A DNA stretch of 64,000 bases from Macrostomum lignano (GCA_002269645.1 NIVC01000870.1:124001-188000), one strand, 5' to 3'. Counted from the stretch's first letter, positions 1 through 64,000 are shown. Notes: generated from the sequence alone by a model not told the origin. Translations and numbers: made by a program.

Positions 1-424
1 AGTGATAGACCAAGGCTAAATCATAAAATTGATTATTTTTTTACTTTAGGAATTTTTTATTTGTGTTTTTAGACAAAAGTAAGTTTTCTAGCTAGTATAA
101 ATCATATAGGGTTACACATGTATAATAAAAATTGCTAAGGCAAATAAGATTGCTACAGATATTTGGCTGTAATCTAATTTAAATAGCTTAATTATCATGA
201 TAGCATACCTTACCTTATATATGCTTTTTAAAATATAATTTTAAGAATTCTAGTAATATTAGACCCTATGGCTAGACTAGACCCTACTCTTAAAGATATT
301 GTTTCTAGGGGGGGGGGGGAATTCTAGGTAAAAATATGCAATTTGCTCTAAGCAGTCTAATACGATATGCACTACCTTAAATATAAGATACTAACAATTG
401 ATACTATGTGATTCTGCAATTGCA

Positions 425-1190
425 TTAAAGTATAATAAGATATCTTATAGATATAGGAGAGGAAATAGTAGAGGTGAGAAGATGGAGAGGAAAGAGGAAA
501 GAGATGAGACAGAGGATTGATAAGAGAGGAAAATAGAGAAGAGTGAGATGAGATGAGAGATGAGAGAACAGAGAGGTAAATGAGAGAGGATCAAAAGGAG
601 AGATTAGAAAGGATAGAGGAGAGGAGATAAGAGGGGAGAGAGGGGGAGAGAGAAGAGTGAGAAGAAGAAATGAGATAAGATAGAGAGAAGTGAGAATATG
701 AGATAAGATAAAAGAGAGAGAGAGAGAGAGAGAGTTAAGAAAGAAGAGAGGAGAAAGAAGAGATGATAGAGTAAAGGGAAGAGGAGGAAAGAGGAAAGAG
801 ATGAGATTGTAGAGATGAGAGAGATGAAATAAAAGATGATCAAGAGAATAGAGATGAAAGATAAAGGAAGAGAGAGCAAAGTGCAGAGATATGAGAGAAA
901 AGAATAGAGGGGAGAGAATAGAGAAAAGAGCAGAGAGATCAGAGAGAAATGAGAAGAGATAAAAGAAGAGAAAGGAGATATTAAAGACCAGAGTCCAGAG
1001 AGAAAGAGGAGAGGAGAAAAAAAAGAATAGAGAGGAGGGAAGAGACGAGAAAAAAGATGAGAGAGGAGAGAGAAGAGACAAGAGAAGAGACAAGAGAGAA
1101 GAGAGGACAGAGGAAAGAAGAAAGAAGAGATAAGAGAAGAGAGAAAGAAGAGACAAGAGAAAAAATAGGAAATAGAAAAGAAGATGGAAG
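425..1190. repeat. GA-rich (purine-rich) low-complexity tract
   Basis: Degenerate AG/AGAG/GAGAA repeats; the overlapping S/L/F-rich ORFs are artefacts of the repeat. Confidence 0.95.
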
Positions 1191-1998
1191 TTTCAAAGGA
1201 TACAAAAGACATAGGGAAAGGCAGAGATAGAGGCCAGAGTTTGCCTGACATTCTGCACAGTACCCCAGCCAACAATATCAATGTTTGTCTCAAATCCAAA
1301 TTTTATATGAATGTACACTATTATATGTTTAACTCTATCCTAACTATTAATTTAAGTTTTTATTTGAGTTTGAGCTCAGATTTTAGAATATATACAAAAA
1401 TAATTCTAGGGAATAAGGGAATAGAGTTCCCCGGGTTCAATATCTATGGGTTTCAACAGCTTGTATTACTATAAAGTAAAAAGAAAAAAAAGTATTTTAA
1501 GTCAGTATAATATAATCATGATAATCATAGAAGTGCCAATATATCATGTTCTGCAATCTACATCTGCATTGAAAGCAAATAACTGCCCTTGCCCCTTCCC
1601 ATATTAGGAATGCAGTTTAATTTTAATGATGGTTTGCTAGAAAGAAATTAGGTACTATGAGTATTTTTGTTGGGGTAATAAACAAGTCAACTTCACTATA
1701 GACTATAATAATAATTATAAATAGAATATTTATTAAAACTTGGAAGGAAAATAATTAGGCCCTCTAGGCCCAAGCCAAGGCAATAGGCCTAGTAATAGCA
1801 TAGGGCATAATAATCTATTACACAACACACCATAGTTGAATAACTAGGTCAAGCTAGATGTAATGACAAGCATTCCTATCTTTTGGTAATAAGTCCAATT
1901 GATTTCATTAAGCTTCTGGTATAAGCACGTGATGTGATATGATATGAGATATCTTATTGGTTATTAAAAGCTAAAATAATTACTGAACCAAGTCGGCA

Positions 1999-2112
1999 AT
2001 CCTGAAGATTCCCGCGTTTAATTATTTTACGGAATTATAATTATTTCGCCCTCTATTCAAGGGTGGTGGGGGTGGGGCGGGGGTTATAATTAAACGCGGG
2101 AATCTTCAGGAT
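1999..2112. repeat. 114-bp inverted-repeat element (MITE-like hairpin)
   Basis: Perfect 27-bp arms, ATCCTGAAGATTCCCGCGTTTAATTAT at 1999-2025 and its reverse complement at 2086-2112, around a G-rich spacer. Confidence 0.85.
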
Positions 2113-4199
2113 AACCACCAAATCTACTCTTAGTCTAAGCTAAACTAAAAGAGATCCAAGATAGAAATTAGACCGGAAAATAAAAATTCTTGTAATTTTT
2201 ACTTCAAATATAAGTAAATAACGGAACATAGTGCATGGAAGTGCGTGAGATTAAGTTCCCATTTCACAATGATTTTAATGAATCTAAGCAAACCAGTCCT
2301 GCTTTTTTTAAATCGCGCCAAAGTTCTGCGAACACCTCGTGAACGATAAATTAGCAATAAACAAAACATTCTTTTTGAAATTGAATTGAAAAAACTCTGC
2401 TTCACCGTAGATTTGAATGGAAAGCTGCGTTGACTATATGGTATGGACTAGACTTAAGCTGCTCCCGTACCACTCTAAAGTTTGCAGAGATGTTCTAAAT
2501 AAATGCATATGCATGTTACATGTTCCGCTCGTACATGTAACAAAGCGTCGCGTCAAGGACGATTTTATTCTTCTGGAAAAGGTCAAATCTCAAACTTAAT
2601 AAGTCCTCTTCTGTATCTTAAACTTCCTTCGTTACAGAAAATTTTGCAGCCGTACCAGCCAAAATATACGAGTACATTTAACGCGCTTTGCTTGTTCAGA
2701 TCAGCAGCTTATAGAACTACTACACGTTCCACCCGGACCCAGAGCGCTCTTCCAGTGGTCCCGGGAGCAAGGGAGCCAAGCTAGACATTCTTTCTCTTCT
2801 GTACCGCGATGGTACATACTTCTTAATTCCTTCTCTTCCGTATTTCGGAGTACCCGCAACTGGAATTAAATCAATCGTATATTCGATCCACGTTAGAAGA
2901 TTGCTAAGTCGACTGCTGAAAAAGAAACAGCCTAGCCTTTCATGTATACTTTCATGAGGCGTAGGTATCAACAAATACATGTAATAGGAGTTTAGTTTTT
3001 AATTTAATAGGAGTATATTAGCCTCTTAATACCGATATTCTGAATGCACTGTGTGAAAATCCGGACGGTCAGCATGGCTGCCATAGTCTATTTTGACTTT
3101 GGTGTGTGGCTGTGCCTTCACTCTATGAATATCCGATATAAACACCCTGCAGTTCTTAAATATGACTCTTTTTTATTAAATTTGAGGTGGTTGGATGACT
3201 GATCTAGAGAAATTTCGTCTATGGCCGAAATCCTACATAGTGTGACGTTGCTAGTTTAAGGTGGTCCCGCAAAAGGGCCGTTGGACTATAGTTTCCCTTG
3301 CAATTTCTCATTTAAATTTCTCCAATAGTTTATTTTAACGTTTACTTGTAGTAGCGTGCAAATAATCTGTATCAATGGCTAATTCACTGTGTATTTGGTA
3401 GGCCTTGCGTTCGTCTGTAAATTTTAGCACGATCGATAATTTCAAGTTCTCTCGCCAGCCAATGAAAACTCTCCGTGTTTTATGCTAACCCTTGTGCGCC
3501 CCTTTATTAACCCCCGCCTGGCGGCGGCCTGGGGAGGTCTTCCTTGCGGCCCTTGTGTTTTCGTCTCGTTTTCCTTCTCTCTCTCTTGGCTGCCTCGAGC
3601 CTCCTTATCTCTCGCCCCGGCTCCTCTGTCTGGGCCAGCCTGTTTACACTCTGTACTCCACTGTGTACTGCCACGGCTAACGTCACTCTCACCGCTACTT
3701 ATCTGCCTGTCTACTTACTACTCACTGCCTCCACTGTGCTCATCGACATCACTCACTACGTTGCGTCGCCATTGTATCCTTCGCCTGCGACTTCGACTTC
3801 ATATTCTAATCACTTCAAAACCATTGTTGCAGCCGCCAGTGCCCAGAACACTATAAGTTTTGTATTGATATTGACCAGTCTAATATTGATCTCGACAATA
3901 AATTAGCTATGGCAGTTTCCTGCCCTTATACGCCAAGTGCTCCGCTACACAATCCGCTTTGCAAGAATTGGCTTTGAATCATTTTGGGACTACAACAACT
4001 TCCGACAATTCTCGTCAAACGGCCCTTTTAAGGGTCATAACCTCTACGCCAATAACGTGACAATAGCTTGTCCAATCTGTACACAGGAAGCTATCGACAG
4101 TCTCTCACTGTCCTCTCCCGCCCTGTTTAGTTCTCTGCCCCATTAAGAATCTGCATCTTTCAATTCTGTCTTCAAATCCGTTTAAGTGTTATGGACCAG

Positions 4200-5760
4200 C
4201 TGCTGCTTTCTAGTGACGAATTGTTTAGCGTCTTCAGCAGCTCAGCATCATCGAGTCAAAATTAAGACTTGGCCGCTCTGAGATCAGCGAAGAAGACAGC
4301 GATGAAATTGTTGGTGAGAATGAGGCTTGGAGGATTTTGTAAATGAGGAAGCGGACGAACGAGCAGGGGCGCAGTTTCCAGAGTTTCTTGGAATTCTTGG
4401 TCTGACAATAGAGAACTGAGTTGCGGTCGCTGAGGTGCTGGACTTATTTGCAAAGTTTTTCACTGAGGAAATGATTACTCAGCTGATTACTCAGCCATCG
4501 CCTCCGGGTCTGTCGGGCTGGAAAAACCGCTCAGAAAGTGAAATAAAAAAGACAGCAGCCATAATTTTCTACATGGAAATCGTACGCAAGCTCGAAATCC
4601 AAATTAAACTACTGGACAACCATGCAGTATTTAGTTCCATGATAGCCAGCTGTTTTAAAGCGAGACCTATCTGTCGCAAAACAGATTATAACAGATCCTC
4701 TATAGTTTTTGAGGTTGTACGATTGCGGTAACGCTGACGCCACTGTGACAGGTTGTAAAAAATTCGGCCTTTTCTTAACAGCTTTGCTTTTGTCAAGCTT
4801 TCGTAAGAGAAACTTTATGCCAGACAGGGACATTGCGGTTGATGAGGAGCTAGTGCAGCATAAGGTTGGACTGGCTTTTAAGCAGTACATCCATGTATAT
4901 CCCGACCAAGCGTGTCACCAGGTACGGCATTAAGACCTACTGCCTCTACGACTCGAAAACCGGTTGTCTGTGGAACGTTTTAGTCCACTCCACTGCACGC
5001 TGAAGAAAACAATATGTTCGACTCAGACTTTCAAGGCTATGCTCTATCGATCAGTGAGCGCATTGTTGCTGAGCTTTCCAAAGGCCTCCTAAATGTAGGC
5101 CATAGAATAGTCGTGGATAGCTACTTCTGCTTCCATCGCCTTGCCAAGTTCCTCCTTGAACTAAGCACGTTCTGTTGACCGGCACCATTCGCTGCAACCG
5201 AGGCATCCCACCGGAGCTCATCCAGATGCCAAGGTCGACACCATCGCATTGCTGCATGCAAAGCGGTGATGTCCTGGGTGTCAAAAAGTGTCAGAGAGGA
5301 AGGCAAGCGGTGTAAAAACGCTGTACCTGTTGACACTTTCGGTACTGCGATGAGCGGATCATGAGTGAATAGAGATGATCCGCAAGCCATGGAGCATCTG
5401 GACCAGGTAAAGCAGTTCATGCAGTTCATGGAGCAGTTAATTCTGTTCATTCTGAAGTTCATGGAGCAGCTCGTTAAATCTCTGCTGAACAGCTCTGGAC
5501 CAGGTAAAAGCGGTGCATTCGTTCTGTGCATGCAGGGACCATGCAGGCCTGCGCACCCACACCTGCCCAGCAAGCTGCCTGCGACGCCTGACAACCAGCG
5601 TCTCGCCCGTCGCTGCCAGAGTATGCTATCGAAATGCGCAGGTTTCCAGCGGACGACGAAATCGCATGATGTCAAATTCTGGAAATCGACTTGGACATCG
5701 GAGCAATTCGCAAGTTGGGATTCCCAGTGTGCAGTGTGCATTTTAGTGAAAATTATTACA
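4200..5760 (+). pseudogene. Degenerate piggyBac-family transposase
   Basis: Frameshifted segments LFAKFFTEEMI, IAVDEELV..FKQYI, RIVVDSYF, TGTIRCNRGIP and HLDQ follow the order of piggyBac catalytic motifs, with a Cys-containing tail. Multiple stops and frameshifts; ends not defined. Confidence 0.85.
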
Positions 5761-6799
5761 GCTGTCCTTCAAGACCATTGAGGGCACATCAAGATCATTA
5801 GCAGGCTAAACTGACGTTTGCACACTAATGTAACTCAAGAACATAGCTTTATTTTCTTCCTTGGCAAATATAATTTCACAGTATCTAATGACAACATTTT
5901 CCCGTTTTTATGTCCTATTTAATTGTTTCACCTGCAATGCCCAAATTATTGCTTAAACGTTTGCTAATTAATAAAAATAATCATCACTCAGTATACGTGC
6001 TACCAGTAGCATTGTCATTAGCTTGCAAAAGTCAGTCAGGTAAGCTGACTGCTTTGTGAAGCCGCTGAAGGGAAACGTGTCGTATATTCATATACGTACA
6101 TTTATATGTCGCAAACAGGGACAGCTGCAATCATTAAAAATGAACACTGCACACTTGCAATCCCATCTTGCTAACGGCTCCGCGATGTCCAAGTTGATTT
6201 CCAGCATTTGCTGCCATTGACTCCATGCCAGTCTGCTGATCGCACGAAGTTTTGCTGGTGTGATGTCAGTGTGTTTGCTGGGTGAGTCTCAAAACTCGAA
6301 AGTGTAAAATCGTTTCTTTATCCGTTCTGCCTCATCCATTTAAACTCATAATTTTGGCCAAATGTGCAAATGTACAGACTTGAACAAATGTTGACTGGAT
6401 GCTGTGCATCAAATTTAAAGAAACGTCGTGACTTGAAACGAACAATACGGAAGGCAACAATGCAGACCGGGTCAGTTGAGTATGATTAAAGCAGACAAGT
6501 ACTCGTAGTACACAAAGTGTAAAACAACAAAAGAGTACACAGAGTCCAAGCAAGGGTAGGCAGGTGGAAAGACAACAGAACTTTGCTTGGAAAGTAGTGT
6601 GTGAGCTACTTAAACTTTTGGGGCTTCTTTGTAGCAGATTTCAGGTTAATGTCGGGGTCAGCTAGAATTAGGAGCCACTGTTTGACAGGGCCTAAACGAT
6701 CTTTAAGTGTCAGCAAACCTTAGAATAAAAAAGCAGAGAAAAAATGCGCATTCTTTCATGCGACCGCGGATGCTGCTGGCGGTCTCGCCGACGTATTGT

Positions 6800-9700
6800 T
6801 GAGATTCTCGGGCCTGAAAACGTCGGAGAGGTCCGGGTTTGGGCCGAGGTAGGTGAGCCTGTCCTGAGTAAAGGCGGGGCATTCACAGATGAAGTGCTCC
6901 GCATTCTCGACACCGGAGAGGCAGAAAGGGCATTCCTCACTGCGGATTTTCTCCTGGAGGTAACGATGCCTGGCAAAGCAGCCATGACCCGAGAGGACCA
7001 TGGTAACCGCCCTGATGTCCCTGCGGTTGATTCCAAGCAGGGCCCTGCGAAGGGCGGGGGAGGGACGGGACAGCCGCGCGGGATTGCCGGCTGTCGGGGG
7101 CGTTAGCCCACCTCTCCCTGTGCTTAGAAGCCACCCACTGGTTGATCCGAGTGGTGACAACAGCGATGGGGGTGGGGGCCACGGGCAGGGGACCAGTAAA
7201 AGAACCGGTCGAGCCAACCTTAGCCAGGCGATCGGCCAGCTCGTTGCCGGGGTGGCCCGAATGCCCGGGGATCCACCTTAGGGACACCTTGTTGGAGGCG
7301 CCTAAGCGGTTGAGCTGCCCGATGCAGTCGAGGACTGTACGCGATCAGGTGGTGGTGCGCTCAAGGGCGTGAATCGCCGCTTGACTGTCCGAGTGGAGGG
7401 TAATTTCCTTCCCCAGACGCGCTGATTGTACAGCTCCATGGCGCAGGAGCTGATGGCGAGAACTTCGTTCTGGAAGACGGTGGAGCAGGTGCCGGTGTGT
7501 TGGGAGAAGGTCGCCACAGTTCTCCCTCCAGACACGATGCAGTAGCCGTATCCAGAGGCGGAGTTGATTTGGGACCCGTCAGTGAAGCAGTGGATTTCAT
7601 GGGGTTTCCAGTTGTCTCTCGCTTCATGGCGTGGTGGAATGCTGGTTTTGAATTTGAGCGGGGGCAGAGCGTGGACGGGATTCCGTCCGAGAGGGTCAGC
7701 AGGCCTCTCGCTGCTTCCAGGTCTCGCAGGCTGAGGTCGCCATGCGGCCGGAGGTTCCGCTTTCTGAAGGCAAACTGCTTCTGGATTTGGACACCCGCGT
7801 CAAGCAGACGACGGGTGGTTTTCATAGCCTCCCCTCTAACAAAGAGGTCGAGGGGGGGAATGTCCAAGAAGGAGTTCATGCCAGCGAAGGGCGTTGAGGG
7901 AGCCGCGCTCATGATAGCTCGACAAGCGCGGCCTTGCACCCTATTTAAAACCTCAAGAACCCCTTTCACCTCTAGGGCACTGTTCCAAATGAAGCCGGCG
8001 AAGGAGATGGCCGGTCTAACAATGGCAGTGTAAATCCACCAGAGGCGGCGGGGGTGAGGCCCCAGGTAGCACCGAAAGCTCTGCGGATCTGCGCGAGAGT
8101 CGCGAGAGCTTTGCGGGCTTTAGTTTGGACGTGCGGGGTCCAGCTCAACCTGTGGTCGAGGGTGACGCCCAGACATCTAGTTTGTTTCTCCATGGCAACA
8201 GGTTTGCCGTAGAGGGAGAGCGGTTCGATCCTCCAGTTTCGGCGGCTGGTGAACATGATAGCCACGGTTTTAGACTCAGAGAACCTGAGACCGCAGCTAT
8301 GTGCCCAGCGCTCGGCACGGTGGATGAAGGCTTGAAGGAGGTCCCTGAGGACCGCGGGCGATGGTCCAGCCACAGTGGCGGTAACATCGTCCGCATAGCC
8401 GACCTTCTGAACAGGGTCCGGATGCGGGCTGCAAAGCAGCTCGTCCATGACTAAGTTCCAGAGGATCGGGCTGAGGACTCCACCTTGCGGTCCGCCTTTC
8501 TGGACTTCCACGGAGCGTGAGTGTCCCAGGAGGTGCGAGGTGGCAGTACGATGGGAGACCATGTACATGATCCAGCGGGTGAGGTGCTCGTGCGTGCCCC
8601 GGGATTCCAGGGCTCGCTTAAAGGCTTCAAAGAGCACATTGTTAAAAGCACCATCAATGTCGAGGAAAAGCGACAGCGCGTATCCACTGCCAAGCACGGC
8701 GCGCTCCAGCTTGTCGACAATGGCGTGCAGCGCACTTTCGATGGAACGTCCAGGACGAAAGGCGTGCTGATTAGGGGAGAGCGGGGAGTTCCTCAGCTCA
8801 ACGAGGAGAAGGCGCCAGAGCACCAGCCGTTCCATCAGTTTGAGGAAGAAGGACGTCAGACTGATAGGGCGGTAAGCTTTGGCGGAGTGATAGTCTCCCT
8901 TTCCTGGCTTGGGTATGAAGACTACCGTAGCCTCTTGCCAGGCTTTTGGCACATACCCGAGGGTAATGCTGGCCTTGAAGAGGTTGCAGAGGAGGCCGAG
9001 AAACCTGTCATTTTTAACTGCCTCATGAAGGAAGGCAGGATAAATGTTGTCAGGACCCGGGACTTGAAAGGAGAGAAGGATTTTGCGGCGCGAGCCGTCC
9101 TCTCTCTAGTAATGATGGTCGAAGCCAGGATCTGTCCGCCCGGAGAGTGGTCCGGTGGGCCTAGCTGCGGTGCGGCACGTGGGAAAGAGCTGGTGAGCAT
9201 AATGTCCAGCGATTCCCCAGGGTTCTCAGCGAGCCGGCCGTCCGGTCTTTTAATGACTGAGAGCTTTGACATTTTGTCGAGGGTGAGAGCCTTAACTACG
9301 CGCGAAGTAGGGCGGGTGCCTTCTAACTCCGCGCAGTATTGGCGCCATTTGTCGGACTTGGCTTTCCTGGTTTCACGCTTAAAGTCGCGGATCGCTTCTT
9401 GATAGGCGGCCAGGTCAGCTGGGTCCTTGCTCTTGCGAGCTTTCCGTTGGAGGCACTTTGCCTTGCGCCGGAGGGATCCGAGCGCCGGGTGCCACCAGGG
9501 GCGGATTTTTTGCCTTTGTAGGCTTTAAGAGGACAGGAAGCCTCATGGGCTGTCAGGACGGTCTTGCTGAGCAAGTCTGCAAGGTCATCCACTTCCTGAC
9601 AGGTGGTTGGAGCGACGGTAGTCAGCTGATCTGTCTGGCATTTCAGGGTTTCCGTGAAAGCCGTCCAATCAGTGTTCCGGACGTTCCTTTTCCACAGAAT

Positions 9701-10400
9701 GTGAGGCTTGGGGCAAGAGGATTGCAAACGAAAACGAACGAAGCGATGGTCAGACAGAGACTCCTCTTCGTCCCACACCTCCCAGTCCTTGACTAAAGGA
9801 GCCAAGCCATGGGAGACGAGGGTAACGTCGAGGGCCTCCGTCCATCGCCCGTTGTCAAAGGTGGGGGTTCCACCAATGTTGCAAAACTCAGTGTTGGTGG
9901 TGCAGATGTAAGCAAGGAGTTCCTCGCCTCTGCTATTGGAAGTATTACTGCCCCAGTGGGTGTGGTGAGCGTTGATGTCGCCCGCCACCAGCAGCTCGAA
10001 CCTACGGTTAGAGCAGTAGTCCACGAGGGAGGTGAGGTTGGGTGGAACCGCGGGGCCATCGCCAGGGATATAGATCGAGGCGATGATGACCGTGCGGTTG
10101 GTGATAATGTGGTTGGACTGAATGACACAGAGGTCTCTGTCAGAGAGGTCCGGTCTGTGCCAAGCTTTGAGGTGGGTAGATACGAAAATGGCTGCTCTGG
10201 GGTTTTGGGGGTCTTGAAAACAGTCAAAACCAGCAGGAATATTCGGAATCTTACCTTTCTTTGTCCAGGGCTCCTGGAGTAGGATGATGCCCGGTTTCGC
10301 AAAGTTTGCCACCCGCATCAGGTTGGTCGAGGCCGCGATGCAGTGGTGCAGGTTAGCTGCAGGATGTCCACTCCGGGAATTCCACGAGTGGTCCGCGCAG
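6800..10400 (-). pseudogene. LINE ORF2 (AP endonuclease, reverse transcriptase, RNase H, CCHC)
   Basis: LLQEPW, AGDINAHHTHWG and SDHRFV (APE); YRPISL, PQGGVLSP and YADD (RT); TVFQNEVLAI and [19 protein letters not shown] (RNase H); CPFC..ENAEHFICEC. Split across at least 6 ORFs. Confidence 0.92.
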
Positions 10401-11029
10401 CTTCCTGCCGGCTCAAGGCGAGTTGTGCAGGAGAGCTGCCTCTTCTGCCTCGCCGATAGCTCCAGGCTCCAGCTCCATGGGCTCCTCCCGGATGGATTCC
10501 ATGGTCGAGGGAGAGGTCGCCACCTGGGCGGCATTCTCGCTCTCGGCCCGGTTTTCCGGGGGGCCGCAGTGGTGACACTGGGCTGGGGGTGGCTGCGGTT
10601 GGGGGCCTTGGCGGTGTCCAGCAGCTGCTTCGCGCGCTGAGTCAGACCAGAGCGGATAGTGTTCCGGGCGGGTTTCCGGCCCTTTCCACGTCCGCCTGTT
10701 GCTGCAGCTTTCGCGGCTTTCCCTCTGACAGGGTCCACGTCCTCGGAGGGGTCGTGACGACCGGGAGCTTCTTTTCCTGGGCGTTTCCGCCCGGCAGAGC
10801 CCCCGACTGCCCGCTTACGCTTCTCCGGGGGCGGTGGGCGGGTGGCGTCAGACTCAAAGCTAAAGAGCTGAATCTGCAACAGCCCGACAGAGATGATGGA
10901 CATGTCCGGGTAGCGGAGCATCCAGCTATCCGACAGTCCAAGAATAGCCGTGAAACCGTCTCCGCCCGGCTTGGAGATGGTCTCGTGAACTACGACACCG
11001 TTGGCCGGTAGCTCCGGGTTGGAAGCCAC

Positions 11030-11960
11030 TAGCAGGTGACGCAGCTCGTCGGCCTTGGTGATGCAGCTGCGAGCCGGGATCCAGGCACGGTGCCGGTGTG
11101 TCCGGGGTCGCTCGTCCTCCCTGTAGATGAACAGGTTCTCCAGCTCCGTACCCCAGTCGAAGGTTTTCAGCAGCTCGAGGAGCTGCTGTCCTGACTGGCT
11201 GTCGTGGGCTGGATATAGAGGGCTTGGTCCTCGACTTTCGTCTTTTGGACTCGAATAGTAGTGCCGCTCAAGGCCATCTTGACCAGGTGGGAGTCCAACC
11301 TGCGCCAGATAAGGTCGAGCTGTTCGGCCGTAAGAGGCGTCTCCTGGCCTTGGATAACCAGGGCCGGCTGCCTTTTGGCCATAGCCGCGTAGGTTCGCTT
11401 CGGCTTTGTGGTTTGGCCAGCGCCCCCCGCTTTGGATCCCTCCACGGCCGTGGGAGCTTCCACACGGGCAGAGGTCCGGTCACGGGAGGGGCCAGCCGCA
11501 CCAGGAGCTTCGGCGGCACCTGACGCATCAGACCGGCGCGCGGGGTCCATCCCCTTGTCGGATGTCGGCTCCTCCGCGGGGTTCGCAGAGTTACCGGCAC
11601 CCTCCTCAGAGGTGGCCGGAGGGGCGGCTTTCGCATTCCTCCGTTCCTCCGCTTTGCGCTGGAGAAAGGCTTTGTAGTGAGCTATGCTACGGGCCTTCTT
11701 TTTGAAATCTGAGGTCCGCTGTCTTGTCCAGCCACTCCGGTATTATCCTGAGCGGCGGCAGCGGCAGATTGAGAGGCACCGGGGGTTCCGGTGTTGCGAA
11801 TGTCCGGCTGGGCCGCGGTGCCAACCTCGGTTGGTGCTCCAGCAGCCTCGGACGTGTCGGAGGTAAATGAATACTCCATGAGTCGCTGAAAGGCGAGTGG
11901 GGACTAAAGGTGAGAAGCCGCTGGGCCGTAACCCCAAACCCAACAACCAGGCCAAGAGGT
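11030..11960 (-). pseudogene. Probable LINE ORF1 remnant
   Basis: GC-rich coding-like fragments directly upstream of ORF2 on the same strand (RTYAAMAKR, IRVQKTKVEDQALYIQ). No diagnostic motif recognised. Confidence 0.5.
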
Positions 11961-12443
11961 AGCGACCGGGGGTGGCTTAAGCCCGTACCGGCCCGACCGC
12001 TAGCAACCGAGAAACTCCCCGGCTAAGAGCCCGGCTTGGAAAAACCAGAGGCCGAACCAAAGGACCATCAGCGCGGTACTACACTGGGCCCTTGAGGGAA
12101 GCAGGAGGACTGCCTCCGGAGCCTGCGGACTGGCCGCATACCCTGTTAAGGTCAGAGGGTGGTACCTGTTCCTCAGAGCCGTGGCCAGAGGTACCTGATA
12201 CGCACAGGTTCACTTCCGGGCGGAGCCCGTACCCAACTTGGCCAAAAGGCCACGGATGGGTTGCCGCCGCCGGAGCCCAGTCAGTCCAGCAGCCCTAGGG
12301 CTGCCTTGAACACATGCGGGGCGTGAACCCCTGGGTCGGCTTGAGAGTCAGCTTGGAGAGAGTTCTCCTGCCATTCCTGCACCAGAATAGAGGGGGTGCA
12401 GGTGTGTAGGATCGCAGACCTTAGCCCGTAGGCCTAGTCTGTC

Positions 12444-13620
12444 TCATGCTACACAGGCGTGCTGTACCCGCCTTGCATGCGGGCGGCCCGCTCCCGGCCC
12501 GCTTAGTTTTTTTGCAAGATCGCCCACTGTCTCCAGGATGACAGCGAACGCGTCAGCAGCCGACTGCCTGTTAAGGCTGATGCGGTCGAGTCGGAAGGCC
12601 AGCTCGCTGGCGTCCAACGTGATGAGGCTGACCGATCGATGACTGCTCAGCAGCTGGTTGGTCTTGTGGCAGTTTGTCCTCACCGTTGCCGAGGCGTCCG
12701 GGGGCAGACCACCTGCACAGCCCAGATTGTCGCGTTCCTGAGCCTGGCGATGGAAAGGTCGAAGCTCTGGCGGTGGAGGTCATTGTAGCCGGCCCAAATG
12801 ATGATGCGGCTCGTGGCGGGGCTCTCGTCCTCGACTCTGCAGATATTCTTGAGATAGTCCAGTGTGAGGCCGGGAAAGCAGTGCACGTCCAAGTCCGGAG
12901 AGGCGGGTTTCACGAACTCCACGTTTTGGTCCGCGATCACCAGGGTGGGCGTCTGCCTCGATCTCAGGTGCCAGTTCTTCTTTGAGCCACCGTGGAAGAT
13001 GACTTTGGGAATTCTCAGATTCTCAGGGAAGTTCCTGGCGGATTTTGGTGGCTGCTCCAGGCTCGTCGACTCGAGGGACCCCGATGCGGGTCGCTTTCTG
13101 GTGGTGGCTGGGGCTCTGCGGTCAGTGACCTCAGCAGTGACCGTCTCTGTTGCACCAACAGAATCGGTCATGGAGGGGGACATCTCCCCGCTCACCGGAG
13201 TCGCGGCCGCCGACAGGGCCGTCGACGAGGCCGCCGATGAAGCCGCCGGCGCAGCCGCCGACGAGACCGCCGATGAAGCCGCCGACGCGTTAGCTCCAGT
13301 CGATGCCTCCTCGATGATGGAAGCCAACGAACCAGACGTAGGCGGGGCAGCGGTCGACGCTTGGGAATGCGGTGTGGGCATGGAGCTGCGTAGCCGGTTC
13401 ACTCAGACAGTCAGCCAGTGCCTTGAACACGCGGGTGTGCAGGTGCTCCATCACACCGTCAACGATGCGGGGGCTCCATGTTCTGCCAATCTTGTTAGCG
13501 GCCCACCGGATGCCCACGAGCCAGCCGGTTCTGAATTCCTCCACCGGGCCGGATAGTCGAAGCTGCTCCAACTTCTTGGCCACCGCCGCTGCAAACTGGG
13601 TGCCCTAATGCGTCCTCATG
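12444..13620 (-). pseudogene. SGNH/GDSL esterase-like ORF of retroelement type, frameshifted
   Basis: Blocks in SGNH order: LVIADQNV (about GDSN), HCFPGLTL (about PGA), IIIWAGYNDL (GxND), then after a frameshift FRLDRISLN (about DGxHLN). Confidence 0.7.
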
Positions 13621-13689
13621 TCCGCCGTTGTGTGCACCAGCCACTGTAGGGCGGTTTGATTCAAAGCGCTGGTGCCAGAGAATGGCACC

Positions 13690-15222
13690 TGTGTTGGTTC
13701 ATTCTATCTCTCATTGTTCTTCTTGTCATCCCTTAAATAGAGGATTTTCTCAGGGTGGCACTGATTGCAGGAGATGCCATAGATGATGCTCTTGGAGCCA
13801 CAGGACAGGCTCTGAGAGATTAAAAAACCGGAAGCCGGTCTCAGTCCCTGGGCGGAGAGAGCATGCGGTGAGTGGGTGCAGCATTTGCAGCGGGATGACC
13901 CACAGGGATGGAACCCTTTGGGAAGCAGACCCAGATTGGTCGTTGGTCCTGCAGTCCAGTTCATAAGTTTGAGGACCTCCTTTTTTGCAGTTTCTAAGAA
14001 AAATCTTCGAATAGCCTAATTGCTTGAGTTCCGATTTCAACGAATTGAAAGAATCACAGATTCGAGCGTACCGAATGACTTGGGATTTTACTACCCCCTT
14101 GAATGTGTGTGACGGATGGAAGGACTGTCGGTGCAACAATCCATGAGTGTCTGTTTCTTTCGAGAACAGTTGTGTTGTGAAGCGGTTCTCAGCTTTCTTG
14201 ATGGTCATGTCAAGGAAACTGACCTCCATTGATGAGGAGCTGACGGTGAGTTTAATGTTTGGGTTGATGAAGTTCAGGTGTCGAACAAATTCTGTCAGAG
14301 CTTCAGCCGGGTGGTCCCAGTGAATAAAGATATAATATATGTACATGTACCTAAAATAGATGTTCGGCTTATAAAGAGCAGTTCTCAAGGCAGTTTCCTC
14401 CCAGAGGCTCATGAAGAGACATGCATAGCTGGGGGCAAATATGCGCCCCATGGCTGTGCCTCTAAGTTGTAGGAAAATCATTTTGTCAAATTCAAAGTCA
14501 TTCCTGTACAAACACAGTTCTATTATCTTCAGAACTGCATCCACTAACAATAGGTCTGCCTGCTGGGACCCGAAAGGAATCAGCCAGGTGGCCGGGTCCT
14601 TGTGAATTTTTGGCAGCAGGTAGAAATGCCGGGGACGGAAGTTCTCTCCGGGACAAAGAAAAGAAAACTGTTTCTTAGATATGAACTTTCTGTTACATAA
14701 ATCCAGGAAGATCCCCCTGATAATTCCCGCAGTCTCGGGTTGCAGTGGCTGGTCCAGCTGTTGATAGGCATTAGTGTCAAGCAATTGTTTGTAGGCTGCA
14801 AATTAGTAATCCTTAGGTGCATGATTGACCACTGCGTTCCCTTTGTCCGCCTTTTTATAAGGAAAGGAGCTGTTTCGCTTGAGCCCCTGAATCGCCCTGG
14901 TCTCTGGTACCTCTAGGTTGCCTTTGACCTGTACCGTTGTCAAATTCTCTACCAGTTTTTGGTTCTCAAGCACAAAAAAGTTGCACTCATCCCTTCCAAG
15001 ACTAGGGGGAACCTCCTTCACTGATTTCCCGGTGAGGGGGGGCGGGCTGCTATTGGCGAGACTCCTCTTTTTGAAAAAGTCTTTCAAGAAAAGTTTACGA
15101 TGAAATTCCGTCATGCAGTTCCTCAGATCATCGAAATCAAGGGCTTGGGTTGGGATAAAATTGATTTCCCCTAGCAGCCTCGTCTCAGACTCAGTTTGAT
15201 TGAAGGTAGGGTGTAGATTCAA
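13690..15222 (-). pseudogene. Penelope-like element RT plus partial GIY-YIG endonuclease
   Basis: KKADKGNAVV, FYLLPKIHK, GTAMGRIFAPSYA, FLD, SFHPSH..KSQVIRY; Cys linker CGSSRCKCC; IIYGISCNQC..YL[fs]GMTRRTMRDRMNQH. The YxDD motif is destroyed (RYMYIYYIF) and part of the RT is deleted. Confidence 0.92.
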
Positions 15223-15454
15223 AATGTTGCCTTCCAGTTTGGGAGGCCTACAGTAGTCAGCTAGTTTAAAGTTCGCAGCCAGGATGCCAGCGCCAGTATA
15301 AAGTCAGGCGCTGAGAAAGATACAATTGGTTTAAGAGGAGGAGAGGCAATAAGAGTAACAGGTGAGAATTTCTTACTCAGAATTTGAGTCAATTCTTCAC
15401 CGCTGGCAAAGGGCGGAACCAGAAGGATCTTACGTGCCAGACTGTCCGCTCTCA

Positions 15455-15950
<496 letters not shown>

Positions 15951-16446
15951 AGAAATAATTCTTTGACCGACGGTTAGAAATGGAAAGGCTTGGTTTTGGA
16001 AAGTCTTGGAAGTAGACAGCAAAAGAAGTGAACTTACCTTAGCAGAAAAGCAAAAGTTAGGCAGGCAAATTCGTTTAAAAAAATAGCTTGTAAACAAAAC
16101 TTGCTCTCAATGTCTGCCTAAATTTATGCTTTTGACAATCTTGGTCTTTTTGAGTAAATTATTTACAGCTGACAGGAATAGCTAGGATAGATGGAAGGCA
16201 AGTGGGCCTTAAATACTCGTAGTTGTGGCAGAAAAGTTCAGAAAAGATTCTGAACCAGCCATCTGCATCAGTGATCATGGCCGCTTTTATTAAAAAATAT
16301 ACCGCTCTTGTCTGTTAGTTTGCAGCTTCAAAATCAAAATTACGTTTTGTTTTTAAAAAATATATTGTGAAGTTTTTGCTTCTTTATTGTTGCCAGAAAC
16401 GGTACAGAAGGAAAGGATATGGGGCAAGAATGATCATATTGAAAAG

Positions 16447-16790
16447 GCAAGATAGATCATAGAGAGGGCAAGATAGATCATGGAGAGGGCGAGATAGATC
16501 ATAGAGAGGGCAAGATAGATCATAGAGAGGGCAAGATAGATCATAGAGAGGGCAAGATAGATCATAGAGAGGGCAAGATAGATCATAGAGAGGGCAAGAT
16601 AGATCATGGAGAGGGCGAGATAGATCATAGAGAGGGCAATATAGATTATACTGGAGAGGGCGAGATAGATCATAGAGATCGGGCAAGATAGATCATGGAG
16701 AGGGGCAAGAGAGATCATAGAGAGGGGCAAGAGAGATCATAGAGAGAGGCAAGAGAGATCAGAGAGAGGGACAAGAGCAAGACTAAGAGA
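16447..16790. repeat. 21-bp minisatellite (GAGAGGGCAAGATAGATCATA)n
   Basis: About 15 tandem copies that decay towards the right; the heptad YDLSCPL in the ORF track reflects the 21-bp period. Confidence 0.95.
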
Positions 16791-17619
16791 GAATAGAGAT
16801 CATAGAGAGAAAAAGTGATCATAAATAGAGCACGCAGAAAACTGAGCTAGTGCAACACGAGGATTCTCATAAATTTTTAAACTCCTTTTAGAATCTGTAT
16901 TCGATAGCATATTCTAATTTCTAGAATCCAGATTTTTAAGGCAGTAATTATAAATCATTAAACAGGTCTATTTTATATATATACACAAAGCCTTACTAAA
17001 GAGAGGGAGTGTCACTAGTTTGGTTAACAGATTGCTCTTTAATATAGCAAGCAATAGCAAGTTAGCGAGCTTCCCCTGCCCTGAAAGAGCGGCTCTGCAA
17101 GTCTGCATTAGTCAATCCAATACCAAGTCAAGTCACGTAAAAAAGAAAGTGTTTACCCAGCTAGCTCAGGTTTGGCTTGTACAGCCTGAACTCCCTCGAT
17201 CTCTTTATCTCTCTCCCTCTCCCTCTGTAGCGTACTTTCGTCCCAGTGTAAATTGCGTCCCAGCGTATTGTCATTTCTCCAACCCAGCGTAGTGTGATCT
17301 CTGCAGTTTATAATATAGTTTCTATATATGGAGGTGGGGTTAATGTACAGTCCTTCTGCGCCTCTCCTCTCCCCTTGGGCTTGTGGGGTGGGGGGTTCGC
17401 AAGTGCCAGCTGTGTGAGTTAAGATAGGCGACTTTTTAAAGGAATGCTGTGTAACAGTGATTAAGTCCTCCCCAGTCTGAACGGATAATGCCTGTGTCAA
17501 GTTTCAACTGTACTTTAAATTCTACCGGAAATTGACTTTGTTGTTTTTTTAATACATGCAATTGCAATAATTGTGGCTCATTCAACCTCTGTCTAGCGCC
17601 AAGATTTCATCTATGGCGC

Positions 17620-17725
17620 CTTGATTGATTCTCATTTTGGTTGGCGCATTGATTCTCATTTTGACGTATTGATTCTCATTATGGCGCCTTGATTCTCATT
17701 TTGACGGTTTGATTCTCATTTGCCC
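17620..17725. repeat. Short tandem repeats of GATTCTCATT(TTG)
   Basis: Five copies of TTGATTCTCATT at short spacing. Confidence 0.75.
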
Positions 17726-18422
17726 CCTACCTTGTGTGCTTTTCCTGCCCGTGCCCCCCCCCCCCCAATAAACGAATTGAATAAATGTGGGGTTGAGCTG
17801 AGCCATGTGCCTTGCCCTTGTGCACATCTATGAACTCTGATCTCTGAATCCCCCTTTGCTCAGTCAGTCCCCAATTTCCAAGTTCCGAAGAAAAAGCTTT
17901 TCAGTTCGATTATTCTCGAATTCTATTGAGATTTCATTCATTGGGAAGGAAAGAAGTACGCCTATAGAAATTTAGAGCAAACACAGCCGGTCATACAGGC
18001 AACTAAGCCCTTCTCTTATCTTCCTCTCTGTCTGTCTCTCTCTCCACCAATCTGGTTTACCCTACCCGCACGGCCGCCCCGGAGTGCAGCCACCCCTCCA
18101 TGCGTACACAAACGTCTTTCCACATAAACTAGTTCGTATATTAGCAGGCACGCTGGGTTCCGCAGCTGCTCGTCTCTCCTCTCTCCCTCACCACGGCTCT
18201 CTAGACGCCGACGGCTGGAATTCTATAAATTCTACAGTACTGCTTTGGTGAGTCTAAAAGCGCAGCTTGTTATTCATAATGCTTCGGCATTAGCAGAATC
18301 TAGCTAGCTCTATAAAATAACATCATTCATTGGAATTAGAACTATTGACTAATGCCTTTGTCTTAAATTTAACAGGTGACTGCATGTCCTTTCACTTTGC
18401 ATTAGACGTACGATCGAACACA

Positions 18423-18523
18423 AGGTTTTATTACAAGTAGTATGAAGACGCGCACACGTCTTTTTGCCACCAGTGAACGGGCTTCTTTTTAGACGTGGGT
18501 CTTCATACTACTTGATAAACCTA
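18423..18523. repeat. Imperfect inverted repeat (hairpin)
   Basis: CAAGTAGTATGAAGAC (18434-18449) and GTCTTCATACTACTTG (18499-18514) are perfect complements, with extra pairing CACGTCT/AGACGTG and AGGTTT/AAACCT. Confidence 0.8.
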
Positions 18524-20170
18524 GTTTTGTACCGATAAAAAAGAACTTTGAGAATCTCAAGAAAAATTTAAATCTCTACTTATCCCATTTTTATCTTTGT
18601 CTGTTCTGTTTTTCTCCTCTCTAATCTCTCTCTAGTCTCTCCTCTCCTCTCGCTTTTCTCTCGCCTTGCCTTATCTTTATCTCTTATCTCCTCTTTTCTC
18701 TTCTCCATCTATTCTCCATCTATCAATCAGATAGTACACTAAACTGACATAGAATACCCTCTTTAAGCCTCTTCTTCAACGGGGTTGCAAAGAAAGCTAT
18801 AAATAAGTTATTCCAAAACACTGTACTTAATAAGCTGTATTGCCTGAACCTATAGTCTGGGGGGGGGTTGTACACATAGTGACTTGGAGCTTACCACGGT
18901 CTGCCAAACTTTGTACTGGGCTTGCAATTCAAATGTGCAGTTAAATAGCTAAATTTAATACGAAATTCTAATCACGTGACGCCCGTTTATCAATCTAATT
19001 TTCCTTGGTCTGTGCGCAAGTCGCATGAAGCTCTATTACACGCCCTCCCAACCAAGCCGCCAAGCCCTCTTACGTTGCCACAACCCCACTTGGAAGCGAC
19101 GGGTGTGTACATTGTATGTACGAATATTCTTTCCTTTCCTTCCTTTTCCTTTCCTTTCTAACCAACTTAACTCAGCCCAATGCCAAAGCCATGCAAGCAA
19201 TCGCATGCAAATGCAGATTATGCAAAGTAGTATCCCCTAGTGCCATTTATGTTGCGGGAATGTTGTACAAATGTTGACGCGCAACAAGTGGTAAACGTTG
19301 CTAGAAGCGACCGTTTGTCGCGCAAAACAACGTTGCAGAATGGTTGACGCATCAACATTGCAAAATCAACATACATCAACATCTGTGCAACATGTAGTCG
19401 TCGTGTCTACTATTAGTAGTATCTAATGTATGTGTATTATTCTATATACTACATATATTTCGTATCACTTTCATTCTATAATATACGACGACTCTACTAT
19501 TACACTTGCTTATGTCTTTCTTTCGCATGCCATGCATTAATTTTGGATTGTTGTTAAGGAACTTCTACCGGTAGTAACACTGACTACGTATAGTAAAAAA
19601 TCTGTAGCTTGCACACAGGTTCAAAAATCGAGACTCCTACATCTTGAAATAATACGAAAATACGGCCATGACTTAGCATTTGCTAAAAAGAATAAGTAAA
19701 ATAGCAAAAAACGTTTCGATTTAAAGGTCTGCGAAGATTAGCTAATGAGCACCATTAATTTTTTTTGTTTTATCGTAAACACATCAGATCAGACGGTTAC
19801 CATTATAGTAGGTCAAGAAAGCAATAAAAATATTTACTACATTAGATGCGCATGATGTGTATCTTTGTGTGTGACTGCAAGCTGCAACCTGCAGTGTTTC
19901 TTTTAATGAATAAAAAAGTTAGCAGGAAAATAAGAGATTCGCAAAACTATTATTAATGGCAACTGCTATTTGCATGCTGGCAAAACAGACATGTCGTTCA
20001 GAAAAGATGCAAAGATAACTAGAGATCTGATGGCGATGATTAAAAACAGCTATAGCCTCCAAAGAGATTCACCTAACCTAGAGCGAGTCTATACTGATCT
20101 TTGTTCTTAGAACTTAGAACAACTAGTTTTATTAAGCCACCAATCCCGTGAAGTCTGAACTCCTATTTAC

Positions 20171-22579
20171 TCAAAGTTGAGTAAGTGTACAACCGTCAAC
20201 GTTGATGACTTCAAATCGTTGGCCGCCATTGTCATTATCTTCGCTGCTGTCGTGAGCGCCCTCGTCGTCAGAACTGCTGTCGCTCTCGCCACTTGCATCG
20301 CCGTCAGTGTTCATGTCTGCGCCGTCACCTCCGCTTTGCCGAGTGCTCCTTGGGCCTGCAGCCGAGTTCCGAAGTTCTCCAGTCGGACGCTGTGCGGACT
20401 GCTGTGAGCACCTTTTTCGGCGGAACCGAGTGCCTGAGTGGCGCAGATGTTCGCCCACCGCGGATTCAATGGCCTCGCCTTTGGCGTCTTTGTGAACACT
20501 CCACACGACGTCTAAAAGTAGGTAAATACTGCCCATTAGTTTTGCTTACCCAAAGTAGATTAGTATCTAGATATGGACGTACAGAATTGATATATATTTA
20601 ACTAAGCAGCTTAAATACACATTTTATCATAGAAGAGACAAAATCCTAAGCACCATTATGTTGCTTACTTTTGATAAAAGGCAGCAGGCCAGTTGACTCA
20701 AAGCAATACTTGGAAACGCCAGAACGCTTGGCACCACGGAGACTGAACTGATGAGCAAGCTTGTCATCCATGATGTGGTATAAGATATTAGCGACGGACT
20801 TCATTAGAGTTTTGCTGGTAAGCCGCTTGAAGAACAGAAACTGAAATGTGTGGAATGAATTCGAATGGTAGACTAGAAATTGAATTAATAAACTACAAGA
20901 CATTACACATTAATAGTCATGTCTTGTAATGTGTTATATTCTCTCATAAAATACATGCGGCAGTTAAGCGGCATCCAGTCGCTTTTGTAAATCGTGCAAT
21001 GATAAAAATCATACAAAATACTAGCACTCACTGCATCATTTAAGCAGCCTCGATCACTTGTTAGTCGTGTGGCCCACTCAGTCAGTTTATCGACTTCGGT
21101 AAATGGCAGATCTTGAAGTATAGGCCTGTCGGTTGGCTGTTGGCCGTGCTGGGCATTGCTGGAGTTTGCACCTGTACTACGAGACGAAGAGTTCTGCAGA
21201 GCAAGAAACTGCAGGTGAAAGTCTTTCACCTCTGTAGCCAGGCCACAAATCGCACCATGCATCGCGCGCTGGGTTGCTAAAATGAAGAAAATTATCGAGA
21301 AGATGTATCAGCCAGTCAGGGATAATAGTCAGTTAGTGACTCAAATAGATTATTCTCTATACAAACCAGATGAACCTCCGAAACGTTAAGTACAAATTAA
21401 AAAGTGTAAATCGCAGCAAAACTCAGAATCATGCGGAGCTGAATGTTTAATAGTGCATTACGCCATTTTAATTTAAATCGTAACTTTACTTAATTCTGGA
21501 AATGAAGAGCTCGGATTAGAACTTCTAAATTAGAACTTCCATGCCCCATCGGAGAGGCCGCGGCAGATGCAGCAGAAGCAGGATGGTGCTGGATTCCATG
21601 CCCCATCGGAGAGGCCGCGGCAGCTGCAGCAGAAGCAGGATGGTGCTGGATTCCATGCCCCATCGGAGAGGCCGCGGCAGCTGCAGCTAAATTGGTGCTG
21701 GTGCTGAAGCTGCCACAAGAAGACTGTGAAAACGGGCTCAGACTCGATGTAGTAGCATGAACTGCGCTTGCCAAGATGGCTTCATGTTGGATGGAAGCCA
21801 AATTCGAACTGCTGCTTATTGTCAAAGGTGGCCTCGTGCCATCAGGTTGAAACTTTGGTGGCGCTGACGACTGTCCAGCACTCCGGCTGTTACCCAGTGT
21901 AGAGGATTTGCTCTTTGTCGTTCTCTTTCGGCCGGTTTTTCGAGTCTCAATGTCGAAATTCTCATTGTAATAGTGGTCGACAACTTGAATTCTTCGTGGA
22001 GCATCTATATCAGTAGAATCAACTTCTCCCCGACTCTCGTACCGCTTCCGCAGGTTGACAGCAGCGGGAAATTGATCTGCATGAAGGGGAATAGACACAT
22101 GTACATGTACACTATATAAAATTACATCCTTTATTATTAGCTATGAAAATTCGCTTTCACGTGGGACTTAGTCATCCCACATCTAATTAAACAAGAAAAA
22201 ATATCAACCCCCCGATGTAGATAATAGGAGCCACATTGAAGTACTTTTTTCTAATGTATACAAGAAAATAGTACAATAATTGCACTTAAGACTGGCTTCA
22301 TATGTAATCATAGGCATATCATATATAATCTACCTATTTGAAAATAATTCTGCATTAGCACATAAACTCACCTCTCGATCCAATGATGTCGACTTTGTAA
22401 GGCAACCAACTATCGTCTGGGACTGACTTCGACTGGTTTGTCAAGCAAGCCTTGAACTTTTTCAGGGGAGGGCACAAGACGCTGTCGCTGCCCTGAAGCC
22501 AGGAACGACGAACGATTTCAATTTCTTCAGTTTCATTGAAGCGAACAACAACAAATGCATTCAGGTCGTTTAGACTCAT
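20171..22579 (-). pseudogene. EnSpm accessory gene (DUF4806/BEN-like), 5 predicted exons, frameshifted by a 14-bp duplication
   Basis: Predicted exons 22579-22372, 22076-21490, 21276-21032, 20840-20669 and 20511-20171 with GT-AG introns and matching phases once the duplication at 21515-21539 is removed. Motifs FVVVRF..IVRRSWL..PP and ILYHIMDDKLAHQFSLRG..K..F. Confidence 0.75.
21539..21690 (-). repeat. 60-bp coding tandem repeat (about 2.5 copies; AAAAASPMGHGIQHHPAS)
   Basis: CCATGCCCCATCGGAGAGGCCGCGGCAG recurs every 60 bp. Confidence 0.9.
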
Positions 22580-23078
22580 TCATAGACTTGGCCCGAATAT
22601 GCTGAAATAAAAGTTGGAGGGAAACAAAGCAAAGTTAGAAAAGCTATCGGATCGGAACACATTTTCCTTTATTATTTTATAGTACTATGGGTGAAAACGC
22701 AACGCATATATTTCAGAAGCCTACCTTCACTAAAAATCTGTTAACAAACAGCAAAACCATTTTGCGAAGCAAAGAAAACCATCTAAAAAGGGACTGTCAT
22801 ATATTTCGCATGTCTATGCCTAATCATGTCTAGGTCTATATGCGATTGTTGGAAAGAATTTAATATGAAAGCATGAAATTAGTGACAGCGTGAAATGATA
22901 GTATGTTCTTCCCACAAACATTTATATTTTCTAATATTACCTGCTTACTCAGTGGGAGTGGCTAAAAATGAAACCAACATTTGCTGAATGAGAAAGCAGC
23001 TAGCTAGAAGAAGTCAGACAGAGAGTTCATTCAGTTGCTTCCAAACATTTGCAGAGAAATGCTTGATGTGCGTAGAAG

Positions 23079-26000
23079 CTACGCACAGTCGACCAATGTA
23101 TGTAAAATAGGGAGAATGCAGGAACGATTTTTGAGACTTACAAGCATCGCTTTACCATAGAAATCAGTCCATCGTACAGTTACGAGTGAGTTGCTTAAAG
23201 TATTGACAACGGAAATGTGCAGAGACATTGAGTCGAAAGTTTCGTCGTAGAGGGCGGTTTGCTGAATAAATTTCTTGCCAACGAAAATACAACCGACATC
23301 AGTAGAAATTATATGAGTGACTACAACTGCAAATCCATCTCGAGTTAAAATATAGCAGTCTGGATTAGCAACAGATATATACGTTCCACGCAATACAAGA
23401 CTAACTTTACGGTAAATACCAAATGTCTGAACTCCTTGCAATGAGAAGTCTACATTCGAAGATGCAATTGGACCGGAATATTCAAAAGGCGACTGAATAG
23501 AACACATGTGCTTAGGAAAAAAACCGAGAGTCACATCTCTCTCCAGAATTCGCTTCACAGTCTGCTCGAGAGCAAAACGTGGACTGCGAACAAACTGGGT
23601 AATAAAGCGGATAAAATTTTCGCCCCAAAAGCAACTAAAACTATCCAACGGACCACGTCGACGAACTTCTGAAGGAATATGAATTATTGAATGCACAGTG
23701 TACACGATAAACTCGTCACCCCAAATAATTGCACATTCATTAACAATGTGCTTTGCCAAATCTTCGGCATAAGAGCAGTACGTTTGACAAACCAAAGGAT
23801 GCGACAATAGGAAAACAAACGAATGCAGAGAAAGAAATAATTGATACACAGATTCAGGGACGTTTCCAGCTAAAACAATTGGCGCCAAGTACAAAATAAA
23901 CAATCTAAACTCAGTTGCCTTCCAAAGACCCACGCACTCAATCGACCGTGGCTTTCGTGCAAAATCATGCGGAATGCAAGACGAAATAGAACACAGATCA
24001 GCACTTATCTGACGAATATTAGGTCCAGATGCTCGATGGGGCAAGCGTCCCTTACCGAGGAATTTTAAACATTTAGGAACAATACCCTCGTATATTAAGT
24101 GCATTGGATCCAGAGGAAAATCATGAACCATGTCGATGGGCAAACTTAAAAAAGGGCTTGGTAGAAGAACATGATTTGGGTATACATCACCTCTGAAGCC
24201 AAAGTCAGTTCGTAGTGCAGCACTTAGGTCAGAAAATGTCACTCTTCCATTACAAAAGTCCCCTTCAACAGTGCACTTGTCGCAACCAAAGTATCCCCAA
24301 CATGCTTTTGTTCCTTTTACAAAGCTGCGTGCTGGTGAATCGCAGGTAATCATTGAAAGTTTAAAAGGTAATATGAGATCTGACTCTGAAGTGACAGTAG
24401 AGACAAATCCATCAGCCATCAAATCACGCAATTCAGTAATACAGTCGGCAAGAAAGTCCGAAGCAGAGAGGGGTTTGCCAGTTCCATAGTAAAGCCCGAT
24501 TATAAAAACAGAATGAGACAAATTCGAAACTCTACCCAACACAGGCCACAATGTATAGGTAGTGCTATTGTGCACTTTTGCACCATCAACAAAAAGGTGG
24601 AGGTTCAAGGAATCCAGACGAGAGCGTGATCCAATATTGCTCAGGAGAAAGTCAAGACCAGCTTTAACGCCAAAATGATAATATCGCCCTGGGTTGACAT
24701 AGCGAAAAGTAAGCTCCCTTGGTGTAGTCATTAGTCCACGATAGTCAGCAGCTAGACCAGGAAACTCGTCTTGTAGATTCTGAAGCAAGTAGTTCACGCA
24801 CGGCACTTCTGGGCCTGTTGCTTTAACCCAGTCTCGAAGCATGGCCTCGAGTCTCGCACATTGGTTGTCATCAGAATGAAGGGCTGATTCAATCGTTGAA
24901 GAAGTCAGGTTTCCTAAATGTAAGAAATAAATAGCTAGAGTATTATCAAAAACTATTAAAAAGATTATGCACATACTTGTTGATAAAATCACATTTTTAC
25001 TCTAAATTTTTGTTTAACTTTCAAAGTTACAGAAAAAATTTAAGTTAATTTATTTGTAAAGCAGAAATGAATAATGGATGGTGTAAGGTTCATATTCAGT
25101 TTAGAGGATCAAGCACACTAAGATGTCAATAAAAAGTGTTGAAAGCAATTAGGGGTTATTATAAAAAATAGATACATTCAATCTTACCAACATCATCACT
25201 AGTCATCTCCTGGTATTCAAGTTCCATTTGAGACTCTTCTGTGGGCTCAGGAGCAGCATGAATTCCAAGCTCTGCCATAGGCTCAGTTGGCTGTTGACTT
25301 GGATCTTCAGTGTGACATGGGCAATGCAGCATAACTGCAGCTTCCTCGTAGCTTCTCTTAATATGTCGTTGGACTGTTCGCTTACTGGCTCCATGAACAG
25401 ATGTTGAGGAAAAACCTAGACAAATTATAGAGAAATGGATGAAATGAAAGCCTCATAATTACGCCAGCATAATGAAGCCTTCTATGCCTTCAATACCTTG
25501 AGCAAGACCTAGCAAGAAACTGTCAGAGTATCAAGATCATACCCTTGATAATGAGTACTCAACATAAGTATATGCTTATTGCAACATATATATAATATAA
25601 ATTATAGCAAAAAATATGTTTATATTACAAATCTAATATACAATCCACAAATTTCCTAAAACTTGCATCTTGTGCTTTAAAGAAAATAATAATTGTTTAA
25701 CAACATTGCAAGCTTTATTTTCTCCAAACAGAAGCATTATAGATAAAAAAATTTACTCAAAGTTTTGCCAAAAGCAAAAATAAATCAAGTTGACAATTAT
25801 CATTATGAACAAATCCCAAATACACTAAATTCATCATTTAGCATAGCAAACATTTTTATAGGCAAGGTTTGATTTAGGGTCTAATATAGTAGAACTAAAA
25901 CTAATAAATATAATAAATAATAAAACTAATATAGGGTCTTTAGGAGCATATATAAAAATTAACAAATTAGGTTGAATACAAATAGCCAGCATTATATACT

Positions 26001-27330
26001 TTTAAGCTTGATACTCAAGTCTCTTGAATTTTGACTAGCACTTCATATCCAACAAATAACTTTTCAATAAATTTTGTTTTATTTAAATTAATTTAGCTAT
26101 CATTAGCTAGTTATTAAATATAACATTTCTTATGAAACAATCTTATACCATAGTCCAGAAGAAGGCATCTTGTACCCCAGAAATTTCTAGGGTACACTCA
26201 AGAAATTTAGCATACATTGGCATACACAAAAAGTGATTTTCTAAGGCTTTTGGCATATATGTTTAATATTTTTGTGACACACAAAGAATGAAAAGTTATG
26301 TTATTAATAATTGTTACAATAGTTGTCCATGCATACATTACTATAAAATTTGATATAAAATTAATGCAAAACTGAATTCTGTTTTTTATAAGTTAAAAGT
26401 CATGATTTTTAACAAAAATGCACAAAGTTTACTTTTGTTTTTTTAATATATATAACATTATATAAATATAACTATAACTGTTATTTTTAGTTTTTAGCTC
26501 ATCTCATTTAAATTAAATATCTAAATCACCCATCATGTTCCATCACTTATTCCTAGCAATTTAGATGTTTTGTGTAAAGTATTATAAATGGTATATATTG
26601 GCATTAAAAGAATGTTGACAGTTTTTTTGTGGGGCACATATAGTGTTCTGAACTATAGATCTTATACAAAAAATCTATGATTTGCAACACTTTTTATTTA
26701 TAGTTGAAATTTGCTCTTTAATCATTTCTAAGTCTATTTTACATCCAAAATGCAAAAAAACTTATTGATATTTGCAATCTACACTTTAATCTTTATTTTG
26801 GCAGTCTTAGTCTTACTTCTTATAATAAAGGAATGTTTAGACAAACATTTTATGATATAGAGCAATAGGCCTAATATAGATATATAAATAGACTATACCA
26901 AATGGTATATAATTGAGGCAAACTTGAACTAAAAATAGTTAGTATATATATATATATATATATATATATAATCATATTTATACCAACAACATGAGTTTGT
27001 ATTATATTTATATTATAGGGCCTAGCAACATATTATACTAACTAACCTTAAGTATTAGGCCTATACTAACAAATGTTTGGCCTAAATAAGGCTAAGCATA
27101 ACATAATCAAAATACTTTATATATTAGATAAGCATAAAAATATATATTAGAAACAGAGTTTCATTGCATTATTATTTACCTACAACAACTGTGTCTTCAC
27201 TTAGAGTAGGTGCAGAAGCAGATGGCCCAGACAAAAATACAATATTAGATGCTAGACCACTAAGGGCCTGGTCCTGATTATTTGCAACTTCAGGTTCAAC
27301 TTGATCTTTGTCTATCTCTTGGGTAGTTTT
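23079..27330 (-). CDS. EnSpm/CACTA-type DDE transposase, spliced and apparently intact
   Basis: Main exon 24913-23079 is open (FVDG, CDSPAR, GYFGCDKC, LDPMH, WGENF). Upstream exons 25415-25188 and about 27320-27180 join in frame through phase-1 GT-AG introns. The first exon or start codon was not located. Confidence 0.88.
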
Positions 27331-28973
27331 GCAAGTTACAATCAAGTAAACAAAAAAAGCTATGGTTGTAATCCCAGGAGCAAACAAAAAAACTGGCATT
27401 CCCAACTTAATATAGTAGCCAGGCTAAGGCCTAGGCAATAATATTTTTATGTTCTTTAAGTTTAAATTCAAGGGCTAGTGTAGTAGGAAGAGCTTTGCAA
27501 CAACAGATTTTTATCTAATTAATTTTAGTTACGTTTTTGTATTCTAGGCCTTCGACTTATGCCAACTTTAAAGCTAAGCAAACATGCAATAAACCAAATA
27601 AAAAGCTAAACAAAAAGTCAAATAGAAAGTTAGGTAAACAGTAGGCCTAAATAGCAACGATTTTTTTTGCAGCTAGAAATCCGTGTCGATGTGCCTGACG
27701 GTAGAAATTAAATCAAGTTGGTTAGTAAAAACTGTAGCAGCTACATTTAACAAATCTTTACGTATACATTAAAGAAACAGATTCTTCTGAATTAGAATTA
27801 CATAAATGAATAACTCCGTACAATTTTAATTTAAGGAGCTCCCGAATCTAAACGAGTTGCAATAATTCAATTGCCAGAAATTCACACATTTGAAATCTTT
27901 TTCTATATCAATGTTCCTGCAACAATTCAGCAACATTTTTATGTCAACGTTGATGCCAAGCGCGCGCTGTCAACAACGTCAATGTTGCAGCAACTAAAGA
28001 TGGCACTAGGGGTATGCAGCTTAATGTGATGAATTTCGATGCAAAAAAGGCATTTTTTATATGAAAAAAACATTGAATGGTTATGAAATTTCAGAAATTT
28101 GGTAAATTAACTATATGGAACACTGCATTGGTTTCAGTGCAAAATTCCTACCGTATCCAGTTTAAATAGCCCGGAACTAACATGAAAGTAAAAAGTCAAG
28201 TTTTCAGTTTTTTTATCGATAATTTTTTACCCAAGTCCCAATGAACCGAATCTCTAGAAATTGCACACAAACATGCCTCTTTTTGTGGGAAATCAGCCGT
28301 CATAAAAATAATGCCATCTTATTGCGTTTATTGCCTGATTTCAAGCAAAATATTAAAAAATCACTCCTCTGATCGATTTCCAATCACTTTTGACACATTG
28401 TCATGAGCACTTGTTGCAGACAATCAAAAACTTGGTCAATTTTAGCCAGACATTAGTACAACTCGTTGCAATATCCGCATTTGATCTACCATTCTTTTAA
28501 AAATTTAATCACCCATTTTTCTGGCACCCAATCAGCCAAAAATCACAAATTATCAATTTCTGATCGATTTTTCAACCCGAAAGCAGCGAAATCAGACGGC
28601 AGCAATTTAAACCAATTTAGTACAGCAATGATGCTATAGAAATTCGAGATCGGCTTATTCGCACCATGTTCTCAAAATTATAATGAGCAATAATGCAAAA
28701 GTCATGTGATTTTTGAAAAATCGATTTTTTCGATTTTCTCAGCACTGCAGAATCGTAAGGAAACAAAACTTTAGACACTTGTAGATTTTTGCATTGCACA
28801 TCCAACTGCACTGCTTTGAAGCCTAAACTAAAAAACCTTTGTAGGAAAAAGTGGCAAAATAATAAAATGAGTGTCAATTTTTTACCTAAAAAACCCTTCG
28901 GCCGCCATGGGTAGAAATTATTCACTCGCCCTCGGCCCCTGGCGAGGCCTCGGGTTCTCTTGCTCTCGCCCGA

Positions 28974-29022
28974 CGCCGCCTTTGGCGGCGCCGGGCTCGG
29001 CTCGTTCACTGGTGGAACTAGT
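28974..29022 (+). other. Possible Helitron-like 3' terminus (GC hairpin followed by CTAG|T)
   Basis: CGCCGCC-TTT-GGCGGCG hairpin at 28974-28990 and CTAGT at 29018-29022. The spacing is longer than typical and no 5' end was found. Confidence 0.3.
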
Positions 29023-29400
29023 ATATACTTTGTTTTATAAATTTAAACAAAGACTGGGGCATACATGTAGATGACTCAGAGAGTTAAATTTCACACCTCG
29101 ACTTGACTTCCTTTAGTTCCATGTATATGAGTTAGAATATATTCAGTTTAAATCTTTACAGATTGTATTTATATGAATTAATAAGTTAAGTACTTTTGCC
29201 AAACAAGCTGTTCAAGGTTAACTTGAGGGAGGAGAGACTCCTTATTGTTTGTCTGTCTGTGTATCTGGCTGTCTATGATGATCTCTCTCCCCTCTATGAT
29301 AATCTCTCTTTCCCCTTCTGATCCCTTTCCCCCAAAAAATAAATCAAACCATGAAAGCAAGCCAAACTCTCAAAGGTAACTGGTCGTTTCGCTCATAAAC

Positions 29401-29490
29401 CATTTTGGCCATGGACATTTCGCCCCCAGACTATTTTGCCCACAGACCATTTCGCCCACAGACTGTTTCGGCCATGGACCGTTTCACCTC
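29401..29490. repeat. About 18-19-bp tandem repeats (CATTTCGCCCACAGAC-like)
   Basis: About five diverged copies, resembling DNA-transposon subterminal repeats. Confidence 0.7.
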
Positions 29491-29813
29491 GGTTAGCAGC
29501 TGAGTAGGGAGTAGGTAGCTGAGTAGGCTGAGGAGGCAGTGGCGGCGGTGGTGGCGGCATTGCCTCGGCTCCTGTGTTCTGCCAGCATAGTCTGTTATTA
29601 CATGGATTTTTATCCGAACAATGTTTTCGAAAGCACAATAGCCTTTTACAATTAAATTTATGATGGTAAACGCACATCTTTCTAGATTTCAGAACAGCGA
29701 ATTCGTCGCCTTTGTTCGCCTTAAAAACTGTCAATGCTTCCTAGAATTCGCAAGTGAAGAAAAATTGGTGAACCACAAAACAATTTCTGAAAAATGATCA
29801 ACTCCCCACCTTC

Positions 29814-29875
29814 CCACCTAGCCACCCAACTGCCCACCTAGCCACCCAACTGCCCACCTAGCCACCCTACCTACC
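29814..29875. repeat. 20-bp tandem repeat (CCACCCAACTGCCCACCTAG)
   Basis: About three copies. Confidence 0.8.
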
Positions 29876-32800
29876 TACTAGATTCCTCGCCTTGTTTTAT
29901 TAGGGTTAGGGCTAGGCCCTTAAAAAATATCATGGCATTTCTTTACCTTGGCCTGATTAGTTAAATGCTTTATAACATGAGTTATTTGATTCTTTATTAA
30001 AATATTCTATATTTATATTTATTTCAAATATTCAAATATTTATTCTCTCCTCTGTCCCTACTCTGGCCTGCAGTCATGCGCTAAGTTATCAATCTGGCCA
30101 TTGACGGCTTGAAGTGAAAATTTTGCCGACGCCTGAGTTAGTGGTACAAACGAATTGAAACAAGCAACGAACTATAATGACACTTACCTTCTGCGTTGAC
30201 TCGAAAATTTGAATTGAAAATAGAAAGTGTAGAAAAAAAGTTAAAAAATAGTGAAAGAGTTGAAGTATAAAATTAGTAAGAAAATTATTGAGTAAGAGAG
30301 TAGGAAATTGAGTTTAAGTTGGAACTGAAGACTGAAGTGTTTTAGACTGATGAGACTGTAGACTGCAGAGTTCGAGAGATCAAGCTTTCAAACCGGTTCA
30401 AACCGGATTATACTAGAAAGATTGCTTTGCCTGCTTTCTGAGAATTTTCCACTTCCTATTTTCCATTAAGGTTGTTTACGGGAAGTGAGGAAAGAGACTC
30501 CTTGCACCTTAGAGGACATCTGAGTTCGCATCTCCTCATCCAATGGCAGCTGACCAATGCTTCGACGGCAAGGCCAATAAAAAAGAACTCGTCCCATTCA
30601 GTTTAACATTTTCATTGTTTTTATTTTTGTATTTTTACCAATCTTTTTTAAATATAATATCACATGTTGTAACGTGGTGTAAAATTAGCATTTTAGTTTT
30701 TGCTTTTATTTTGTATTTTTTGTTGTTATAGCAACCGTAAAATTCATCCTTCAGTAGGTTAAGGCAATTAAGGTGGGGGCGGAGAAAGAAAATAAAAAAA
30801 CTTGAAATGAAAATTTGGGTTTTTCGTGTTTTCTTCGAAACCGGTCGGTGCTACGTTCGCATGGCTAGATCTGGAAAATCGCGCGGACGAACTTTACCGA
30901 AATTTCTCTTGGATACTCCGACTGCCGGGGTCCTCAATTCCGGGGGGTGGGTAGTTTAGTCGTAGGCGAGCGGTCTTCGTTAGGCGCGAGCGTTCAGAGC
31001 GGGTCCTTAGACACCGAAATTAATGTTCCTCGAAGGCTTGACTGATTACTTTCAGTAGAGTAGCGCTGCCACCACCGTAATTTACGTATTACGGAACGTT
31101 GGCTCAGAGCTTCTTAGAGTTAAGACTGGGTTATTTTACGCCCCACGGGCAAATGACTTAAAAAAAGCTATGGCTCTTAATCTAGATAACGAATAAACAA
31201 ATTAATGCTGGTTTATTAAGTATTTGGCAAAATTTATTAGTTATCAAACAAGAGTATCGACTTGACAACTAAATGAATGGGGGTGCCGCGGTGTGGGCTC
31301 TCAACTAGTTAAAACTTACGCAAACGGCCGGTTAAGCAAAATTAATAAGAGCTAAATTGGCGTTACTAAGTTGATTCAGTTAAGGGTAGAGGAGGGGCAA
31401 GGATTAAGATCAGTAAGGAAAGGAGAACGGGAAACGGGAGAGGCATGGGGGGAGACAGGCGCAAGAGGCGGGGGTTAAATACCCAAACAAGGCGCAAAAA
31501 GTGGACAAAGTAGCCCAGAAAATGGGAAGGGGCGAGGACACCAGGGTCCAGAACATAGCAAAGGAAAAACTCCGTAGAAATGCACGGGGAAAAACAAAAA
31601 TAACCAAAAAGGGGCATACAAGACCAGAAAATGGAACGATGAAAACAGAAAAAGGGCAGAAAGATACGTCATTATTTGAACAGCAACTTTTGCTTTTTAA
31701 GCAGCAACATACATGTATAAAATACAACAGACTGACATGTTTTGCATGCTAAATTAAAAGAATGGCAATCTTCATTAACCGAGATAAAATGCTATCGTTT
31801 GATTTTGTGATGCAAAAATGACTTTTTCCTGTCTCTGCAGTCAGGGGTTTTTTTTTCTGCCAAAAATGTGGATGCAATCTTGCATCTCAAGCTTAAAAAA
31901 TGGATGCAAATATGAAAAGCAGGATGCGACTTGCATCTAGGTCTAAGCTTGCGAATTGTGTTGGGATGAATAATTATCTTGCTTCATTATTTACATAGCT
32001 AAAGTAAGTGGCATAAGTATATGGTTCCATTCGTTAAACTATGACAACGACATGCTTATTCTTACAAAAATAATTCAATTCAATGCATTTTTATTCATAG
32101 GAAGAAAAACAAGTATGATAAGGACGCACTTTTTTCCAAACCCCGCGCTAGCACATTGGCTCTAAACTTACTAGCCTACTAACAGTGGGCGATGGGCATT
32201 TTTATCCTTTTTCTGCGTATAGTCATAGAATCTATACTAGATATAATGTTTGGTCATACTAGTAGTCATAATAACATTGGCGCAGCTTTTTGAGTCATAA
32301 ATAATCGCTTTCGAAGCTGGTCTGACAGCCACCTGCGCCTCACTCAGTGTTGAGGCGGGCTCCAGATGGTCTGAGAGGATGCGGGCGGTAGCTTTTTTCT
32401 CATCATTTTGACAGGCCATCCAGATTTATGAGGTCAGGGCCTATTGTTCGTGTTCACTCAAGCGTGTGACAGCTATGACAGCTATGCGTTTTACCCCTAA
32501 AAGTACTTTGGGATTAGCGATTAGCGATTTCTCTTCATTATCTTCACTTTCTATTTAATAAGAGCTTTCTAATGTATATTTTTTCATTTATTTCTGTCAA
32601 TCCTACGCGAAAAGTCATAATTCATTTTGTTGCGATTTTGATTGATTTATGGCCACACCTGTCATCTTTTTACGACCCTGTGGGAACTGATAGGATCTCT
32701 CGGTCACGTGATTCTGGGTAGCAACAAGCTTAGCCAATCAGAAAATTCGGCGCTCATTTTAACAAAACGGCTCAGCCAATCAGAATCGACGTGTTCCATT

Positions 32801-34335
32801 ATAACAAACTGCGGTCCAGTTGGCATTTAAACCGGATTTTTTTGGCCCGCTCGGACGATAACGGGCTTGGAACTTGCTCGGGCCCAGCACGCAACTTCTG
32901 GTTCCCGGAGCGCGACCGTCGTTTCTTGATCCCCGGATTGCGACTTCCCCCGATCATCAAGGACGAATCCCCCAGTCGTCAGCAGCGAACATCAAGTGAA
33001 GACCATTACCTGCTAGCTATCAGCGAAGATTGTGTCAGCATCATCCCGAGTCTACAGCTGCGAAGCATCAAGCCGATTCGGTCACTGTGGATTTCCTGGT
33101 CTCCGGCGGTTGAGTTTTTGATTGGTTGGGTGAGAGGCTACCTAGACTTGCTTGATTAGGTGATTCCCTGTCTGTCCCCTGTTTCAGTAGCTGGATTAGG
33201 CGCACACTTTTGCTTATTTTGTTCAGTAGTGCTGTTACTGAGGCAGAAATCATTCAATAATACTGCTAGTAGTCTGGAACTCCAATTCGATCTGAAGTGT
33301 GAAGTGATCTAAGGAGAAGGTTAAATCTGACAGTTCTTTTTATCGGTTTTATTTCTTTGTTCGCCGATGGCTCAGGTGAGTAGCTAAGCTAGTAGGCGCC
33401 GGTCACAGTGGACCAATGGCAAGGCGGTTCTCTGTCGATCAATCCATCAAATTAGTGAGCAAAACTGCCAGAAGTGCAGAATCGGCGCCAGAGATGTACT
33501 TTGTGCACTCTAGGTTAGCCAAGCGGCTCGGGTAATGAATCATGCGGTCTCTGAAGTTCGAGTTAGTCTATCATCAGCGCTATGAGAGGCTAGTTGGCGC
33601 GTTGAAGGCCAAAAGTACAATTCCTCGTATTTAGCAATGTAATAGTACATGTATAGCTACCCCATAGTCTAGCCACTGCAAGAATCCCATGCACAAGTCC
33701 CCTCTGTACCTGCATGGCCAATGCGATCGAGTCCCAGCAGTGTCCCTTATCATCGGCTATGACTTCGAGATCGACAGCAAAAAGACACTAGTTGGCAGGT
33801 AAGTGCAAAGCCCCTTCTAGTCGGAAGCCCGATTTCGAGAGTCCCGGTGTGGTGAGCCAGGACGCACGGGCTGGTGGCAGCGAGTTAGCTTAGTCTGCGG
33901 GCTAGCTAATTTCTACCCACAAAATAATCCCTGCTTGTCTTTTGCTGTCCCTCTCTTAGCTATAGGACCTAGACTGCTCGCCACAAGATCAAGCTACCAT
34001 GGGGCTAACCATCTGACAGGAGTGGAGGGCCAGGACTCTAATTGATTTATTTCTGAGACCTGAGGCCCGAAGGCTTCCTTACAAGGGGCCTGAAAGGTCG
34101 AAACCCATCAAGTAGAAATTTAGGGAAAGTATTCAATGAAGATTCAAAAAAGTATTGAAACAATATATTTATGCATAATGTTTTGTTTGTAACTTTTGCT
34201 AAAAAATGACTTGCATGCATGATGCAGAGGCTTTAAGGCTCACAAAGAGTGGAAATAGAACGCAGCTTGTGAATTTGAGACCAAGCGGAATCCAATACAG
34301 TACAAATTTACATTGAAATAGAGATCTTATAATCG

Positions 34336-34870
34336 CACCAAGAGGAATGCAAAAGGCGCCAGCCTCGCACAGATAAAGTGCTGAGAGGCCTTATGGCTTA
34401 ATAGGTTAATGGGATTAAATAGGCGCAGCTTGTGAATTCGGGACTAAGCGGAATCCTATACCGTACGGGGAATAAAATCCTGTACTAGCACCAAGAGGAA
34501 TGCAAATTGATGCCAGCCTCGCACAAGTGAAGTGCACAGGAGGTCTTACAGCTTAAATTAGGACAGCAGTTGAGAAAACTCTTGTGAACGCACCAAGAGG
34601 AATGCAAAATGGGGTGACAGCAGAGAATCTCTTATAAAATAGCACCAAGAGGAGTGCAGATGTGCCAGCCTCGCACAAGTGAAGTGCACAGGAGGCCTTA
34701 CGGCTTAAATTAGGACAGCAGTTGAGAAACTCTTGTGAACGCACCAACAGCAATGCAAAATGGGGTGACAGCAGAGAAACTCTTGTAAAATAGCACCAAG
34801 AGGAATGCAATTGCACCAGCCTCGCACAAGTGAAATGCACCGGAGGCCTTACGGCTTAAATTAGACAGCA
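34336..34870. repeat. Composite minisatellite (about 150-bp unit with two GCACCAAGAGGAATGCAA-led subunits)
   Basis: GCACCAAGAGG-like motif near 34336, 34488, 34590, 34642, 34740 and 34793; CCAGCCTCGCACAAGTGAA..CTTACGGCTTAAATTAG recurs. Confidence 0.85.
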
Positions 34871-34933
34871 AAATGAGTCGCAGCTTGTGATTCTGGACCA
34901 AACGGAATCCTAGAAGTACATTAACATGCACTA

Positions 34934-35250
34934 CAGCAGCTTGTTATGGAGCAAGCGGACCTCTAAAGTACATCTTTACCATGTACGAGCTACAGCAGCT
35001 TGTTCTAGGGCAAGCGGACCCCTGAAAGTACATTACATGCACTAGCAGCTTGTTCTGGGGCAAGCGCACCCCTACTACACCCATAGCAGCTTGTTCTGGG
35101 GCAAGCGCACCCCTACTACACCCATAGCAGCTTGTTCTGGGGCAAGCGGACCCCACTACACCTATAGCAGCTTGTTCTGGGGCAAGCGGACCCCTGAAAG
35201 TACATTCAAGTACCTACGGCAGCTTGTTATGGGGCAAGCGGACCCCTGAC
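34934..35250. repeat. About 40-bp minisatellite (GCAGCTTGTTCTGGGGCAAGCGGACCCC...)
   Basis: Seven copies of GCAGCTTGTT(C/A)TGG-GCAAGCG. Confidence 0.9.
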
Positions 35251-37720
35251 GGCATCAGAAACCACTCCTGTTAACCAAGCTTGATTGAGTTGATAAAAGG
35301 AACAAGTTCATGACGTGCCTGAGAAAAGCCGGGAAAGGGGGTGAAGTATATTGACCTAGCTAAAATGCTAAAAATTGAGGCCTGATTGGCCTGTCGCACC
35401 GAATTAGAAAAATGCAATAATATATGTGGCTAGAATAAGGATACAAATGCTCAATTTTATGCTTGTACATTGGCAGAGATCCTAAGTTGATTAAAATAAA
35501 GCTTAACGGCTAAGTTAATGCTTAGATTGAGGCTAAGTGGCTTATAAGCGTTGTTAAAAAATAAGGGAAATGCTGAAATCTTGAGTTCTAAAGGCTAGTA
35601 AGTTCCGCCGAGGCAACAACACTACAGTTCCAATTAATTTCCTTTTAGGACGGCGTTCAGCGGCGGTGGCAAACCGATTGTGTTGAGTTCGGCTGCGAAT
35701 CGCCGAGCCACTAGCTCAGCGGCTTGGCGGTTAAATTCTACCCGGGTAAGGTTTCTGGCCGCGATGCTTGTAGCCCATTCGAAAAGGCTAGAACGGTAAG
35801 TGGCATCCGTAGCTGGGCCTGTAGTTCAGCGGGTAGGCCTTCGAAGAGGTGGAATTGGTACCTGCCAGGCAAATGAGCTCGGCGATTTGACTGGCTTGTC
35901 AAATTGCAATTTAAATTTGCAATTTGCAATTTAAACAAAATTTAGAATGCACTACAATAAAAACCTTGCTAAAGCATGTTTTATATATAAAACTTTATAA
36001 TTAATAATTTTTAGTAAATAATATACATTTATATCAGATGAAATATTTTTATACATACGGCAAAGCATCGAAGGTTCGTAATGATACGTATTGATACGTA
36101 AATGTGACTTTTGTTGCTTCTTCAAAATGGTCCAAATAAGAATATTTTCAATTTTCTGTAATTTCACAAAATAGGGTACATAAAAAACCTGCTTTAAAAT
36201 AAAAAATTCGACAAAAAGTTTCATTTTCCGAACGTTTCCAGTGTTGCGTATCTGTCGCCTAAATGATACGTCCCTTTGCTGTGAGGGGTTGCCTGCCTAA
36301 CTATAGTTGAAATTTCTCCTAGTTGTTGCTCAGGTGCGATGGGGGATGGGAGCACGGGATCAGGAGATTCGCGTGGGCTTGGGCTGCGTGACGGCAACTG
36401 CGCAAACTCAATGGGCGCAAAATCTCCTCTCTCCGTTTCAGCTCCTTGGTCGACAACTTCAGCGTTAGCGCCTCGCGATCGCGCTTGCAGCGGCGAGCGC
36501 GTCGACCACAGCTGGGTGCGCCCAATTCACGTCGACAATGCTCTCGTTTTCATCCTCGTCGGAATCCTCGGTGCGTAACCTCTCGCTTCTCTCTCCTCTC
36601 CCTCCCCTCATCTTTACTCATTTATCTTTTCTCTCTCGTCTTTCGGCTCTACTCCCTCCTGTCTCCTCTTTCACCTCTCTTACCCCCTCTCCTCTCTTCT
36701 TTCAATTCCCTCATCTCTTCTCTCGCCTTTATTCTCTTTTTTTCTTTTCTCTAATCTGTCCCTTTTAATTCTCTCTTTTCATGTTCTCTTTTATCTAATA
36801 TTTTATCTACTCTTTCCTTCTCTCTTCATTTAGCCATTTCATCCTCCCTATGAAGCAGATATCATCAAAATCCTCTCCGTTAAACTGCAATCCAGCGTGT
36901 ATCATCTCCTTCAAGCTACAATCCATCAATTTAAAAAATATTATCTCTATCGAATTTCAGTCAATCAAGACTATGAAACTAAAGTCTATAAAAATATGCT
37001 TTTTACTTGTTTGGGTATACGTCAAAAAATTTTAAAAAATCCTCCATAAAACCTCTGAAATATCATAGCATGTTTTCCCTGTTTGCAAAAATTAACTGCC
37101 ATGGTCCAGACTGAGACTCTCTCCTGTCTCCTCTCTCCTCTTTGCTCCTTTATCTAATCTCTTCTCTCTGCTCTCATCTCCTCTCTCATCTCTACTCTTA
37201 CTTTCTTATCAATCATCTCCCATCTCTCATCTCTCCTCTCTGCGCTCTCATCTCTATTTTGCATGCATCTCTAGTATGCGAAATTTCATACTATTAACAG
37301 CTATAACAATTAATAATATTAGCAGTACAAAAACTGGCAAAATCCCCTATTTATTTTTACGGGAATAACTGGGAAGATTGCGGCCTAATGAGCGATATTG
37401 CAACCATGCCGAAGCACCATTCGGAAAGTGTAAATACAAAGAAAGGCCTGACAGGGACAACAAAAAACTGATATGGTTACTAAAAGTTCCGTACCCTATT
37501 GTCCCGTGCATATTGGCAGTGTTGGGCACTGTAGTCTTATAATAAGCAGTGATCCGTTGATACACCTTAATAAGGGTAAATACTTTTCATTAACACTACT
37601 GACCTGCCGTTTGGTGTTTATAAACAATTAACTTATTTGCATTAATAATAATTGGCGTCATAGCGGAATTCAATATTTTCAATATAGTGCCCAACACTGC
37701 CTATTGCACAACGCACCTAC

Positions 37721-38680
37721 CCCCAGCCCCAGCCCCAGACCCAGCCCCAGTCCCAGATTCAGCAGAAGCAGCAGGAGCAGACGTCGAGACGGCAGCTGGA
37801 ATACTTGCCGCACGGGCAATTGCCGCACGTGCTGCTGCCGCACGGGCAGTGGCCGAACGTGCAGCCGCTGCACCTGCAGTATCAGCTGCAGCAGTAGCAG
37901 CTGCAGCAGGAGCAGCTGTAGCAGGGGTCTAAATTAAATTTAATATTAATTTAATTATCATTTTCAGTTAGTCACAAATTTTGTGTGCTTAAAATCAAAA
38001 CGCAAGCTTTTGCAGCTATAACGTCTTTAAAGGATAAAGTGTTTAATGAGAGTAATCAAATTCATTTGCACATGAACTTACGTTGCGCCGCATTAATTTA
38101 CATTCTCAGGCAACGTGCCCGAGAACTTTACATCGATAGCATCGATAGCATCCTACAAATTTAAAATTTGGAAAAAAGGTTGCTTACGTTAACTAAGATA
38201 ATGTAGAAATATGTAATAATTTTAACAACAAATTTATGTTTTAGACTGCTAAAATTGAAAATTTAGTGTATGCTTTACTCACGATAACTTCGCCTGCCGC
38301 CACCGTCGCCACCGCCACCGCCGCCACTGCCGCCATGACCGCCACCGCCGACGGCCGCGGCGGCCACCATCACGGCCGCCACCGGAATTGTCGCTGCGGC
38401 CGCCACCGCCGCCACCGCCGCCATGGCCGCCACCGCCGCCACTGCCGCCATGGCCGCCACGGCCGACATGGCCGCGGCCGCCACCATCACGGCCGCCACC
38501 GGAATTGTCGTCGCGGCCGCCACCGCCGCCACCGCCGCGGCCGCCACCATCACGGCCGCCACCGGGATGGTCGCCGCGGCCGCCACCGCCGCCACCCGGA
38601 TGGCCGACACCGCCGCGGCCGCCACCGCCGCCACCGGCAGGGCCGCCATCGCATCCGAAGTAAAAATAAAAATTTGACAT
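37721..38680 (-). other. Putative spliced low-complexity gene fragment (Gly/RGG-rich exon and Ala-rich exon)
   Basis: Acceptor TTTTCTGCTTTCAG|ATG at 38681, donor GTGAGT at 38282, acceptor TTTAG at 37929 and donor GTAGGT at 37720 bracket the two GC-rich blocks. Frame continuity is unresolved. Confidence 0.35.
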
Positions 38681-40141
38681 CTGAAAGCAGAAAATACAAA
38701 CCAAATGACTAATCATCATTCAGTTATACTAAAAATAGAACTATCTACCAACCTATGTATCTATTTATACGAATTTTGGCTTTACTTGACATTGTGTGAA
38801 CCGATTTTTTTCAAACTTGCACTATTAGATCCGAAATTTTTCCGTGGGGGTACATGTATCGTGGCTAAGAAATTGGTCAATGCTAAAAAGATAATAAGGT
38901 AAAAAGAAAAACTTTTTTGCAAAGGTCAAGTAGCCCTTTCCACGAGAAATGCATTGTAAGAATTATAGAGAAAAAACTGACTGACTGAATTCTGATTCTG
39001 ACAAACATTGCATCATACTAAGCATTTTATTCATTGTAAGCGTCTAAAAAGGTATAAAAAACATTTCACACACAAAAAGCTGAAAAGACTGAGACCTAGT
39101 AAAACTAGGTCTTGTATAATCTAGTATAACAAATTTTTAAAGAATAATATATTATAAGTTTTATTCGTTTATGTGGTCTAATGTATAATACGTTCTAATA
39201 CGTTCCCCAATGTATCGATATTCAATCCCAAAACTATAATTGTCACGAAAGGTAGATCGCTGCCACCAATCGAAGCTATGAAGCCGAGACCGCTATCAAA
39301 GAGATTTGAATGAAGTGAGTTAGAACTTGAGCTTAAATTGAACAGTAACTTAACGAACTATCAAATGTAATTAATAAACGATAAATTAACAAATATTGGA
39401 ACTAGCGCACCAGCAGAAAATGATAATTAACCTTAACAAAATCAATAGACAAAACACAAAGATAAGCTCGGCCTCCTGTGTCCTTACTAACACAGTCTGT
39501 TAGAGCTAAGATTTAGTTCACTAAGCTAACTAAGTACTTAGGAGCCGTGCTCAACTAAGACTCAACATTTGCTAATAACTAACCATGAACTAGTTAATCA
39601 GGCACACTAGGCCGATCTTACAAAGTCAATCACTATCGGGAGCACATAGTCCGGGCTAAGTTGCAAACTCGGGCAACCAGAGGAGAGCAAGCCTCATTCA
39701 AATTGGTGCACGCGGTATTTATATGCCCGCCGAATGAGTGCATTAAAACAACAGATGGGCCTCCTGGCACAAAAATACGTTAACCTAATCGTTTTCGCAT
39801 GTGCAAGAGCTTTCAGTGAATTAATGGCGCACGTTAGTAAACTCCCTTGATTCATTGAATAATTAGTAATAAATAGTCGTAATCAATCACTTCACGTAAT
39901 AAACGACAGTAGAATGCATGAGGGGGCTTCTGGGACAAAATTTTTCACCTCCTCCATAATCCCATTAAATCCATCCATATTATCCCTGACAGAATCAGAA
40001 AAAAAGGGGGGTCGCACTTGCTCCGAAAACTTCGAACATAATCCTCCCAAATCCATCCATATTATCCCCGACAGAATCGGAGCATAACAGATGTCGTACT
40101 CGCTCCGAAAACTTCGAACATAATCCCCCTAAATCCATCCA

Positions 40142-40240
40142 AGTAGTAGTATGTTATAAGGGGCTGCGCCACACTTATTGCTCGGGCGCATTGGGTGCCA
40201 GCTCGCTGGATGACTCAGCCCCTTATAACATACTACTACT
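40142..40240. repeat. Perfect 25-bp inverted repeat with AGTAGTAGT...ACTACTACT ends
   Basis: AGTAGTAGTATGTTATAAGGGGCTG (40142-40166) and CAGCCCCTTATAACATACTACTACT (40216-40240), with a 49-nt spacer. Confidence 0.9.
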
Positions 40241-40305
40241 ACCAGGAGGTCAGAGTTGCAAGTGTGTGTGATAAGTATGAAAATATAAAATATACATAAA
40301 TATGT

Positions 40306-40431
40306 GAGTGAGGGTGTTGAGGGTGAGGGCATGTGGGGGGCATTAGCATGTGGAATATTTCACAGAACACATTTTCCGGAATTTTTATACTTTTAAAAAA
40401 GGAGGGTGCCCTCACCCTCATGCCCTCACTC
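40306..40431. repeat. Second, imperfect inverted repeat (about 25-bp arms)
   Basis: GAGTGAGGGTGTTGAGGGTGAGGGCA versus TGCCCTCACCCTCATGCCCTCACTC. Confidence 0.75.
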
Positions 40432-40661
40432 ATTTTGAAAATCACTAAAAATAAGTGAAAAATGACTAAAAACAGGTGAAAATGGTCTGAAAACAGCGAT
40501 TTTTTGTGATTTTCAAAAATTTTGAAAAAGTGCAATTTTCACGATTCCAGCTCTAAAACCATGAGAAAAGTTGGATTCACGGGTCAATTCAATGCAATTT
40601 CAGGTATATACAATTTGAAAGTATCATCCAATTTAACGATAGTAAATTTTATATATATAAA

Positions 40662-42900
40662 ATGGCCTTCAGTAAACCATTATTTCTAGGAAACGCTTTA
40701 GATATTCAGTCAGCTATAACAAAACTACCACCCATCTTCTCCACAGGAAAATATCCTGGCGAATTTCATATTCCAGGGTATTCTTTTGCAGGTTACGCAG
40801 TGGCCTGAGTGAGGAAGCCAATGTCCTTGCTAGTCATCGAATAAGCACTTGTTAAATTTTCTAAAGTAAAAATGGAGCAAACAATTCGAAAAATTCTACT
40901 GAAACCAATTGATGATAAGGTTGGGCATGATCAAATTCTTCATGATCTTTTTCAAGAAGAGTTAATAATTTCACACAAGATTAAAGTTATACAAATGAGA
41001 CTAGGCAGACTATATGAAATTTTAGCAGAAAATTATTTTGGATTCGAGAAGGTAATAAAGATAGACTTGGTTCACGTTGAGCGAAAGATTGCATTAGAGC
41101 TTAAATCTTCTGATAATACGGACAATTCATCAAGTCGTGAAAGGAATTATCAGAAACTAATAGACTATAAAAATTCTTATCCCACCTACCAGTTGTATTA
41201 TGCGTGCATCAATAAAACTACAAAGGAACCTAAGAATATTTTACTAGACAATGGAATCACCCTTATAACAGGAGAATTTGCATTGAAACTTCTTTATGGG
41301 GATCAATACAAAAAGATTATAACCAACATTAAACAAGTGCTTAGTGATTGGCGACACCTTCAAATTGCGGGAACTCCGTCCGATTCTAGTACGTCAACAA
41401 CAGTCTCAAGTACCACTTCAGTTGAGAAATCTTCTGAAGGAACACAGGTAATTCCTGTTCCCATTCGGACTTTGTCCGCGAACCTATGGTTCGATGGTAA
41501 CAAGCTTGAGGACATGGTGGAAATCCGCAGCCAAGCTCCTAAGTCCGAACGAAGTTGACAAGGATATGGAGAAGGTTCAGAGACTTAATGGGGGTGGGGC
41601 TGAAGGATCTGGTCAATCCTGATGAAGCCTTAAGATAAAGTCCAGCCTCTCTCGAAATATTGAGGAACAACTGCCTGGTACAAATTTAGACAAAAGACTC
41701 AATCCAATTACAGACAGGCCTCGGTATGATAGTCTACCAATTAACCCAATCGATTGGACTGCTTACTATCATGACAAAAGCTATAGAGATGCTGAAAAGA
41801 CGTCTTCAACTCCAGAGGAAGCCCTAGCAAAGAAGCACATTGCTGATGATAAAATGATTGCTGATTTAGATGCTATTTCAACCAGTGACTTGTCTGTGAA
41901 AGAGAGACTCATTCGAAATCTAGTAAAGCGTATTACCAAGGCTAAAGTTCGGTTTGGATTAGGCATTCATACTCACAACCCTAACAATTGTATAGACTGT
42001 CTAACCATATACGGCAATGGTCTTAGCTATGAAGATGCTTTGAAATTGCATAAAGAATATCGAAAGCCAAGAGTATTTAGAAAAATGATTCACTATGCAA
42101 AAGACACAATTTGGCATGCAGATATCATTATCCTTCCTCCTGAAAGAGGTTACAAATATGCTCTCACTATCATAGATGGTTTTACACGTTACGCTTGGGC
42201 AGTTCCTTTGAAAACAAAGACGGGAGCAGAAGTTGCAGAAGCTTTCCAAAAAGTATTTAAGGAATCAGGAAGACGATCAGAGAGACTTTGTGTAGATGAA
42301 GGCAAGGAGTTTTATAATCAGCATATGTACAAGCTATACTCGTTTTCAAAAGACAACATTAGAAAGAAAGATGAAAATGGGGAGTATATTAACAAGATGT
42401 TCTCAATTTATGGTGAGTCTAAGAATGCAATGATTGAGAGGTTCAATCGTACTCTCACAAATAAACTCTGGTTTGAATTTGATCTACAAGGAAACCAGAA
42501 GTGGCTCCACATATTTCCAGCTATTGTTGAAAAATACAACAACACAATCCATTCTGAGATTCTGATAACTCCTTCAGAAGCATCTAAACATCCTGAGCGA
42601 GTACCAAAGCCTTCCTTCGAGTATTCAAATGGGAAACCAAACTTCAAAGTAGGTGACAAAGTTCATATCTATAGATACAAGGAGCACTTTGAAAAGGGTC
42701 GAAGAGGTTATTGGAAAATTTCAGAAGTGTTTAGGATAAAGAAAATAGTTTATTCAAATCCCATAACCTACATTATTGAGGATGAGAATGGAGAAGAAAT
42801 TATTGGATCATTTTACAAATCCCAGCTTTTACCAGCAAATTCTCCAACTAAAAATGAGCGCCTATCGAACAAACTGCAAACGGGCAAAAGGTCAGATTGA
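40662..42900 (+). CDS. Phospholipase A2 (parvovirus-type)-retroviral-like integrase fusion, join(40662..40793,41674..42900), about 452 aa
   Basis: Exon 1 ends EFHIPGYSFAG and exon 2 starts PGTNLDKRL, followed by PINPIDWTAYYHDKSY and KHIADDKMI. Integrase triad WHAD, VDEGKEF, IERFNRTL; C-terminal FKVGDKV and YIIEDENGEEIIGSFY. Exon 2 is in frame with the 41854 ORF (offset 180 nt). Confidence 0.9.
40794..41673 (+). ncRNA. Group I self-splicing intron (IC1-like core), 880 nt
   Basis: The 5' exon ends in U and the intron ends in omega-G. P1: CAGGU/GCCUG with U-G at the splice site. P element AAATTGCGGGAA 41362, Q AATCCGCAGC 41522, R GTTCAGAGACTTAAT 41575, S AAGATAAAGTCC 41632. P3, P4, P6a, P7, P8 and P9 helices can all pair. 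Confidence 0.9.
40872..41558 (+). CDS. Intron-encoded putative PD-(D/E)xK endonuclease (Eco47II-like), 228 aa; C-terminal tail overlaps the ribozyme core
   Basis: IDL...ELKSSDNTDNSSS fits a D...ExK active site and resembles the ExKNxxNTxNS signature I recall for Eco47II-like restriction endonucleases. Located between P1 and P3. Confidence 0.6.
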   Translation: MEQTIRKILLKPIDDKVGHDQILHDLFQEELIISHKIKVIQMRLGRLYEILAENYFGFEKVIKIDLVHVERKIALELKSSDNTDNSSSRERNYQKLIDYKNSYPTYQLYYACINKTTKEPKNILLDNGITLITGEFALKLLYGDQYKKIITNIKQVLSDWRHLQIAGTPSDSSTSTTVSSTTSVEKSSEGTQVIPVPIRTLSANLWFDGNKLEDMVEIRSQAPKSERS

Positions 42901-43276
42901 AACGTCAGATTCACAACTACTAGCTGATAAAGAGGGTGAAGGAATTGGTGATATGATCAGTGGTGTCACAAACTTTTTATCAAATCATGGAAGTAAAATT
43001 GTGAGTGGAGCTGATGCAATAGGTAAAACAGCTACCACAGCGAAAAACATATTTGATGCGAAGAAATCATACAGTGACATGTCTAAAGCAGGTGAGGAAC
43101 TGGAATATATTAAAAAGAAACGTAGAGATAAAGAAGCAAAGAAAAGAATGGAAAAAGAGCAACAGATAGCTTCTCAATCAAATAAGGCTATTCAAGATAT
43201 TGTTAAAAAGGCTCTAGGGTCAGCAGAACAGCCTCAAGTGTCTTTGAGACAAGGCAATGGTTTGAAGAAATTCTGA
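42854..43276 (+). CDS. Small basic Polinton/adintovirus-type protein with GxG motifs (putative core protein), about 140 aa
   Basis: Open ORF overlapping the integrase end, with EGEGIGD and QGNGL motifs and a Lys-rich coil. Confidence 0.6.
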   Translation: MSAYRTNCKRAKGQIETSDSQLLADKEGEGIGDMISGVTNFLSNHGSKIVSGADAIGKTATTAKNIFDAKKSYSDMSKAGEELEYIKKKRRDKEAKKRMEKEQQIASQSNKAIQDIVKKALGSAEQPQVSLRQGNGLKKF

Positions 43277-43284
43277 CCTTAAAA

Positions 43285-43737
43285 ATGAGCGAGAAAAACA
43301 CTGAAGCAAGACTCAATCGATATGTTCGAGAGGGAAAACCAAGATATGTTACTGTAAATAAACAAAAGCAGTATCTTTCTAAAGAGAAGATTCGAGAATT
43401 GCAAGAGAAACAGAAAGAACATGAAGGTGGAATAATTCCTCTATTAGGCTTACTACCAGCAATTTTGGGTGGTATCGGAGCAGCCTCCGGAGTTGGTACA
43501 ATGATTGCAAAAAGTGTTAATACAGCCAACAATGCTAAGCATAATAAGACAATAGAAAGCATTGAACGGCAAAAACTAGAAGAGTTGAAAAAGGCTCAAG
43601 GGAGTGGAGTATTAGTTGATGCGGCTAAAAGAGTCGAACAAGTACCCAGCGAAGCAGTCGAGTGGCTGCTAAAGACTTTTAAAGTTGAAAAGGAGAAACA
43701 GGGTAATGGGATAATTCTTAGACCTCACGAAGCTTAG
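43285..43737 (+). CDS. Small Polinton/adintovirus-type protein with an amphipathic GG(I/F)xP segment (putative membrane-active virion protein), 150 aa
   Basis: EGGIIPLLGLLPAILGGIGAASGVG hydrophobic Gly-rich stretch; QGSG and QGNG motifs. Confidence 0.6.
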   Translation: MSEKNTEARLNRYVREGKPRYVTVNKQKQYLSKEKIRELQEKQKEHEGGIIPLLGLLPAILGGIGAASGVGTMIAKSVNTANNAKHNKTIESIERQKLEELKKAQGSGVLVDAAKRVEQVPSEAVEWLLKTFKVEKEKQGNGIILRPHEA

Positions 43738-46700
43738 TTGAAATTACAATACTAATATTACCAAATTATACACAAGCAACTACATATCAGTATTGTTCCA
43801 TTGCACAGTCAGGCGTCCGCAGTCAAATCACAGTAGTCAACAGTAGTGAGTCTACCCGATTCCTTCTCATGGAAGAAGAATTGGAAGCAGCCAGCACCTA
43901 GGGCTTGTACAGCCAGGGTGTATTCACCTTCACAAGCCGTGACATGCTCGGGGTACATATATCCTGGAGGCGGCCGCGCAAAGACCCCATTCTTGAACGC
44001 TGCAAAGAGAGAAGATGCAGCCCATTACTACCTGATCAGCCTCTTAATAAACAAAAAGCCCAATAATTGCTTACCGTCTCTGACATATTGCAAAGCCAAA
44101 AATATTAGAATATTATGCGTCGGCAACTACTCGGCACCATGTGCTGAAGCACTAGATTTTGTGCTGAGATGCTTGAAAAGGAGTTCGCGGAACTCTTGCA
44201 GCTGCCCTCCAAGTCGGTCAGCGCCGTGCTTCAGCTGCTGTTGGACTGTGCGGCTCGCCGCGTCCATCGAGGCATCAGCTGGCTGGCCGTCCTCATAGCC
44301 GGTGCCGTACATGCGCGTGCAGGCCACTGGAGATTGAAATTTATCAAGATTATTAAGATTTATTGACGTTGCACAGTTGGAAACATCTTGCTGTTTATCT
44401 GGATTGCTAGAAACTATTATCTGTTAAATTCCAAAGTGTCGAGATTTGGTCTGATGTCTACCCTAGACACTCAAAATTGCGGGAAATTGTCCAAAATTGC
44501 AATCTGATTGTAAGGATTGGGCAATTATTGCAAATTGATTGCAAGTCATTTGCAGGTTTTGACAAGCTGATTGCCAATTTAATTGCAATCTTGGCAATCC
44601 GTCCTAAGAGTAGAAAACAAATGAGATGTTTTCGATCTGTTTGATATTATAAAAAATGGTCGATAGGAACAGCTAATTGATTCTTCTTTTAACCTGCCCT
44701 AGCTTGTAATTTTCTTCGGCATATCGCCTTTGTAATTCGCGATCAGAGGGCATTATGTAAAATAAAGTTATGGACCACCTTTTGTTTGTCGTCCAAAAGT
44801 CATCTCGAAGAGTATATCTGGCGCCGCCTGTACCCGAACAATGCATTCGGCGCCGTGCTTTACTGGGCTTCCGTGTATTACCCTGTTTAAGTGACTCGGC
44901 AACTTCAACTGACTGTTTTTCTGACTTGTGACACTTAAGCGATGCACTCTTCGAGATGACTCTCGAAGAGTGCATCGCTTGTACCGTGCATTGCGCGCAG
45001 GCGCCTCTTGGCAAGGGCCCAGGTGCCCTCGATGCGGTTTGTGTTGTGCTTTGTGTTTGCATGCGCGAGACAGTTGATTAGGTGGGACAATAAATGTCGG
45101 GGCAGCTGGGCGGCCGGCCATTGTGCAGATTAAGCTGAAAGGGTTGTGGTTCGGGTACAGATGCAGAATATGCTATGTAAATGCAAAAAAACACATGAAA
45201 ATAATATCGCGAAGTAAAGTAGAACTATGAAATAATATCGCGAAGTAAACTAGAACTATGCCTCAATGTGAAAAAGCAAGATTTATTAGTCATTAGTCAT
45301 TGTAGATTAGTTTTACCTCATGTTAACTGAGGAGAGAGCGCTTCTTCTTCTAGCATCTTCAATGCCTTATCGGCATACTTAATTATTAAGCGCCGTCGAA
45401 ACAGCGAGATGCCGCAACGATTTAGAATAGGGTGAGTGTTGCTGAGTCTACCCACCTGGATTAAGAAATTCCTCCAAACCGGCTTTATCGAAGCTTCATG
45501 GCAAACTCTCTATATTCCTCAGCAAACAGTACGAGCTTAATGCGGATCAGAATTTTTCCAGCCTTTATTCCACATAGAAGTTCTTGATTTTGCAGTTCGT
45601 TTAGTATTTTGTCGATGTTGTTAAGCTCATTCACAACATCCAGAATGGCGTGCCTTCCAGAGGCAAACTCCACAACCGGCAAGCAAATCACGGAGTAAGT
45701 TGACAGCCTCATTGATGTGCTTTAACTTCTTTCGTTTGTTAATTCATTCTACTCTACTAGTGATAGATGGTATATTAATCACATGCTCATTAAATCGCCT
45801 CGCAACTTTGTTAAATTCCTCTATCCATCACTTCGGCCGCTTCATGTCATCACTCTCGCACATCCTATTTACTAGATAAACCAAATGGCTTGGCTCCGTA
45901 GGAGCGAATAGTGGCCTGTTCTCAGATAGATTATATATTTAATTTTAAAATGTCTAAAGCGTCTTACTCATCGTCACTCATTGGTTGTGGTGCGTGGTGC
46001 ATTAGCAGCTGCCAGCTTCTTGTTTAGCGACTGCCTGCTCTCGATTGGCTTCATCCGTTGTTCTCGCGTTGTGTGGTTGACTTGCTGGCCTGTCTCTCAG
46101 TGTATGGTGGTGGGTCTGCATAAATTTCGCCTGTTTCGCCAGTTAAAAAATTTGCAAAGCTAAGGTTTTAGCCTCAAATGCTAGTAATGAATTAATCGCA
46201 GATTTTTTGCGGCTAAATATTGTTTTAGGTAAGACAACAGGCGCTCTTCGGTGGTGAAAACATGGAAAACGTAGATGGTTTCGATCTGTTCCATGTTAGA
46301 AAAAATGGTCTTTGGGAACAGAAGATCGATTTTTCTTTTAATCTGCGTTAGCATTGAGTTTGCTTCAGCATATTGCCCTCGTATTTAGTTTTTGTCTGCC
46401 TGCCGGCGAATGAAATACCTATATATGTGTGGGGAGACTTCTAGAAACTTCTAAAACTTCTAGAAGAATTTATTGCTAAACAATAGCTGACTCGCAACTC
46501 ATACCTCCGCCACACCTATGTATAATTAAGCATGTCTGTCTGTCTACCCTTTTAGCTTGCGTGTATCTGTAATGTGGCACATTTTCGTCTATTTTTAGTA
46601 AAATAAAGATAGACTAGAGATTTGAAGTTGAAGACTTTCTAACTTTTCATTTGGTTCTCTTATTGTATGTCTTGCCTCTTTATTCAGCGTTACCTCTTAG

Positions 46701-48108
46701 AGCTTACAAAGGAGATCACTCTGGTACGGCTACAATGAATAACCCAGAAAGTCTTCTGGTATTGTGATGGATTGTTGGTTTGGGTTGGTGGCGTGATATT
46801 TTTCCGTCCACCCATCTGGTGCGAAAGTGTGCTCACCGAACGTTTATGGATAAGTAGGGGAGGGTGCAAGTAAGGGAGAGACTAGAAAGTCCGACTAATG
46901 TCGTGACTTGCCGTCTCCCCTAGGGAGCGAGTGCAAGTCACTCGACGATCGTTTTCCGCTCTCCGGGGGAGAGGGCATGAGGTGGGAGAGTACAAAGTGT
47001 GACAGGCCGGTCCTTCTGCTGGGCTACGAAGAATCCAAGCTGATAAGGCGCATCGAACACAGTCGACACCGTCGCGGGTTTGATTTGATCTCCTCGGCTG
47101 ATGCTGTCGAGTGCTTCTGTAGAGCGGCGGATGCACAGTAGTGACTATTGATGTCATTGTCGCTTCTTATTACCTTCAAGCATGCTACGTTGTCACCAGA
47201 TCGCATGTCGCTTGAAGATCGCTGTGTTGTACCCCAGCACATAGGCTTCCATGCCGCACTCGCTCTGTTTGACTCTGCCTCGTTCCTCGTCAATTCTACT
47301 GCCGTGACAGGCATTCAGATGATGTCTAGCGAACTCACACGGTCAGAGGGAACCATCTGTAATAGGTCGCTAATCGGTAGTCTCTGATGGCCTCTCACGC
47401 CAACCACATTACACACCTGCTACCCCTCTGCCACGACAGACTCAAAGAACTGAGTCCTTTTCTTAGGTTTGAGCTCAAACTTCACTACATTCAGCAGTGG
47501 AGAGCCTCGGTTCTTTCAATTGCAATGTATTTATAACTCTCGGCATTGTGCTCAGGAGCAGTGTTGGGTTGGTGACGTGATATTTTTCCGCCCACCCATT
47601 TTTTCTGCTTTTTGCATAGTTGGTACTATCTTCGGTTTAATTAACACAGAAGGCACGTAGGTCTGCATTGCTGTTTTAGTAGAATAGAATAGAATTTATA
47701 TATAATTATTCATAGAATTATTCTTATTTCGATTTCAATCTTATTTCATTATTCAATTTATTCGTAGAATTTTGAATGATGATAAGCTGTTTTCCGCCCC
47801 CTGCCGTTGTAGGGGAGGGTTACGCGTGGTTAGCAACGGCATAGGTTTAAATTGGCACTTTTTTCCGGGCTTCAACGCTTGACATGCGTCATCAGGACGT
47901 CATCAGAAGCAAAATTTCAACACTTGACATGTGCGCGAGGTTAGTTTGTCTAGGCCTGATTGGCCTAGGTTGCATTAGAGCGAATTCCACAGAGAAGATT
48001 CAACTTACTGCCATACCCAGTGGCCACTGAAAGCAACCGATTGGAACGAAAGAAACGAGAGAGGGCAGTAATTTTCTCAGTGCTGCGTGCAACTCATCGG
48101 TGGGTTTT

Positions 48109-48420
48109 AAATTCTAACGGCGTTAGAATTTCTATGAGAAAAGTTTCCCACAAGATAAGCTTTGGCACCAAATTTTCACATAGGAAATTCTAATGCCGTA
48201 AGAAAATCTAGCTGCTGACTTAAAGGAAGACTAGGTTGGCTGTGTATGGTCAGGAAATTTTAACGCCGTTAGAAAATCTAGCTAATGGCTCAAAGGAAGA
48301 CTAGGCTGGCTGTGATTGATCAGGAAATTCTAACGCCGTTTAGAAAATTTAGCTGCTGGCTCAAAGGAAGAGAAAGGCTGGCTGTGATTGGTCAGGAAAT
48401 TCTAACGCCGTTAGAAAATT
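48109..48420. repeat. About 70-bp tandem repeat (5 copies) with a near-palindromic core TTCTAACGCCGTTAGAA
   Basis: Cores near 48112, 48188, 48258, 48328 and 48400. Confidence 0.9.
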
Positions 48421-49699
48421 CAATGAGAGCTAAATTAAAAAAAGTTACACAGTTTTCCACACAGGATCACTGGCTAAAATTTCTTCTAGAAACTTCATCT
48501 TTGAGGTTAAATCTCTAATTGACATGGACACCTGTCTAAGACCGGGATAAGTTACATAACTTTTGTACGAGCGTACAGTCTAATATACAAATAACCTGTA
48601 GAAGGCTTAATATCTACTTTTTTACATCGATTAACAAATCCTTCTTTAGCACACTGCTTTTAACGTTCTTTTTTTCTTCGGTGCGCTACTCTATAAACAG
48701 CCGTCCAACTTCCAGAATCCAATGAAGACCTCCAATTTGAGTCTTCTTGTAATTTTCTAGAGCCGCCTTCACCCTAGTGATAATGTTCTGCTCACCCGAC
48801 GGAAGCCGGTGATCAACAGCGTCTTGCAGCTGATTAGCTAGAGTTACGCGGGATGTGTACAGCCGCTCTATACTTTTGCAGATCCGCTAGCCTTTTTTCT
48901 TCACTTCTCACATTTTAAGCTTTGTTCGCTTCGGCAATATCGTCAGCGGCCATGGCGAACGACTCGATTGGTAGGTCGCCAGTTTCTAAACCGAAAAGGT
49001 GGCTAATTCCTCTCTTCTCTTTACTTGTAGCTGCGTAGGAATATCCTTTAAAATTCTTTATGGCATGGCACAAAAGGCCTTGCTTATCTGTTAGATAAAG
49101 GTTCCACTCCACTTCCATTTTCTAAATCTTTATAAAAAGCAGCAGTGAACTGCAGCAACGGCTTTATAAGCGGCCAACCAGGGCTTCCCTGCTTTCCACG
49201 AACTGGGCTTGAAAAAAACGCCCCTAAACTCGTATAGCGGAGTGGGGTGGGGCGGGTGAGTGTCCCTTCCTGGGAAGCGCAGTGACCATAGTGGCTTCCC
49301 TGGGTAAACTCTTCCCTCTAACTAACCCTGCTAGTTTGTTCACCCCTCTCTCAGAAAATCAGCTCTCCTCCATACCATACCCCTTGTCAGACCCTCCCAG
49401 GCTGAGCGAGCTTCTGTCTGCTTTTCTGCACGCTCTCACCCCAAAACCAGACACTGCGCCGAAGACTTTACTTTTCCACTAGGACGCTAAAGTACGGTTT
49501 GTTACGAACTCTATGGGTGTGGGGGAGGGGTCTGTCCAAATGTACACCCTTCCTAACCAAATAGGAGAGAAGGACGAAGCCTGAAAGAGATAAGAACAGA
49601 GAGGGTCGAGGACTCGGTTTTCAGCATATTTATTTCATTGCCCTTCACCAGCCCGCAGTCTTAAGACCTGTATACATCGAAATGTATGGAAGTATATTT

Positions 49700-49950
49700 T
49701 AATATAGTATATATACTTCGTCGCCTATTTCGCCCACAGTCAGGTTGTTTCAATGAAACATTTGATGTATATCAGTCAACTCGTCTTCTCCTGGTACGCC
49801 GTTTTTCATTTTGTTCAGTTCTCTTTCGACTTCCGTCCAGGTGATTGGATCCATTAAGGCCTGGTTTGCTTGCTCTCCAACTTCCTTGGGGATTGCCGGC
49901 TTTGAAGCGTGAAGAGTGAGTGAGCTGTACCGTGCCGCTCTAGACCAGCT
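49700..49950 (-). pseudogene. Short LINE ORF2 remnant (region preceding the RT)
   Basis: LMDPITWTEVERELNKMKNGVPGEDEL matches the PIT..EV...L..MKN.KAPG.D pattern. Confidence 0.6.
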
Positions 49951-51889
49951 AATAAAATAATTAATACTTAATAAAAAATGGTCTCAATATTCTTCAAAGC
50001 TTAATTGTTGTGGTGACGTAGTGAACATGGCGTGGGTTGGTCACTGAGTAGGTGCAATGTTTTTGCTATTTTTTTGTCTTCCTAATATTTGCTTTGTAAG
50101 CATTGCATAGTGCGTGATAAAACTAGAGCGAAAAAACCTATTTTTTAAGTCTTAAAACTTGATTTTGAGTCATCTCTTTCTCTTAAAAAGGGAACTTGCT
50201 TTCATGTAGTAAAAAAATATGATATTCTCGCTGGCGGCTTTCAATTGGTTGTCAATAATCCTATATATTTTCGCGCAAATATTTTTAGAAAAAATCTTTT
50301 TCATAGGTGCAATGACTAGTTCAGTCAAAAAATACTTTAGCGAGCCACTCCGACTCATCCCTAACCTCGACCGACCCACCCGACTCCTCATGGGACCTCC
50401 CGAGTTCAAGGGTGCAAGGACTAAGTCGAGGTGGAGCTAGGGAGAGCCACCTATCTATTTAGTGGAATGCCTGTCTAGTCTGGAAATATGGGCTGTAGAG
50501 AGAGCACACAGGAAAGAAGATTGGCAGGAACGGCAAAGTGGATGCCGAGCCTCGCTCCGATGCCTGAGCCTGGCAACCCAGCTCACAGCCGCTCCACCGC
50601 ACAGGCGCTGCCCAACCGATCTAGCCTTCACGACTTGTCGTCGTCACCAAAAGCGCTTGCTTCTGTTGCGGATCCTTTGGTTCTGGGGGGGGGGTAAACC
50701 GGTAAATTTGGTTCAGTGGACTTCAAGATTTTTTAAAATTGAAGGAAAATGTCTTATTTATTTTACTATAAGGAGTATGCTTCGGAGATACTCCTGGCAG
50801 CGAAAGTGTCCGAGCCGCAAGACACTTTAACTATAATTATATTTGGTCCCGTGGAAGAGGAGAAGGGCTACGCGATGGACCAGAGTTGTCTGGGAAACGG
50901 GATGCACTAATGGGGATATCTAATGACTAATAGGAAATGCTGGCATGGCTATTAAGTGTCCTACCCTCTAAGCAGTATAGTAAATTCGGTACAGCCGAGG
51001 AGGGTTTTTAAATATAAAAAAAATTTCTATATATCCCCCAGACTAGAGAAATTTTCGAAAACAAATTTTAAATCAGATTGAGGCTTACATTTTCAGATTC
51101 AATTTCAGATTAAGTCATCCTAAAAAACTGCGAAATCATCGTTGCAAATACCCCATTGGTTGGTGCATGCAATTTGAGACGTCGACTATCAGCTTATATA
51201 AAAGAGCTAGAGCTACAGAAAACAGACATTCAATCCGCAAAACATACTGATTTGAATATATCTACATACTGAACTAGATAGGTTAGCTAATGTTGGCCTT
51301 GTTAATGCTCATACTCATAAAAATAGGGTACAAGCTAGTACACTGCTTTGCCGTCAAGACTGTGTTTTATATACTAGAAAGTTAATACCAAATTCATAAA
51401 AATAGCTAAGCTAAGTGCTAGAAAGTAGAATAACCAAAATGAGTTAGCATTTGAATCTGATGATTTTTATTATTATCTATTACAAGCAAGAATAATCCTA
51501 TTTACAACAACTGTGTCTAGGCCTATAATAAGCATTGGCCTATCTCGTTTCTGACTACATGTATATATATCCATGTATGGGCTACATTATAATTACCATT
51601 GTCATTGATTCTCAAGCCAGTATGGTAAAGAGCTTATAAAGCTAGGGCCTAATTTAGATGTTCATTTACTTAATTTATTCTTTTCGAGCTTAGAACTAGG
51701 CCCCTAGTTTTCTTTTCAATTTCAGATGGGTCGGCTTCAATTATTGGCATGATTAAATTTCGCGCTAAATACCTTCCATAGATTATACATTAAAGCCCTT
51801 TTAATCACTAGAAAGAAAAGTCGTAACGGCAGACGACATGCCAAGCACCCAATCTAATCGGAACAAAAGCGTACCTTTTTACTTGATTA

Positions 51890-53142
51890 CAGGGTGCGTC
51901 AAAAGTCCTGCAACAACACATATTATGGGCCACCTATGGTATGCTAAAAGATATTAGGTTGAAATTTTACAGAGATGTTGGTGGACCTGTCAGTGTCTAT
52001 GGCACAAAGTATCACTCAATGTAGCCGCCCCTGTTGCGAATGACAGCACGAAGACGACGTCTCACGACGTCTCGCAGCGAGTCCAAACTCCTGTGGGGAG
52101 TAGCACAGGCCTTGGCCTCCAGAACCCCCCAGACACAGAAGTGCATGGGGTTCAGGTCAGGGGAATACGACGGCCATTCTTCTTTGGCGATCAGCCGGAT
52201 CCCATGCTGCTGAAACCACTCCTGTGTGGCTCGAGCGGTGTGGGCAGGGGCACCATCCTGCTGGAAGGTCCAGACCTGGTTCCTGAACACTTCGCGATTC
52301 ATTCGAAGAATTTCTGTCTCTAGAATCAGTTCTCGATAGGATTCAGCGCGGATTTTGACACCCTCAGGCACAAAAACGAGATTTGTGCGACTGTTGCTGC
52401 TGATTCCGGCCCAGACCATCACTGAAGATGGGCGCTGAAACCGGTCAGCAAAGCGATGCTCTAGCTGGACAGCAGAGGCACTTGGGGCCAGAAACCTGTC
52501 GATTTGGCGGTTCAGCGCTCGCTCAACGTTGCAAATTTTCTCATCTGTCCACAGGATGAAGTCCTCATGGTCAGCGATGTGCTCGGACAGGAGAAGACGA
52601 GATCGCTCAACCCTGGTGGCCATAACATCAGCAGTCAGGTGATGAGCTGGGGTTTTTTTGAGCGATTGCAGTCCCAGGTCTTCATGAACGATGCGCTGGA
52701 CCGTGGCCTGGCTCAGTTCGTGCTCCTTTGCCATTTGGCGCATCGAGCGTTCAGGATTGCGCTCAATCTTCTGGGCAATTTTCTTTTTCAGTTCTGGAGT
52801 CCTAGCAGTTGCAGGTCAGCCAGACCGAGACCTGTCCTCCAATGTTCCAGTGTCCTCCCATAGGCTGATGGTGCGGATGACCGTTGATCGGTGCAGGTTC
52901 TCATGAGACAGGGTGGCAATAATTTCTGCCGTTGACTTGCCTGCCTGATGCAAATCAACAATCGCAGCACGTCGGCAATTCATTGATTAGATTGGCTGAA
53001 AGGTACAATTTGTCAAGTTTTATAGCACATTTATAGGATGCATAGTATTGTTCATAAGTTCCAATAAAGCCATATAAATAGTCCATGTATATCAAAAGTT
53101 ATAGATCAATATATTTTGTTGCAGGAATTTTGATGCACCCTG
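51890..53142 (-). mobile_element. Tc1/mariner element of the maT (DD37D) group, 1253 bp
   Basis: TIRs CAGGGTGC(G/A)TCAAAA(G/T)TCCTGCAACA of about 26 bp; TA at 51888-51889 and 53143-53144. Confidence 0.93.
52012..52983 (-). pseudogene. maT transposase pseudogene
   Basis: ATG at 52983 and in-frame TGA at 52816-52818. WTDEK, FQQDGAPAH and SPDLNPMH show 37-residue spacing with the third Asp replaced by His. The C-terminus appears shortened. Confidence 0.9.
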
Positions 53143-53461
53143 TAAAAGCACGACAGTCGGGTGATATATTAGTAATATTAGTAATTGACACAACTATTAA
53201 GCAGTAGCTAGTTGATAGCTCGTAGTAGCAAAGTGATGCGGTACTGTGCATAAAAATTGCAGCAGGGAGACGCATAATTCTTAGGCTGGCTGGCCGCTGG
53301 ACTATGCTTGTGAGTAAAGAATCCCTTTATTTATAATTTACTACAATTTTATTAAACTGCTACCCTTTACATTAAATTGGTGATGCCAATATTGCATGAT
53401 GATAATGAAGAGCCAGCCAATTGTCTACTGTCTACTGTCAAAATTTCTACTTCTTTATCTC

Positions 53462-54214
53462 TCAGTACTGCAATAAAATGGCCATAACTGCGTCGGCCAT
53501 GCCGCCAGTGCAGTCAGGTTGGCGGTGCAGGAGGGCAGCAATTACGGTAAAAAGTCGCCGCAGGCGTGTGGATCGGCCACCGCGCGGCCGATCCCGCTGA
53601 CCTACCAAAGGCTCGGGCTCCGGTAGGACACGAGCTCTGTGGGCGACCGTCCAGAAGCGAGCCTCTACCTGCAGCATCTCTTGGTACCACGCTGCATTGC
53701 TGTAAACTACGGAGACTGGCGATCCGTTGGCGGACCTTGGAGTCGCACTGCAGGTCTCCAGTAGTGTGGGACAAAACCTATCACACATGGGGCGCAGGCA
53801 AAGCGCCATCGCTCTTTGCGCCTCAACGGGTGTGGTACCATGACTGATTCCTTTGCTTGCTTCTTGCGCCACGTAAGCAAACACTGTGGTGAACATGATG
53901 CGGCAGCACTGTATCTGTGGTGGCTCCTTGCCCCGCAACTGAAGCCCTTTGGAGACGCGCTGCAGCATATCGAGCACCCCTTTGTTATCAGGCTGGTTGC
54001 CGTCCATGGCAATCCAATTCAATGGCCAGTTGTAGCCATTGGCGCACAGTGGTGCGCATGAAGCGCAAACGGTGGCTGCAGGCTGCGCTGTGCCGGCTGA
54101 CGGTTGCGATGCGCTGGCTGCGATTGCACTGTGCTGGCTGGCGGTTGCGCTGTGCTGGCTAGTGGTTGGACTGGGCCGGCTACGCCAACGGCTGGCGGCA
54201 CCCAATGGTCCCAA
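53462..54214 (-). CDS. Hypothetical protein, 250 aa, in a GC-rich island
   Basis: Long ORF much richer in GC than its flanks; no recognised motif. Confidence 0.35.
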   Translation of the reverse strand: MGPLGAASRWRSRPSPTTSQHSATASQHSAIAASASQPSAGTAQPAATVCASCAPLCANGYNWPLNWIAMDGNQPDNKGVLDMLQRVSKGLQLRGKEPPQIQCCRIMFTTVFAYVAQEASKGISHGTTPVEAQRAMALCLRPMCDRFCPTLLETCSATPRSANGSPVSVVYSNAAWYQEMLQVEARFWTVAHRARVLPEPEPLVGQRDRPRGGRSTRLRRLFTVIAALLHRQPDCTGGMADAVMAILLQY

Positions 54215-55164
54215 TGGGGCAATTGTAGCAACCTATCATTTAAGTCGCCAGTCTGTAAGGCTATTTTCGCAAAGTTGCGATGTATTTCATTACATTAGTC
54301 TTGAATTTGAGTGAGGATCTCCCCACTAGTGGCAGAAAGTGGTGGAATTGACCGCTGCAGTTTGTACAACAGTTCACTGCTGTCCGCCACCTGTCTTCCA
54401 ATAAACAGTATTGCGCTGTACGAGCTATATTACTGGCAGACTGTGCAATTTTTGGCAGCGAGTCTGAGTTGGCCGTAGTAGAAAGAGTTATATTATGCTA
54501 TCCCACAACCATTCCAGAGTAATTATTTAAGAACAGCCACAAATCTATGAAGTAAAATACTGCCACTTTCTACTGCTTTCTACCTTTAACTGACCTGGCT
54601 ATACTATTTAAAAAAATGTCCTTTATTATTGCAACTTTAGTGGTGCCCCCTAATCGAAAATCCCCATGTACCATTAATACTTCTGTATAAAACACAAGAC
54701 AATATACATTCCTAATTTGGTTTACGTTTCATATGCAGGCCTAATATAAAGGGACTAAGACTAAAGATTCTATATTCGCCTTTTTATTTTTTTCTATTCC
54801 TTTAATTTTCTCTCCTTTAAATTTACCTACATTTCAACTAATAAATATAAACATTTTAATGGACAAATAAAAAATAATAAACTGTAACCAGCTTAGCTGA
54901 TAGTATAGGGGTTTAATAATTTAAATAGTATCGTATACTTATAGAGTGAAGCAATAAATAATCTTGGCTAGGCCTAAGTCTAGCCAGGTTCATATGTAAA
55001 CATGTTGGAAATCTTAAAATTAATTTAAATTTCATTAGCCTTTTCTATTGTTCAAAGACAAGATAGTAACAAAACTAAATAAAGTGAAATTACATCCCAA
55101 TTAAGCCCTTAAAATAGATTTTTTTATGGTCCTAGAACCTAGGCTGATTTGCTAATAATATAGC

Positions 55165-55420
55165 TGTGTGGCGAAGAGTGCACTCCGCCACCAGACAGTC
55201 TGTCCCCCAGCGTCCGGTGCACTGTCTTGGCAGGGATGCGTCATCCACCTCTCTATGCGGCGTGGGCCGAGCCCCAATTGGTTGGCTCAACCTCTGTGGG
55301 ATCTGCGTATCTGGGGGCTGGGGACAAAGACTCATCGCTCTGGCCTACTATAAGGCCCTTTGTATCCCCACTCTATGCTTCACTTTTTCCGCTCTGCGAA
55401 ATACACTATACTCTCACAAC
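55165..55420 (+). mobile_element. Possible solo LTR fragment
   Basis: Starts TGTGGCG, has a TATA-like CTATAAGG and ends near ...CACA. No TSD found. Confidence 0.25.
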
Positions 55421-56311
55421 AGAAAAGGAAACTATTTACATACTTATAAACTGTTGTTAAAGACGTTATAGTCTTTGAATAATTGCGATTATTGACGGAT
55501 TATTGATCAACTACTAGATCTGTGAATATTTTTTTTTCGTACAACACTTTACTTTACAATTAAGTATCTTTATTTACTGTCTTTCTAACTACAAAATAAG
55601 GTCTACTTTATGCTTGCATATTTTCTCGCTCAATAATTTTTTATGTTACATTTTAACTGGCTTAGCCAACACGATAACATCTATGCATTATATTTAAGAA
55701 GCTTATTCAACAGACACCGAATAGTTACGCAACAGCACGAGACTTATCTAACCAACAGGCATAAGTACCCGCCAAAATTATCTGCATAACTCAGGCCGAA
55801 TACTTATTAGACTGACAATCTTATCACAATTCATATATTATCCTTGTGACCCAACAGCAAACTATTGACAGCACTTTAGCATAACTCGTCAATAGTCTAC
55901 CCTGGCACACCTGTCAGCCCCACTCTTCACAAAGTGCAAGCCTTGCGCGTTGCTTTACTTTTCAATTTTATAAAATATTCAAAAAATGATTTAAAAGAAT
56001 TACCCCGAAATCCAACCTGTTTGTCAAATATTGAAATGAATTTAAATTGATTAAATAAACTATTCAACTTATTGACTGATAAACTGTTAATATTAGCCTA
56101 TTAGAGACAAAACATGGATAAACTGAGCAAGGTGGCTGACAACACTGTATGGTTAATTACTCGTAAAAGTGATTTAAAATGACTTAAGACGACTTGAAAT
56201 GATTTTTTTGCTTTATACTTCCCAACCCCAATCTAGCGAAATTAAATCTGTCTTAAATATAGCTATTCAAAACTTAGTAGAAACTGCTAGAACAAAACAC
56301 TGCACTACACT

Positions 56312-56313
<2 letters not shown>

Positions 56314-56348
<35 letters not shown>
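56314..56348. repeat. (CA)n microsatellite
   Basis: Pure AC run. Confidence 0.97.
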
Positions 56349-56351
<3 letters not shown>

Positions 56352-56950
56352 CTTTGACGCATTTTGGCATAAACCGTTTGTAAATTGGTCCTACCGTTTT
56401 TTATTGGAAGCGTTTAAAAGTTGAAAAACGTCATTTTTAGTGTGTGCAACTGCGTTACATCTTATCAGGGACGATATCGCAACAGTAAGTACCATAGAAA
56501 AAATTCTCGCTTCGCTCGCATTTTTCCCTGGAACTTACTGGCTCCATCGTCCCACAATAATCGATCTAAATTCGTCACAAAAGATTATAAATTCCTACTC
56601 GCGGTTAAATAGCATACAAATTCTTGGAAATCTACAGTAAAACAAAAGTAATAATCAATTGTAGATGTACATACCTAAATAGCAAAATTTATTACAACCA
56701 AAAATACATAATAGTAAATACGTAATATTAAATACACAATATGCATAATATTGAATACACAAAAATACAAATAATTAAATCTACTTCGTCACATAAATGA
56801 ACATTATTTAAGGAAATAGGTAGCGGGAAATAATCTGAATAAAAATATTCAAGAATAATACGAGCTCGTGGGTAGCGGGAAATTATGAGAATGAATATTA
56901 TCCGAGGAAAATAGTTAGCGAGAAATATAAAAAAATATGTGGAATGGGCG

Positions 56951-57515
56951 TGTAACCGCGGCTAAGCTACTGGTTTCTATTGCTAAGGATTATGAGTGGA
57001 TTATTATCTGCGGTACTGTTTAAATGTTTGGTAGTTCGCTGCCACCAGGTTCCTGCTGTTCCTTAATTCTAGCTTTAGGTTTAAAGAACTAAGTCAGGAC
57101 ACCAATTTGGATTTAGTTAACACAAAAAAAAATTTTAATAATAGAAAAGTGAATTACGGTACAAAAGTTAGTTTTGCTTTTACATTAATTCCCTATTTCC
57201 TTATTCCCGTTATAGTGCTTGGGCAAGACTCCCAGTTTTTAGAGGCAAGACTCCTCTGTGCAAGCCTATCCCTTATATTTCCCTTTCCTTACCACTTCTT
57301 CGTGAACTCTCTAAGTTTAAACAGGAGAAGACACTCCAACGAAGGTCCGAGTTTTCTTTCCCGAGAGCCCAACTGCTCTGTAGTTCTAAAGGAACCCCAA
57401 TTTTAACCACTTAACCCCGCTCTAATTATTTCCCCGGGTTGAAACTACTGATAGTAGGGTAAAAGCATATTTAAACCCACAAAATTTCCCGTTCCTAAAA
57501 TAATGCCCTACTACA
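56951..57515 (-). repeat. Putative 3' LTR (565 bp)
   Basis: Begins TGTAG immediately after the polypurine tract and ends ...TTACA. The matching 5' LTR is not in the window. Confidence 0.65.
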
Positions 57516-57525
57516 CCTCCCCCTC
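57516..57525 (-). promoter_or_regulatory. Polypurine tract (GAGGGGGAGG)
   Basis: Directly abuts the TG of the LTR. Confidence 0.75.
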
Positions 57526-58066
57526 GCTAAACAAAATGTGCAAAACCCCCTTTTGTACATTGATGATTATATTTATTATCAAAATTTTAGTTACGTAATA
57601 AGTATTAGTGCGCTTATCAGCGATGTACTGAATATAAGCTACTGTAACAAGATTACACGTATATCAAGTGGGGAAGTTACTGGTATGCCGAGTCGTAAAA
57701 GTAATGGGATTAGGTTGAAATACGCGTTTGATTGATTGCATGCAGAACTGTATTATTACGAATGGATTAAATGTTGAACATGATAATTATGATATGCACC
57801 GTTAACATAATTGCACTATTAAATGGCTAAATATGATAAATTGAGTTATAGCATGAACAGTGGCTGCTGAGTTGTTTGAGCAATTGAACAAGAATAATTG
57901 GCAGGTGTATACAACAAGAAAAGAAAGAAAATGCAGTGCAAAAAAAAGCGGTAAAATAATTTGGCAAGTTTACTCCAATTCTACTCCAAAAGATGGTAAA
58001 ATAAAATGTCATCGATTATGTGTAACCGAGCTAAAAGTCATTGGTTGGCTAAGTTCTCTATCTTAC

Positions 58067-58882
58067 CTAATGGATTGGCCGGAGATTTTGGGTGTTTTGA
58101 GTAGATAGATACAGTAATCCGTTTATCGGGATCATCTGGTGAGTAGGGTCGAATTGTCTGGCGAAAAATTCCAGCTGCTCAGTGGTCGCTCTCATATTGG
58201 TCGGACCCCGCGCTCTCCCTTCGGCGTACTGTAAACAGTATGAGCAGGCAATCTCGAAGCATCGGACTGCTTCCTCTGGGGTCGCCGTGGCCAAGAACTG
58301 GACGCACGCGTCCGGTAGCTGCGCCTCGAATCGTCCTGTTTTCCCTGTAGCCAGGATAGCCCGCTTCAAGGCGCGACGACAATTGCGGAATTTCCGCGCC
58401 TGCGTTCCGGGACTATCCGGCCGTTCGGCGTTGGTCTCTTTAGGAGCCGGCGTATCACCCAGATCTGCCCTGAGCAATGTAGCGTAATCGATGAGCGTAG
58501 ACTCAGGCTGGCCTTGCCCTGCCTGGCATTGCTCGGATGGACACTGCTCCGGCTGGTGATTTGGTTCTTCCGCGGCCGCCTCTTCCTGCTCATCAATGGG
58601 TTCCACCCCTTCTTCCTGTTGTCGGATTTCTTCCATGAATTGCGCCATCTCGTCCCTAAATTCTTCCTCCTTCCGTCTAGTCGCCCTTTCCAGTTCTTCC
58701 AATTCTACATTCACGATTAACTTTCCTTCGCTCTCGTCCGGCTGCTCTAATTTCCGCCTCTTGCATTCGCCTTGTTCTGCCAATTGTATGGCCCTAATCC
58801 TTGGGGGCTCATTCTCTGTCTGTCTTCTTCGCTGGCCATAAATTCGTTTTTCCGGATAAACGCGGATTGGGGCGTCGGCCAT
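58067..58882 (-). CDS. Extra ORF downstream of pol, 271 aa, acidic/coiled, unknown function
   Basis: Intact ATG-to-stop ORF starting 3 nt after the previous stop. No signal peptide or transmembrane segment, so it is not env-like. Confidence 0.65.
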   Translation of the reverse strand: MADAPIRVYPEKRIYGQRRRQTENEPPRIRAIQLAEQGECKRRKLEQPDESEGKLIVNVELEELERATRRKEEEFRDEMAQFMEEIRQQEEGVEPIDEQEEAAAEEPNHQPEQCPSEQCQAGQGQPESTLIDYATLLRADLGDTPAPKETNAERPDSPGTQARKFRNCRRALKRAILATGKTGRFEAQLPDACVQFLATATPEEAVRCFEIACSYCLQYAEGRARGPTNMRATTEQLEFFARQFDPTHQMIPINGLLYLSTQNTQNLRPIH

Positions 58883-59140
58883 AGTTATTGAGATTTTGGC
58901 TGCAAGAGGTTAAATGGGTTAAACAACTCCGCTATCCTCTGCACATAACTTTTCTGATTTGGCCTGACTGTTAATCTATCTGGAGCATGACGCTCTCTCG
59001 CTGGCCTAGCTTCTAAATTAATCCCTAAATTATTATTGTTATTATTTAATTGTACCGGCATAACTCCTTGTACACCTACTAAATTATTTTGATTATTATT
59101 TGGATGCTGCACTTGTTGATTTGGCACTAACTGCACATTA

Positions 59141-59330
59141 TTTTGATTTTGCACTGGCATAAACTGCTCATTATTTTGATGTTGTACTGGCATAAACTGC
59201 TCATTATTTTGATGTTGTACTGGCATAAACTGCTCATTATTTTGATGCTGTACTGGCATAAACTGCTCATTATTTTGATGTTGTACTGGCATAAACTGCT
59301 CATTATTTTGATGCTGCACTGGCATAAACT
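59141..59330 (-). repeat. 33-bp coding tandem repeat (QFMPVQHQNNE) x about 6
   Basis: ACTGGCATAAACTGCTCATTATTTTGATG repeated. Confidence 0.95.
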
Positions 59331-62300
59331 GCACTGCGTCCTCGTACTCGTCTTCACTTTCTGAGTCATTGTACACATTCGGCTGACTATTAGCTAACTG
59401 TTCCCTATTGTATTGTTTCCTCTGCTCTTTTGGCTTAGTACTCGCTTCTTCTTCCGATAATCTGCTTGCGGTACTTTCATTAAATTATCCCTATGCATAA
59501 TAAGTTCTTCCTTTCTAGCCTTCTTATTTTTGGTAACTGGTCTAATCTTAAAGACTACTTCTGATAATTGTTCTACAATTTCGTAAACTGCCCTTTGTTT
59601 TCTGTGAAATTTGTTAGCCTCTGTGTTAGCAATTACTGGATTATTAATAAATACTAAGCTTCCTACAGGCAATGTTTTCGGCTTAGGCTTATTAGAGTAC
59701 TCCTGCTCACGGTTTTGTTGCACTAATTTTAATCTCTTTCTTGCTAGTTCTTGGCCTTCCTGCAGATTCTGCTGATGTTTCTGGACATAAGATGGCAGGT
59801 CCTGAAACTGCTTTGGCTCGTTCAGCTCATTGTCACAGGGCATTCTGGCCTCTCGTCCAAAGACTAAATAGTGCGGACTAAATCCTGTGGCAGTGTGCGT
59901 GCTGGTTCTCAGAGCTGTTATGCAACCTGGCAACAGAACGTCCCAGTTGGAATGCTCCTTCTCCAGTAAACAGGTGAGAATTGATTTAATCTGCTTATTA
60001 AGGTTTTCTACTAAGCCATTGCTCTGCGGATGATAACTAGTTGTTCGAGTGTGTCTAATGCCATAGAGGTCTAAAAATTTCTTAAAGGCCCTACCAGTGA
60101 ACTGTGTTCCCTGGTCTGTGTGAATCCATTGTGGAATCCCAAAATCAGCGAAAACTCGTTCTTGTAGAATTTTGATAACTGTTTTAGCCTTCTGATTCCT
60201 AATTGCGAATGCGAATGGAAATTTGCTAGTGCTGTCTATGACTGAAAGTACATATTTGTTTCCTGATTTGCTAGTTTGGCCAATAGGTCCTATTAGATCT
60301 ATGTGCAATCTACCGAACGGTTCGACTACAGGATAGTTCTGAATTGGTGCCTTAATTCTTCGTCTAGTTTTGCTTTCTAGGCATGATTTACATTTGGCTA
60401 CGTAGCGTTCAACTGCTGTTGCTAATCCTGGCCTCCAAAATCGAATTTTAATTCTCTGATAAGTTTTATCTCGACCTAGGTGTCCCGCTAACGGTGAATC
60501 ATGGAATTGGTGAAAGACTTCACTATCCAGAGACTTGGGCAACACTACCTTTGGATCAGTCTGCCCCATAGATAAGTCTACTTTGAGTACGCCGTCCTCA
60601 ATTCTGAGCAACTCATAGTAACCTAAGAGGTTCCTACAGTCGTGGGTTAACTCTAGTCGTTCTTGAAATGTCGGTTTAGGCGAGTCATTCTCAATTAAAT
60701 TTCTAACAAAGCCTACCGCCGGATCGGCTAGCTGTGCTGCGATCAATTGGTCACGGCGAACTGGGCTACGGAGATAGTCACTGAGCAGGGCATTGCATGC
60801 AGGTGGATTTCCGGTTTTAGGCTCCTGTCCCTGTCTATTGTCTAGCCTACTGCTACTAAAGATCGGAGTATTGTGTCGGTTCGTGACAGTGTCTTGTGAC
60901 GAACAGCATGACGGAACTCCACTGCTCGAGCTACAGGTTTCAGCTAACGCGGAATTGCCTGAGCTGACAGTACAAGCTGATGCTGGGTCTGTATTCACAG
61001 TTGCCCTACAGCTTAGCGACCTGGCATGTGGGGACATCTCTTCCGGTTGAGGATCAGGGATCCTGGATAGAGCGTCAGCATTCACATGTTTAGGGCCACT
61101 CCTATGTTCTATCTCAAAATCAAATTCGGAAAGTCTTTCGATCCAACGACCTAAAATGCCTGTCTGTTCGGTTTGGCGAAGCAACCAGGTTAGGGCATTG
61201 TGATCAGTGCGCACCTTAAAATGTTTTCCTACGAGGTAAAATCTAAAGTACTTCAGCGAGTCAACAATCGCTAGAAGCTCCTTCCTCGTAATTGGATATC
61301 TAGTTTCTGACTGCCTCATCTTCCGACTATAATACGCGATCGGTCTTTCTATGCCGTCGCTCTGAACTTGATTCAAGACCGCCCCAATTCTGACATCTGA
61401 TGCATCAGTGTCTAACACAAAATAAACTTGGGGGTCTGTATTGAACTCTGGGTAAGCAAGCACTTCTTCGGAACACATCCGTTCCTTCAACAGTTCGAAG
61501 CATTCATCATGAATCCTGGTCCATTTGTCCTGGATACACTTGATGTTCTTCTTGGTCAACTCACAGAGTGGTGCTGCTACCTCGGCAAAATCTCTAACGA
61601 ATTTTCTATAGTAATTACAGAGTCCGAGAAAACTTCGAAGCTCTGTCACAGATTTAGGTTTCGGCCAGTTCCTAATTGCTTCTAATTTTGACGCATCTCT
61701 CTTAATTCCTGTTTTGCCTATGACGTGTCCTAGATATTGTAATTCTGATTTGAAAAGGTGACATTTCTTAGCCTTTAGTTTCATGTTACGACTCGTAGCT
61801 TGTATTAGTCTCTTGAGCACTTCTTTCAGGTGTTCTAAATGCGATTCAAAGTCTGCACTATAAACTATTACATCGTCTAAGTAAGCTATGGCGAACTTCT
61901 GTGCAATGTCCTTAAGAACTAAGTTCATGCACCTTTGAAAAGTTCCTGGAGCTCCTTGCAATCCCATTGGCAAACTTCGTACTCAAACGAGCCTCGATGT
62001 AAGGTTGGAAAGCTAGTCTTGCACTTATCTTCTTCCCTAAGAGCTATCTGATAATATCCCGAAAATAGATCTAACGTAGAGAATTGACTGGCTCCATGGA
62101 GACATGAAAATGTTTCATTGATATTAGTTATTGGATACGGAAAGTACTCCGATTTATTGTTTAGTGCTCGATAGTCGTTAACTAATCTCAGCGAACCGTC
62201 TTTCTTAGGTACTATGACTAATGGAGTCGAGTACTGCGAGTAACTAGGCCTAATTATGCCTCTAGCCAACATGAGATCCAACTGCTCATCTACCTCCTTA

Positions 62301-63506
62301 ATCCAATGAGGTGGAATCTTCCTAGCTGGTATCTGAACTGGGTTGTTGTCCTTCAAGATAATCTCATGAGTGACTAAATGCGTTCTGCCTAAGTCTAACT
62401 CGTGCTGCGAGAAAGCTGCTGAATGTTCCTTGACGACCTCGATCACCTTCTGTCTCTGTTCCTGAGTCAGTTCAGTTCCTATGTTGATTTCACTAATCCA
62501 GTCTTCTGACTTCTCCTGCACTGACTGATCTTTTCTCTGCTTCCGCAAGACTGCGTGCTCTTATTCTGCTCCTCTTCTGGCTGTTCCTTCAGATAGTTAA
62601 GCTCGCTAGCTAAGAGTGGTTTAGCCATCCCAACTAATGCTGATGCTGGTACTCTAGCTTCCTGTGAACTGGTGTTAATCACTTCTAAATAAGCTTCCCC
62701 TTGTCTTAGAGTTACTAAACTTGGCACTACGGTTACTTTCTCTGCTCTAGTCTTCAATCCTGATCTGAGTGGCTCAACAACTGATGGCACTCCGAAATTA
62801 GTTTCACTACCTGTTGCTAATCTCACCTTGACTAATCCTGAACTATTGGCTGGAACTGTCGTCTTTTCTGCGACATAGATTCTCCTAACCTGAGGCTTAG
62901 CTCTGGTTGATCGAAGCGGAATTCTAGTTCCTTGTTTCATGGTTAGCATTCCTGCATCGAAGTCAATAGTAGTACAATAATTTTGGACAAACGTCACACC
63001 TATTACATTGTCTACATCTGCGTCACATAATAGAAACTCAACTTCTTCTTCGAAATCGCCAAATGTTGCCTTAATAACTACGAAACCCTTAATTGGAATA
63101 GGCTCTTCCATAAAAGAAACAATTCTATTGTCCCAATGCTTAATTAGATGCCTATTCTTGCCAGTGAAAAGATGCTTCCAGGTTTCGCGTCCTAAGATAT
63201 TTCTATTACTGCCAGTGTCTAATAGATAAACTATTTCCTTATTTAAAATGCTGCCAGTGATGTACGGATCGTAACTTTGCTTTTTAGTTTGTTCAGTTAA
63301 TTTTGGTTGTTTTAGCTGCTGCTTGCTAGAATAGGGTTGCTGTTGTGGTGCGGTTGAAAAGTGCTGAGAGTAAATGTTTGGTTGATTAAATGATTGATTA
63401 AATGTTTGCGCATGCCTACTGTTATACACTGAAGAATTCAATTCACTATTTACAGAAAAAGTATCGCTGCTATTTACAGGTTGTGAGGCTACAGACTGTG
63501 AGGGAT

Positions 63507-64000
63507 CTACTGCTGGAAAGCGTTGCCTCCGACGCTTCCGTCTACTCCGTTTCCCGAATTCTGCTGCTGAGGGTAATGCGGCTGCGGGTACTGCGGCTGC
63601 ATTTGCTGCTGTGGGTACATCGGCTGCTGATACTGCGGCTGCTGATACTGCGGCTGCTGATACTGCATCTGCTGCTGAGCCGGGTACCTAAGCTGGTTCT
63701 GAGGATGTGGCTGTCTACAATTCTTAGCTAAGTGACCTAGCTTGCCACACCTGTTACACTTTACTGGGGGACGCCCTTGCTGATTCTGGCCTTGCTGCTG
63801 CTGACCTGACGGCTGCTGCTGCTTGACCTTTTGCTCAACGTTCTGGTGGTGTCGGAGTAACTCCTGAAGCACCTTCTGCTGGTTTTCTAGCGCCTCACCC
63901 TGTTTGCGGACTAATTCCTTCAAGCTATTCTCAGCTTCTTCTCCTCCAGTTGCCTTACACTGCTGCGGGTCTCTACCTCGGCGAGACATAGCGTACGCCA
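63507..64000 (-). CDS. gag C-terminal part with a CCHC zinc knuckle
   Basis: CNRCGKLGHLAKNC and Q/P-rich linkers; probably continues beyond the window. Confidence 0.88.
   Translation of the reverse strand, partial: AYAMSRRGRDPQQCKATGGEEAENSLKELVRKQGEALENQQKVLQELLRHHQNVEQKVKQQQPSGQQQQGQNQQGRPPVKCNRCGKLGHLAKNCRQPHPQNQLRYPAQQQMQYQQPQYQQPQYQQPMYPQQQMQPQYPQPHYPQQQNSGNGVDGSVGGNAFQQ
63549..63555 (-). promoter_or_regulatory. Putative -1 ribosomal frameshift heptamer G GGA AAC
   Basis: X XXY YYZ pattern in the gag frame; the -1 frame is open into the protease; downstream hairpin GGAAGCGT/ACGCTTTCC after a 9-nt spacer. Confidence 0.7.

Follow-up and report, generated by a model that had tools for sequence, protein, structure and literature searches.

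A Polinton-like virus (PLV) integrated in the genome of Macrostomum lignano carries, nested in a group I intron, the gene of a restriction-type nuclease whose predicted 5-bp site, GGNCC, is absent from the family-shared DNA of intron-bearing copies. The reading that we favour, with a probability of about 0.7, is that this short-site restriction enzyme acts both as a weapon and as the driver of intron homing, site avoidance and the intron taking the place of methylation. At slightly better than even odds, the system would amount to restriction without modification: an animal virus encodes a 5-bp enzyme, has erased the site genome-wide and keeps an intron as antidote at a single indispensable site. 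The original prediction, according to which a restriction fold had been co-opted for homing or as a weapon, is supported by the protein family, the fold and the site depletion, and the two roles probably belong to one activity.

A Polinton-like virus with a split PLA2-integrase gene

The window, i.e., the whole stretch of 64,000 nucleotides that was analysed, contains only the left 3.6 kb of the element. This copy stops at 43745, just before the capsid gene, and matches a full-length copy at 96.1% over 3608 nt. Its features are the following:

40142..40718, no strand: left terminal inverted repeat (TIR), starting with AGTAGTAG; matches the right end of a full-length copy at 93.6% (581 nt)
40662..40793, plus strand: exon 1 of the PLA2-integrase gene, 44 codons, the last being the Gly codon GGT
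40794..41673, plus strand: group I intron of 880 nt (Rfam RF00028), limits set by 14 intron-less loci
40872..41558, plus strand: intron-nested nuclease ORF of 228 aa; residues 1-166 form the nuclease domain and 167-228 a disordered tail
41064..41105, plus strand: codons of the predicted catalytic D65...E76-x-K78, from conservation among homologues
41354..41664, plus strand: ribozyme core P3-P9 with a long P5 extension, from the Rfam match and the core elements located
41674..42900, plus strand: exon 2 of the PLA2-integrase gene, 408 codons, the first being the Pro codon CCT
42782..43745, plus strand: two further small element ORFs (ORF calls)

Full copies are about 17.8 kb long and bounded by inverted repeats, one of them showing a 6-bp target-site duplication. 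Pfam searches with 14 ORFs of this family (family A) identified a double-jelly-roll (DJR) capsid, an A32 ATPase, a D5 primase-helicase and an endonuclease VII domain. The DJR capsid, A32 ATPase, integrase, TIRs and target duplication make the carrier a PLV. Neither a protein-primed PolB nor an adenain protease had a Pfam match in family A; PF03175 matches occur near the ATPase genes of a second family (family B, see below). As in alpha adintoviruses, for which PLA2X genes are described (PMC8502044), a parvovirus-like PLA2 is found in an animal element. The host genome contains many Wnt genes and plain 76-aa ubiquitin repeats, which identify the host as an animal; a rhizarian host was also considered and is ruled out by the same features. 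A protein recorded under Macrostomum lignano is identical to the capsid of the element.

Some structural details of these elements deserve mention. Each TIR opens with a near-perfect hairpin of about 100 nt bounded by AGTAGTAG and CTACTACT (40142-40240 in the window; both ends in loci L052/L053), and three imperfect repeats of about 70 nt abut the left end of the element in the window (39960-40141). Locus L053 carries two adjacent ORFs on the minus strand (4569-5921 and 6170-7636), one with an IRGG motif, known from B-family polymerases, and the other with an endonuclease VII domain; the pair, which has no Pfam polymerase match, is possibly a split or unusual polymerase. Other mobile elements of the window include a LINE-type endonuclease (9323-10921), a 631-aa ORF with a weak DUF4218 match (23079-24974), a DDE_3 transposase (52012-52743) and an LTR-type RT-RNaseH-integrase ORF (59394-61967).

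RF00028 is the sole Rfam family found in the whole window (85.2 bits for a cut-off of 50, 41285-41664, model positions 1-253). The limits of the intron were set at 40794 and 41673 because the exons abut in natural intron-less copies: at 40793|40794 and 41673|41674 they join with a gap of 0 in 14 of 40 loci of the same genome. The 44 and 408 codons add up to 452, the length of the natural intron-less protein, and removal of the intron restores the frame, which otherwise meets a stop five codons inside the intron. This natural protein matches Phospholip_A2_4 (35.4 bits) and rve (39.5 bits) in Pfam; exon 2 alone, which encodes the rest of the PLA2 and the integrase, reaches 39.9 bits for rve and 16 bits for Phospholip_A2_4. 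The intron thus lies between the Gly and Pro codons of a loop of the parvovirus-like PLA2, and the U of the exon 1 Gly codon GGT is the partner in the U.G pair of P1 at the 5' splice site. The internal guide of the intron is GGCCUG (40802-40807) and its terminal G is at 41673; P3, P4 and Q of the core were located at 41354, 41362 and 41522, and the segment 41378-41518 has a folding z of -2.3. By the P/Q/R/S consensus, the subgroup is probably IC1-like.

The intron is predicted to be self-splicing, the reading frame being restored in the RNA. None of the sequencing runs listed as containing the sequence is recorded as RNA, and contigs came from four runs presumed to be RNA. Two of their joints correspond to the allele that lacks the intron in DNA; in a further contig, of depth 3, exon 1 is joined exactly, but this could equally be a GGT-type intron-less allele. 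Such contigs cannot tell spliced RNA from intron-less DNA; none was therefore counted as splicing.

A genome-wide search with one pattern retrieved 136 intron-bearing and 28 intron-less junctions, so that an animal's nuclear assembly holds at least 136 group I intron junctions. The review PMC3984707 lists group I introns in bacteria, phages, viruses, organelles and the nuclear rDNA of fungi, plants and algae; from animals, it lists them in the mitochondria of early-branching lineages only. In PLV genes, RF00028 introns are described from three protist groups only, with 309-376 bp in the described case and no nuclease annotated in the main text (PMC12220804). The present intron differs in having an animal host and a nuclease ORF.

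A restriction-type nuclease nested in the intron

It had been predicted that an intact 228-aa ORF sits between P1 and P3 and runs into the ribozyme core, and that it has a D...ELK motif but none of the LAGLIDADG, GIY-YIG, HNH or His-Cys motifs. The coordinates, the fold of P1 and P2 upstream of the ORF start and the core positions agree with the first point, the last 65 codons or so reading through the core. As to the second, the ORF, which contains IDLVHVERKIALELKSSDNTDNSSS, has no LAGLIDADG, GIY, YIG, HxH or CxxC string. Among aligned homologues that have any residue at the position, D65 is found in 154/158, E76 in 155/162 and K78 in 158/160, and all three are intact in the window copy.

Two suggested checks, a profile search and a structure comparison, both point to restriction enzymes. 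The ORF scores 26.2 bits for RE_Eco47II (PF09553), marginally above the cut-off of 25.9, most close homologues scoring below it. The structure model is confident for residues 1-166 (pLDDT <50 for 167-228), and its top Foldseek rows are EcoO109I (E 1.4e-4) and AvaII (9e-4), with DdmD between the two. With VIA, EcoO109I is the only row above 8 (Z 9.7, rmsd 4.1, 167 aligned), the next reaching 6.4. Family match and modelled fold together confirm the assignment of the predicted protein to the Eco47II-family PD-(D/E)xK nucleases, of restriction type. A search of solved structures with an alignment of the family (A1) gave no match below E 0.18, and NCBIfam and PHROGs gave none for the ORF; ESM Atlas returned unnamed viral clusters at 0.93-0.94, with HinfI and ApaLI on a minority of members, which are leads only.

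EcoO109I cuts RGGNCCY and AvaII cuts GGWCC. GGNCC is given as the site of an Eco47II homologue (PMC10305163). The nuclease described here shares with Eco47II-family enzymes, EcoO109I and AvaII the Pfam match, the D...ExK site, the fold and the predicted GGNCC core. It differs from the Eco47II family in size (about 165 aa versus 235-270), in having no methyltransferase partner found and in being encoded by a eukaryotic virus, inside a group I intron or next to one; with a plasmid member of the family it has only a local match of 47 residues, 34% identical. No DNA_methylase match was obtained among the 14 family-A ORFs, family B being covered in 8-kb parts. With no methyltransferase detected, the nuclease would work like a restriction enzyme but not as part of a restriction-modification (R-M) system. 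R-M systems have been suggested in Polinton-like viruses (10.64898/2026.10.13.758929).

The nuclease ORF is under purifying selection: dN/dS is 0.16-0.33 within family A, including 0.16-0.19 between copies that are 96% identical, and about 0.1 against family B, where dS is near saturation. Among the family-A introns, 17/26 retain an open frame of at least 214 aa with the motif and 9/26 have a broken or missing ORF. The start of the ORF lies in the same A-rich context as that of other element genes, which suggests that the nuclease may be expressed on its own.

Loss of GGNCC and distribution of the intron

The claim that 40140-43740 contains no GGNCC is borne out by the count, 0 for 3.1-4.7 expected, which is weak on this stretch alone since CGNCG is also at 0. 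The proposed extension to full-length copies is far more telling: a full intron-bearing copy has 0 GGNCC for 12.2 expected in 17.1 kb, the strongest depletion among the 136 comparable two-plus-two motifs, and GGNCC ranks 1 in all five intron-bearing copies tested. Related words occur there at normal frequency (GGCC 18 for 16.8 expected; GGNNCC 17 for 16.9), and the W and S forms of the site are both absent (GGWCC 0 for 6.1; GGSCC 0 for 6.3). The host DNA of the window contains 140 GGNCC for 150.6 expected, i.e., about 2.3 sites per kb. Across 15 intron-bearing loci no GGNCC occurs in about 155 kb of family-shared DNA, and the 30 sites counted over 14 intron-less loci include the 14 junctions, 29 of the 30 being GGSCC; the copies being near-identical, these counts are not independent trials.

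Two layers feed this depletion, codon choice and the exclusion of Gly-Pro. When codons are shuffled with the proteins fixed, the mean is 7.0 sites, and 0/2000 shuffles reach the observed zero. At the protein level, Gly-Pro is absent from 4471 residues for 6.7 expected (zero in 8/2000). For example, the Walker A of the element ATPase reads G-A-T-N-A-G-K-T, that of a control family G-P-T-N-A-G-K-T. GGNCC counts are ordinary in 14 pPolB loci used as controls, none of which has an Rfam intron (e.g., 10 for 11.9 expected, 16 for 12.1 and 20 for 17.1), but these loci belong to a different kind of Polinton, 13/14 are GC-richer and their Gly-Pro is also low (13 for 25.8 expected).

It should be emphasized that a Gly-Pro codon pair always spells GGNCC, so that the site in the PLA2 gene cannot vanish by silent change. 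The match between site and junction is therefore forced by the Gly-Pro codons and looks less like coincidence than like mechanism. The insertion had been claimed to split a GGNCC in an intron-less allele reading GCA GGTCC TGGT. The split itself stands, the exons abutting as Gly|Pro in natural intron-less copies, and GGNCC is present at 28/28 intron-less junctions, as forced by the search pattern and by any Gly-Pro codon pair. The expected letters do not, as the usual allele has GGCCC: 19/28 junctions read ACT GGC|CCA GGT and only 4/28 have GGT|CC. These 28 include three pattern matches (C672 type) that look non-element, one of which, L136, has 8 GGNCC for 8.9 expected.

Most surviving junctions are GGSCC (24/28), though GGC represents only 22/180 Gly codons in family A, a bias that may reflect a preference of the enzyme for GGWCC. 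Copies that lack the intron and keep an unbroken site still exist, six of them having identical integrase DNA. They have multiplied recently, mostly as GGSCC, a form that may be cut more weakly. A search of the genome gave 64 matches and, of the 40 loci examined, 26 have the intron and 14 lack it. An integrase tree of 28 copies shows five changes of intron status, three of them forced by starred branches, and a capsid tree of 22 copies shows three. Such scatter can also stem from ordinary recombination. One copy (L035, G000:C1464) has a 723-nt intron with a repetitive interior and no nuclease ORF, and in another (L025, G000:C1874) an intron-less gene is preceded by a 5' fragment that has the intron; their exon ends resemble family B, and some family-B copies carry the family-A ending.

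Family B is distant from family A (ATPase 32% and capsid 29% identical), and the exon flanks of the intron differ between the two. Its nuclease, 62% identical, is a free-standing gene directly upstream of PLA2 and outside the intron, which has about 300-330 nt and no ORF. Of 18 loci, 11 score for this intron, at the same Gly|Pro site. Every nuclease-bearing locus with a PLA2 gene (13/13) has the intron, as do 10/12 of those without the nuclease, one of the two exceptions having been chosen for being intron-less. GGNCC is missing from 17/19 family-B loci of 8 kb; of the others, one has only its intron-less junction and one is mostly non-element. Depletion tracks the clade and not the gene, copies lacking the intron, and family-B copies lacking the nuclease, being depleted too, which fits clade-wide pressure from nuclease-bearing relatives or an outside enzyme. 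None of the copies examined has both the nuclease and an intact GGNCC.

In the slot upstream of PLA2, the family-B nuclease alternates with a gene whose endonuclease VII/HNH-like product has a zinc finger at its N-terminus (L137:3022-3588) and may be a second homing enzyme for the region. In another family-B copy (L096:7073-7855, minus strand), with no PLA2 match in the stretch, an ORF resembles adenovirus protein X (Pfam 22.6 bits, under the cut-off).

Proposed homing by a short-site enzyme and alternative explanations

By definition, homing endonucleases recognise long targets and so spare the host. The nuclease described here is, like them, encoded in or beside a mobile intron, and its predicted target lies at the insertion site in a conserved gene. 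The genome-wide loss of a 5-bp site suggests that it kept a short site, so that weapon and homing are probably one activity, and it is probably not a long-site homing enzyme. In the scenario that we propose, the nuclease would still recognise the short GGNCC, members of its family being paired, in giant viruses and bacteria, with a C5 methyltransferase that it would do without. The absence of GGNCC would protect the carrier virus, and the one site not removable by silent change, the PLA2 Gly-Pro, would be split by the intron, the frame being restored in the RNA. An intron-less relative replicating beside a nuclease-bearing element would be cut once, at the insertion point; cleavage as G^GNCC would place the cuts astride this point, and the relative would acquire the intron when repaired on the intron-bearing template. 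Unpurged DNA, such as that of other Polintons, of a co-infecting virus or of the host chromosomes, would suffer many cuts. A 5-bp cutter would thus become, through site avoidance, a single-site homing enzyme, and homing within the virus clade would force all relatives to purge GGNCC. With about 2.3 sites per kb in the host, expression in the nucleus would be destructive; the gene would be silent while integrated and active only during lytic or extranuclear replication. The nuclease would have acted first from a free-standing gene beside an ORF-less intron, as in family B, the precursor stage expected of the nested arrangement, and would then have entered the intron, as in family A.

The nuclease could also be mainly lytic, degrading host or helper-virus DNA, the intron being a domesticated shield of the Gly-Pro site and homing a side effect. 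Chlorovirus enzymes degrade host DNA, and exclusion of rivals was proposed as the role of marseillevirus systems (PMC7253447). Moreover, GGNCC is frequent in host DNA, and the intron persists in the 10/12 nuclease-less family-B PLA2 loci as a shield would. However, the gene behaves as homing genes do, having moved into the intron that occupies its target and being broken or lost in many copies, and the sharing of the family-B slot with the endonuclease VII/HNH-like gene indicates that the nuclease is dispensable. This alternative, which we consider unlikely, is compatible with our preferred reading and differs from it in what selection maintains.

A little less likely still, avoidance could have been imposed by a co-infecting giant virus with a GGNCC R-M system, the ORF being a long-site homing endonuclease of the I-Ssp6803I kind. 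Giant viruses indeed carry a related pair: distant relatives of the nuclease are free-standing genes in 10 giant-virus loci (38-52 bits to PF09553), and 7/7 tested neighbours in these loci are C5 methyltransferases. An outside enzyme would also account for depletion in gene-less copies, and a long site would solve host toxicity, since known homing enzymes use long sites that spare the host (PMC3943268). However, the structure model contains only a compact nuclease domain with no extra DNA-binding part, the motif after the catalytic lysine is common to the intron ORF and to the methyltransferase-paired relatives, no examined copy combines the nuclease with an intact site, and the nuclease serves two families with differing exon flanks.

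The giant-virus loci, when pooled, have 12 GGNCC for 17.8 expected (rank 31 of 136), which is uninformative on specificity. At the Rfam gathering score no intron was found in the 10 loci, a score at which degenerate introns are also missed in 3/4 loci of the M. lignano genome. Plasmid relatives of the giant-virus pair (H1, H27) adjoin genes annotated 'Eco47II family restriction endonuclease'. The methyltransferases beside the nuclease have a Rho_N-like N-terminus in three loci (L044, L046, L049), and in one homologue (P0029) a methyltransferase is fused to the nuclease. A quick tree with 86 rows places the intron-type proteins within a group of 35 rows (SH-aLRT 95) that is separate from the giant-virus pairs and not nested among them.

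That the ORF is a dead or repurposed relic (e.g., a splicing helper), with depletion inherited from an active ancestor, could explain the broken ORFs (9/26) but is very improbable given the intact catalytic residues of the window copy, the dN/dS of 0.16-0.19 between closely related copies and the fact that AT-rich DNA should regain sites by drift, when the 155 kb have none.

A short-site enzyme that is both weapon and homing driver has partial counterparts in several known systems. The I-Ssp6803I family also combines a restriction-type catalytic motif with a group I intron; I-Ssp6803I is a tetramer that resembles PvuII and has a 23-bp site (PMC3384342), whereas for the present enzyme the data favour a 5-bp site that avoidance has rendered unique. 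Its absence from both fold lists is no evidence of a difference. In phages, collaborative homing involves a free-standing endonuclease beside an ORF-less intron and was proposed as the precursor of composite mobile introns (PMC3984707). Family B would represent this free-standing stage and family A the nested one, at the same site; here, a single animal genome contains both stages, with a restriction-derived enzyme, and the change would have gone from B to A. Chloroviruses and marseilleviruses are, as proposed here, eukaryotic DNA viruses using a short-site nuclease as a weapon, but they protect themselves by methylation (PMC7253447), here apparently replaced by site loss and the intron. A full-text literature search, most subscription papers lying outside its scope, retrieved no report of this system, including in the accessible text of PMC11296320, 10.1101/2023.08.22.554363 and PMC3671162.

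If this reading is true, a short-site enzyme homing by means of its carrier's site erasure would be a new solution and a bridge between restriction and homing enzymes. Side by side, the two families illustrate a route by which mobile introns were proposed to arise, one with the nuclease gene free-standing and the other with it nested, and precursor as well as composite forms of mobile group I introns would be placed in an animal nuclear genome. Strict avoidance implies that integrated elements meet as replicating DNA, away from the host chromosomes or at their cost, and it bears on whether animal Polintons are active viruses.

Among close homologues of the nuclease, 10/14 end in tails that, judged by eye, resemble the same ribozyme read-through, and a metagenome scan gave one 1.3-kb locus, whose intron likewise splits the Gly|Pro codons. 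When viral contigs were scanned with the PLA2-integrase and with alignments of PLA2 and of the capsid, no related whole element from outside this genome appeared. Eleven metagenomic capsid homologues of unknown context (P0183-P0193) contain no Gly-Pro for 10.3 expected and 16 Pro-Gly, hinting at avoidance across the clade.
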